From NCBI GenBank assembly GCA_964247055.1, contig OZ176051.1:8680001-8744000 (forward strand): a stretch of 64,000 nt of DNA, read 5' to 3'. The notes under the pieces are model-generated. The model did no database searches, was not told the origin of the DNA, and saw nothing but the letters and a program-made list of their open reading frames with translations. A program made the position numbers and the translations under genes. Of this stretch, positions 1 to 64,000 are shown one piece after another; position 1 is the stretch's first letter, and every line of letters starts with the position of its first letter. The stretch is from Paragordius varius. Lineage: Eukaryota; Animalia; Nematomorpha.

Positions 1-451
1 GTGGGCATATTTTTGCATAAGGTTTTCCAAATTTTTTACGGCCCGCACAAAGATACTCGGAAGGCCGCCTTAGGCCCCCAACCAAATGTTAAATATTATA
101 AAATTAGCGTAAAAATTTTGTTTAAGATCCAACATAAAGTGTTAAATGACCTTTGTGATAAAAATTGTATATTTTTAAAAATTTTACTACCTCCGTAACT
201 AGAGATTTTTTAAGTTAGCCGCATATATTAATTCGAACCATCGATAAAATAAAAAATATTATCTTCACTCAAATTCCAAAAATTATAACATTTAAGAATT
301 AGTCATTAATGATTGTGCACTGGAATATACTTGGAAAAATTGTCATTCAATAATTGTGTTTTAATAAAAATTATCTCCATATATTACGCTAATAATGGTT
401 AAAAGTTGTTTTTATATTCTTATTTTAATATTTATCATCAAAAATAAAACC

Positions 452-617
452 GTTTTTATTGACTGGGAAAACGTTTTTATTGATTGGGAAAATGTTTTTA
501 TTGACTGGGAAAATGTTTCGATTGACTGGGAAAACGTTTCGATTGACTGGGAAAATGTTTCGATTGACTGGGAAAACGTTTCGATTGACTGGGAAAACGT
601 ATTTAGACTGGGAAATG
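452..617. repeat. 21-bp minisatellite, consensus GTTT(TT/CG)ATTGACTGGGAAAA(C/T), 7 full copies plus 1 degenerate
   Basis: Units start at 452, 473, 494, 515, 536, 557, 578 and 599, head to tail with no spacers. This explains the repetitive ORFs 395..637, 425..697 and 459..689. Confidence 0.95.
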
Positions 618-3600
618 GTATATATTTCAGAGTGTAAATTCAGGATTAATTTAGGTAAGTTTAGAAACTTATGTAAAAACATGAGATAAACGTCCATTCG
701 ATACGGTTTATATTATATGTTTTTAAAATGAACATTTCGAAAAAAAATTTTGCTATCTATTTAAACTAATGTTTTATTATTGCGAGAAAGGCTTTTATTT
801 TCTATCTCAGATACTGAACTAGATTCACCATTTTTTAACAAAATATTAGCTAGCTAGATGGTGCGCAAAAATCACGCACTTTTATTCAAAACTTATACTT
901 TTTACACAAATTTTTATTTTTATTTTATTTAAAATTTCCAATTTTGCATTTACTACTCACTAAATAATAATAATATACAATCTAAGTAAATTATTGAAAC
1001 AACTTTATTTTCATAAAATAAACGAGAAAGTTGTGTTAATAAGGTTTGAAAAGCTAATTTTGAAGTTACAAAATAGATCCTCGGTATATCTGTGGTATTT
1101 TCATTTACATATTTAATAATATTTAATTAAATGATATTTATTTATAATTACGTTTAATATAAATAATCAGTTGAATATTAATTTTTAGTAATATTGTTAA
1201 TTATATATTTAATTAATAATCCTATGTTTGTTGGATGCCCAACGCATAAGGAATATAGAAAATTTATATTAAAATATAGACCTAATTGGTATTCCAGTAT
1301 ATCCACAGCTAAATTCAAAATAAAATTGTAATATCTTTATAAAAATGTGTCATAAAATTTTTTAGAAACCAAGTGAAGATGGTATTATTCCACTATGATT
1401 GAGGTAAACTATTTATTATCGATATAATTATATATATACCTGAAAATCTATGGTTTTTAATTTCACATAATATGGAACGCACTGGTGGATGAAATGATAA
1501 TTATGTAAAAATATTACTATTATTAATCAAATCCAAAACTATGGTTGAATACATAAGGACTAAAAAAATATTGAATTTAAAATATACGAATTCGAGCGAA
1601 TCCCATATGCTAAATAGAGTAATAATATTATTAGTAAATTATATTGTTAAATAATCTTTGAATGGTCTTACTTCGATTTGTGGTAGACCTTCAAAGCATA
1701 AATAAGTAACTATATAATAAAGTGCTTTAATTTGATCATTTAATTTGCCATTTTATTAATATTTTTAAATTATATTGATTAATAATATCTAAACCTAAAA
1801 GCAACATAAAAAATTAAAAATTGATGGATCTGATGCATGGAACCTATTAACCAAATAAATATTTGTTTCATGTTGCATTTGCAATGAAATAACAATTTTA
1901 TATTTTTAATCGCAATCAAACCTTTGTATTTACTACATATTAATTCCATAAATAATTATAGTATAAATCATTGGTACTAACCAAATCATCAAAAAAATTT
2001 AAAGGGCCAAAAAAATTATTTTTTTCTTAAGGGTTCATAGTCATATAATACCGATAAATATTTCACAGCTGTTGTGCACATTGGCAGTTATACAGATTTT
2101 ATGGGCTACTCATTTCACACTATAGTTGGGCAATTTAGAACACAATAGTGTAGAAAAAACAACAAAATGTTGAATAATCATTTTTTTGCTTTCTATTTTC
2201 AATACACTACTATGTTGCAAATTTTCACTTTTAGTGTGAAATAAGCAACCATTAAAATGCATACTGTATATACCTAAATATATCAAAAAATAAAAATGAT
2301 ACAGCGCCATAAGGACCTTTTAGGGCCACTATTTGAGTATCAAATTGGTAAAACCATGTTTTAAGATTATAGTAATTTTGTCGATAAAATTTTTAACGAA
2401 AAACGAAAGAGATGAATTGCGGTCTATTTGTCTATGGTTGAGTTGCGCCTTATGCAGGGCCGATTATTTATTCTATAATTTATCTGCTTTTGTCCGGTTT
2501 ATTACCGCTACCAAGCAAAAATGTTTTAGAGTTTTTATACAAATTTCCAATTTTTTTGAGCACGCGCATTGCACATTTAATCGGCAAGCCGAGCAATCAG
2601 TTTGACTCTGTTTGAAATTCCAATAGTTCGACACGATTTTGCGCGGTTTCAGTATTCGTTTCTTAGGAAGTTCGTGTCGTTTAAGAATCATAATGTTAAT
2701 TATCTATATTTTCCGGTCGCCCCGTTATATTAAGCCACCGTTCTTATAAAAAATCCTGATAAAATATTGGATTAACAATACAATTATATGTAAAAAGTAA
2801 ATTACTTGTATTGTAAATTAAGCAATACTCCAAATTTTTGAAATACACATAAGGCTCATTGCTATTTCTTTCTAACATATTATATATATATATATATAAT
2901 AGTTTAGTTAAATATTTTTAAATACCTAGGTACGTTGACCAGCTATTGACTATATTAAGAGTAAACAAAATTCCATCCGTTTTTATTTAATTGATTATAA
3001 ATAATTATTATAAATAACGTACTAAGGGCAAGAGTGTCTAAATATTTTTTAAATCAATTTTTACCCTTTTGTTGTTCAATTAATGGTCTTGTTAAAGCTG
3101 CATCTCGATACGAGAAGTGGGAATTCGGATGCATATCTAATTTATTAATATCATTAAATATATTGTGCTATTAAATTTATAAATTGAAAATTTTTGGCAA
3201 AACGTTACTTTAGATTGAAAAAGATAATTACTTTAATTTTTTCGTTATTTTGAGTTTTATTAAATAATCTAGGATTAAAAATTTCACCAAGAGTGAATTA
3301 AATTTAAATAACTTAGCAAATAATATCCGCTAAAATAAAAACATATAAGTGACTTTTGCAATTCTATTTGTGATATTTTACCATAAATTTCATCTATTCC
3401 ATATTTCGGAGTTTAAGATTGTTATTTAAAATTAAAAAATGACCATTTCGAAAATAGGATTTAAGGTATAATAAAATTTATATTTTTTAGGTTAAAGTCT
3501 TATACATTAGAGGGAATATATATAACCTTAGGTAAACTTTTGGATATAACATAAGTATTAAGTGAATCATAACATATTTCATAACAAAAGATAATTTTAA

Positions 3601-5762
3601 CTTACAAAAAGTAATATGTTCCATGTTTGTTCCTGTCACGAGACAAATGAAAATCATCAAATTCAATTTCATTTTGCAAATTTTAATTTAAGAAAATGTT
3701 TAAATAAAAATAACTAAAGTCAATGAATTTTTGTATGAAAATAGCAAACGTAACCGTTAAGCTTGTTATACAAAATTTAATTACAATAAATAAATTTACA
3801 GTCTGAATGCCATTCACTTTATATTTTTTAAGCTGCATTCATGCTATAATTAACGAGATAGTTCAAAAAAATCATTTTCAAAATAATCATGTAAATATAC
3901 TAGGTATAAGATTTTAAATTTGAATATAATGATTTAATAGAGGCGTGTTTTTGGAGTTCAAACATATTCTAAGCATACCGTTGTTTAAATAACAACCAAT
4001 AACTTATTTTAATCTTTAAACTCCTGTCTCAAAAATTTTCCTACCGAGTTATTTTTAAGGCTTTGCGTCGTGCTAAAAATTAGCTAAAATGCTAAAATTT
4101 TGTCGCTAGAAAATAATAATATCTTGGATTTACTAGATCAGGGGTGTCCAACATACCGCCCGCGAAGTTTCTGATTCATAATTTTCGATAATTACTCATA
4201 AAATCTCATTGTTTCCTAAACAATTTTTCCAAATAAGTTTATTTAATTGGTAAGAGCAAAAAATTGTTATATTATGGTTAAATTTTACAGTCTAAGGAAA
4301 TCCGATATATGAATGCCCATATATATTTTATGCTACCCGCCAGTAGTTATAATTTCGGCCACTATTTGGGTTGCCCTGGTTGTATTTAGTTAATAAAAAT
4401 TATTATTAAAATGTATATAACTTTCGATAGTTTAAGTTATATTGAAAGATTAAATATGCTGTAAATAAAAAAATTTAAATAGCCGGTAAATATTTTTTTC
4501 CAAAAAAGTATTTTCAAAAAATAAAAGTTTTTTATAACGCAAGAATTAACAAAATAATTTTGATTCGTTAGGCCAATTTTTTTACATTTCACAAACCATT
4601 TTCTAATAACTAATGTATAATAAGTAATTTATTAAACAATGTATAGTTTTAAATATTATTACGCAATATTTTAATCCTTCTTTGGGTCCGTTTAATTTGG
4701 ATTTAACAAAATTGCTACAAAAAATTCAAACAATAGCCAGTTGAGAAAACTTTCCGTCGGTTTCTCTTTTTTAACTTGTTTAAAATAATCGTTAAATTCA
4801 TTATATAATTTGAATGCTTTAGAGTAGTTTAGGCAAAAAACTCTCATAATTATTTTCAATAATAAAGCTGTGGGCTAAAAAATACTCAATATGTATACGC
4901 ATTTAAAAAAAATAAAATAAATTAAAAAAACGAAAAATGTTTCAGTTAACGGATCCATGATTATTAGCTAGACTTCTAAATATGATTCTAATTATATTAG
5001 AGTTCAAATTACATAAAAAACTATATTTAGCCCAATTTTTTCTAGTACATGTGTTCTTGTTTTTAAAAGTTTTTTCGATCCTTTAATTCCAACTGGTCCA
5101 GTGCAACTTTAAAAATATATTCATAATAACTAAAGCTAATGGTCATAATAATTATATACCATTTTAATATATATTTAAAATAACCTATAATTTAATTAGT
5201 TTGGTTTTGAGGAAATACAAGTTAAACTGTTGACACCATTTTTGTTTCAAATTTTGGAAAATTATCATGTAGCTAAGGTTAAGTTTCTAATATTTTTTTC
5301 CATTTTAGAAAAATTAGGACGGAAATAATTATTTAAGCTCCAATCTATTTAATGCTATTAGCTCATAAAGCCGGGTGTCCAAAACAAATGGTTCGGTAAG
5401 CATATTTAGATCGAAAAATTAAACGGGTATTATTCGGAAAACTAATAAATATATTTTATATAAAAATATGAAGGCTAAAAACTACTATTTTTTACGTTTT
5501 TAAACCATAGGTCTTTAAATCGCGCTCCCACAAAATATTTCTACAGCCCTATATATAATTATAAATAATACGGAATAAATCACTTTAAAAAATTTTTCTT
5601 GGTTGTTATATAGGTGTAAGTTATATATATTTATTTAAATTGGTTTAGTGCCATTGTCCTAAGTATATTTAGACATGATTTTTATTTAACAGATTTTTTG
5701 GGGTAATCTCCCAGCCCAGGGTCATTTAAAATATAAGCACTTTAAAAAATATTTTTAGCATG

Positions 5763-6707
5763 TGGTAATCATTCCATATCAGAAAATGGCAATATTAGGG
5801 CACATATTAAATAAATTTAATTTGGTGAAAGCTAGAACTTCATTCCAATAAAAATCACTAAAATATATTATAAACTACATATAAAAAAACAATGTTTTCA
5901 AATATTTAATTATTAGATGTAGAAACTCCCAAGTTTTTTTGCTCTTCTAAAATGGGCTAGTCCTTTCAAATAAACGCAAAAATGCCGGGATAAAATGTTG
6001 AATATAAGCTAATATTAACTAAAAATATTTTTAAAAAATCCATATTTTCAAAAATTTAATTTTTAGCTTAAATTTGTTGAAGCCTACTTTGTACTATTTT
6101 ATATTATGAGGAAAACCGATTAAAAACGCTTTAAGTAATTAAAAAACGCATCTATATAATTCGATGATGCTGATTTCTATCACCTTAAATATTTAAATAT
6201 TCGTTCGTCTTCAAATTTATGTAAGTAAATTTTCTGTTTTTTTATATAATTCACCAAAATTATTTAAAATTTTGAGGTGATAGGAATGTCCAGCATTGAT
6301 TATATAGAAAAGGTGTTTTTGTATCATGTTTAACCGTTTTGATTATGATTTAGAATAATATGAAGTAGGCTTCAACAAATATTTGCTAAAAATTTAATTT
6401 TTGAAAAAAGTATGCATTTCATGAAAAACATTTTAGTTGATATCAAAATTTAGCATATATTTAACAATTTTAGCCTATCCCGGCATTTTTGACTATATTT
6501 TAAGAAGACTAGTCCATTTTAGATGAGCCAAAAAATATGGGAATTTCGAACCTACATCCAAAATTTAAAATCTTTTGATATTATTGTTTTGCTTATATGT
6601 TTTTGATATATTTTGCCGATATCTTTTGGAATGAAGCCTTTAGCTTTCACCAAAAAATTATTAAATATGCGCAAATTTTGCCATTTTCTAATATAGACCA
6701 CTTACCA
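5763..6707. mobile_element. Old foldback/MITE-like element with ~450-bp diverged inverted arms
   Basis: Left blocks AGAAAATGGCAA, TTGGTGAAAGCTA, AAAATGCCGGGATA, TTTGTTGAAGCCTACTT and CTATCACCT recur reverse-complemented in 6265-6707, in mirror order. Confidence 0.7.
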
Positions 6708-7077
6708 AAAAAGGAGAATAACTTTCATCTCTCGTAAGAACCAAAACCAACTATGATAATCCTAAATTTTCCTATCTGAATATATATTAAACAGGTTAAT
6801 GTGGACACTGTGTTGTGCGATTAAATTATACTTGTTTTAGCCTTTCATTAATTTTTTTAAAAAATGTTAAATTGTATAACATTATTGAATCGCTAATGCA
6901 ACGCCTAAATATATGGATATTATAGATATAAAATATTAATAATTAACTTCTAGCTTTTAAATTACAATTTACCAGCAATCAAATTTATGATTAATGTACA
7001 ACAGTTTGCCTCTCTCATGTTTAAAAGCTATTCACATTTGTTATAGATTTTAAAAATTGTAAAACTTGTTTTTCAAT

Positions 7078-7567
7078 TTAACACTTGATACAGGTCTATT
7101 TTCGTGTTCCGATTCAAATTGAGATCTTTAAGGATATAAGGTCAGTTTAAAAGCTATTTATTAAAATATGGAAATTGAAACCCATGCAAAAGTTTGCACT
7201 TACATTATGGCACCGAAATATAAAAAAAATTGTTTATAAAAACTGATATTATTTATTTTAGCGATAAACTTCAAGGTAAAAAATTAAGTCAATAACATGT
7301 GTGCATTGGCTAAATTATTAAATAATGCAACATTTTCTGTTTAGAGCAATGTTAAATATGTAAAAACAGCTTTTATTTCGTTATAATTAAATAAACACGA
7401 TATTCAGCAAAAATGTTAAACAAAATGGCGTCGAAGAAAATTAACTATGTAATTTTTTAACTAAATTTTATTTTGATATTTTGACTATTTATATAGTTAT
7501 TAGGATAAAAACATAAATTTCAATTGGGTTTAAAAATTGGATACTCTAATTTGTATCAAAGTGGTAA
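7078..7567. mobile_element. TTAA-flanked non-autonomous element (piggyBac-like MITE family A), diverged copy
   Basis: Starts TTAACACTT and ends AAGTGGTAA. Internal blocks (AAAATGGCGTCGA, GATATTTTGAC, TTAGGATA..CATAAATTT) are shared with 10976-11465, 49208-49785 and 50221-50780. Confidence 0.6.
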
Positions 7568-8222
7568 TACCAAAGATGGTTTGATAAGCGAATCCAACAA
7601 TATGAAACAGTAATTTGTTTATGCTCTAAGGTGTCAAATTACCCCACAATGTCATCGACAAAGTAATGTAATGGAATATTAAGATTAAATATATGAAATC
7701 AATATTTGCTTTTAGTCCAATGTGTATGTTTGATTTCTGGTAAAACCAAAAATATATATAACTTTTTTAGAGTAGTTTTCTGTCTCCTAGGCGATGTTAG
7801 AATTATCTATAGAATTGGGACAATTTAAAATATTTCCATAGCTTTTGGAATAAAAATATTTAGAGACACATTTATTAAAAATTCATTTTTCTAACTGCTA
7901 AATTTAATTTATATTTATATGATTAAGTTAATAATATTATAAATTATTAAGTTTTGAATGTAAGTAATTTTTAGTTACTTAAAAAGTGCTTTAATTATTC
8001 TCTATAAATTATATAATAGTATAAGTAATAGCTAATTTATAGTAGGTAATGTTTAATTATATTTTTGCCTTTGAGTTTAATAATAAATTTGGAAATATTT
8101 ATAAGATTTTTATTCTGTAATATTTGAATTATTGTATAAAGCTAAAGCTACTATCCGAAAGTGTATCGCAAAATTTCAGACTTAATAGGTTCATATGTTA
8201 AACTATTAGTAAAAAAGATCAT

Positions 8223-9574
8223 ATGTATATTTTGAGACCATGCTTTACAGTACGAAATTTTACGTCCCTAATACCGATGGTTGTGGAACAAACAGGTCGA
8301 GGCGAAAGAGCCTATGATATTTTTTCGCGTTTGTTAAAAGAAAGAATCGTTTGTGTTATGGGCACAGTACACTCTATATATCAATATAGATTAATGATGA
8401 AATGTCCAGCTTGGTCGTAGCACAACTTTTATTCCTTCAATCCGAAAGCAATAAAAAGCCGATTCATATGTACATAAATAGTCCTGGTATGTCTTTAAAT
8501 AACACATTTAATAATAATTTATTTTTACAAATAGGTGGGCACGTTACATCAGGATTGGGGATATACGATACAATGCTGTATGTTACAGCCCCTATTTATA
8601 CGTGGTGTGTTGGTCAAGCATGTTCTATGGCCTCATTACTTTTATGCGCTGGTCGCCATGGATTCCGGTATTCGCTACCCAACTCTCGAATCATGATACA
8701 TCAACCACATGGATCTGCCTCAGTAAATTTTTTTAAAAATTAATAAATATGACATATTTTAGCACATTCATAAATAATATATTTTCTGTTGTATGATTAA
8801 ATTTTCTTTTAGGGTCAAGCTACTGACATACAAATTCAAGCTGAAGAAATAATAAAGCTTAAAAAGCAATTGAATCAGCTCTACGTGAGACACACTCATC
8901 AAAATGTAATCCTAAATTTCTTTATTATATTTATGGGTACACAGGGGCCTTGTGCACATGAGTCAATTAACTTAATATTTTTTTAGAAATTTTTACACAC
9001 TCATAATTAGAAAAAGAGTAGTTTATGATTTACTAATTGTATTTTTTTGGAAAATATAGTTATCAACTAAAGAATTTTTTTTTGATATATTTTAAATTTG
9101 TTATCATCCTTTCAAGAATTTTTATTTTTTGTAACTATTTTTTTAATTTTTAAGAAATATTTCAACGGTTCATCGCATAACTAAAAAATGGTCATAATTT
9201 TAAACATTATGATTTACATGCCAAACTATATTTGAAAATTAAAATTTAATGTTTATTGTCTGGAGTCTGATAAGCGTCCAAAATATTCCGATAAAAATGA
9301 GTCTGAAATCAACTATCGCACACGGCTTGTTAAAGAGTTTCATTAGTATTTGCAAAAAAATCTACGGGATATTATTTATATAAACACCCTTTATATGATT
9401 TTTATCAAGCTGAAACAAATTGAAAATGTTATGGAAAGAGATAAATTTATGACACCTACGGAAGCAAAAATATTTGGACTTATAGATGTCGTGTTAGAAC
9501 ATCCCCCAGCCAACATTGCTAAACCCAAAGTGGCAGAAGATGCTGATGAATTAATTATAGATACGAAATCATAA
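8223..9574 (+). CDS. clpP: ATP-dependent Clp protease proteolytic subunit, mitochondrial (228 aa, 5 exons)
   Basis: Exons 8223-8366, 8390-8486, 8535-8722, 8813-8905, 9410-9574 (687 nt, all GT-AG, phases compatible). Motifs [56 protein letters not shown] (catalytic Ser), RIMIHQP (His), GQATDI, MERDKFM. Exons 2 and 3 (97 and 188 nt) match the lengths I recall for human CLPP exons 3 and 4. Confidence 0.97.
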
Positions 9575-10975
9575 TATATTTATACTTTTATAAATAATAA
9601 CATTATACTATGATATCTATTTTAAACATATATAATTGCAAAAATGGTTAGTTTTGACTAACATTTGATTAAAATTTTGCTTTTACACAAGAATAAAATT
9701 AGTAGTTGAAAGTTTTAGACTTGTGAATGGGCCTTATTTTTTTGTTTATCAACTAAAACTCGCATACTTATATGATTATATATAAGATTTAGGTAGAAAA
9801 TTTATTTTTGAGTTTGATTAAAATATTTTTTATTAAATCAAGTTTTTATATTCAACTCTAATTGTAACTACATTTCTTTTTGCTTTGATAATTTTTTGGT
9901 GTTACTCTCTTCATACTTGGCCAACTTACTACTTTTGCGTATTTTCATTTTTAATAATTATTGTTAAACCTAATCCGCTATGCATGACCTCTAAAATGAC
10001 TTTAAAATCTACATTTTTTTAGCCTTCTCATTGATATTCTGGCCATTTATATTAGTAATCTAACCCAGTATTTCAAAGGTATCTGGAACACAAATCTTTG
10101 CTCCTACCCTCCTCTAATATATTGACTAATATTCACATAATAAAAATTTTTTTATTCAATCCAACTTTTTCTCAATCAATTTAACACAATTAAACATTCC
10201 AATCAAATTAACCACTTTTTAATGCCACTTTAATTAAAAAATAATGGCAATAAAACGTTTAATATATATATAATCACTTGTTATAACTGATTTCGCAATT
10301 TTCCTATTTTTTTCTTTTTTAATTTAAACTTATTAATTGAGTTTAATGGGAATGTATTTCAATAAATTAATATTTTTGAAATCTCCGAGAAAGTTTTGAG
10401 TTGGAGTAAAAGAGTGTTTGATTGGTATAGTATTGAGAGTTTGATCAAAAATGAGAAAAGTTTTGTGAGTTATTAAGAGAGGAATTTATATAAATGCTAA
10501 ACAAATTTTTATATTAAATATAGAAAATTTATTTAATGTTCTTCAACAATTAGTTAAACAATACCACAAAGTCATATGCTTTAATTTTGTCAGTTGTATA
10601 AAGGAATTGATCGTTGACAAGTTGTATGTATGTCCCCTGAAATATTTCCTATACCTTATGCTCCATATTATGAAATTTGGATAGACATTGGTTAAGTTTG
10701 CAACATTGTTCAAATAAGTAATCGTAACCCCAAAGGAAGTTTGTTTTATGATCAACTAAAATGACATGGTAAAAATATTATATAAAACTATTTATTAAAA
10801 TTTAGCAACTATTTCACATTATTTAAGCCCCTTAATACGTGCCTTTTCTGCGCTAACTAAATAATGTGTCATTATTTTTAACATATGAAACATCATTAAA
10901 ATGTTAAAGTCAAAGTTTAAATACCTAATAAAAAGGGGAAACCAAACCATCTCTTACCTTTAATCCTCTATTAGT

Positions 10976-11465
10976 TTGACACTTAAATACAACACCTTAT
11001 TCTATGCCTGTTTAAAATCAATATTTCAAAAAATATAAAATGAATTGAAGCCATTGCAAAGATTGCACTTTTTTAACATTGATAGAGCGATTGAAAAGAT
11101 TCAATCGAAAAACTAGATATTACTTATTATAAGAATGCTTAAGGCAAATTTCAACATGACATGTGCGCATTAGCTAAATATAAAAATAATTTTAAAACAC
11201 CACTTTTTCTGTTTATGTTAATAAATTAACTTAAATTTTTAGCGTTAAAATAATAAAACCCGATATTTTGCAATTGTTGTAAAAGTAGTTCGTTATGGAG
11301 TTTTTTTTCAAACCTTAATTATTTTTAGATATTTTGACTTTTTTATATAATTTTATTAGGACAGAGCATAAATTTATGTTATAACAGTCTCTTTCAGTGG
11401 TTTTTAATAATATCAATTTAAATTTAAGGGGTCACTAGTCACCCCAATATGAATCGAAGTGTTAA
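10976..11465. mobile_element. TTAA MITE family A copy
   Basis: Ends CCCCAATATGAATCGAAGTGTTAA, as at 49762-49785. Shares internal ACATGTG..ATT.GCTAAA and GATATTTTGAC blocks. Confidence 0.6.
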
Positions 11466-14429
11466 TTAAGTCTGATACTATAAATCATAAATATATTCTT
11501 TCAAAAAGTATGGAAATATTTGTATAAACGCAACATTTATACTGTAGACAATAAATTTTATTTGAGTTTTTTATTAATTGACATGATTAGAGCAAATATA
11601 CAATTCAAGTTTTAGGACCTTTTTTAACACATGGATTTTGGAACTTTTCTCCATTCTTAGATCTATCACATAAAATAAAAATCTATTTCTTAAAAGCTAG
11701 TTTGTATTCACTTTCTAAATTTGTAATATCTTATAAAATTAAAATTTTTTGGCCATTTTAAGAAAAATTTAAATTTTATTTTTAAACTATTGTTTTTTTG
11801 TAAAGTTATTACTCACGATAGTGCACAAAATCGGGTATATCTGATCGTGAAATGAATTCAATTATCGTGGTTCTTTAGGTTTTCGAGCTTAAGAAAAGAT
11901 TTTTAAATTTTTCAATTGCCCCAAATCCAAAGAATTTTTTTTGATGCTAAAGACGATAAACATTAAATTTAGTTTAAATTTTCGAAGCGGGCTCCAATGA
12001 TCTTAGCTTTTTGTACCAGACCAAAGGCCAGTACAAGTGTCGAGATTGATATGGTATCAAAACATTTTAAAATTTTTTATAAAGCAACCAATCAAAAAAT
12101 TTGTTAGTCCCTAATTAAATTAAATTATTTTTAATTCTTATGGAATATTATTCAGTAACATTGAATTGTAAAAATGTTTTTATATTGTTTCAATGCCTCA
12201 AATACCATATATAAAATCATATTTTGTATTAAAAAGCAAAGCTAACCTATTATTTTAAAGATAATTTACATAATAGCGATTATGCGCTTCCAACATATTT
12301 TAAAATTTTGTGCTTTTTGGGCTCATTTTACCGAAAATGGAGGCATTCGAGGCCAACACCCAAACTGTCAATTATTTTAAATAGTTTTCCTTAGATACAT
12401 ACATACTTATAAATAAATATTGGTTTAAGGTTTTGTCTTTTACATTGAAAATCGATATAATGAGCGCTAATTTTTTTTCGATATGGAGCAATCATTACAG
12501 AAGGAAATTGTTTCTCAAATGATTCAAGACCGTATTCCAATTCACCAGAATTTATATATATCCGAGGCGTATGCATTTCTGGAGCCCAGTGCATGAATCC
12601 GTGATGGTGCCCCCATGAACCCCTTGCATTTTAAAAAAAGTTCAAACCGTGGACATGACCACTCATAAATGGGTGATTTTTTTTATTTATTATTCAAAAT
12701 AAACTTTTAAATACCTATTTATATAAAAAAATTTAAAATCCGACGCCTCTTCAACTATGGCGCCCGGTTCATTAGCTCCCATTTCTCTCCCCTAGCTAGC
12801 CCTCTAATAATAAGGTATTTCATAAACTGAATACATATATCGCGATTAAAATAAATTTTGCCTTCAGAACCGAAATCTAACATAAAGAAACGGCTGAATT
12901 AATAAGTTAATTAGCTTGATAATGTTATTGTTCAAATACTATAATAAAATTGTTTTACATTTCAAAACATTTTGGGGTATTTTAAGCTATTGGAACTTGA
13001 ACCTAAAAATATTAAATTAGGCCTAATTTGAAAGTATGTAGCCTTTTAGAATTATATCGAAATATTTTATATAAAAATATAAAATTGTGAAAAAAATGCT
13101 CAACTCAGATATTATCTCCACTATTTTTTCTTTATATTTTTATATGTGTATATGGTTAAATATAAATAATTAATTTTAAAAGCTTTCAGGTTGCAAACTG
13201 ATATTTATTGATTTTATCAGCTGCTAGTTCAATCGTGTTTGGAGCTGTTTCAATATCTCTAAAAGTTACAAAAATGTAAAAATATAAGCTTTTTAATTAA
13301 TACAGGCCAACAATGTTTGATAATTAAATTATAAATAAAATAACTTTCAAAACAGTAGTTTCTTTACAAGATTGAGCTCTGGAATAAAAAATACCCTATG
13401 TCATCACGAACAAAAAAGTGTTAAGGTCATGAACTGGAAACAAGCGATTAGCAATATTTAATGGCGCCAAAATGTATATATTTGTGTCAGGAAAAAAAGG
13501 TGGATCAAAATATTTTATTACACCCCTCTCAACATGATATCGAATTTCTCTATATATTAAAGGAGTGATTATTTAACTTATTTTCAAAATATATATTAAA
13601 TCATAAATTTAAATCAATTATAAGAATCTAATTACTCTTTGAAATTCCATATTGATCGTGTACAAAGACTTGGATGTTAGGTTATGCAAGCACAAATTCA
13701 AATTTCCAATTATTGGAGTATCCGATATTTTGGCAATAAACTAAAATAAAGTATATTATATTTGAAAAATATTAATAACATTTTCACCTCTTTGTTTTTG
13801 ATAAGAATTGTTAAGCATATACACATGTTATCTATTTTTTTAGGCCAAATTAATTACCAGAAAGGAGGCGCAACTCTAGGGGGGGGGAGGGGGCAAAAAA
13901 TTTGGAATTCAATTAAAAATAAGCCAGAAACAAGTTATAGGATTTCAGATGCGAATTATCAAGATTTACCGATGTAGTGAAAATATTTCAAAAATGTAGA
14001 TATAAGGATATGATGGATTGATTAAGATTTTTATAACATCATAATATATTTCATTTTTATCTGGATTTTAATAAGAGGGGGTGCAAGAACCTTTATTTCC
14101 AAGGTGTGGCCTAAACAAAAAAAGGTTGGGAACTGGGCTAAGCTAATATAATAATTGCATCAATTCATTAAATGGGACACACTAGTATAGACGTCGGCCA
14201 TTTTTTAAAATATGTTTAAGTGTAATACTTATTAAGATTTTCACATTGTACTTCATAAAAAATGATTTTTATATAAAAAGGATTCCTTTTTTAAGAGTAT
14301 TTATAAATAAAACTTAGAAGACAGACATTCAAGTGCTAATATTTTTGCATATATTGGGCAATCATTGGTTTTAAAGGTCATATGTAGAGTATAAGTCGAC
14401 CCTCCTCTACCTCCCCGTCTTCCTTAAAA

Positions 14430-15240
14430 TATAAGTAGTGGTTTAAATGTCTCACTAATGCTGGTTATGATTAATAGCGTCACTATTAGAGATACTCTGG
14501 GGTTTTTTTTATTATGTTTGAATTTTCTCTGTTGCCTATCATGATGATAATTTGAGCCTGAGGTTCAGGCTTAATAAAAATAACAGCAGCGGCATTCTTT
14601 ATTAAGCTGCCTATTTATATCTTTCATTCATGGTTACCTAAAGCGCATGTAGAAGCTTCTACATGCGGGTCTATACTGCTAGCAGGTAGACTCATCTCTT
14701 CTTTTATCATAGTCTTACTAAGTGATGGAAAAATAATAATTGCTTTTTCAAGAGTAACACACATGACATTAATAGTATTAGCTTTTTTTGGGATTTCTAC
14801 CTCTGGGTTTTACTCCTTATTGTACGTTAGTTTATCTCACGGATTTACAAGTTCTTGTATATTTTTTTTAATCTACAACAAATTGCTAACGCGTAACCTT
14901 ATATTAGTTAAGTCATCTAATAAGTATGTAACCTCGTTACTGTTTTATTATGTATATTTCATCATTTTAATGTTTAATGCAGGGTGCCCACCTTCTTTAA
15001 ATGTGGCAGGTGAAATTATAACTTTTTGGGCTGTGTTAAATGATTCAAAGTTGTTTTTTAATTGTTGGATCTATATGCTCTTTATTAATAGGCTTACTTT
15101 TATTTATTAACACTATAAATATTACAAATCACTCCTTAGGTTCTCAGTATTTCTCACAATCTTTCATATCAACAAACTTTATTCTATTTGTTTTTCTTAT
15201 AGCTCATTTACTTCCTTGATTATTTCTAAACTGAATTTAA
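14430..15240 (+). pseudogene. nad4: NUMT: mitochondrial nad4 fragment (5' boundary approximate)
   Basis: In the invertebrate mitochondrial code it reads FFIMFEFSLLP..WAWGS, AFFIKLPIYIFHSWLPKAHVEA, DGKMMIAFSSVTHM, SHGFTSS, NAGCPPSLNVAGE, AHLLPWLFLNWI-TAA(15238-40). There are frameshifts in T-runs (~14503-14510, ~15054-15059) and two large in-frame gaps. It is embedded in nuclear DNA with spliceosomal genes and transposons. Confidence 0.93.
14644..14667. repeat. Perfect 24-bp palindrome CGCATGTAGAAGCTTCTACATGCG inside the nad4 PKAHVEA motif
   Basis: The sequence is its own reverse complement, with no loop. It encodes AHVEASTC. Confidence 0.95.
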
Positions 15241-15258
15241 CCCAATTTATCCTCCTAG

Positions 15259-15317
15259 GTGAAGTGAGCGTAAATTGTGATCTTACTAAATCTGATTATT
15301 GTATTCAGAACTTCACA
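15259..15317 (+). tRNA. trnH: Mitochondrial tRNA-His(GTG), D-armless, NUMT copy
   Basis: Acceptor stem GTGAAGT/ACTTCAC (7 bp). A 4-nt linker GAGC replaces the D arm. Anticodon arm GTAAA-TTGTGAT-CTTAC with GTG at 15277-79. T arm TCTGA-TTATTGTAT-TCAGA. It lies between nad4 and nad5, the ancestral position of trnH. Confidence 0.75.
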
Positions 15318-15319
15318 AT

Positions 15320-15451
15320 CCTAATTTGAATAAAGTCGGATAACTGATATATGACGGGTATAAGCATCAAACATATTACTGTGAGCGCACAGTAATATGT
15401 TTGATGCTTATACCCGTCATATATCAGTTATCCGACTTTATTCAAATTAGG
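15320..15451. repeat. Perfect inverted repeat, 64-bp arms, 4-nt loop, over the nad5 5' end
   Basis: 15320-15383 is the exact reverse complement of 15388-15451; the loop is AGCG. Confidence 0.97.
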
Positions 15452-15959
15452 GTTTTCTCCTTTATAATAACTAACTTAAAGTTTGTTGATATGTATATTA
15501 ACTATGACCCTTTAAGATTTTCTTTTATATTAAATTTAATAGTAGTTTTTTTAATAATTATTCTTTACAGATTTTTCTACATAGAAAAATCTGACTTTAA
15601 ACTAGGGTTTATAGGTGTAACTAGTATTTTCTTAATTTCTATAGTACTTATAGTTCTGTCTTCTTCCCTGCCAGTTATTCTACTCGCTTGAGACTCACTG
15701 TTCCTCTTTCTTATTAGTTTTGTTTTACAATAATTACTATAGAGAAAATAAAAGACTGGTCACATTAGCTATAAATCGTTTAGGTGACGCTTGCCTTATC
15801 ATCTCTTTTCCTTTAATTTTTTCAAAATATGACGCTAATATAAATTTAATAAATTCATTAATATCTAATTTTACATCTGTGGACTCCTTAATTCTAATAT
15901 TACTAATCACAGCTTCTTTCATAAAAGCAGCTCAACTACCATGAAGTGCTTGGCTGCTA

Positions 15960-16093
15960 GCAGCCATGGCTGCTCCAACACCTATTTCTTCACTTGTTCA
16001 CTCTAGCACTTTGGTGTGTGCAGGGGTCATTCTTTTCACCAAAGTGCTAGAGTGAACAAGTGAAGAAATAGGTGTTGGAGCAGCCATGGCTGC
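15960..16093. repeat. Perfect coding inverted repeat in nad5, 57-bp arms, 20-nt loop
   Basis: 15960-16016 is the exact reverse complement of 16037-16093. The left arm encodes [19 protein letters not shown]; the right arm encodes [19 protein letters not shown] in the same frame. Confidence 0.97.
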
Positions 16094-16397
16094 CTTAGTT
16101 TACATTAGTTTTATAATATCATCTATCTCGTCTACAAAAAATTTTGATTTTAAAAAAATCATTGCTCTAAGTACTATAAACCAAATATCTTTCTTATTAA
16201 TTATTACAATAAATGTAAACCAATATTTTATAGTGTTTCATATAATTAGTCATGCTGTTTTTAAAAGAAATACTTTTATAATAGCCGGTTGTTTATTTCA
16301 TAACTCAAAAGGATCACAAGAGTACCGTTTTAATTCATCTAATAGAATTAGTAGTTATTCAGTATTCCTACAGAGAGCTTTTATATCTCTATACTCT

Positions 16398-16635
16398 CTA
16401 TCAAGACTGCCGTGATCAATAGGTTTTTACTCAAAGGAGCAAACTTTGTCTTCATCTTTATGAAAGGAGACTGTTCCTTTCATCTCATTGATGCTATTCT
16501 TTTTCATTTTTTACTCTTTTTTCTGTTTATATCTTATTATAGCATCAATGAGATGAAAGGAACAGTCTCCTTTCATAAAGATGAAGACAAAGTTTGCTCC
16601 TTTGAGTAAAAACTTGATCACGGCAGTCTTGATAG
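16398..16635. repeat. Coding inverted repeat in nad5: 75-bp perfect arms plus a 22-bp outer stem after a 3-nt bulge
   Basis: 16423-16497 pairs with 16539-16613 (41-nt loop). 16398-16419 pairs with 16614-16635, with TAG (16420-22) bulged out. Confidence 0.97.
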
Positions 16636-17312
16636 GAGTTTTTAGAATTTCAGGAGCAAACTTTGTCTTCATCTTAATAAGCCCTTCTCTCCCCTCGTCT
16701 TCTCTCTCCTTTCACTGTCTTTAATTTTAAAACCTATTATCACCGGGAAGCATATCTACTTGAGACACTTTAAACCGTTTTCAAGGATAGTAAATTATAA
16801 TAATATAGCCATATAATACAGGGATTAACATATTTTTGGTCTGATGACAGTTCCGATTCCGCATATTTTTACCTCGGGTTTTAAAATTTTTTTGGCTTGA
16901 TTTCGCTCTTTATCTACTGCTTTTGTATAAATGAAGTTAGGATTGTTTTTGACAGATTGCTAATTAGCCGCAAAACATAAAAGGTCACAGAATTTATAAT
17001 ATGCTACTCATTTTGAAACAAAATTATAAATCGTAAACAATATATAAATGGGATTAGATTTTAAAAACTTAATATTAGACCTATTACCGCATTCAAAGAA
17101 GTTATAATTTTTTAAATAGTTAGTAATTTAAAATGATATGATTTGGTTATATAGTGTCAATTTTTTATTTTTATAGAGTCATGGTTTAATGAAGGAATCT
17201 GATTTAAAAATTTAAATAAGTCAAAAATTTACTTCAAAAGCTCGGGTTTGCTTGCGAATTTTATTTATAAAATCAAATGTAAAAAATATGACAAGATGGA
17301 AAACTTAAGCTT

Positions 17313-20300
17313 TTGCACGACGTAATTTATGTGTATAGCCTTCGCTTAGGTTGTTGGAAAAAGGAGTTTGATATAATAATTTGTGTTCACTGCAAAACTC
17401 TATGAGGCGGTCTCCTCTATCGTTTTTGTTTCCCAATCCTTTCCCACCAGTGATTTGATGTGTATTATCGTTACCTACTATCGCGTTAAAGTCGCCCAAA
17501 ACAAATATCATGTCTTTTTTAGGAACTTTCTCAATAGATCCTCGTAAAATTGTTCGGAGTCCTCTTCGTTGTTAGAGTTGGTAGGGGCATAGATTTGGAA
17601 TATCGTTATTGGTTGTGGAGACGAGTTTAGTCGAAGTGATATTATGCGATCGCTGTGTGGGTGGTGAATTTCGGATGCATTGGCGATTGATTTGGTTACT
17701 AATAGGGCCACACCGTTTCGTTTAAGAGTATCATGACCTGAGTATAATAGGATGGGATTTTCATATTCTATGTTGCCGTTTAACGGAATGTGGGATTCTG
17801 CTATTCCTAATATACTTATGTTGAGTTTCACCATTTCTTTTATGATAACTTCGATTTTGTTGGTAATGCCGCGAGAGTTCCACGTGCCAATGCGTATAGG
17901 CACATCACAGGAATTAGTTTTTTTTCGGAACAGTCATTGTCTGAATTTAGTTAATTTAGATGTAGAGAATAGGGAGGATGTGTTAACAATCGATAGGTTT
18001 GTGATGAAGGATATGAGGAAAAAATGAGTTGTATTTTGAATAATAAATGATATTTTGTGGACAATTGAATTTTTAGTTTGTGTTTTCTTGGCTTGCAAGA
18101 AGCATAGAAACCAAATTGACTTTATTCTCGGTATGCAAAAATATAAATCTTTCTTTATGAACGTAAAAACTTACCCTGGTTCTGACTGCTATTCTGATCA
18201 TAATCTCCTTGTAGCTAAACTAAAAATTAAAACAGTTCTCTCACGCAAACCAAAATTTCAGCATAAACCTAAATTAGATTTCTCTGCGATCTCCCCCGAG
18301 TTTCCTTTGTTACTTGAAAACAGATTTAAAACACTCGAAATAGACGATGACGCTGAAAATCTGTGGAATACAATACAAAATATCACTAGCACTACAGCCA
18401 GAGAATGCATCCCTATCCAAAAATCCCATCTTAACAAAATTAAGCTATCACAAAAAAGTTTAGATTTGGCGGACAAACGGCGCCAAGCTAAACGCAATAA
18501 TAATATGGCAGAGTACAAATCACTTAACGCAGAGTTCCAAAAAAACGCTCGGGAAGACAAAAACGATCACTACAACAGCTGTGCTTAAAACTAGAAAATG
18601 CTGCTAAACATAACAACAACTACTTTGCTGAAGTAGATCACATTGCTCCACATAGGTCTAAAATCTAAGGCCCAATGAGAAAGGAAGACGGAGATATCAT
18701 CACAGACAAGAAAACACTGGTGGAACGATGGAAACAATATGTATTAAAACTATACGGCTCCAGTCCATCGAACGCCGATAAAAACAGTAAGATCTATCAA
18801 CATGACCCACCGATCATCAAAGATGAAGTTGAATGGGCGCTTAACCATTCCCCAAACAACAAATCTGAGGGGTACAACGATATTTCAACCGAACTCATTC
18901 GTTTTATCCCAATCCATATCCTAACTGACTTATTCCAAAAGATATTTGCTCACGCCTTATTCCCCCAAGACTGGTGCAAATCAATACTCATCCCCATCTT
19001 GAAAAAAGGCGATCCTAAATCATTTAACAACTATAGAACTATAGCGCTAATCAATCAAGCATCAAAAGTTTTCCTCAAAATAATTCACAGGCGTATCCAA
19101 GGCATAATTGAAGCCGAACATTTTAATACTCAAGCGGGATTCAGATCCAATCGCGGATGCAGGGACATGATCAGCAATATACGTTGGATATTCGAAAAAC
19201 AAATTGAATTTCAGAAAGAAACCCACATCTGCTTCATTGATTTTACAAAAGCCTTCGACAGCGTGAAACACGACACGCTGTGGAAGGCACTATCTCAGAT
19301 GGGTGTTTCAGATCACATTTTGAACATCATAAAATCCCTTTATTCCAATTCTTCACTAAACATAAAAACCTCACATGGCATAAGTAATTGGGTACAAATG
19401 AACAACGGTCTAAGACAAGGTTGTGTCCTCTCACCCACTCTCTTTAACGTCTGCATAGAAAGTGTATTACGGAACATAGATAAAACTAATGGTATAAGCA
19501 TTACCGGCAATATTATATCATCACTCCATTATGCTGATGACACCATATTGCTGTCAAACTCAGTGGACAACCTGAAAAAACTCCTAACAGAATTCTCAAA
19601 CGAATGCCAAAAATTTGGACTGACGATCAATTTCAAAAAAACTAAAATCGTGACTATAAACGCTCATAACCATTATAACAACTTATCTTTTCACAACCAA
19701 CAATAGAAGTAGTGTCCCAATACACTTACCTAGGCAGTCTTATAAATACAACAAACAACAGCACCCCAGATATTAAAAGAAGAATAGAAATTGCAAAGAC
19801 AAAAATGATAAAATATAATAAACTATGGTCATCACACGACATCAAACTTAAAACAAAAATCCGTTTAGTTAAAGCCCTAATATTTACTAGCATGCTATAT
19901 GCATCAGAAAGCTGGACAATAAAAAAGTCAGAAGAAAAATACATTAACGCCTTCGAAATCGGGTGCTGGCGGAAGGCACTTCAAATTACTTGGAAAGATA
20001 AAGTAAAAAACACTGTAATCCTTGAAAAAATAAAACCCGAGATACACTTGATTGGCATGTGCCTCAAAATGAAATTATCATACTTTGGTCACATTACCAG
20101 AGCTAATGACTTGGAATTCCAACTAATGACAGGCAAGGTCGAAGGATCCAGGAAACGTGGACGCTGCAAGATGCGCTGGATTAAAAACCTAACCAAAGAA
20201 ACCAATCTCTCTCTACAACAGTTAACATCACTCACTCACAATCGAATAAACTGGAGAAAATACACCTTCGAAAAAGCAATAAATCGACAACGATCTTTGC

Positions 20301-20315
20301 TACAATAATAATAAT
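17313..20315 (+). mobile_element. RTE-clade non-LTR retrotransposon (APE endonuclease + reverse transcriptase), disabled, with inverted 5' segment
   Basis: Minus segment 17313-~18093 holds the 5'UTR and endonuclease N-half (IGTWNSRG, LGIAESH, NGVALL, QIYAPT, LGDFNA, SNSFFQQPKRRLYT). Plus segment from 18094: KHRNQIDFI, SDHNLLV, YRTIAL, QAGFR, FIDFTKAFDSV, GLRQGCVLSPTLFN, YADD, YTYLGS, LYASESW, YFGHITR, GKVEGSRKRGR, then a (TAA)3 tail. Several frameshifts and stops. Confidence 0.95.
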
Positions 20316-20608
20316 TTATGTAAACCACCATTAACTTCTATGGGGTCTATACACAACTTGAGAAAATAGATTATTTTTCCGTTATAAAAAAATTATTAAT
20401 ATTATCTATTTACCACCTTTTTACGATAATTCGATAAAAAATTGGTATGACTCAACCATGATTATTAATATTTCAAATCTATATCGAATTTTTGCTTATA
20501 TTTTACGTCAAATGAGAATCACATAAATTCAACACATTTTGAAAATTATTTTACAATCTTAATTTATTTTTAGGTTAATAAATTTAGCTTATATACCAAG
20601 TTTTCATT

Positions 20609-21689
20609 TACTTGGTGCAGTCATAAGTTATTATGGTTAATTAAGATAATCCGTCAGTGAAAATTAGGTAGACGATTAAATGGAAACAGACCTCATTTTG
20701 CTCATCTGACAATAACAACAAACATACCAGGTTAAGTTCGCCAAAAAAGTCTTATTTTTATCATTTAGTAATCATGCCTTATGTGCCTGAAGAACATTTA
20801 CGGCACGCATTGCCATCAGAAGAAATGTTAGAAGTTGTAGTCTGGCAAAAACATTTGGTGACCATGCTCTATCGATTAACGAATTATACATATAAAGTCT
20901 TGCTTTTATGTGAAAGAGTTTGGACGCTCTGTAATACACAACTTCAAAAACGCTTAAGTCCAAGAGTCATTGGATGATGATGACTCAATTCATACTAACA
21001 ACAATTACATCACATTCATTACAAAAAACAATCATATCTACAAGCACTAGACCAATAAACTCGGTAAATGAGTAAAATTGGAATAAACCTTAAATTAAGA
21101 ATCGCAAAGTGATTTGTCAAGTCGTGCTTTATCGTAACTAAAAATCATTTTTGACATTTGCCTGGCCAGTCCATTACTTCGGCAGGACGACCGTGCTCTG
21201 TGTCTGGTAGGACGACGATATTGTGTATTATGAATTTTTGAAACCCGGTGAAACCGTTATACAACGCTATGAGCAACAAATGAATAAAACCATCCATTTA
21301 AAAACCACCGGTATTACCAGAAGACATGGAAAAGTGATATTGCCATGACAATGTTCCATCTCACACAGCAATACCAGTGAAAGACACCTTGAAATGGCTT
21401 TGATGGGAAATTCTTAAGCAATCATTGAACTTGACGTGGTACCATCGGAATAATACAACTTCACATCAATGTGGCAAACTCTCGCAGAGCAGACCTCAAT
21501 TATCACGCATGGAGAATGGCGTGATGAATGATTTTCCGCAAACAATCATTTTTTCTTCACGGTATTATGACATGAGAGATGGGCGAAATGTGTAGAAGGC
21601 GATGTACATTTTAAATAACATAAATAATGTTCCTTTCCAAATTACGTGTTTTACCCAAAAATAGTAGAAATTTATGACTAATTTCAATA
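20609..21689 (+). mobile_element. Decayed mariner (Tc1/mariner) transposon
   Basis: Fragments in mixed frames: MPYVPEEHLRHAL, TFGDHALS, LGKWV, PGQSITS, LCVW, VYYEFLKPGETV, RYEQQM, HDNVPSHTA, WEIL, ERWAKCVEGD, following Mos1-type order. Degenerate TIR cores AGTCATAAG (~20619) and TTTATGACT (~21671). Confidence 0.88.
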
Positions 21690-22993
21690 GTCAATGTATT
21701 AAAATATTTTACCCATGCCTGTATGTTGAATTTCAAAGGAAGTGACATGATATGATCAATTTCGGTTTCCGAATACAAAAATAACTCCAAACGATCTTGA
21801 TTTCTTATAACAGTATAAAATTTTGCCGCATACATAATACATATACTATGTGGCAATTTAACTTTGATAGGCATAGATCTACGTTAGAAATTAGATAATA
21901 TTTTGGTAAAAAATATATATCATGAGCCCAATAGGGTATAATATTCCCTTGCAAATTATTTCATTTTATTATGTTTCTTTTTAAAAGTATATGTAAATAT
22001 TATGTATGCATCCTTAATTATATGTATTTCATTAAATTGTTAGTTAGGTGGAACGGTCAAATTCAGGTCTAAACTTTATAGCCTTGCACCATAAATATTT
22101 TGGTAGTCGACAGCTGGCTTATTTCTTAAATCTAATATACATTAGAATTGTTACCTCGTCAAAATTTTGTATTCTAAACTATTAGGGTAATTTTATAAAA
22201 TTAGATTTTTAAACTAAATATAGTGGTTTTTGAATGTGGAATAAATATAATAAGCTTTTCCAAAATTGGGGGCAAAGGCCATATAAGAAAATAACTACAA
22301 ATTAAAATTTCAAAGTTGGTTCTCGGTATTTAAGATCATGCATAAAATGTTTATGTATTTGTAAAATATCAGTATACAAATCGTAAAAATTAAAAGACAA
22401 AACATACAAAACGTAAAAATCAAAACACAATATTTTTCCAAAAGACAACCATATTCTTAAACTCTACATATTTTATAAATAACCTATCTTTTTGGGCGCT
22501 ATATAAAAAAAATAGAGGCGTAAACTGGTAACACTATCAATCATATTTAATTCTAACTCTAATTGTAAAATATTAAGTGCTAAAATAGAATAGTGTTTTT
22601 TGAAAATATATGCTTTTGTCTGTATATTTTAAATTTTTACTGTGAAGTACGCCATAAAAGTCAAATGATTTTAGATATTTACAAAAAGCTAGGCTTTGAA
22701 ATTTGGAATGATAAATATATAACTTCTTAAATATTCTAAAACTAAATTCATCAATTTACAATTCGGTTTAAAAATGAATTTTAATACCCTATATTGACAA
22801 AATGAATAAGCTTTTATAATTTGTTATTAAGGCGTGGCTGATCTTAAAGAGATATTTGAAATTAACTACATTTAAGCAAACTAAGTCATATGCATATCAT
22901 AAATTAACTTATTAATTATCAAATTTACGATAATTATAGACATAAAGTTTAAACCAAAACGCATTTTTAGTATTTAAAATTATTGGAGATTCA

Positions 22994-25900
22994 TTAGATT
23001 AAATAATAATAAATTAAATTTAAAATAAATAACTTTAATAGTATTTGAGTGTTCCTTGCATTGACTACGATGTTATAGAGTCCCTGTCTTACCCAGGTAT
23101 GGTCCTGGTTAGTAAATGCATAATATGTATCTGTAAAATAAGGGTTTTTTAATAAACATAAAATTTTAAAATCTTGGAAGGATAATAAAAAAATATTTTA
23201 ATAATATTTATTTTAACCTTCATGTTAATTTATATAAAAATATTTTGATTGCTAATTTTGATACGCTAATCTCTATTGATAACCATAATTTGCAAACTTA
23301 CCGTAATCGAAGTATTCGTTGCGGTCGGGTAGATTTGAATCTTCTGAGTTGTTTACATCTAAACGTTAACAGATATAGAGGCATATATGTTGAAAAATTC
23401 TAATATATAAAAGGACGCCCAACATTTTATAAATTTTAAAAATTTCAACTGGAGCCCTATTTCCCCAATCGTAATTATAACCTTTCCATACAGTTAATAT
23501 AGGAATCTTAGTAGCAGTTAGCATATATTTGAAATAAATGTATACCAGAAATTTTATATTTGAAAACAGGGGTGTACAACACAAATGGCTTCGAGAGCGC
23601 ATTATTCAAAATAAGGCCGGATGCATGTGAAATATTTATAGACATTCATAAATAATTGGTAAAAATTTAAACATAAAACTGCTCAAAACTCAATATAACA
23701 ATTATTTTTTAGGTTTTGCCATTTGGATATCTATTTAGTAAAAATCTTTAAGCGAATGTGCGAAGTTCTGAGCATAATTTACAAATTACGGATAATTAAA
23801 TTTTTCGCACCTGCTTTAAAAGTAATTATTTAATATAAGTAACTAATACAGTTGCATTTGGCCAAAACCACGTGATAATTATTATCCATTCTTTCGGTTG
23901 TATTTAAGAAACTGCTGATATTTTTGTATAAAATAGTATGAATCGTTGCATTGGATGGCAAATCGGTATGTTTTATCTTTATGTAATGACATGTATCATT
24001 CTGACCAGGAAATGATAAGCAATACAGATGTAGAAAATATAAATGACCCATTTGCCATTGTATTCTGATCTAAATATTTGGATAGAATACTTCAAAAAAC
24101 TTATTATATATATTACCCATAAAATTTTTAATTTTGTAATGCGTTTTCGTATTTATTAAGGTACATGTTGGCTGCTTTCCTCAAAATAACCGTTGGGCCA
24201 ACATAAACAATATTTTTTGGATGCTCCAAAAAAGGATATGGCGTTTCCATTTGGGACAAAATTAATTATTCTTTTAGGCGATATTATGGTTAAAAATATT
24301 TATGAATTGGTCTTTTATTTTTTAACAAAAAGCGTATAATATATTTTAGATAAACTTGATTATTAATATTTCTTAGATATTTTCTTTTGCTTTCAAGCTA
24401 ATCTTTATTATAAAGTCTGAATGATATTATTCTCAAAGCGGCGATAGATACCAAAACCTATGTAAAACTAAACTATATAACGAGCTTATACCTTGAGGAA
24501 ATGCACATTAAATTTGAACTGTATATCAATATTTATATATGGTAATCGCTAATATAATTTTTATAGTTTAATTTAAAACTTACGGTCAAAAATTTGGCAA
24601 GACGCATCACAGCCATGTAAGCGACAAAGTTAAAGCAATTCTCAAAAGTAGATGAATTCACATCCCTTTCAGAACATATGTATTGGGGCCATGTTTCGGG
24701 CATTCCAGTTTTTACATCTATATAGGCCTGTTAAAATACTTGTTTTGAAAATTTTACAGTATAAATTGAAATTATACGGACGAAAAGTAATATAATCAAA
24801 GACAAATGTTACCTTTTAAATTAAAAACCAACATGGTTTACCAAATACGGAATAGAGATTTGTAACACACACAATTATATAATTTAAAATTAAATAGTTT
24901 ATGTAGGAAAAAATCTATAGCCGGGGTGTCCAAAACAAATGGCTTCACAGGTCGCATTAGAAATATTTATGGGAATAATACTGAGTAATTTATGAATCTC
25001 AAACAAAAGCCTGAGAATCGCAAACACCATATAACATTTTTTTCTATTCGTTAATTAATTAAGTTGGCTAAAAAAATTGTTCAATAAGTATTAATTTTAC
25101 AAAGATTTTGTAACCATATATGAAAATCATAGCTTTTAAAATTTTTCGCGGGTCGCACAAACAGTCTCTAGAAGGGTCTTTGGTAAAAAGTATGGTTGGC
25201 ATTTTCAGATATTTGCGTTAAAAAATCATTTTGTCTTTTATAATCTCATTTTTAAAATTTTCTATTAAAATAAAATTATGCAAAGATTAACCTCATCATT
25301 AAATTGGGAGACATAATTTAACGCTTGTTTTCGATGCTCCGGTAGTGAAAATTTATATAATGTTGATGAAACATTTATTTTAACAGGTTTAAACAGCCAT
25401 TCAATGTAGATTCCATTTTTTCGAACGTATTCATATTCCAAAAATATCCTTCTTCCTCTGTAATTATAATAAGAATTTTAATTATAGTCATTACGTTTAA
25501 TGTATAATCGGCAAATACAGATAATTTATAAAAGATTTGGATAGCTTATTCTTATTTATATGCAATCTAAATTTCAAGTACACTAAAAAAATAAGGTAGA
25601 CATTCATCTTAAATATTTTGCCGCCAGATTGTAATTTTATTCAAACTTGAAAATAGCAGTTCATAATGTTTAATATATTATTATTTAAATTTTTGATTTT
25701 TGAATGAAATGCAAGTAAAAATTTACTCAATTAACTGTTTTAACCATATTTTAGTTTATCTCCATATCTTATAGTTTTTAAAAATATGGAGAACACATCT
25801 CGCATAAACCGGTACACTTTAAGTTTATGAAGTACCTTTTAACAAAATTTGGTTAAGAATTTAATTTACCAGAAATGCCAGATATTTAAGTTGTTAATAA

Positions 25901-27246
25901 AAAAATATATTGGTAAAGGAAGTTACTTAAGGCACATGATATGAAACAACAGAAACAATGAAACTTTCTTTTATGCAAAACCATTTCATTAGATCCCCCT
26001 TCCAATAGCTGTTTTGGTGCGTTTTATGAATGGATGTAGGAAAAATTATAGATTTTTTATTTGGCTTAGTGGCTTCAAAAATTAGTCAATTTTTAAATAA
26101 TTTGCCGATTATGCTAAAAAATCTTTTGCTATCAAAAAAATAACAACAGTTTAATAAAAAAATAGTGCAACTAATATCGTTTTAGATAAAGAATAATAAC
26201 TATGCAAAATACATTTTTAAAGCCAAACATATCCATAATTATTAAATTATTAATGATAATGGTGTACTTTATGTTAAAAATTATAAAAAAAGATATTGTT
26301 AAACAGTTAATAGTACATAACTTTTAGAATATAGTTTCTCGAGATAGTTAAATTATATATTTTATCTTCAAAAGTTTTGATGCCGAAATACTGAACAGCT
26401 GAAGATACAAAAATATTTGGGAAGTTAATAAAATAATTTTAATTTAACACATATGGTGTATCCTGAAAAAAATATTGAATTAATTAAAAATTGATATTCA
26501 CATTTAGCCATTTTGAGTGCAAATAAAATGCATTTAAATATGATCCCGACAAACTCCCGAAGTCTTAAAATATTTATAAATAAAACCTTAAAATTGGATT
26601 AAATTTACGAATTTATTAATTTATCACTGTGTTTTTAATAGAAAAATAGTTTTAACATTAAGATGGTTAAAGTATCGGCCCACCCAATTTAAAATAGTTC
26701 CCAAAAAAATAGTCTTAAAATGAAAAATAGACCTAGATATTTTATTTATGCAAAAATTTTAGTTTCGCATGGGAAGAAACTTAGGGTTTTGTAACCCGAA
26801 CTGTATGGAATTATTAACGTTAATGAACACTAAGTTGATTCAAATTCAGATATATAATGGGTAAATTCAATGACAAATTGATCAATTTTTGAACAAAATA
26901 AATCTCCTTGGTCATTCACTTATTAGACGCAGTTGAAGTACGGCTGGAATATTCACTTTAAAAATTGTTTTGATTTAAGAATGTGAAATTTACTTTTTTC
27001 AATATATTTATTTTGTGCGCGATATTTGCCATTTATCGATTTTGGGTAAATGAGGAACCCATAAAAATTGCTACATAGCTCTCCTTATGCCTTAAAGCTT
27101 TTAATCATAATTTTATACGAACTAAGTTTTTATATTTACCGATCAATTACCTTAAGTAAACGGAAAAAAATATACTACTACTCACCTCTCTAACTGGTAA
27201 AAATGGTTGAGATTGTAAAATTGTGCTGTAGTTATGCTGCATAAAT
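22994..27246 (-). CDS. Unknown multi-exon gene, probably an extracellular glycoprotein with a possible PKD/Ig-like strand (incomplete model)
   Basis: Stop-free GT-AG exons: 25457-25292 (GRRIFLEYEY..QFNDE), 24727-24584 (AYIDVKTGMPETWPQYIC..KFLT), 24000-23850 (NDTCHYIKIKH..AKCN), 23358-23302 (VNNSEDSNLPDRNEYFDY), 23130-22994 (TYYAFTNQDHTWVRQGLYNIVVNARN..). Their phases chain 0-0-1-1. A further exon 27246-27186 needs an unidentified exon between it and 25457. Confidence 0.62.
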
Positions 27247-29191
27247 CTGAAAAATATAAAATAACATTGAATTAACATGTATTTAATTGAAAATACATCA
27301 AAGATATTACAAATATAAATTATTTTTAACATATATCAACAACAATAATAATATAACATATATACATTGAAAGATTTTGGAATTGGAAACAGATGTTGGA
27401 TTTATATCCTGGGTAGATATGTCGAATTCTAATCTGGGATCTTAATTTTAGATATTAAAAGTTTTTACCTGCTATAACATGGCTACGGATGATAAGATAT
27501 AAAAAGACTAGAAGCATGAGTAAAAGTTTATAAATAAGCCAATAACTTTGCAATGGTTGCAATTTTGTATAAATATTCATCATGATATTGTAAATAATTC
27601 ATAACGTTACAGTACACCGTCAATAAAATTAACAAAACATACATAAAAAGCTTATTTACCATTAAATATTAACGATTTTTATGATGATTTTTATTTTGTC
27701 CGAAATTGTAGCAGTATTAAAAATATGTTAACATAATTGAATATTCTGAGTTTATATAATATAAACGCGATCACTCTACCACACCCTATTGATAAACAAA
27801 AAAACTGCGATAAGCGATAAAAAAAATATCCAAATATGCTGAATAATGATTAAAGAATTTTATTGAATGTATATATAAATCCACTAATAATAAAATTTTC
27901 TGAAAGATTACATGCTATTAAATAAATCAGCGAACACTTTGTTTAAACATTGTCCATTTTCCCACCATTTTTGTTGACACTTGCAATATTGAAAATATAC
28001 ACATATATGATTAAATTCAGCCATATTCTAACATCAAAAGTTAAATACTGCATATAAACTGATACCGTATACAAAATTACTCCTTAAAATATTTTATTTT
28101 AATTTGTCATCTTTTTCGGTGAATCTAAGATAAATTCAAGAGCTGTTTTTTCTTCAAGCTGATAATAAAACATATTTTGTTGTCGAAAGATTTTTATAAA
28201 ACGAATTTTTATAGACCGTAGGCTAATAATACCTTCAAAAAACTTATCTTTTTTGGATAACATCGATTGTATTGTATTGCAAGATCGGTGAGTGATTTAA
28301 AATCATTAAAAATATTTTTGGTAAAACTAATTTATACAGACACTAAATAATTTTTTGAGAAAATCAGATATTAACGCATTATTAATTTTTTTTTAATTCT
28401 TGCATTATTTATTTTTAAGTGTGGCCTGGATTTTTTGCGTTATAATGCGGCTCGCGAAGCTATTAGTGTTTGGCACCCCTGGTTTTAACAATTTATAGAT
28501 ATTAGAAATCCGCACTGGATCAAGGATAAATTGTAAAGTATACTATACTTTTCAGCCGAAAGTTAGTTTTATTTTATTATAAAGCGTATTTACTCAAATC
28601 AAATCCTTTAAATAAAAACCGAAAAATGTTTAATTCAAGAAAGGATTGATTTTTCTTTTACTGTTAAAACGTTGCGTGCCGTTTTCTGCATTTCTTCCGT
28701 TTATTATAAAGCAATAATATCCTTATTACTGTATAAGATTGGGTTTTAATAAAACCCTCTTATTTTTCGATAATTTTAACATAAATACCGGCAACCTATT
28801 TTTTAATTAAAAATTTACGTATTCACTTAATATTATATTGATACAGTGTTTTTACACGAGTATTTCATTGACTTTGATTTTAAAATATTCAGGGGCATGT
28901 GTAATAAGATCGGTTGCGGAATTCAGTTTTTATTGTTATGGAGTGTTAATCTTTTTTAACCTAGAAAAAGTTGTTATTTTGTATAAGCTAATTGGTTTAT
29001 AACACTGTTAATTAAAAAAAGTACAATATGAGAGAAAGACCATAAGAGTTTCACGCTCCTAAAATTCCAAATACAATATATACAAAATGTACAAAAAATG
29101 CTTTTTTATTTTATAATTTAATATGTTCATTTTAAAATGTATAATTATTGCAACCATTTAATTTGGATTTGAAATACGCTGCTATATAATT

Positions 29192-31090
29192 TCAATTTTT
29201 TAATTTTTCCTTTTTGTCTATATCATATGTGGATAGAACGCGAGCAGAAGGATCCACTAACCTAATCCGTTCATGTTCCGGAAACCAATCTAGTCTAGGC
29301 ATCCAATTTTTAGTAACAAGCGATGGATGATTGGGAAACAAATCATCATATATTTTTCTATAATAATACGCTTCTTTTGTTAATGGTTTAGGTGAACTGA
29401 GATGTTGAATCTTTTCATTGAATTCTGAATCGGAAACTAATGTATTTATTTTCGCAATTAGTTGCTCCCTAAAACTGTAATTAACACCGTCGGAAAATGC
29501 TTCCTTTTTACGCCATAAAACATCATCTGGTAAATAATCTCCTTCTTCAAATGCTTTTCGCAATATATATTTTTCCATACGATTATATATTCCTCCATGC
29601 ATTTTTAATTGAGCTGGAATACGAAAGAGCACATATGGAAAAAGTTTTATGTCCAAGAATGGTTCTCTCATTTCCAAACCAAAATATGAAAGGGTTCTAT
29701 CCGCGCGCAATGCATCAAATTGATATAAATTACGGCAAAGATTAATAACTTCTTCAGAGAATTCATCTGCATTGGGCGCTTTTTTTAAATAACTGTAAGA
29801 ACCGAAAATTTCTTCTGCTCCTTCACCTGACATTAGAACTTTTACATTAGTTTGATTTCGTATATATTTCGCCATTATAAATTGAGGAATACTGGCACGT
29901 ACTGTAGTACAGTCCCAACTTCCAAGAGCCCATATTACTTCAGGAATACATTTGAAAGCTTCATCAAAACTAAATTCTATACGATGGTGCTTTGTACCTA
30001 ACTTATCAGCGACCTTCTGTGCATATTCTAGGTCAGGCGAGTAAGAAATGCCTGCTTGACACTTCATACCCACTGAGAATGTTTGAAGGTTATTTAAGCG
30101 CTCCTGACACACACATTTACACACCGTATCAGATGTAAAACTTTCTCTGTCAAAATAATTCTTTTTATGATTTTTACGACTTTTATTACGACCATGATTG
30201 GTTAATTCCGAAATATGTTACCGCATACCTTTGTTCATATACCGTTTGCTTGTTTTCTTGCTTAGATGGCATTTTGAAGAATGTAAAATAATTTTAGTTG
30301 CATAAAATCTGCTTGCTATACTTGTTATGATGCTGGAATCTAAGCCTCCAGATAAAAGACATCCAATGGGTCGGTCACTGATCATTCTTTTTTTAACTGA
30401 TTGAATCAGATATTTTTTAACTGTAGACATAATAGCCTTTTCATCAGTAAAACAAAGGGGAGCTAAGTCAATTCGATCCACCCCATGATACCAATCAAAA
30501 AAAGCATGGTATGTGAGACCTTTGTCTGATGAAACATGTTCCATAACACTGTGGACAACAAATGTTCCTGGTTTAAAGCGCTCAATTCTTACAGGATTAA
30601 GGCCAAAAAGTGCTTTTTCTTCGGATGCAAATGACAATTCCCCGTCAGTTAAATATGCAACAAACAATGGTCTTACGCCTATTATATCTGTACCAGCTAT
30701 AATTTTATCATGATCCCAGATGACAAAGGCATAAACAAAATCAAGTTCTCGCACCATGGTTTCAACCCCAAAATCATGGTATAAATGTAACATAACATCC
30801 GAATCATTCTTTCCTGATAAGGGATATTGATAAGTATTTCGAATAGTTTTGTAATTATAAATTATGCCATTCGTAACAATAATTTGTTGCGGGTCTTCCG
30901 GGTGATATATGGGCTGGTGTTCAATGATAGCGCTATCAATAATAACTAAGCGATGAAATCCAAACACTACATTAGGGCAAATGTTTATAATTTTACTGTT
31001 ATCAGGCCCTCGATGCCGAATTTTATCAAAGTGAGGCTTGAGATCTTTAGCTGAATATTTGGTTCCTATATAGACGAATATTCCGCACAT
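29192..31090 (-). CDS. ASNS: Asparagine synthetase (glutamine-hydrolysing), one in-frame TAA at 30218-30220 (probable intron or nonsense allele)
   Basis: Ntn domain: MCGIF (Cys nucleophile), HRGPD, HRLVIID, QP, NGIIYN, IGVRPLF, FASEEK. Synthetase domain: CLLSGGLDSS, TFSVG, SPDL, TTVRAS, SGEGAEEIFGSY, LRADR, PFLD, EKYILRKAF, LWRKKEAFSDGV, TKEAYYYR, DPSARVL. Both ORF-track pieces are in the same frame. Confidence 0.93.
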
Positions 31091-32622
31091 ATTATTTGTT
31101 GCAAAATCAATTATTACTTAATCGAAATTCGTAGCTTATAAATCGTTTTATTGAACAAACGTTTAAATTAGCCAAAAATTGGAGTAATAGTAAACATTTT
31201 TTTGAAAATGAATTTGACCTTGTAACTAATGGACATACAAGTTAATTACATTGGATTCAAAAAAACAACACTCTAATTTAATGCATGTTTTTATTCCAAA
31301 AAAATCTACTTTGTACAATATGGAATTAGTTTATTGGAATTCAGCGATATGCTCTCAGAGTATGCAGGATAGATATAAATTAGGCACAAATAGAAAACAG
31401 TCTAGTTTCTAAATTTTATTTGAAGAAACATTATAAGTTCCCATAATTGTTTTCAGGAGCCCTAAAATTTTAGAAGCCAGCCAAAATATACACAATCGAA
31501 TCTTTCGCATTTTTCGGTCGATATAATTAACAACTAAAGGTGTAACATGCTTCCTAATGTTTATACTGTAGATATCCTAATTCTTACAGTTTGAAATATT
31601 TTAAGAAAATCTAAAGAAAATAACAAAAAATACTGTGCGCCATGAACCGGATAAAAATATTAAAGCACATATCATTTGACTTTGGAAAATTTGCCTTTGG
31701 GTTTGGTCTTTTAATATAGACTTTTAAGTGATAGCCTATTTCAACTACTCGAAAAGATTTATATCTTAACACATAATTTTAATGATACTTTCCTATTACT
31801 CGATTTGTAAATGCAATTTTTGGATTAAATTCAACAAGACATTAAAATTTTTTTCTTACACAGTGCACCCGAGGCAATATAATAATATTTTAATATAGAT
31901 AATCAAATAGGTTAACATGGTGCTTATGATTTGGCCTTTTTATATATATCTTGGAGTGTTTTTTACATTTACCCCACCATGCGAAAAATACGCTTCACAA
32001 TTTTTCTCATAAAACTTTTAAGCAAAGTATACACAATAATAACTTTTTTTGACGTGAGGCATATATAATTACCACAAAATCTCGGAATATGCATGTTCCT
32101 TAAGAACGTAAAAACATTCTATGAATCCGAACATTTAAAAATTTAAATGTAATTAAATATAATTTTGCTTTTACAGTTATGATATATCTGAAAGATATTT
32201 TTGGATTGAGACAGTTAACTTCACCAATTTTTTTTTAAAACTTATTATGCGCTATTTGCAATTTTATGAAGAAATTTTAAAAGTACATATAGATAATTTA
32301 TCTGGCTCAAAACACACTCTAAGATTTAAATATTTGATGATCGAGATACTTTTTGTGTTATTATCAAGTCATAAGCTCGAATATATTGTATATATTAGAA
32401 ATATTTTATCCCCCTATTATATGATCCATGTATTTTAGCAGATTTTCGTTATTAGGTTTTGTAGTAATAGTATAATTTAAAAAATCGTAAAGTTATTTTC
32501 AGCGGTATTTAAACCATTAACTATCGCATAAGATAACTATCCTTTAATTTTTTTAGAAAATTACACTAAAATAAACGAACTATTTCCATAATTTAAGAGC
32601 AATATATTATTTTGATTTTAAA

Positions 32623-35600
32623 TCAAAGAATTTGAATTCGTGGAGAATTTTTCGGTGATACAGATTTCATATTGCTGGTTTCCGTCTTTTCATCAACGGC
32701 AATGTTTTGACTGTACGATTCTGCAGTGGAATTCACACTTAACAGAATTTGCAGTTGAGTAATAATTTTCTATAAAAATAATAAATGTAATTTGATAAAA
32801 ATCCCAACATTCAAAAAAATTAATTTCGCAATGTTGTAGCCAAATGAGTGATGAAAAAATTTATATGAAAATTAGAAAATAATCCATGTACAATTTTTTA
32901 TTGTATAATATTTAAATTTTAAAGCCTAAATGAATTTTATTATTCAAAAAGCACGTCAAAAATTGAATACTTCAAAACTTACAAATAGGATTAAATTTTA
33001 TAGATTATAATAAATGACAACGACCGCAATTAATTAGAAAAAATGGTTAATAATTTAAGTTACATATATATTAATATCTCCTGAGAAACACAATATATAT
33101 CATATTGAACGATGATATTATTATCAAACGGCACAATAAATTACATATTTAAAGCTTTATGACCTTTTGGGGTGTTTTATAACCTATAGCGATTCGAAAT
33201 TTAAATACCGGATATAAAAATATGCTTTCTTTAACCATTTGGGCGCATAGTTTAAAAATTATTGATGTAAAACTGTAAAAAAACTCATCTCAAACTTTTT
33301 CGCCGTTATTTTTTTCTTTTAATTTTTTTATCTCGCTAATATAGTGGGCAAATAAATGTATATTATGGCTTTCAGGTTTCATTTTACCAGCAAAAACTTA
33401 ATATTTCGCGATTTTAAAATCTGCTGTTTTTAATCGTGTTTTGGTGCTGTCCCAATTTTTTAATCTAGTCATTCTAATCGAAACTGTAAAAATTTCAAGT
33501 TTTTTTTATACAAGAGAACAATGTTTAATTATTAAATTTAACTAAATATTTTTCAAAACTGTAATTTATATGCAACAGGATTAAAAACCACCCCAATATG
33601 TCATCGCGGAAAAAATGAAAAGGACATGAAGTTTTTAATGGTGAAAATGATTACTTACCTCAACAACAGAAAAGAAAAAAATATTGTATGATACTATTGA
33701 ATATTAAAGTTTTTAAAACAAAAAATAGCAAAAACAAATTGTTTTTCAGCTATAGAGGGGTTTTAAAGGTTCGTTTACCTATTAAATTTATTTTACCCTA
33801 AGTAATAACTAAACAATAATCCGGTAATTTTTTTAACCTTATTAACTAAAATATATGATGCAAGATTTTAGTTCAACGCTTTAATTTGTTGCCTCCAGCA
33901 AATATATTATGAAAAATTTACACAGTGCACACTAAAAGATAAACATGAGTTTTATCTAGAATTCACTTGGAAAATGAGACCCCAAAAATTTAGGGGCAAA
34001 AGTGCGCCCTTAAAATGGAAATCTTCCATTATTTAATTTTTATCTATAAATAGATTTTTGTCCATATTTTTTAAACTTATTGAGCAAACACGATAAAACT
34101 TTTATACATTATATAAAACCTAATATATTCTTAAGAAAAATACAAAAAATTTAAAGTATCAATAAATTTTTTAATTCCACAAAAATAGAAATTCGTAAAT
34201 TTTATGACATAGTCGAAATATGTTTAAAAAAATTATTTGTAAAAACTCCACAATGTTATTATTATTTAAGTTTATGACTTATATTAAACATAACAAAGAG
34301 TTGGTATGTCTAATAAAGGCTATGTATCTTTTTAATCCCTCAAAAAATTTGTATTTTTTGGAATATTTTCGATATTTTTATTTTATTTTCCTCACATGCT
34401 TCTCAATGTTTCATAACAACATAAAGCCGTAATTTTCAAATGCGAATTCAGAAAAAACCAGCAAAATTCCAAAATTGAAATTCCCATTACTTTACTTTGG
34501 AATTGTTAATATACTATTTAATCTATAGACAATAAATTTAATTAAAGACCTTTTGATATGCTGAAGGCAGCATCGGAAATATAAATAGCGTTATTTGCTA
34601 ATTAAATAGTTACCTGCTATACAATATATTTAGCTTATTAAGGAAAATTCTATTGTAAAGAATAATATAAATGCCAGATTGAGTTTCACGTAATGGAATT
34701 ATCCTTGCACCAAAATTATTCTGACATTTTCAAATAATCTACTTCCAGAAACTCAATTGCTCAAATTTTAAATCAAACAAAAGTCCAAAACAGCACTTAT
34801 TACGATCATATATATTGAAAAACTGATAATAAATGGATTTGATTTTTATTCAATAGAATTTTTAGCTTTTTTTACATCCAAAAATATATAATTAGGTTTC
34901 TACATTTTATAAAAATGTTCCGGTCTTACCATGATAGTGTCAAATACAAACATCGTTTGCAAAAATTGCTCCTGCAATCTCTTCAAACACTCCCAACCAT
35001 TCGATACACAATAATTCTGATTATGAAACAGTTGTTCAATTCAAATATCTAGGTCACATCATTCCAACGGTGGCGTAACTGAGGCTATCAAGATAGAATC
35101 ACACAAACATGGAAAAGTTACCATGCACTCAAACATATTATAAATAATAAATACATTAAGCTAGAAACCAAAGGACAACTCTACTGTACAGTTAAAAGAC
35201 CGGTGTGGACATACGCCTCAGAGTGTGGGCCAATGACGGCAACAAACGGTAAAACATTACAATTTTCCGAATGTAAAATATTAAACAATCCTATTTGCTC
35301 ATAATCCTATACTATATAATTATAATAATACATTTGACCCTTACCTTATATTCGAAACATCGAACACATTCTAAAGATAAACCGCTTAGGATATGCAGGC
35401 CATATCCACCGGCGTCCACAAGAACACCCCTTACAATACATGCTTTACTACACCGCTTCAACAAAAAATAAAAGGGGCCGACCCTTTAAAGATTGGTCAA
35501 AAACGATAAATGAAGATATGATGATTTGCAACTTAAACATTAATGATGCGCTCGATCGCACTTCAATACGACAGCTTCAAATCTGAAAATAGTCTAACCC

Positions 35601-38600
35601 AACAACAACACTTCAAATACATATAAGAATTATATTTTATTTATACACAATGAATACATTATTCAGACATAAAATGGTTCCAATAGTATTCATCAATCAT
35701 ATGGACATTATTGGAACTATAGTTTTTTTCTATTTGTTTGAGCGTTTGATGGAACCGTTCTCCATTCTGGTCTGTAGCCCTCCGCCGGGGGAATTCATCA
35801 AAATGGTTATCCACAAGATGTACTTTTATGGACATATTAGCACCTAAAAATAAATAAATAACATTAAATGTTAAAGATAAGTTTTAAAAAATTATATATT
35901 TACCTAGGACTTTAAAGGAATCTGGTACTTCTGCTCCTAGAGAGACATAATCTATAGATTTAAAATCAAAAATTCTCTGTTGAAAGTTTTAAATGCATTA
36001 AATGCTCTTTTTTCAACAGGATTCATTATGTTGTTAAAGGCCTCCGATTTAAATAATATTTCTATTTGAGGTCCAGTTAAATATCCTGTCGACAATTTGA
36101 TTGGATTGATTTTAAATATATTTAAACAAAATAAATAGGCTGGTCCTTCTCTATTCATATTAATTATAAAAGTTCAAGCTAGAACCAATTTTATATGCAA
36201 GGGAGGAATAATCAGGTTATCCATATGCCGCGGTTTGAAAGGCGGGTACCCTGCGTACGCCTGTCTTTTTTGCCTCTTAAATCTAAAGATAAAGAAAACC
36301 ATTATAATCCACACCATTTATACCATCCTAGAACGGATGATGTCATAGGTATGTTTAAATTTAAAATACAAGGTACTTACAGCCTGGACAGAATCCCATT
36401 GATTCATATGGATCCTGATTATTCCTCCCCTGCATATAAAATTGGGTCTAGCCCGAACTTTTATAATTAATATGAATAAGGAAGGACCAGCCTATTTATT
36501 TTATTTAAATATATTTAAAATCAATCCAATCAAATTGTCGGCAGGATATTTAACTGGACCTCAAATAGAAATATTATTTAAATCGAAGGCCTTTAACAAC
36601 ATAATGAATCCTGTTGAAAAAAGAGCATTTAATGCATTAGAAAACTTTCAGCAGAATTTTTGGAAATTTTAAACCTATAGATTATGTCTCTCTAGGAGCA
36701 GAAGTAGCAGATTCCTTTAAAGTCCTTGGTAAATATTTAATTTTTTAAAACTTATCTTTAACATTTAATGTTATTTATTTATTTTTAGGTGCTAATATGT
36801 CCATAAAACTACATCTTGTGGATAACCATTTTGATAAATTCCCCCGGCGGAGGGCTACAGACCAAAATGGAGAACGGTTCCATCAAACGCTCAAACAAAT
36901 AGAAAAAAACTATAGTTCCAATAATATCCATATGATTGATGAATACTATTGGAACCATTTTATGTCTGAATAATGTATTCATTGTGTATAAATAAAATAA
37001 AATTCTTATATGTATTTGAAGTGTTGTTGTTGGGTTAGACTATTTTCAGATTTGAAGCTGTCGTATTGAAGTGCGATCGAGCGCATCATTAATGTTTAAG
37101 TTGCAAATCATCATATCTTCATTTATCGTTTTTGACCAATCTTTAAAGGGTCGGCCCCTTTTATTTTTTGTTGAAGCGGTGTAGTTAAGCATGGATTGTA
37201 GGGGTGTTCCTGTGGACGCCGGTGGATATGGCCTGCATATCCTAAGCGGTTTATCTTTAGAATTTGTTCGATGTTTGGAATATAAGGTAAGGGTCAAATG
37301 TATTATTATAATTATATAGTATAGGATTATGAGCAAATAGGATTGTGTTTAATATTTGACATTCGGAAAATTGTAATGTTTTACAGTTTGTTGCCGTCAT
37401 TGGCCCACACTCTGAGGCGTATGTCCACACCGGTCTTATAACTGTTGAGTAGAGTTGTCCTTTGATTATTTATAATATGTTTGAGTGCATGGTAACTTTT
37501 CCATGTTTGTGTGATTCTATCTTTGATAGCCCCAGTTACGCCATCGTTGGCAGTAATGATGTGACCTAGATATTTGAATTGAACAACTGTTTCATAATCA
37601 GAATTATTGTGTATCGAATGGTTGGGAGTGTTTAAAGAGATGTTGCAGGAGCAATTTTTGCAAACGATGATTGTTTTTGACAATATCATGGTAAGACCGG
37701 AACATTTTTATAAAATTTTGTAGAAACCTATTTATATATTTATTCTTAAATGTAAAAAAGCTGAAAATTCTATTGAATAAAAATCAAATCCATTTATTAT
37801 CAGTTTTTCAATATATATAATCGTAATAATTGCTGTTTTGGACTTTTGTTTGATTTACAATTTGAGCAATTGAGTTTCTGAAAGTAGATTATTTAAAAAT
37901 GTCAGAATAATTTTGCAAGGATAATTCCATTACGTGAAACTCAATCTGGCATTAATATTATTCTTTACAATAGAATTTTCCTTAATAAGCTAAATATATT
38001 GTAAAGCAGGTAACTATTTAATTAGCAAATAAGGCTATTTATATTTCCGATGCTGCCTTCAGCATATCAAAAGGTCTTTAATTAAATTTTTGTCTAGAGA
38101 ATAAATAGTATATAAACATTTATCCAAAGTAAAGTAATGGAAATTTCAATTTTGGAATTTTGCTGGTTTTTTCTGTATTCGCATTTGAAAATTGCGGCTT
38201 TATGTTGTTATGAAACAATCAGAAGCATGTGAGGAAAATAAAATAAAAATAACGAAAATATTCCAAAAAATACAAATTTTTTGAGGGATTAAAAAGATAC
38301 ATAGCCTTTATTAGACATACCAACTCTTTGTTATGTTTAATATAAGTCATAAACTTAAATAATAATAACAATATGGAGTTTTTACAAATATGTCATAAAA
38401 TTTACGAATTTCTATTTTTGTGGAATTAAAAAATTTATTGATACTTTAAATTTTTTGTATTTTTCTTAAGAATATATTAGGTTTTATATAATGTATAAAA
38501 GTTTTATCGTGTTTGCTCAATAAGTTTTAAAAATATGGACAAAAATCTATTTATAGACAAAAATAAAAAAATGGAAGATTTCCATTTTGGGGCGCATTTT

Positions 38601-41600
38601 TGCCCCTAAATTTTTGGGGTCTCATTTTCCAAGGGAATTTTAGATTAAACAAATGTTCGTTTAATTTTTTACTCCCCTTTTATGCGCACTATGTTGTAAT
38701 ATAGACAATTAATTTTGATGTCCTCACCTAGTGCAAAGGTTTAAAAATTTTGGCATATAAAAATATTTTCACTGGATAGATTACAGAATTTTTGATTAGT
38801 TAAGATACCAAATATTGTCATACAGATAATGCTTATATTATTCTAGAATTATGAATTAAAATTGATCGGAGTCATATTAATCAAAATATAAATTAAAAAT
38901 ATTTAAAATAAAATAAATATATAATGTTAAATAAATAAATATATATATGAAATAAATACTCGCAATTCATTATCTGATGCAGAATTCTTAAATATAGATG
39001 GTGTGTGTGGGTTTGGAATTTTTTCGGAATAGTTAGTGTTCATGTAAGGAGAAGTGATATTGATATTGTTCTGAAGACAAAATCGATTTAGTAAAACTAT
39101 AATGTTCTGACATGTTTCCAAAAGATTTGACTCATTTGTAGGGAGAATATTCGGTAATGCGTGTAAAGTTGAATCTGAATTGTTAGTCATTCTTGTGACA
39201 ATGCTAGAAATATTTCAATAAAAAAATAATATATAAATATGGAAAAATAATTATAAATTGTAAAAACATATCATCATGTATAATCAAAACTTGGGAATGG
39301 TTTAAATAATAAATAAGCATCATTATTTACACACAATATTCTTTCTCCTCGACAATATTAACACAAATCTGGCTTTTTGATAAAATAACCTAGAAAGAAA
39401 TACCGATGACCAGTTTTAGAAGCACAATTCCAATATTTTTTAATATTTTATTTAATGAAATTAGAATATACATGTATGTACTAGAGTGTTAATATAGGGC
39501 ATCTTGTTATTATAAAATATTTAAATATGATCACAATGCAAATGAATATGTTATAATCCAATACAATTTGATATAAAACTATTTAATTACACTCGTCGAC
39601 AAATTTGGACATTTTTAAGCACCACCACTCAAACTTTTTAAATTATGACTAATTTCAGTGTTTTAAAACCGAATTTGAAAAAAATTTTGATCCCGCCAAT
39701 CAGAATTTTGAAATTTTATAGGTTTTTCAATTTTTCAAAAACAAGAGAAAATCGAGAGAAAATTAAATATAACTTTATAATAAAATGTTATTATATTATA
39801 AACTTAATATCATTAAATAAAGCGTTTTAAACTCTATCTTTTGAATATAAATATGTCATTTAAATATCATAGAGAAAAAAATAGTACGGACTTAAACGTC
39901 AAAATTTAGTCTTTTTTTTCAAATGAATTTTTAACACATATAAAAATTTTTTAAAAAAATACTAAAGGCATTCTATGGTTTAAACCTTCGGCTTTCAGAT
40001 AGGCTATATTTTTTGTTAGATTTCGTTCTTTCGAGTACTTATTAGACTTTTTCTCTTGAGTTGGTTCTTATAAAAAATCTTTTATTTATACCTAGTAGAT
40101 ATACCTTATTTTTTTGAAATTATTGGTTGTTTTGTGAATTTCAGATGGATGTTGTGTAGCCACTTTTAGTAGAATTAACTGTTATGGGGTTGGACCATTT
40201 GTAAACTAATTTATATTCAATTTAATTGTAGAATTTATCTAACTTTATTCTGTAAATTGGTTAATTTGACATGTCAATTTGCCACGATTTTGCTTGCAAG
40301 TCTCTCTTAATGGACTTTACGATTACTTATTGTTATCTTTGCCATATCTGGCATAATTATAGGATCGCTTGGGGGATATGCAGAGCTTGTGCAGCCGCCC
40401 ATATCTATCACACTATACATAAGCCCCTTTTAGATTTTTAATACTTTGGCTCTTAGCTTGTTTAGTATCTAATCTAATGCCTAAAATTTGTTATCCATGC
40501 ATGGAATATTACTTGTATCGACTTGCTTGTTTGAATATTTAAACATATGTACACGAGGAATGACTGTTATTTTTAAATTAAATACAAATTTAAAAATTAA
40601 ATTTCGGAAAAATCCTATTGATGGCCTCAATTTTCTTTTTTGTTTTGGCCTTTCCATGCCATTAGGTATCAGAAAATGCAAAAATAATGGGGTGGTGCAA
40701 AACCTTGTTGAGCAGTGTTATCTAAGTGATTGAGTTTGACTGGTATTAAATGCAATTATGCTGTAACTATGACCACTTATAAGATATTCTATTTCCCACA
40801 TAATTTCAAATAAAATAATGCTATAAATATAAAAATTGTACATTTAATCAATTGAATAAATATTTAAATTATTTGCCATTTACAAACAAACGCTTCTAGA
40901 AGCAAGTCAAAATCTGAACCCATTAATAATTAATTAAACTTTTATTTTAAAGCTAATACCATTGATCAATTTCGATATATCTAATTTTATAAATTACATT
41001 TAACCCAAAATTCTTAATATTTATTAGCTAAAATTATCTTAAATATTGTGTTTATTTATATAAATTAATATTTTTTTTTCATAATTTTGAAACTTCTAAA
41101 ATCGAAAATATATAGTTCCTAAATCATAGTTAACAGATTGGATTTTTACATTATTAAATTTTTCATGTCACAAAAACCCAAATTATTGGGAAATTGATAT
41201 CGATACAGCTTATTAGCGGTTTGATTTAATTATAAGGTCAAATATGTAATTTAAAAAACCACATCAAAAATGCTAATGAACCAACCAAAGATGTTGTAAT
41301 AATAGCAATATACAAAACGTTTTATTTAGGTTTTTTGGAATTTCATCAAAAATATAAAAATAAACATAATAATTGCCAATCGATAATATTGCCAAATTGA
41401 TTACTTGTAAATCATAGAAACGGATTGTTTGATGGCTGTTTTTTCACAAATTTCATTGTTAAGGGCAGTTAATATTTGCCGATATAATTCATCTGATTCT
41501 TGTCGTTTGTTTGCCATCTTTTGAGTCATTATTCTTTATTATATTAAAATATTGAATATATTAGATTTTTAATAGTTACTAATACAGTAGCGTATGGCAT

Positions 41601-44600
41601 AAAACATTATTCGTCCATATAAGAAAAAAAATTTTTTTTTAAAAAAAACAAGCCTAGATATAGATAATCCATAATACCCTATTTTTTTAAAAAAAATTAT
41701 TTATTTTTTTAAGGACTAGTATTGTTTTATGCCACACACTACTGTAATTTATAGGCGTCTGTCTAAGAACCTTTGTAATAATAAAAGCTAATAAAATTTA
41801 AACTGTCAAGTGTGGTGTGTTAATCTAATAGATAATATCGTAGCGACACGATGTATCAGAATAGGATATTTAACTTATAAATCTCGGATATGTAAAAATT
41901 GACATTGATTTAATTAGGTCGTTCGTATAGCTGTAATTTCACGCTTTATTCAAGTTTTCATGACATCTTACCTTTGCAAAAAAAGTTGTACTCATGTAAC
42001 CATCCACCCTTAAAAGCTATCGATTGTCTCTTAATATAGGACATTTATTTATTAATGTTGACTTAAGAGATCATCGTTTTACAAAAACGCCTACTTTAAA
42101 AAAAGTTATCAAATTTTGTTGATCATAAAAAATATTTTTTTTTAAATTACAATAACTATTTTACAAGTTGATAAAGGGTATGTCTAGCCTTAAAGCGAAT
42201 GTAATTTAAAACTTTATCTTGTGGTATTGAAACCTATTTTTGAACAAGTTGGATTAAGCTAATTTTAAAAAAGTTGTAGGACTATAGTTGGCGCATTTAT
42301 TAATGAATAGATTTACAGTATTAGAAAACCACGTTTTTTGGAGAATATTATTGAATAATTTAATTTTATTATGAAACATTTTTTACACTTTATATTAATA
42401 TATTATGTATATGCCCAAAAAACAAATTCTTCAAAAGTAATATATTTTTTAACTTCTATCGCAAAAATTTAGGGCATTGGGTTGATTGGGTAACAATTAA
42501 TGAAAATCAGTTTTCAACCTATAATAAATTTATGAAAAATTGACATTTCTTACAAATATAAGATAATTGTGACTTTCATTAAAATATTTGTCATAAATAA
42601 ATATATTAATTATATCATTAACTGTCATATATATCCTTTTAATTTTAAAAAGATTTTTATTACCTATTTTTTTCTTATAGTCATTTATAAAATAATTAAC
42701 GACATATTTAATGCTATATATATAGTAAAAATAACATGTACATAGATGATTTCTCTTATAGATATAAAGGGATTTCAGCTTACAATTATGATTTTTTTCT
42801 ATAAGAAAAGTTTTTAATCGGATTAACTAATTACAGTGGCGCATGGTGAAAAGCAACAAATGGTTGAAATTAAACAAGTTTTTTCCATCTTTTAAAATTA
42901 ATTTTGTCAATTTATTATTGCCGAATACTTTTTATACTATACGCTTCTGTTTTTTAGAACATGCAAGAAAAAACTTGAGAAAACCAGTCTAAACAAATGA
43001 TAATGATAAAAAATCAATTGCTTTGTAGCAAAAGTAATAATTTGATCAATAATATATATATCCACCCTTTCTTTAAATTTAAATGTTGTATATAAAACAT
43101 CAGTAAAATAAAAATGTTATCGATTGAAATTCGCCCCGTAGATTTTAACCTTTTGAATGATTTTATTGATGAAGAGTATGATGATAGAGATTTCTCAAAC
43201 CATGAAATCAAAATGCGATATAAAATTTGTCCGGATGGCTTTTTAGGAGCATTCATACAAAATGAACTGGCAGGTTTGATATTTACACAGTTGACAATAC
43301 ATATATACCTTTGTTTGTCCAACAATTTTTTCAACTTAAATATGTACATAATATAACTAAACTCTTATGCCAGTATCTTAATTTACTGCCTTATTGTCAA
43401 TATTTTCCATATTTTTAGCAAAAATTCTTCTCATATAAATTTGCCATGCCATACTAGATATATATTTATTATGGTTCAAAAATAATGGTGTTTAGGACTA
43501 TAAGCCTATTGCACCTCAAATCTGAACCGAAAGCTCCTGATTGAGACAGAACAGTTTATTTTTATACCTTTAAAAATTGCAAAGTTTTGATTTAAACCCC
43601 CGATAAAGCATCCTGGCGGTTTCATCGCTAAAAATAATTGGCACCCCTATGTTTTTTTAAAAAATGGGTTGAATAAGTGAAAAGCTGAAAAAAATCAGAA
43701 TTTGTTATTTTATGAAATAAGCGCTATATATAATTTCAAAAACTTCATAGGTTCAATTAATGATATTCTTATTAAAGAGGGCTGGCTAACTCTCAATAAT
43801 ACATCGCGATCGCAATAATATTAAAATTGAAAAGACAAAAAATTAACTTTTATTGATATATTTTAAATTAGGGGTGTCCAACACAAATGGCTTCGCGGGC
43901 CGCATTTCAAATATATATGGGCATCATTAATAAATTATTAGATTTGTAACAAATGATTCTAAAGACAAAACAATTTGACATTTTATTCTAATTGCCATTT
44001 ATAAAGACTTATTTAAAATTTTTTCTGAAAAATATCGATTTTAAAGTGTTGGACTCTTTTAAATGAAAGTTTTTATAAGTTAATATATACATATATATAT
44101 ATAATTTTTAGGCATCATTTATTGTATGCTTTTGGGCGACAAATTTTCGACCTGTGGTTGGTTTTATGTAAAAAAAGAGTTTAGGGCCCAAGGAATCGGA
44201 TCTCTGCTATTCAAGGCTATGGAATTCAAAGCCTCAACGAGATGCATATGTTTGAATGCTATGGAAGAGACTATACTAGTGTACGCTAAGAAGGGTATGT
44301 CTGGTCCCCATTTTACAAGTATAATTATATGAATGACTAACAAATCTAGTTTCTTATTATCTAATACATAACATTGCACAAATATTGCAAGAATCTATGC
44401 CTTACCTGTACCAAATCCGTAAGAACATAGGCCAAAATAATTTGGTCATAATTTCAGCCCAAAGCATCCCTTTAGCTAACTTAGTAGAGTATGACTCTGC
44501 TATACATGGGGGTGTCGGCCGAAAATTTTTCATAGAAGAGATGATGTATTCTCCGCAATCCAAAAAATCGAATATTGCATTGGTTTGTACATCTAAATGT

Positions 44601-47600
44601 CAGCAAACATCCACTCCACATATATTAGGGTATGGGATGATAGTCGCAAATAAAACAGGACACACATTGGCTCCCCTGTATGCATGTGATTGGCAAATAG
44701 CAACTCTTATACTTATAGAATTGCTTGTGCAATTTAATAATGCAGTACCTCACACTGGAAATTATCATAAAAATGCATGCCGAAAATCAAATAATGACAA
44801 AGCCATTTTGTCAGACACATACATATGTCACGACAAAGCATTAACTATAAATTTGATAAAAAACGATGAATTTGATCAGCCAGATTCCGTATATGAGATA
44901 TTGCTCAATATCCTTCAGGCCAAATTTTATTTAGATATGTTTCGTATGTGTAAGGGTGAGGCTCCCAACCTCAATTTAAATCATGTGTATGCAGCTTCAA
45001 GTTTTGATGCATTTTTGATATAAATTCTGTTTATATTTTGATTTTAGATATTGTTTATAGAATAGCACATTATTATTTTTGTTATTTCACCATATGTTTT
45101 CTAATAAAATCACACATTTATTGAAGGAAAACTTGAAGTCTCTCTATATTTTAAAACCGGAGTCGATGGTAATTTCAAAATAAAAATAGTCATCACAGAA
45201 TGGCTGAGAACTGGAGTGTTATATAATCGGTCAAACAAATTAGTTATATAATATATTAGTAAGTTAGAAAAAGAACATTATATTTTAAATATGAACGAAA
45301 TCCATTTGGTTTTATGATATAAAAACGGGTCAAGCATGGATCATTACTTTTGTTAAAATTTGAATTTAACGCTTTTTTAGGATATATACACTAGTCGACA
45401 AATTTGGACATTTTTAAGCACCACCACTTTTTAAATTATGACTAATTTCAGTGTTTTAAAACCGAATTTGAAAAAAAATTTTGATCCCGCCAATCAGAAT
45501 TTTGAAATTTTATAGGTTTTTCAATTTTTCAAAAACAAGAGAAAATCGAGAGAAAATTAAATATAACTTTATAATAAAATGTTATTATATTATAAACTTA
45601 ATATCATTTAATAAAGCGTTTTAAACTCTATCTTTTGAATATAAATATGTCATTTAAATATCAGAGAGAAAATATAGTACGGACTTAAACGTCAAAATTT
45701 AGTCTTTTTTTTTCAAGTGAATTTTAACACATATAAATTTTTTTTAAAAAAATACTAAAAAAGGCATTCTATGGTTTAAACTTTCGGCTTTCAGATAGGC
45801 TATATTTTTTTTGTTAGATTTCGTTCTTTCGAGTACTTATTAGACTTTTTCTCTTGAGTTGGTTCTTATAAAATATCTTTTATTTATACCTAGTGGATAT
45901 ACCTTATTTTTTTAAAATTATTGGTTGTTTTGTATTTTGAATTTCAGATGGATGTTGTGTAGCCACTTTTAGTAGAATTTACTGTTATGGGGTTGGACCA
46001 TTTTTATTTACCTAATTTATATTCAATTTAATTGTAGAATTTATCAAACTTTATTCTGTAAATTGGTTAATTTGACATGTCAATTTGCCACGATTTTGCT
46101 TGCAAGTCTCTCTTATCGGACTTTACGATTACTTATTGTTATCTTTGCCATATCTGGCATAATTATAGGATCGCTTGGGGGATATGCAGAGCTTGTGCAG
46201 CCGCCCATATCTACCACACTATACATAAGCCCCTTTTAGATTTTTAATACTTTGGCTCTTAACTTGTTTAGTATCTTATTTAATGCCTAGAATTTGTTAT
46301 CCCTGCACGGAATATTACTTATATCGACTTGCTTGTTTGAATATTTAAACATATGTACACGAGGAATGATTGTTATTTTTGAATTAAATACAAATTTAAA
46401 ATTTAAATTTTGGAAAAATCCTATTGGTGGCCTCAATTTTCTTTTTTGTTTTGGCCTTTCCATGCCATTAGGTATCAGAAAATGCAAAAATAATGGGGTG
46501 GTGCAAAACCTTGTTGAGCAGTGATATACATTATAAATAATAAAAAATAATCAAAACTGTAAAATTAATAGTATTCTAACTCGATTTTGTTTCATTTAAC
46601 AATGTTTTTTTACAAATCAGACTGGCTCCAAACGGTAGTAAATCTAAACTAGTCTTGATTTTAAGACTTCTAATACTGTGTTAAAATTGTTTTGAAATCG
46701 ATACCATTAACTCTTATATTGGCACATTTTCACATATTTGAAACAATGTACAAAGAGTATTCCAGCTCTTTCTTTTTTCCTTATCTTATTTGTCATTAAC
46801 ACATAAAATGACTCATTTATATCACCACCGCTGTGACTAAATAAGAAAAAATTTTCTTGCAATGCATAATGCGGAAAAAAAATTGGGGTAAAGATTAAAA
46901 TTGAGTCTCAAAACGTTATTTATATATGATGAGATGTAACGTTTGGGGAGCCTAGCCAGAGGTTAAAATATAGCGCTAGAATCTTTATGTCATGTCTAAG
47001 CCCAAGCAAATTATTTAATAATTAAATTTTAATTTTTTTGACGAATGCGCCAAAAATAGTTGATCAACTTTTTTAATTAATACCCGTATTTAGTCACTCT
47101 TTCCGTAAAATGACTTTTGCACTAAAGACACTCCCAAATTAATTTTAAGGCATTTTTTTCCAAAGTTATAAAACTATGACAATTCGATAGTAGTTTTAGG
47201 AATTGACTGTGGGAAAGCAAAAGTTAGACCAGAACTTTAGAGCTTCTACCTTATTAAAAGTGCTATCAAAAAATAAAGTGGATATAAGTCTTATATACCC
47301 GTTATGAAACTCTATATATAAAATAATTGTTTTAACACCCCTATTTAGGTAGAGATTTAACCTTAATTATTAAGCCATATTTAAATAACGCAACAAAGCA
47401 TCTTATCGGTAAACATAATATTAAAGTCACTTTTTAAATTAACATTTAATAAATGACCTCAGGACCATTTTTTCCAAAAAAATTGTGTCTATAGAGTATT
47501 GATTTTCTGCTTGGATAGATTCAGTAATCATATTGAAATATAAGTTATTACACTGACGTATTACAGCAAACATAGTTTACAAGCTGAAATGACCTTTTAT

Positions 47601-49171
47601 TAAGTTTGTAAATTTGGTTTAACATATGGGGTATTCAACTTTTCAATTACAAAGTTGAAATTCAATTACAAAGTTGAAAAACATCCTATTTTTAATGTAT
47701 AAGGTAATTTGATTTTTTTATTATTTAAATATATGTTATACAAAAGGAGGCTATAAATTATTTCAAGAATATTTAATCTATAACAAACTATAACCACTTT
47801 TTGAAAATATTTTCATAACAGCTTCTTTCAATACTTATTAACCTTTTGGGGTAGTTTTATACCACATGGCAACAATTTTAAATTTAAATATTCAAATATA
47901 TTATCATTAGCCTTTTGGCCATCATAAAAAAAATTTAAAAAATTTTAAATTGTAAAAAAATCCTCATTTCAAACTTTTTTGCCGCCATTTTTTTCTTAAA
48001 AACTGACTTTGGCAGCTTAAAATACAATTTATTAGCAAATTTTTGATAATTTATTTTAATATCAGATATACGTTTCAGTAATGTTTTAAAGGTATCTGAA
48101 TTTGGGACTCTAAAAAATGTAAAAATATTGTTTCAATCTAATACAGAAGAGGGTTTAATAACCAAACTCTAATCAAACAACTTTCAAAACATTAGTATGT
48201 TTATTAATTTAAGATCTGTGGTAAAAAACTACCCAAAATGTCAACGCGGTCAATATAATGAAAAGGTATGAAGGGTCAAAACTCTATATAATGTTAATTG
48301 GAATAGATAAAACACAAAATAAAGCTAATATAAATGCGATTATGACAAATCTATGGATATTAAATAATACAATTAGTTTATGCCTAGAAAAACTATTTTT
48401 TAGCAAAATATATTCTGATATAAATATCATATAAAACTCAGATACATATTAAAAGTTAAAAACATTGTATTTATATGTTGAAATTTTTAGCATTATTTAA
48501 TTGTTCAAGATTAGACTTTATTGAAAATAGAAAATTGTTTTTTACCCCTAAATTTGAGAGTATCCTATAATATGCGCTCAAAAAATTAATCAATTATGAA
48601 AAAAATACTTTGCGGCCAAATATTTTGTTTGGTAGGAACGGCATAAAGCACCAAAATTCTCAACAATATCTTCAAAATTTGACATACTCAATCCATCTGG
48701 TAAGGGTATTTCTGGGTTATTGGACGTTTCTTTATCATCCAAAACAGTTTTACAACGTTCTTCTACCATGCCTTCGAGTTTGCTCATCAATGTGTTACCG
48801 ACTGAAGCCACTAATAAATTTTTTAATTCTGCGTTAACCTATTTTTAAATAATATATAAAACTTTAATTTGTTCATCTAGTTGTTTTCTTATATCTTCTT
48901 GGTTGTTATCAATACGGCTAATATTATTTTCTGGCGCATTGATAGTTATAATATTATTTGAGGATGAATTATTACTTGGTTTATCATTTATTATTTCAAA
49001 AGAATTAGCGCTTGATTCAGAATTTATGGATTCTGGTGAGATTTTATTTTTATCGCTAATTTTTTTGACATGAAATATTCCATTTTTAGAATCTATACGA
49101 TTAATATCGGCCGTTTCGTAAAGGCACAAATTTTTATTTTGGGTTTCAAATTTAAACACATTTGAATTCAT
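32623..49171 (-). CDS. Unknown multi-exon gene X (low-complexity N-terminus plus coiled-coil-like segment; incomplete model)
   Basis: Phase-compatible GT-AG exons 49171-48863, 48838-48609, 48576-48546 (introns of 24 and 32 nt), and separately 41533-41405, 39203-38960, 32769-32623 (phases 2-2, 2-0, 0-stop). Coding-like sequence lies at ~46830-46720. Joining the two exon groups into one gene is inferred. Confidence 0.55.
34940..35610 (+). mobile_element. 3' fragment of an RTE-like LINE inside the left foldback arm
   Basis: YETVVQFKYLGHII, RPVWTYASE, LRYAGHIHR, KNKRGRP..DW, ending in a CAACAACAACA tail. Confidence 0.75.
36231..36973 (+). pseudogene. C-terminal half of a CMC/Chapaev-like DNA transposase with introns (mirrored on the minus strand at ~35650-36227)
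   Basis: Motifs GLKGGYPAYACLFC, IIPPLHIKLGL, EGPAY, GYLTGPQI, MNPVEKRAF, GANMSIKLH, NGERFHQ, YYW. A 60-nt GT-AG intron lies at 36729-36788 and a probable 24-nt intron at 36349-36372. Frameshifts are present. The family assignment is from memory of this motif set. Confidence 0.7.
37022..37690 (-). mobile_element. 3' fragment of the same RTE-like LINE inside the right foldback arm
   Basis: Mirror copy of 34940-35610. ORFs 37046..37336 and 37381..37689 contain FKYLGHIIT and KRGRP. Tail TGTTGTTGTTG at ~37022. Confidence 0.75.
39590..40717. mobile_element. Non-autonomous CMC-type DNA transposon (CACT...AGTG termini, 3-bp TSD TTA), copy 1
   Basis: Starts CACTCGTCGACAA and ends TTGTTGAGCAGTG (imperfect 13-bp TIR). 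TTA on both flanks. Closely similar to 45389-46523. Confidence 0.9.
41585..41744. mobile_element. 160-bp Tc1/mariner-type MITE
   Basis: TA-CAGTAGCGTATGGCATAAAACA...TGTTTTATGCCACACACTACTG-TA: inverted ends flanked by TA. Confidence 0.75.
43114..45023 (+). CDS. GNAT-family N-acetyltransferase with YitH/Acetyltransf_18-like C-terminal domain (3 exons)
   Basis: Exons 43114-43273, 44112-44294 (or -44318) and 44350-45023, all phase 1, with branch-like GACTAAC before the 44349 acceptor. Acetyl-CoA motif A WFYVKKEFRAQGIGSLLF, then LNA..YAKKG. C-terminal LVEYDSAI..R, LGYGMI, LAPLYA..IA. Confidence 0.85.
45389..46523. mobile_element. Non-autonomous CMC-type DNA transposon, copy 2 (TSD ATA)
   Basis: Starts CACTAGTCGACAA and ends TTGTTGAGCAGTG. 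ATA on both flanks. Direct repeat of 39590-40717. Confidence 0.9.
47838..48279. mobile_element. Second TTAA-type MITE (family B); related sequence at ~33157-33637
   Basis: TTAACCTTTTGGGGTAGTTTTATACCACA near the left end is mirrored by TGTGGTAAAAAACTACCCAAAA near the right end, which closes GAAGGGTCAA. Confidence 0.5.
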
Positions 49172-49207
49172 ACATGCACAATAACATATATAAATGAAAT
49201 AAAAATA

Positions 49208-49785
49208 TTAACACTTGGATGCAACACACTCATTTTAGTCCTTCGATTCAGTTTGGGGTAGTTAGATACCCCAGGCCTGTTAAAAATTAAATACTTTAAA
49301 AAGTATGAAAGGAATCGAAACCATGGCAAAATTTTGCACTTATATATCATTTATAAACCGAAATATATAAAAAAATATATTCAAAAATACTTGATATTAC
49401 TTATTTTAAGCTACAACCGAAAAGTAAAAATTTCATCAACGTGACATGTGTAAATTGGTAAAATTAAAAAATAATCCAAAAAAGCGCTTTTTCTATTTTT
49501 ATCAATGTTAGATGCAATTTAAATAAAAAATTAGCTTTAATTTTACCCTTGAAATTAAATGAAAACGATATTTTGCAAAAATTTTGTATAATAAAAATGG
49601 CGTCGATATAGTTTGACATGGACTTTTTTTTCACAACAAAATTTTATTTAGATATTTTGACATATTTATATAATTATTATTAGGATAGAAGCATAAATTT
49701 AAACTGGGACCGTTTCCTTTAGTAGTTTTTTAAAAATATTAATTTAAATTTAGTCTAGATACCCCAATTTGAATCGAAGTGTTAA
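49208..49785 (+). mobile_element. TTAA MITE family A copy
   Basis: TTAACACTTGGAT...GAATCGAAGTGTTAA termini. Confidence 0.8.
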
Positions 49786-50220
49786 AATAGCATTTTATGT
49801 CTAATGCTCTTGATCAAATTTTTTTTTTGATTTATGAACTAATGACAAATCCAAATTTTGTGGGCACCATTAAAAAACATACTACTATTAAAATATTGAT
49901 GTACTGCCATAAATATAAAGCATTGTTTTTTAAAATGAGTTCTATTTTGTTCATAATTCTCTAATTTTAGAAACTAGCTACCGAAAATAACACAGGCCGC
50001 ACGAAAATTTTAATGAAAGATATTTTTGATCATAAAATACATCTAAATAAATATGATTGGGTGATATGAAAAAATTACCATTTATATAACTGATGTTTAT
50101 CAAAATATGACAACATTTTATTGAATAATTTTTTCGGTAGAAATCAGAGGCTTAAAATATCATTAAAACAACAATGTGAGGGCTCCCGAAATAGTTTTGA
50201 TTTCTCTAAATGGCGTTTGC

Positions 50221-50780
50221 TTAACACTTCGATTCAAATTTGCTATCTAAATACCCCAAACTAAATTTGAGTTTAGATTAAAACTACTGAAGGTATGGTC
50301 CCAATTCAAATTTTTGCTTCTATCCAAATAAAAATTATATAAATATGCCAAATATATAAATAGAATTTTGTTTTGAAAAAAGACTTCCATGTCAAACTAT
50401 ATCGACGCCATTTTTATTTTACAAAATTTTTGCTAAATATCTTTTTTATATAATAAGGGTAAAATTGAAGCTAATTTGTTATTATTACATCTAACATTGA
50501 TAGAAATAAAAAAAGTGGTTTATTTTGTATTATTTTTCAATTTAACCATTACACACATGTCACGTTGACTAAATTTTTACCTTTCAGCTTAAAATAAGTA
50601 ATATCAAATATTTTTGAATAAATTTTTTATATATTACGGATTAATGTTATATAGGTGCAAAATTTTGCCATTTTGATTCCTTCCATATTTATAAAATTTA
50701 ATTTTAAACAACCCTAGGGTATTTAACTACCCCAATTCGAATCGAAGGACTAAAAGGAATGTGTTTTATCCAAGTGTTAA
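50221..50780 (-). mobile_element. TTAA MITE family A copy, inverted relative to 49208-49785
   Basis: TTAACACTTCGATTC...ATCCAAGTGTTAA; colinear reverse complement of the previous copy. Confidence 0.8.
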
Positions 50781-51224
50781 AAACGCAAAAATTCTAGATT
50801 CGAAATTTTTTTTAAATATGCTAAATTCTGACAATTACTTTCCGAAATAGTATATTTAGGGTAAAAATTTTATTGGAAAAATTTTGGTAATTTATGGTAT
50901 ATTGAAGTATAGTGGAAGTATAAAAATATTTAAGGGTTGAAACTCGTTATATAAAATATGCTGATCTTTTTCATATTAAATAAAAGATTTGTTTGTCTAT
51001 ATTTAAATTATATATTGTGTTGATATGAAATAATCATTTTGAATAAAACACATTTTAACACTATTACCTTTTCACTTTTTTGTCCTAGTTTATCATTTAG
51101 GTAATTTTATATTTCCGGACTCAATTTTGTATATAAACAGCAGTTTTGAAAGTTATTTTAGTTAAAACTTAATTATAAACATTGTTCTCATTTCTTAGAA
51201 AATATTTTTTGCATTTGTGACTTT

Positions 51225-52344
51225 TATAGCCTAAAATTGCTTGCCCTAAAAAATGCGCCACCATAGAATAACATTTTGAGGCAATTTTTCGAAAATCCCA
51301 CGAGAGCATATGGAATCAATCATGATTCCAGGTATTATCAGAATCAAGGCAAAAATTTTAATCGAGTGTTTTTTTGTTACTTTCCTGGTTAGGGGGCTAC
51401 TCGAGTAAAACTGCGTCATCATATCGATACAACCTGCCTTTGGAGCCAAATTTCAGAAAACCTATGAGACTAATAGGAACATATGGAATCCATGATAAAT
51501 CCAGATATTCCCCATATAAAGGCAAAAAATTTGCCCAACGCTTTTTTTATACCTGCCCTTGGGTAAGGAGCTACCCGCCAAAAACTGCGCCACTATATAA
51601 AATTTGTTTTTTTTTATTTTGGAGCTAATTTGCAGAAAATTTTATGAGCTCATTTAAATAATATTACCCGTAACTAGGTGAAAATTAAGGACAGGCGTTT
51701 TTTTTATTAGCCGTTAATTTGGGGCCTTTATGCCCTAAAAATACGCCATCATATAACTATTATTTAGTGTTGAGGTATTTTTTAAATAACCGATGAGACG
51801 ATGGTATCAAAGATGATTCCAAATATTTGCCCTATAAAGGCAAAGAATTAAAGTCAACGTTTTTCCATATAGGTCTTAGCGCTCTACCGGTTTAAAACTG
51901 AGACACCATACAAAAATGGCGTGGTTTTGGAGCTAATTTTCAAAAAACTTAAGAAGCCAAACGAGTTCAGTTAAACACATTTCTTAGGTATTAATATAAT
52001 ATCATTCTTTCCTTTAAAAATGAACCAGACATAATTTACTTTTATATCCCTTGATCCCAGCTGTGTGAACACAATTTCAAAATAAAGCTTCTAATTTCGT
52101 AAAACAAGAATCTTAAATTAAATGCAATGATAGTTGAATATTAACTTTTATAAGGGACAGTTTAAATATAGTCAATTTAGAGTAAACAATATTTGAGCCT
52201 ATGCAAAACCCGTAAAAGAATAATTAAAGACATTTTTTTAATATGTTTTTCATTATTTTATCTTCATTACCTCTATTTATTGCATTTTATTAAGAAAAAA
52301 ATATCGATGAGACTACGTAACAGCGAAGTGACAGGGCCAGCTAG
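51225..52344 (+). mobile_element. 5'-truncated non-autonomous Helitron
   Basis: 3' end GTAACAGCGAAGTGACAGGGCCAGCTAG|T (degenerate hairpin plus CTAG followed by T). Reverse-complement homologue of 56666-57750, with four ~160-bp internal units. Confidence 0.75.
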
Positions 52345-53650
52345 TATATAAACAAAATGAATAATACTCCTAATATTAATTTATATAAAAAATATAACAT
52401 ATATTAGCCTGCTTATAAGAGCTATTTGTATTAAATAAAATACACCCTATTTTGTTAAAAAATACATTTTGATCTGAAAAAACACACCCTGAGTCAATAA
52501 TACTAGCTATTTTTTGCATTTTCTGTTTAAAGCTATGGAGAGGCCAAAACAAAATAACTGAGGGCGCCAATAGGATTTTGAAAATAATTATATTTTGTAT
52601 TAAATTAAAAAAAACAATTATTTCTCGTCGATACAAGTGAAATTTTATTGGAATTCATACAATTTTAGAAATTAAAATTTATAATGCTAATTAATTATTT
52701 TAAATGCATACTAAATGAATGGAATCTATTAAATATGTTATATCGATATATTTGAATAAATATTGTAATAACTTATTTTTTTATCAACAACCTAAAGAAT
52801 AAGAGTGTGGGAGTATCTTCTGTTAGATGTGTTATTGTCATTTGGTATGGTTACCCTGCATATATGAAACAATTGCCATGTTAAACTAAAAGCAATATAA
52901 TCTTAATCTTGATCACATTACTATTAATACTAAAAACTTTGTTTCCACAACTGTAATTTTTTGATGATACAACATGAATCCTTACTGATTTTTAATCATT
53001 TCATATTTGTTGTGGTTTAAAATTTACCCTATCCTTAAGATCCTATATCAGAAATATAAAAATACCGCATCCTCCATTGATATTTGAAAATAAATAATAT
53101 TCACTATGTATAATTAACTATTTGTTATTAAACGTAAAACCCTCATAACTTTAAGAAATCAAAACTAACAAAATAAATATAGCTTATCTAAAACAGATGG
53201 TTTAAACCACAATTGCCTCTATCTGTATTTTTTTATGAATTATACGTGTTTAAAATTAGCTTTAAAAAACCCGATTAATGTGGATACCCGTTTTTTTCTT
53301 CCTAATTGAATGAATCATTTTATTTAAACTATTAAATGACATAAATTTAATATAACGCTATATTATAAACTTATATTTAATTTTCTGTCTATTATCTCTT
53401 GTTTTTGAAAAATTGAAAAACCCGTAATATCATGAAATTATGATTGGGGGATCATTTTAGTTTCGGTTTTGGAACACTGAAATTAGACTAAATTTATATT
53501 TTGAGTGGTGATGGAAAAAGTTTAAATTCGTCGATTAATTTAATTAATAAATAAACGTAATCGATTTTTCTCCTAACGCACGACATCTATTTATGATTTT
53601 AAAAATATAATAAAAAAAGCAATTTATTATAGCATATACATATCTATATA

Positions 53651-54879
53651 TTAACAGGGCTCAAGGTTATTGATTAAATTAATTTTGGCGTGACGAGGCT
53701 CCCATTTAAACAAAGATGTAAATGCTATTCCTCTAATGCAATGTCCTTTGGAAATTACATTATCAAGACGTTCAATTGTAATACTTGCATGTCCAATAGA
53801 TTCCCAAGTTATATTAACTCCAATTTTAGTTTGTTCTACAGTAATCTAAAACAACAACACATTTTGTATTAATTAATTTATTTATAAATAATGATTTGAA
53901 ATACAGTACTATAATAATATAATTTTTGAATACATCTTTTTATCTAGGGATGTTTGCTATGAGAAATGACTTGCGTCATAATCAGTTTAGTTCAAGATAG
54001 AGTAAAAATAACGGTTTATTGGAAATATGTTTAATTTAAATTGATTATTTTTTTCAGTATATGTTATTTTAAATAACTCTAGCTATTTAAATCATGGTCT
54101 TAGCAAACATCCGCTTAACAAAATAAGGAAAACAAAACACAGAAAAAGATCATGACAAAATAAATAAAAATATTTTAAATAAAAAAATAATTTTAAAAAT
54201 CCTCTAAATTCAATCACTCTAACAAAATATATCAATCAATTTTATAAAAGCTGGTTAAGTTAGCATTTATCCGATATAATCAAATTTTTAACTATAAAAT
54301 TGCAACATTTTTTAACCTACGCCATTATTTTCTGTTTTGCCCTATTTAAAATCTATGGCATTTTTAAAAAAATAGAGGTAAAATAATTTGGCCGCATGTT
54401 TTCTGAATTAACAGCTTTGTGTTAAAAAGATTTCGAAACATTTTTGTACATGTATAACTTGTCAAATACCATTGAATTGAATTCCATCGTCAAGTTAAAT
54501 ACCTCCTGCGTTTTGATATTGATGAATTCAACAAAACACGCTTCTTCAGATAGATGATTCATTTTTAGTTTAACCTATCATATCAAAATATTTAGTAATT
54601 CAAAATCAATTAGTGCTGCCAGCCATTATATACCAATACTTCAAAAGTGTCATCGAACTCTTCAAGTTGGTCCATAAAATTTAAATTTTGATTTAACCAT
54701 ATTTTGTTTTTAAATGTTATTATTTATTACCTAATTTTCTTTATTTATTATAAATTTATTAAATAAGTTTTTTTATTCAAAAACCACTTTTGTCTAATTT
54801 TTTCCAATTTAACAAAATAATTTAAAGATGTTAATGATAAAAATTGTAAATATTAAAAAACTTATTTGATTACATGTAA

Positions 54880-54944
<65 letters not shown>

Positions 54945-56218
54945 ATTCTAATTAATAAAGATATACGGTTCTTAAATGATCAAATTGATTTAAATTTTAT
55001 GTTAAATTAAAATAGGTTAAAAAGGATGAAAAACACACGATTTTGATAATTAAAAACAAAACGAAAAAGTTAAGGGATCAACTTGAAATGTTCAAGAACG
55101 AACGCGAAAATGCTCAAATACCAACTTGAAGTGTTCAAGGAAACTCTTGAGATGCCAATGTTATATCATATATTATATACAGCCAATCTAAAATCAAAGT
55201 TGACAGTTTTTAGTAATGTCCGCATTTATTGTTGAAAGAGGTATTATATCGTTTTAATGATAAAATATGCAAAAAACCCTTCACAGTTCGGAGTTAAAAC
55301 GATATCGAATTCGTGGTAATCAAGATAATTTGATATATATAAAGCCAACGATGAGCCGATCAAACGACAAAGCAACCCAATAAATTAGGACTAAAAATTG
55401 ATATTATATTTTATTCATATATTTAAAATTTATTAACAACTTTACGCAAGATTATTGTATAATTAATTTATAATATTGTAAATTCCGAAAATCTATCATT
55501 TTTTTCATATTTTTAGTAATATTTCACAGTTTACCATCTAGTGTTTTTAGGTTAATTAAAATTTATGGTGAAGACATTTGTCAAAGTTATGCTATGCAAT
55601 TTAACTATCAGACAAAAGACTCTGCTATTAAACTATTTATGTTTATAACATCTCTTAGTTTATCAATCCACATTATACACATATTCTATAAGATTATCAT
55701 TCGTTTGGAGAAATTATAATTGGTTATTGATCAATTTGCCGTTAATTGCCATATTAAGATTTCTTGTGGCAAAATTTTTTTTATAAAATATACGGTTTTT
55801 AAACTAGAATAAGCACGAGTCTAAGGAATGACCATTTTTAAACTAAATATTAAAATTGGGTGGCTCAGCGCAATCCATAGCGTAAATTACCCCCTTCAAA
55901 AACTTGCATTTATATCAGGAGATTCGATTTATGGTGATTAAATTTAAAGCAATGGATTAGTGATTACCATTTTATAAATTAACAATTAAAAAAAAAGAAT
56001 TTTTCATCATAATGAAACTTACGACATCGGAAGACCCCTCAATTTGTAAATTGGGAAACATTTTTAAATTAATTTCAAAATATTTCCCATAATGCGACCA
56101 TAGATTGAATGTGTCGAATGGTACATCGCGATGTAAGTTGCGTATCCTCATCCTTCCTCTCAAATACACATTTATTGATCTTTGATTGTTTTTTGTCATG
56201 GGTTCTAATATAGCATTT
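53651..56218 (-). CDS. Unknown multi-exon gene Y (partial)
   Basis: Stop-free GT-AG exons 56218-56023 (NAILEPM..GSSDV|gtaagt), 54574-54440 (VKLKMNHL..YMYKN) and 53845-53651 (ITVEQTKIG..NNLEPC-stop), chaining in phase 0. A hydrophobic, signal-peptide-like candidate first exon (MHINISILILVTFNDFLIMAKA) starts at 59220. Confidence 0.55.
54885..54938. repeat. (TA)27 microsatellite
   Basis: Uninterrupted TA run. Confidence 0.97.
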
Positions 56219-56665
56219 CTAAGAAAGATGAAAAAAATAATATGGAACATTTTTTATATGCTTTTGACCATTGCTACTTTATAGCACAAATACTTAATTG
56301 TCATTATGTAAAAATTTTCTATTTTGATTAAAATATTATAATTGATTTATTGAATTGGATTAAATATATTATCCATTTGACTCACAAATACCAGATAATG
56401 TTAAATATACATGCTAATATCTGAATAAAATTCCACTGTTATGAGAAAAATCATATTCTAAAAAATCCCATGTTTTATCAAACAAAGAAAATTGGATTCT
56501 GGATCCAATTGAATGCGACTTTGATCTATAACCTTAGGGAATTTTTTCGGTTTCATTTAAAATGGAAAATGCCGAGTTTTTATTAAACTTACTAGTAATA
56601 TCCCAGGTTTTGAAAACATCCATTACATGGTTTTATTTTGTTATGATATTATATTTTATTTAATA

Positions 56666-59059
56666 CTAGAGGGGCCTGTCACGCTTCTCTCTGACGTACA
56701 CCGATAATTATTCCTGATAATTTGCAATAAATAAAGGTAATGGAAAAAAAATAAAAAAACATATTTAATAAAAACAATGGCTTTAATTATTTTTTTTACG
56801 GGTTTTCGCATAGGCCCAAATATTGTTTATCGAAATTGACCATATTTAAACTGTCCCTTATTAAAGTTAAAATTGAACTATCATTGGATTTATTTTAAGA
56901 TTCGTTTTACAAAATTATGGTTAAAAGTATTATTTTGAAATTGTATTCACACAGCTGGGATTAAGGGAAAAAAGTAACTCATTTTTGGTCCCTTTTAAAG
57001 GAAAAAATTCGCCAGAAATGTGTTTAATGAGCTCGTATGTCTTCTTAAGCTTGTTAATCATCTCCAAAACCACGCCATTTTTGTATGCCTTCTAGTTTGA
57101 AACCGGTATATCCCTAACCATAAACTTATTTGGAAAAAGTGCTGAGTTAGATTCTTTGCTTTTAGAGCAAATATTTGGAATCCTCTATGATACCATCGTC
57201 TCATGGGTTATTGGAAAATATACCTCCACTAAATAATCGTTATATGATGGCATATTTTTGGGGTATAAAGGCACCAAATTAACGGCTAATAAAAAACGCC
57301 TGATCTTTATTACCTAGTTACGGGTAATATTTCAAGCTTTTAATGAGCTCATATGGCTATATAGATTTTTTTAAAATTAGCTCCAAAACAACGCAAATAT
57401 AGTGGCGCAGTTTTTGGCGGTTAGCTTCTCATCCAGGGGCAGGTATAAAAGAAGCTTTGGACAAAATTTTTGCCTTTATGGGGAATATCTGGAATTATCA
57501 TGGATTCCATATGTTCCTATAAGACTCATAGATTTTCTGAAATTTGGCCAAATGCATGCTGTATCGATATGGTGACGCAGTTTTACGCGAGTAGCCCCCT
57601 AACCAGGAGCGAAACAAAAAACGCTCGATTATAATTCTTGCCTTATTTCGGTTAATACCTGGAATGATTGATTCTATATGCTCTCGGGATTTTCAAAAAA
57701 ATTGCCTCAAAACCAAAAATTCATTTTATGGTGGCGTATATTTCAGGGCAAGGGCCTAATTAAGGGGTAATTTAATAAAACCGCTGTACTTAAATTTTTT
57801 TCTTTTTGCGGGTAATGTTTCAGGCCCTTATTGAACTCTTATGGCCTGATAAGTTTTCTAAAATTTGCCTCAAAAGTCACACTTTCTCGATATGGTGGCG
57901 CAGTTGTTGGCGGGTAGCCCGCTACCTAGAGGCCAATAGAAAAAAAATATTCGATAATTTTTGCCTTTATAGGGAAATACCTGGAATCATCATTCATTTT
58001 TTAGGTTCCTAATTGTTTTTGGAAGAATGGCTTCAAAACTAAAAAATCATTCTATGGTGGCGCATTTTTTAGGGAGTGAAGGGCCTAATTAACGGCTAAT
58101 TTTAAAAAACCGTGCGACCAAAATTTTGGCCTTTTTACGGGTAATATTTCAGGCCCTAATTAAACTTATGTGGCCTGATAAGTTTGAAAATTAACTCCTA
58201 AACAACGCAATTTCGATATGGTGAGTTTTAGGCGGGTAAGAGGCTGATACAAAAAAGCGTTTGATTAATTTTTGCCTTTTTACGGAGAATACATGGAATC
58301 ATGATTGTTTCCATATGCTCTCATTAGTTTTGAAAAAATTGCCTCAAAACTAAAAAATCATTCTATGGTGGCGCATTTTTCAGGGAGTGAAGAGGCTAAT
58401 TAACGGCTAATTATAAAAAACGCACGACCTAAATTTTTGCCCTGTTACGGGTAATATTTTAAATACCTTTTGAACTCATATGTGGCCTGATAGGTTTTCT
58501 GAAATTTAGCCCCAAAGGCAAGCTATTTCGATATGATGGGACAGTTTTTAGCGGTTTCCTACCCAGCAGCCAATAAAAAACCCACAACTAAAATTTTTGC
58601 CTTTTAACTGGGAATATTTGGTATCCTCATTAAATTTTTACGGTCTCATACCCTGGGCGACAAATAGGTAAAAAAATTATTTTTGGGGACTTTGTTTTTT
58701 GAAAAATGGCATTTTACGGGGGGAGCGGGTAAAAAGAGGGCCTAAATTAAAAAAGCGTGCCGGCTATGTTCGGCGCAATCAAAGAAAAGTAAAAAAATCA
58801 TATTTGAAATCGTATGGTCCAACACGTTTTCCGGAAAATTGTCTCAAAGACACGATTTTTGTGGAATTGTGTTTTCAAAAAAACCCGTTTTTTACATGAA
58901 GTGGGCCCGAAGTGGGGGCCTAATTCAAAAAAGGGCGAAGCTATTGTCGGGACATTCATCAATGATTATATTTTTTCGACATTTGGATTTAAATGGGTAC
59001 ACCGGTTTTCCGGAAACAGATCACAAAGCCAGCATTTTCCATTTTTATAAATATATAGA
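56666..59059 (-). mobile_element. Full-length non-autonomous Helitron (~2.4 kb) with internal ~160-bp tandem units
   Basis: On the minus strand it begins A|TCTATATATTTATAAAAATGG and ends GTCAGAGAGAAGCGTGACAGGCCCCTCTAG|T (inserted in AT, no TSD). About nine ~160-bp units lie between 57246 and 58640. Confidence 0.85.
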
Positions 59060-59937
59060 TTTCTTTGAGCTAAAGATAGAAAAAACATTATTTTCTGACC
59101 GCTGAAAGAGTGATTATATTTTTTACAAGTACAACTAAATTTCTCCACATAATCAGCTTTAGCCATTATAAGGAAATCGTTAAAGGTTACTAAAATGAGA
59201 ATGCTTATATTAATATGCAATTTAACAAGGAATCACAATGGAATATATGTATTAAAGGAAGTACTTAAATAAAACCGATAATGCAAAAGATGAATTAATA
59301 TTAGATGAAAGGTCACATACAAAAAGAGATGGTAACTTTTCGGTAAAAAGATTGATAAATAGGGCTCCATATCGGAATAGTTTATAAATGACTGCTCATT
59401 AATGTAATCACTATTATCGAAGCAGGGGCGTACCGAGGGGGGGGGGGGGGGGGCAAGGGGTGCATCATGCCCCGGGCGCCGCTATTTAGGGGCGCCTAAA
59501 TGATTTTTTAAAATTAAATTTTAATTATGCAAAAATAATAAGAACTTTCAAATGAGATTTTTCAGCAATATAGGTAACCAGAAAATATTATACATGAAAG
59601 ATATTTTTTCTCTTAGTTGCCTTTTTCTTTCCAAGTGAAAAAATCTTTATATAATTAATATTTTATTAAATAAATTGCATTATAATTCTGTTAAAATAGT
59701 GTTATAAAATTCGCCTAGATTTACAATTATTTTTTAAATTATTAATGTTCGCTATTATCATAAGATCACTTCAATATATGCAACAAAAACATTATTTTTA
59801 TATATAATTAGCGTAAATCTCGTGCTTCTACGCAGCCCGAGAAAGTCCTTCGGATTTGTGGGGGGAGGGGCAATTTGGAAAAAGGGATAATAAAATGATC
59901 CACATATGTGAATTATTTCGAAACATTATTTAATATA

Positions 59938-60329
59938 CCATTTACAGTTCAAATTCACCCTTGAACAATTCAAATTCACCCTCAAACAATTCAAATTCAC
60001 CCTTGAACAATTCAAATTCACCCTCGAACAATTCAAATTCACCCTCAAATAAATAACATGTTTTTTAAGATTAAAAATTACCTATATTTTAATATATTTT
60101 TAAAAAATAAAATTTTGTTTTAAATTAAAATAATACTGAAAAAAATAATTAATTATGCCATAAAGATATATTTTATATTAATAATGAGTTATATTAATTC
60201 GAAAACACATAATTTATTTTTAGGGTGAATTTGAATTGTTCGAGGGTGAATTTGAATTGTTCAAGGGTGAATTTGAATTGTTTAAGGGTGAATTTGAATT
60301 GTTCACGGGTGAATTTGAACTGTAAATGG
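59938..60329. mobile_element. TA(TA)-flanked foldback MITE whose arms each hold five 21-bp repeats
   Basis: CCATTTACAGTTC...GAACTGTAAATGG termini. 5x (T)TGAACAATTCAAATTCACCC on the left and 5 reverse-complement copies on the right. TATA on both flanks. Confidence 0.9.
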
Positions 60330-60411
60330 TATAGCTATGATCTCATAGGAATTTCAAAACGCTGCATTCATACTAATATATTGTTTACTTGAGCGAAAAA
60401 TAGATTCAAAA

Positions 60412-60803
60412 AATTATTTTTGTGGACTTTGTTGTTTGAAAAAAAATGGCATTTTACGGGGGGAGCGGGTAAAAAGAGGGCCTAAATTAAAAAAGCGAGA
60501 CGACTATGTTCTGCGCAATCGAAAATAACTAAACAAAAATCATATTTGAAATTGAATGGTCCAACACGTTCTCCGGAAAATTGTCTCAAAGACACGATCT
60601 TTATGGACTTCTGTTTTCAAAAAAACCCATTTTTTACACGGGGTGGGCCCGAACTGGGGGCCTAATTCAAAAAAAGAGGCGAAGGTATTGTCGGGGTATT
60701 CATTAATGATTATATTTTTTTGACATTTGGATTCGAATGGGTTTACCGGTTTTCCGGGAACAGATCACAAAGCCAGCATTTTCCATTTTTATAAATATAT
60801 AGA
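60412..60803 (-). mobile_element. 5' fragment of the Helitron family, nested in the hAT element
   Basis: Direct repeat of 58676-59059, including the TCTATATAT 5' terminus. Confidence 0.8.
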
Positions 60804-61435
60804 TTTCCATATTATAGAATATATTAGAATATTAATGTATTTAAAAATGAATAAATTTAGTATGATATAAATATATATATTTAATAGATTTAAAATTTAT
60901 ATGACTGTGCTGTCTTATCTATGGTGTTTTGGTTACAACGTTTGTTTTTTTACTAAATTGTTTTATTGGCTTTTTTTAAAAAAAGGGGGGGGGGAGGGGG
61001 GCGCCATAAAAGTTTTATGCCCCGGGCGCCGCAAATGCTCGGTACGCCACTGTATCGAAGTGTAACTAGACATAAATACTAACACCATTTAAAAGCGATA
61101 ATACCATAATCGTAGTTGTCGTTGCCACAAATTTATGAAGTTTCCGAATAACAAAACAAAATTATATGTAATATTAATTAAATAATTTAAAAAAATTATT
61201 TACTGTAGATAATAAAAGAATTTTGCTGGATATGAGAGCTATTTACCTCAAATAATAATGCGAACGAAAAGTGGTACTTATTTTTTTTATTTTAATAAAA
61301 TTTGATTTTTCTTTTCAGATATGAAAAATATAAAATTATAACAAACAGCTTACATTGATGAACCCCCATATATTTAGTAAGAAAATATAAAACAATAAGT
61401 GAAAGAAAATAAAAAATATATCATAGTCAAAAACA

Positions 61436-61612
61436 ACTTTTTTTCAAGAGCAACATTTTTTCATCCAAACGCAACATTTTTTTCAACCAAACGTAACTTT
61501 TTCAGCTTTCTTTGTAATAATGGTGTGCTTAAAAAATGTTGCGTCTGGTAAAAAATATATTGCGTTTGATTGAAAAAATGTTGCTGAATGAAAAATGTTT
61601 TTTGTTGAAAAA
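61436..61612. repeat. Small inverted-repeat element with AAACGCAACATTTTTT subrepeats
   Basis: GCAACATTTTTT blocks at 61450-61500 are mirrored by AAAAAATGTTGC blocks at 61530-61590. Confidence 0.55.
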
Positions 61613-62784
61613 TGGTATATATTTAAATAAATTTAGTTATTATATATTATTGATTTAAATATAAACATCTGATAAAGTTATATCAAAGTTTTGGAATAAC
61701 AATATTTTAATAAGTAAACAAAAATTCTAATTAACAATAAATATCCATATACCGTAAAAATAGTATAGAGCTATTATTTAATTAATTATTATTATAATGG
61801 AAACTCACCTATACCATAAAATGATATTGTTGACTTTATCCACATAATTATAAAATCCAGGCATTCTAATCAAATCACACAGATGGTGCTTGTAAATAAA
61901 GACACCTATGTTATGTAAAATATCACAATTAATAATTTAAATACCGGAATGAATAAACGCGTAATATAGATAAATTTTATATATGCAAAAGTTAATGGCA
62001 AAGATATGAAACAAAACCCTTTCCGGCTCTACCAAAAAATGTGTGGCTAAAGTGGAATCCCTCGTAACCCCGATAATGGGGAAAATACAAAGCCCAATAT
62101 CCGTATCATGAATCTTTTTAGATAAAAGATTATTTTTTTGTTAAAATATTGATATTTAATTATATTACAACTTAATATTATCTTACAATTTGAAAATATT
62201 AATAATTAAAAATGATTATTTTTTTATTATTACGATTATAGATTACCCACATATTAGTAAAATCAAGGAAGGTAAAACATTAGGACTAAATTTAAATTGG
62301 AGGAGGCATGATGTTAATTCTCGGTCTTATTTATATATATATGTAATTAGACAATAGGCGAAACTTGATCTATAAAATTTTTTATTTTATGATTAAAAAA
62401 GGTGGATCAGTTTTAGTGCTGGTTGCACTAACAAATTAACTGGTAGTTGTTATCAAATTATACAATCATAATAATTGAAACATAAAAATTTTAGCGGTCA
62501 ACAACTACGATTCTACCATAACATTTAAAATTATTTTTAATATAAAAATTTCCCAATAATGAGTTTAAGTAGAAATTAAATATTTGGCTTTTAGAGTTAC
62601 CGATCAATTATATTAAAATTAAAGAATTAAAAAATTGGTTGTACTATTGATTGACTGAGATACCGACAATCATTATAATTATTTGACACTTTTACATGCA
62701 TTGATCTGGGTATTTAATAATAATAATTATAATCTATATAAGAGTATATTAAGAAACAGTGTTACGCTTTGAATACATTATTTA

Positions 62785-63541
62785 CAGGGCTTTGAAACGG
62801 AACCACATGAAGCGGGTACCCGGTTCTTATATGGTTTCTTTTCAAAAAATAAACTTTTTTTGTTTTAATAGCTCAATAACATAATTTCTAATTTACCATC
62901 AAAATGGAATAACCATCATAATTTTTAAATTTTTTGGTTAAAATTATTAAAATTGATCATTTGATAACATTTTGTTCTTGAATCCGATTGAAATGGAATA
63001 ACCATGCTGTTTGAATATCATACCTCACTTAAAGAAAACACAGACATAATTGTTTACTTATTTTCCAAATCTATAGATTAAGAACATTTTCCTTTATAAA
63101 TCTGGTATAAAACCATAAATATAGCGTATATAATAAATTACTTATAACGGAAAAAATGATCTACACTATCTTGGTAAACCAGAGCCCATGGGCCGAATGA
63201 GGCCCACAAAATTTTTTTGACCACAGATTTTGTAAAATATCATCGTGTAGGTTACATTAACGATATATATTACGGCTTACAACATAGAAAGAACATATTT
63301 CACGCTATATTAAATATTTTCAGAACTGAGAACTAGTCTTACGACCCAAGTACTTGATTCAATAATTTATGTTAATACTCTTATTACTTATCTTTATTAT
63401 TATACATTTGGCTATTTATTTTTTTCTAACAATTATGAATGAAATGTTGTATGAAAATCATTTAATGAAAAGTCAATTTCGGACACAAACTTCCAGAACC
63501 CGGCTCCAATTCCACTTTTTGCGAATCGGATCGAAACCCTG
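62785..63541. mobile_element. Probable hAT-type MITE
   Basis: CAGGGCTTTGAA...TCGAAACCCTG ends; flanking 8-mers ATTATTTA and ATAGTTTA match 6/8. Confidence 0.5.
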
Positions 63542-64000
63542 ATAGTTTATGATATGTGCATATTATCAAAAATAATATAATTGTATTACTTCTCCCATAT
63601 TTTTCCGTTTTATTGTACATTATTTGCGATCCTGATTTCACAAAATCTGATGGTTGATACAAATAATTATACAATTTTTTTGGCAAATTAATTATAAGAC
63701 ATGTAAAAATATTTTTAAAATATCTCTTTGTCATACATGTATACACATATATATATATAATCTAAATTTAATAAAAAGCAAGAGCAAAGCATTCTTTAAT
63801 TTACAATTAAAATTAGGTTATATAAAATCTTTGATACTTGATTATACCATTTTTTCAATTTGGCTTTAATATTCTTCAAAAAAATGAAACATGATCCATC
63901 GCACCTTAAAAACGGTCGGGGGGGGAGATATTATTGTTTTGAAAAATAAATTAATGTTATAACCAATTCTTTCATAGGTTTTAAGCACTTCTATTGATTT

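Follow-up and report, generated by a model that had tools for sequence, protein, structure and literature searches.

Gene content of the locus

The window (the whole 64-kb stretch of DNA that was analysed) contains a mitochondrial segment of 2360 nt embedded in nuclear DNA, which extends from 14438 to 16797 on the forward strand and is colinear with the gene order nad4-trnH-nad5. Based on the invertebrate mitochondrial code, the segment covers a partial nad4 (3' two-thirds), trnH and most of nad5 (Table 1). It shows a GC content of 31% compared to 25-27% in the flanks, and no second copy of the insert was found within the 64-kb window. Both the nad4 and the nad5 piece match PF00361. Relative to an ordinary nad4, about 58 and about 42 codons are missing from the nad4 of the copy, while its stop codon in the true frame was located at 15241-15243. 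The nad5 pseudogene ends at the right edge of the insert, about 80-140 codons short of the end of the gene.

The trnH comprises a 7-bp acceptor stem (GTGAAGT/ACTTCAC), the anticodon loop TTGTGAT and the T stem TCTGA/TCAGA; it was called neither by ARAGORN (bacterial and mitochondrial modes) nor by Rfam. Several Rfam matches to miRNA families were discarded, since all of them were sub-threshold and any perfect hairpin would give such matches.

Table 1. Features of the mitochondrial insert and its surroundings (positions within the window)
Feature	Position	Strand	Evidence
Left junction TAAGTA, common to the nuclear flank and the mitochondrial sequence (putative microhomology)	14432-14437		contig ends
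nad4 pseudogene, 5' part missing	14438-15243	+	Pfam PF00361 (E 1e-15); translations; indels compared to mtDNA contigs
Perfect coding palindrome in nad4 (AHVEASTCG), 24 bp, no loop; third codon positions pair with third	14644-14667	+	repeat search, folding, translation
trnH, 58 nt, without D arm, anticodon GTG at 15277-15279	15259-15316	+	found by eye
Hairpin with second-to-second pairing of codon positions, probably within the 5' end of nad5	15317-15454	+	repeat search, folding, open frame
nad5 pseudogene	15344-16797	+	translations; PF00361; protein search; indels compared to mtDNA contigs
Hairpin across the conserved 19-residue motif of nad5 (AAMAAPTP...); third codon positions pair with third	15960-16093	+	repeat search, translation, folding
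Hairpin with inner and outer arms in nad5; first codon positions pair with first, second with third	16398-16635	+	repeat search, folding, translation
Third copy (26/27) of a 27-nt arm segment	16652-16678	+	repeat search, translation
Context: non-LTR retrotransposon reverse transcriptase, 1.9 kb downstream	18675-19706	+	PF00078 (E 2e-38)

Inverted repeats within the coding sequences

The initial annotation of the locus described four perfect inverted repeats, namely a palindrome of 24 bp and three hairpins with arms of 64, 57 and 75 bp. All four were found, the last one with additional outer arms of 22 nt. In the hairpin at the probable 5' end of nad5, the perfect 64-nt arms (15320-15383 and 15388-15451) enclose a loop of 4 nt and can be extended to 67 nt with one mismatch (15319/15452). 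The nad5 frame is open from 15344 across both of these arms, and this open frame is the sole coding support at this hairpin. The hairpin across the conserved motif consists of perfect 57-nt arms (15960-16016 and 16037-16093) and a loop of 20 nt, with two unpaired bases beside the arms (15958-59/16094-95). The largest hairpin comprises perfect inner arms of 75 nt (16423-16497 and 16539-16613) around a loop of 41 nt and, beyond a bulge of 3 nt corresponding to one codon (16420-16422), the perfect outer arms (16398-16419 and 16614-16635). The segment at 16652-16678 is able to pair with the right arm of the largest hairpin and thereby to form a competing hairpin. This 27-nt segment reads EQTLSSSL, in antisense MKMKTKFAP, and in another frame GANFVFIL.

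Folding as single-stranded DNA resulted in -10.5, -73.8, -74.5 and -114.9 kcal/mol for the 24-bp, 64-nt, 57-nt and 75+22-nt repeats, respectively. The corresponding z-scores ranged from -5.4 to -26, and none of the shuffled sequences was as stable. Inverted repeats of at least 30 nt with 100% complementarity occur in the 64-kb window exclusively in the insert, whereas the other, nuclear inverted repeats of the window are 71-97% complementary.

Both arms lie in the conserved coding frame in the case of the nad4 palindrome and of the nad5 hairpins at 15960-16093 and 16398-16635. Accordingly, the proposal that the conserved nad5 motif is encoded by one arm, while its reverse complement is read in the same frame, was borne out, as one frame covers both arms. 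Within the nad4 palindrome, the bases opposite the Ser codon TCT are the A of the Val codon GTA and the GA of the conserved Glu codon GAA. The occurrence of Ser in place of the usual Pro can be explained by this pairing, since the palindrome could accommodate a CCN codon only with a change of the conserved Glu. As a matter of sequence logic, the palindrome thus accounts for the sequence VEASTC instead of VEAP, as had been supposed.

Relationship to hairworm mitochondrial genomes

A nad5 piece of 119 residues was searched against 1.84 billion (1.84e9) protein representatives. The best two matches were the nad5 proteins of Gordionus alpestris (50% identity, E 7e-21) and Gordius sp. VVA-2019 (48% identity, E 2e-19), followed by the next match at an E value of 2e-12. 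The best mitochondrial matches are therefore nematomorph ones, and both species belong to those of the 2019 palindrome paper (PMC6649704). When the nad4 and nad5 pieces were used in word searches, only unrelated matches of 33-43% identity were obtained.

In addition, it was calculated whether two parts of a protein can be encoded by reverse-complementary DNA (mirror test), and the two nad5 hairpins of the window were recovered as controls. The mirror AAMAAPTP...GVGAAM proved to be possible in the nad5 of G. alpestris and Gordius sp., with arms of 47 and 60 nt. The mirror test gave nothing for a non-hairworm control nad5 (P0013, from the 15-kb mitogenome L001), and shuffled proteins reached 27 nt at most. 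The nad5 mirror was not found by pattern scans of metagenome contigs.

Coding palindromes have been published for mitochondrial genes of Nematomorpha (Mikhailov et al. 2019, PMC6649704; Parachordodes/Gordionus follow-up 2023, PMC10380579), in agreement with the initial annotation, and two nad5 repeats were described as common to all four species studied (PMC6649704). Judged from the protein sequences, the site AAMAAPTP...GVGAAM would evidently represent one of these two. The repeats of the window resemble the published ones (PMC6649704; PMC10380579) in being perfect over tens of bases, in their short loops, in their position in nad genes and in having both arms in frame, and at the level of the protein sequence, the AAMAAPTP hairpin of the window is found in G. 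alpestris and Gordius sp. as well. The order nad4-trnH-nad5 on one strand is likewise that of hairworm mitogenomes (PMC6649704; PMC10380579). Overlapping repeats have also been described in these genomes (PMC6649704), and the competing hairpin formed with the segment at 16652-16678 is of this kind. According to the published rule for the pairing phases, short repeats pair third with third codon positions, while arms of more than 65 nt pair second with third (PMC6649704); the repeats of the window obey this rule. Unlike the published palindromes, the copy in the window is nuclear, frameshifted and truncated, its palindromes code for nothing now, and in this part of nad5 its source is only about 50% identical to the two published species detected. 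Altogether, the best nad5 matches, the gene order and the AAMAAPTP.../...GVGAAM mirror agree in pointing to a horsehair worm as the source of the segment.

Comparison with the mitochondrial DNA of the reads

Logan contigs of four sequencing runs were compared with the region 13400-17900, one of the runs (X3) originating from another study with another organism label. In run X4, which carries the species label of the same organism, contigs at a depth of about 4900-5000 showed 94-96% identity to the insert (31 differences over 539 nt, 15 over 362 nt). In run X1, a variant at a depth of about 75 shares all listed differences of these high-depth contigs. Both are taken to be the true mtDNA. Compared to the copy, the mtDNA contains 2 nt less at 14503 (extra in the copy at 14503-14505) and 9, 8, 5 (GGCCT) and 1 nt more after 14857, 15047, 15700 and 16701, respectively. 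For all four frameshifting differences, the mtDNA form restores one continuous nad4 or nad5 frame. The restored GGCCT after 15700, for example, results in ...LLAWGLTHCSSFLLV..., which matches the region of the WDGLGL motif. The frameshifts reported near the stems are real according to both the translations and these mtDNA contigs.

Among the coding differences listed, 20 of 27 are synonymous and most of the others are conservative in the frames of the working genes; the list comprises 40 of about 294 differences and favors sites found in several runs. For random changes in a dead copy, only about a quarter would be expected to be synonymous. This comparison indicates that most of the divergence of about 5% arose in functional mitochondria and that the branch of the copy itself is short. 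The substitutions on this branch are estimated at about 0.5-1.8%, a value which results from a crude mixture calculation and carries the bias of the listed subset.

Further joints were found in contigs of nuclear depth: 14997 is connected with 15516, and 15346 with 15970, the partners lying on opposite strands in both cases. Another such contig leaves out 14599-14817 (217 nt), and yet another one represents a copy of 15408-15792 with 8% divergence. These rearranged and divergent contigs point to at least one more relative of the insert elsewhere in the genome. With such relatives at nuclear depth in X1, X3 and X4, some of the 'variants' may belong to other loci. The X1 variant 'B' was considered as a nuclear copy of intermediate age and was discarded, as its data are too sparse and partly contradictory: the 8-nt piece is apparently missing from it, but its differences from the copy are mostly synonymous.

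State of the stems in the copy and in the mitochondrion

Ends of mtDNA contigs were found at 15346, 16066 and 16427, in each case 30 nt into an arm (for X4, 15346 = 15317+29 and 16427 = 16398+29). In an assembly graph with k=31, contigs end in this way at inverted repeats. Based on these contig ends, the same hairpins would be present at the same places in today's mtDNA. Moreover, the ends suggest that the first arm of today's mtDNA starts at 15317 and is perfect over 67 nt, not 64 nt, that the second arm is 2 nt longer and ends at 16095, and that the third arm is perfect over at least 31 nt from 16398 and hence does not comprise the 3-nt bulge after 22 nt.

The favored explanation for these three differences is plain decay, with three hits in the arms of the nuclear copy. 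A reading that we consider possible, albeit distinctly less likely, is that the copy preserves the palindromes in an earlier, fossil state. In this case, the mitochondrial arms would since have grown and been perfected, with 67 instead of 64 nt in the first hairpin and 59 instead of 57 nt in the second, the bulge of the third would have been removed by a joint change in both arms, and the relatives of the insert would represent a dated series. If true, a series of such copies in hairworms would directly show a concerted evolution of mitochondrial arms on a short timescale.

The perfection of the stems despite nearby frameshifts had been suggested to be remarkable, and the arms could in principle be kept identical in the nucleus by fold-back at replication or repair, i.e. 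by gene conversion from arm to arm. The arms account for 460 of the 2360 bases (20% of the length), and they contain no mismatch in 230 paired positions, with the five small indels and the two larger losses all located outside of them. For the small indels, the probability of missing the arms is about 0.34, so that their distribution says little in favor of conversion. The expected number of substitutions in the arms depends on the length of the branch of the copy: if 35% of the differences (about 1.8%) occurred on this branch, about 8 hits would be expected, but at 0.5% only about 2, and the high proportion of synonymous differences argues for a short branch. Furthermore, the mismatch at 15319/15452, the unpaired bases at 15958-59/16094-95 and the 3-nt bulge occur exactly where the mtDNA contig ends imply perfect arms, and the lower complementarity of the other nuclear inverted repeats of the window likewise speaks against such a process. 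Conversion between the arms in the nucleus is thus regarded as improbable, and the indel distribution, the substitution pattern of a young copy and the three stem imperfections weaken the suggestion of a special perfection. Since the copy has changed little since its insertion, perfect stems need no special upkeep. We infer that the stems, perfect at the time of insertion, are still near-perfect since they had little time to decay, and not due to maintenance in the nucleus.

Junctions and chromosomes without the insert

Both junctions were bridged by X3 contigs (14358-14556 on the left and 16687-16858 on the right) with 0 differences; these contigs are short, with more than 31 nt on each side. 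Besides this filled form, contigs of an empty site were found, in which 14437 is joined to 16805 with the addition of TAATAA (X1 and X4). A second empty form, detected in X4 only, joins 14436 to 16798 with the addition of T. The depth of the empty form amounts to 196 in X1, while the two empty forms in X4 show depths of 49 and 51. Since the latter add up to the flank depth of about 100 in X4, both chromosomes of this worm may be without the insert. The filled and the empty form occur together in X1, where the filled, window-like contigs show a depth of about 225-231 compared to about 290-360 for the flank. Contig depths are rough, and these values do not sum neatly (about 228 for the filled plus 196 for the empty form, compared to about 300 for the flank). 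The empty-site contigs represent the allele before insertion; a clean later deletion is also possible. The occurrence of the empty form in two samples shows that the insertion is not present on every chromosome.

At the left junction, the flank is retained as far as 14437 in the empty form. The fit of the mtDNA contigs and other copies already begins at 14432-14436, as seen from loose ends in X1 and X4. This overlap suggests a microhomology of 6 nt, TAAGTA. Neither a target-site duplication nor terminal inverted repeats were found at the insert. The contig depth is very high from 17326 onward in all runs, and the flanking nuclear DNA is of the ordinary, repeat-rich kind, including a LINE reverse transcriptase.

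Two further observations concern the ends of the insert. On the nuclear side of the left end, a polypyrimidine run rich in C (14399-14422) resembles one in nad5 at 16682-16703, and 2 of 951 random pieces score equally. Both ends of the insert seemingly lie at or near mitochondrial hairpins, which could be due to chance (about 0.1).

As an alternative, the mitochondrial piece might have been brought in by a transposon, a MITE-like element that bears terminal inverted repeats and had captured mtDNA. The region is rich in repeats, and GGTTTAAATGTCTCA at 14440-14455 indeed matches 16762-16777 in reverse complement, with one gap. However, the matching segments are 3 and 20 nt away from the respective ends of the insert. 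Of 1000 random pieces, 3 matched equally well (uncorrected for choosing), and both segments read as mitochondrial coding sequence in the nad4 and nad5 frames. Considering also the lack of a target-site duplication and the mitochondrial homology, which extends to within a few bases of both ends, a transposon as carrier is highly improbable. It was rejected, and the 15-nt inverted match near the ends is within chance. Even less credible is an assembly chimera, in which mitochondrial reads were misjoined into a nuclear scaffold: although sequencing libraries contain mtDNA in abundance and assembly is disturbed by palindromes (PMC6649704), the junctions are bridged without differences in a run of another study, the depth is nuclear, the copy differs from the mtDNA at about 5000x by about 5% and four frameshifts, and a matching empty site exists.

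Origin and meaning of the insert

Altogether, it is very probable that the segment 14438-16797 is a nuclear copy (NUMT) of the worm's own mtDNA, which is young and carried its palindromes along without upkeep in the nucleus. The NUMT assignment already made in the initial annotation is thereby sustained, since the sequence is of mitochondrial origin, while its broken pseudogene frames, its depth and its flanks are those of a copy in the nucleus. Given so few substitutions, five small indels and two larger losses in nad4 are a high number, which counts against this explanation.

For the history of the insert, the following sequence of events is proposed. A linear piece of mtDNA, reaching from inside nad4 via trnH to inside nad5, would have been inserted where repeat-rich nuclear DNA had suffered a double-strand break, presumably by end joining and possibly with the help of the 6-nt microhomology on the left. 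The palindromes would simply have been brought along, because the mitochondrial genes of the source hairworm naturally contain long perfect coding palindromes. The insertion was probably recent enough that chromosomes without the insert still exist. Afterwards, the copy would have lost its function by four frameshifting indels, a loss of 9 nt and the two larger losses in nad4, while gaining few substitutions. Most of the gap of about 5% to today's mtDNA would accordingly have arisen in the working mitochondrial lineage.

Among the NUMTs inserted by end joining, some are polymorphic within a species. The insert resembles them as a colinear fragment of mtDNA with nuclear flanks, no target-site duplication, a possible microhomology, decay to pseudogenes and alleles with and without the insertion. 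It differs from them by carrying near-perfect palindromes of 138-238 bp, and near-perfect palindromes are usually unstable in nuclear DNA. The literature searched contained no mention of NUMTs in hairworms. Identical arms in nuclear DNA are also a feature of large palindromes such as those of the Y chromosome, for which gene conversion from arm to arm has been described (Rozen et al. 2003, as cited in PMC6649704). In contrast to these, the arms in the window comprise 12-97 nt and not kilobases, and their identity is put down to the youth of the copy. The copy adds to two known kinds, NUMTs and hairworm coding palindromes; no new mechanism is shown, and its main features follow known biology.

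The copy bears on the question of how hairworm mitochondria make and keep perfect palindromes in essential genes. A nuclear copy, being free of mitochondrial selection and repair, is a natural control for this upkeep and preserves the state of the hairpins at a past moment. Judged from the mtDNA contig ends, three hairpin borders would have remained unmoved across a mtDNA divergence of about 5%. The insert also indicates that near-perfect palindromes of this size can last a while in nuclear DNA, and since the insertion is present on some chromosomes and absent from others, the alleles can be compared with each other.

Repeats in nad5 and in the nuclear sequence

Within the nad5 part of the mitochondrial insert, a single 27-nt segment occurs at three positions (Table), being read as EQTLSSSL, as MKMKTKFAP in antisense, and as GANFVFIL in a shifted frame. 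A complete-looking mitochondrial genome of a non-hairworm animal was found in a metagenome assembly (ENA ERZ27264707 k141_619461, 15,077 nt). Its nad5 shows 38% identity to that of the window and lacks the mirror signature, i.e. two protein parts encodable by reverse-complementary DNA.

Unlike the mitochondrial inverted repeats, the two large nuclear ones are imperfect; they enclose spacers of 170-200 nt, and the second is composed of a tandem unit of about 21 nt. For the high-copy repeat, the contig depth in sequencing run X1 amounts to 20-30x the single-copy level. Immediately left of the insert, the nuclear flank carries a C-rich polypyrimidine run (14399-14422), which is similar in 20 of 23 bases to a run inside nad5 (16682-16703). 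Runs of this type are otherwise rare within the window.

Repeated features and their window coordinates
Feature	Coordinates	Details
27-nt nad5 segment	16435-16461	first use
27-nt nad5 segment	16575-16601	second use
27-nt nad5 segment	16652-16678	third use
High-copy repeat	17326-20308	with non-LTR retrotransposon reverse transcriptase
Reverse transcriptase	18675-19706	PF00078; within high-copy repeat
Endonuclease	17508-17903	weak match; strand opposite to reverse transcriptase
Nuclear inverted repeat	35987-36643	230-nt arms, 95%
Nuclear inverted repeat	59934-60333	116-nt arms, 97%

Codons missing from nad4 and a probable further copy

Compared to an ordinary nad4, the copy (region 14560-14700) misses about 58 codons after WGSGLMKMTAA and about 42 codons after GSMLLA. 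The contigs of run X4 depart from the window at positions 14497, 14599 and 14602. The missing codons may represent mitochondrial hairpin regions that were dropped during or after insertion.

In the reads only, nuclear-depth contigs of runs X1, X3 and X4 showed opposite-strand joints (14997-15516 and 15346-15970) and a skip of 217 nt at 14599-14817, while an 8% divergent copy of 15408-15792 was present in X1. Altogether, these observations point to at least one additional locus in the genome at which a rearranged NUMT of this mitochondrial region resides.
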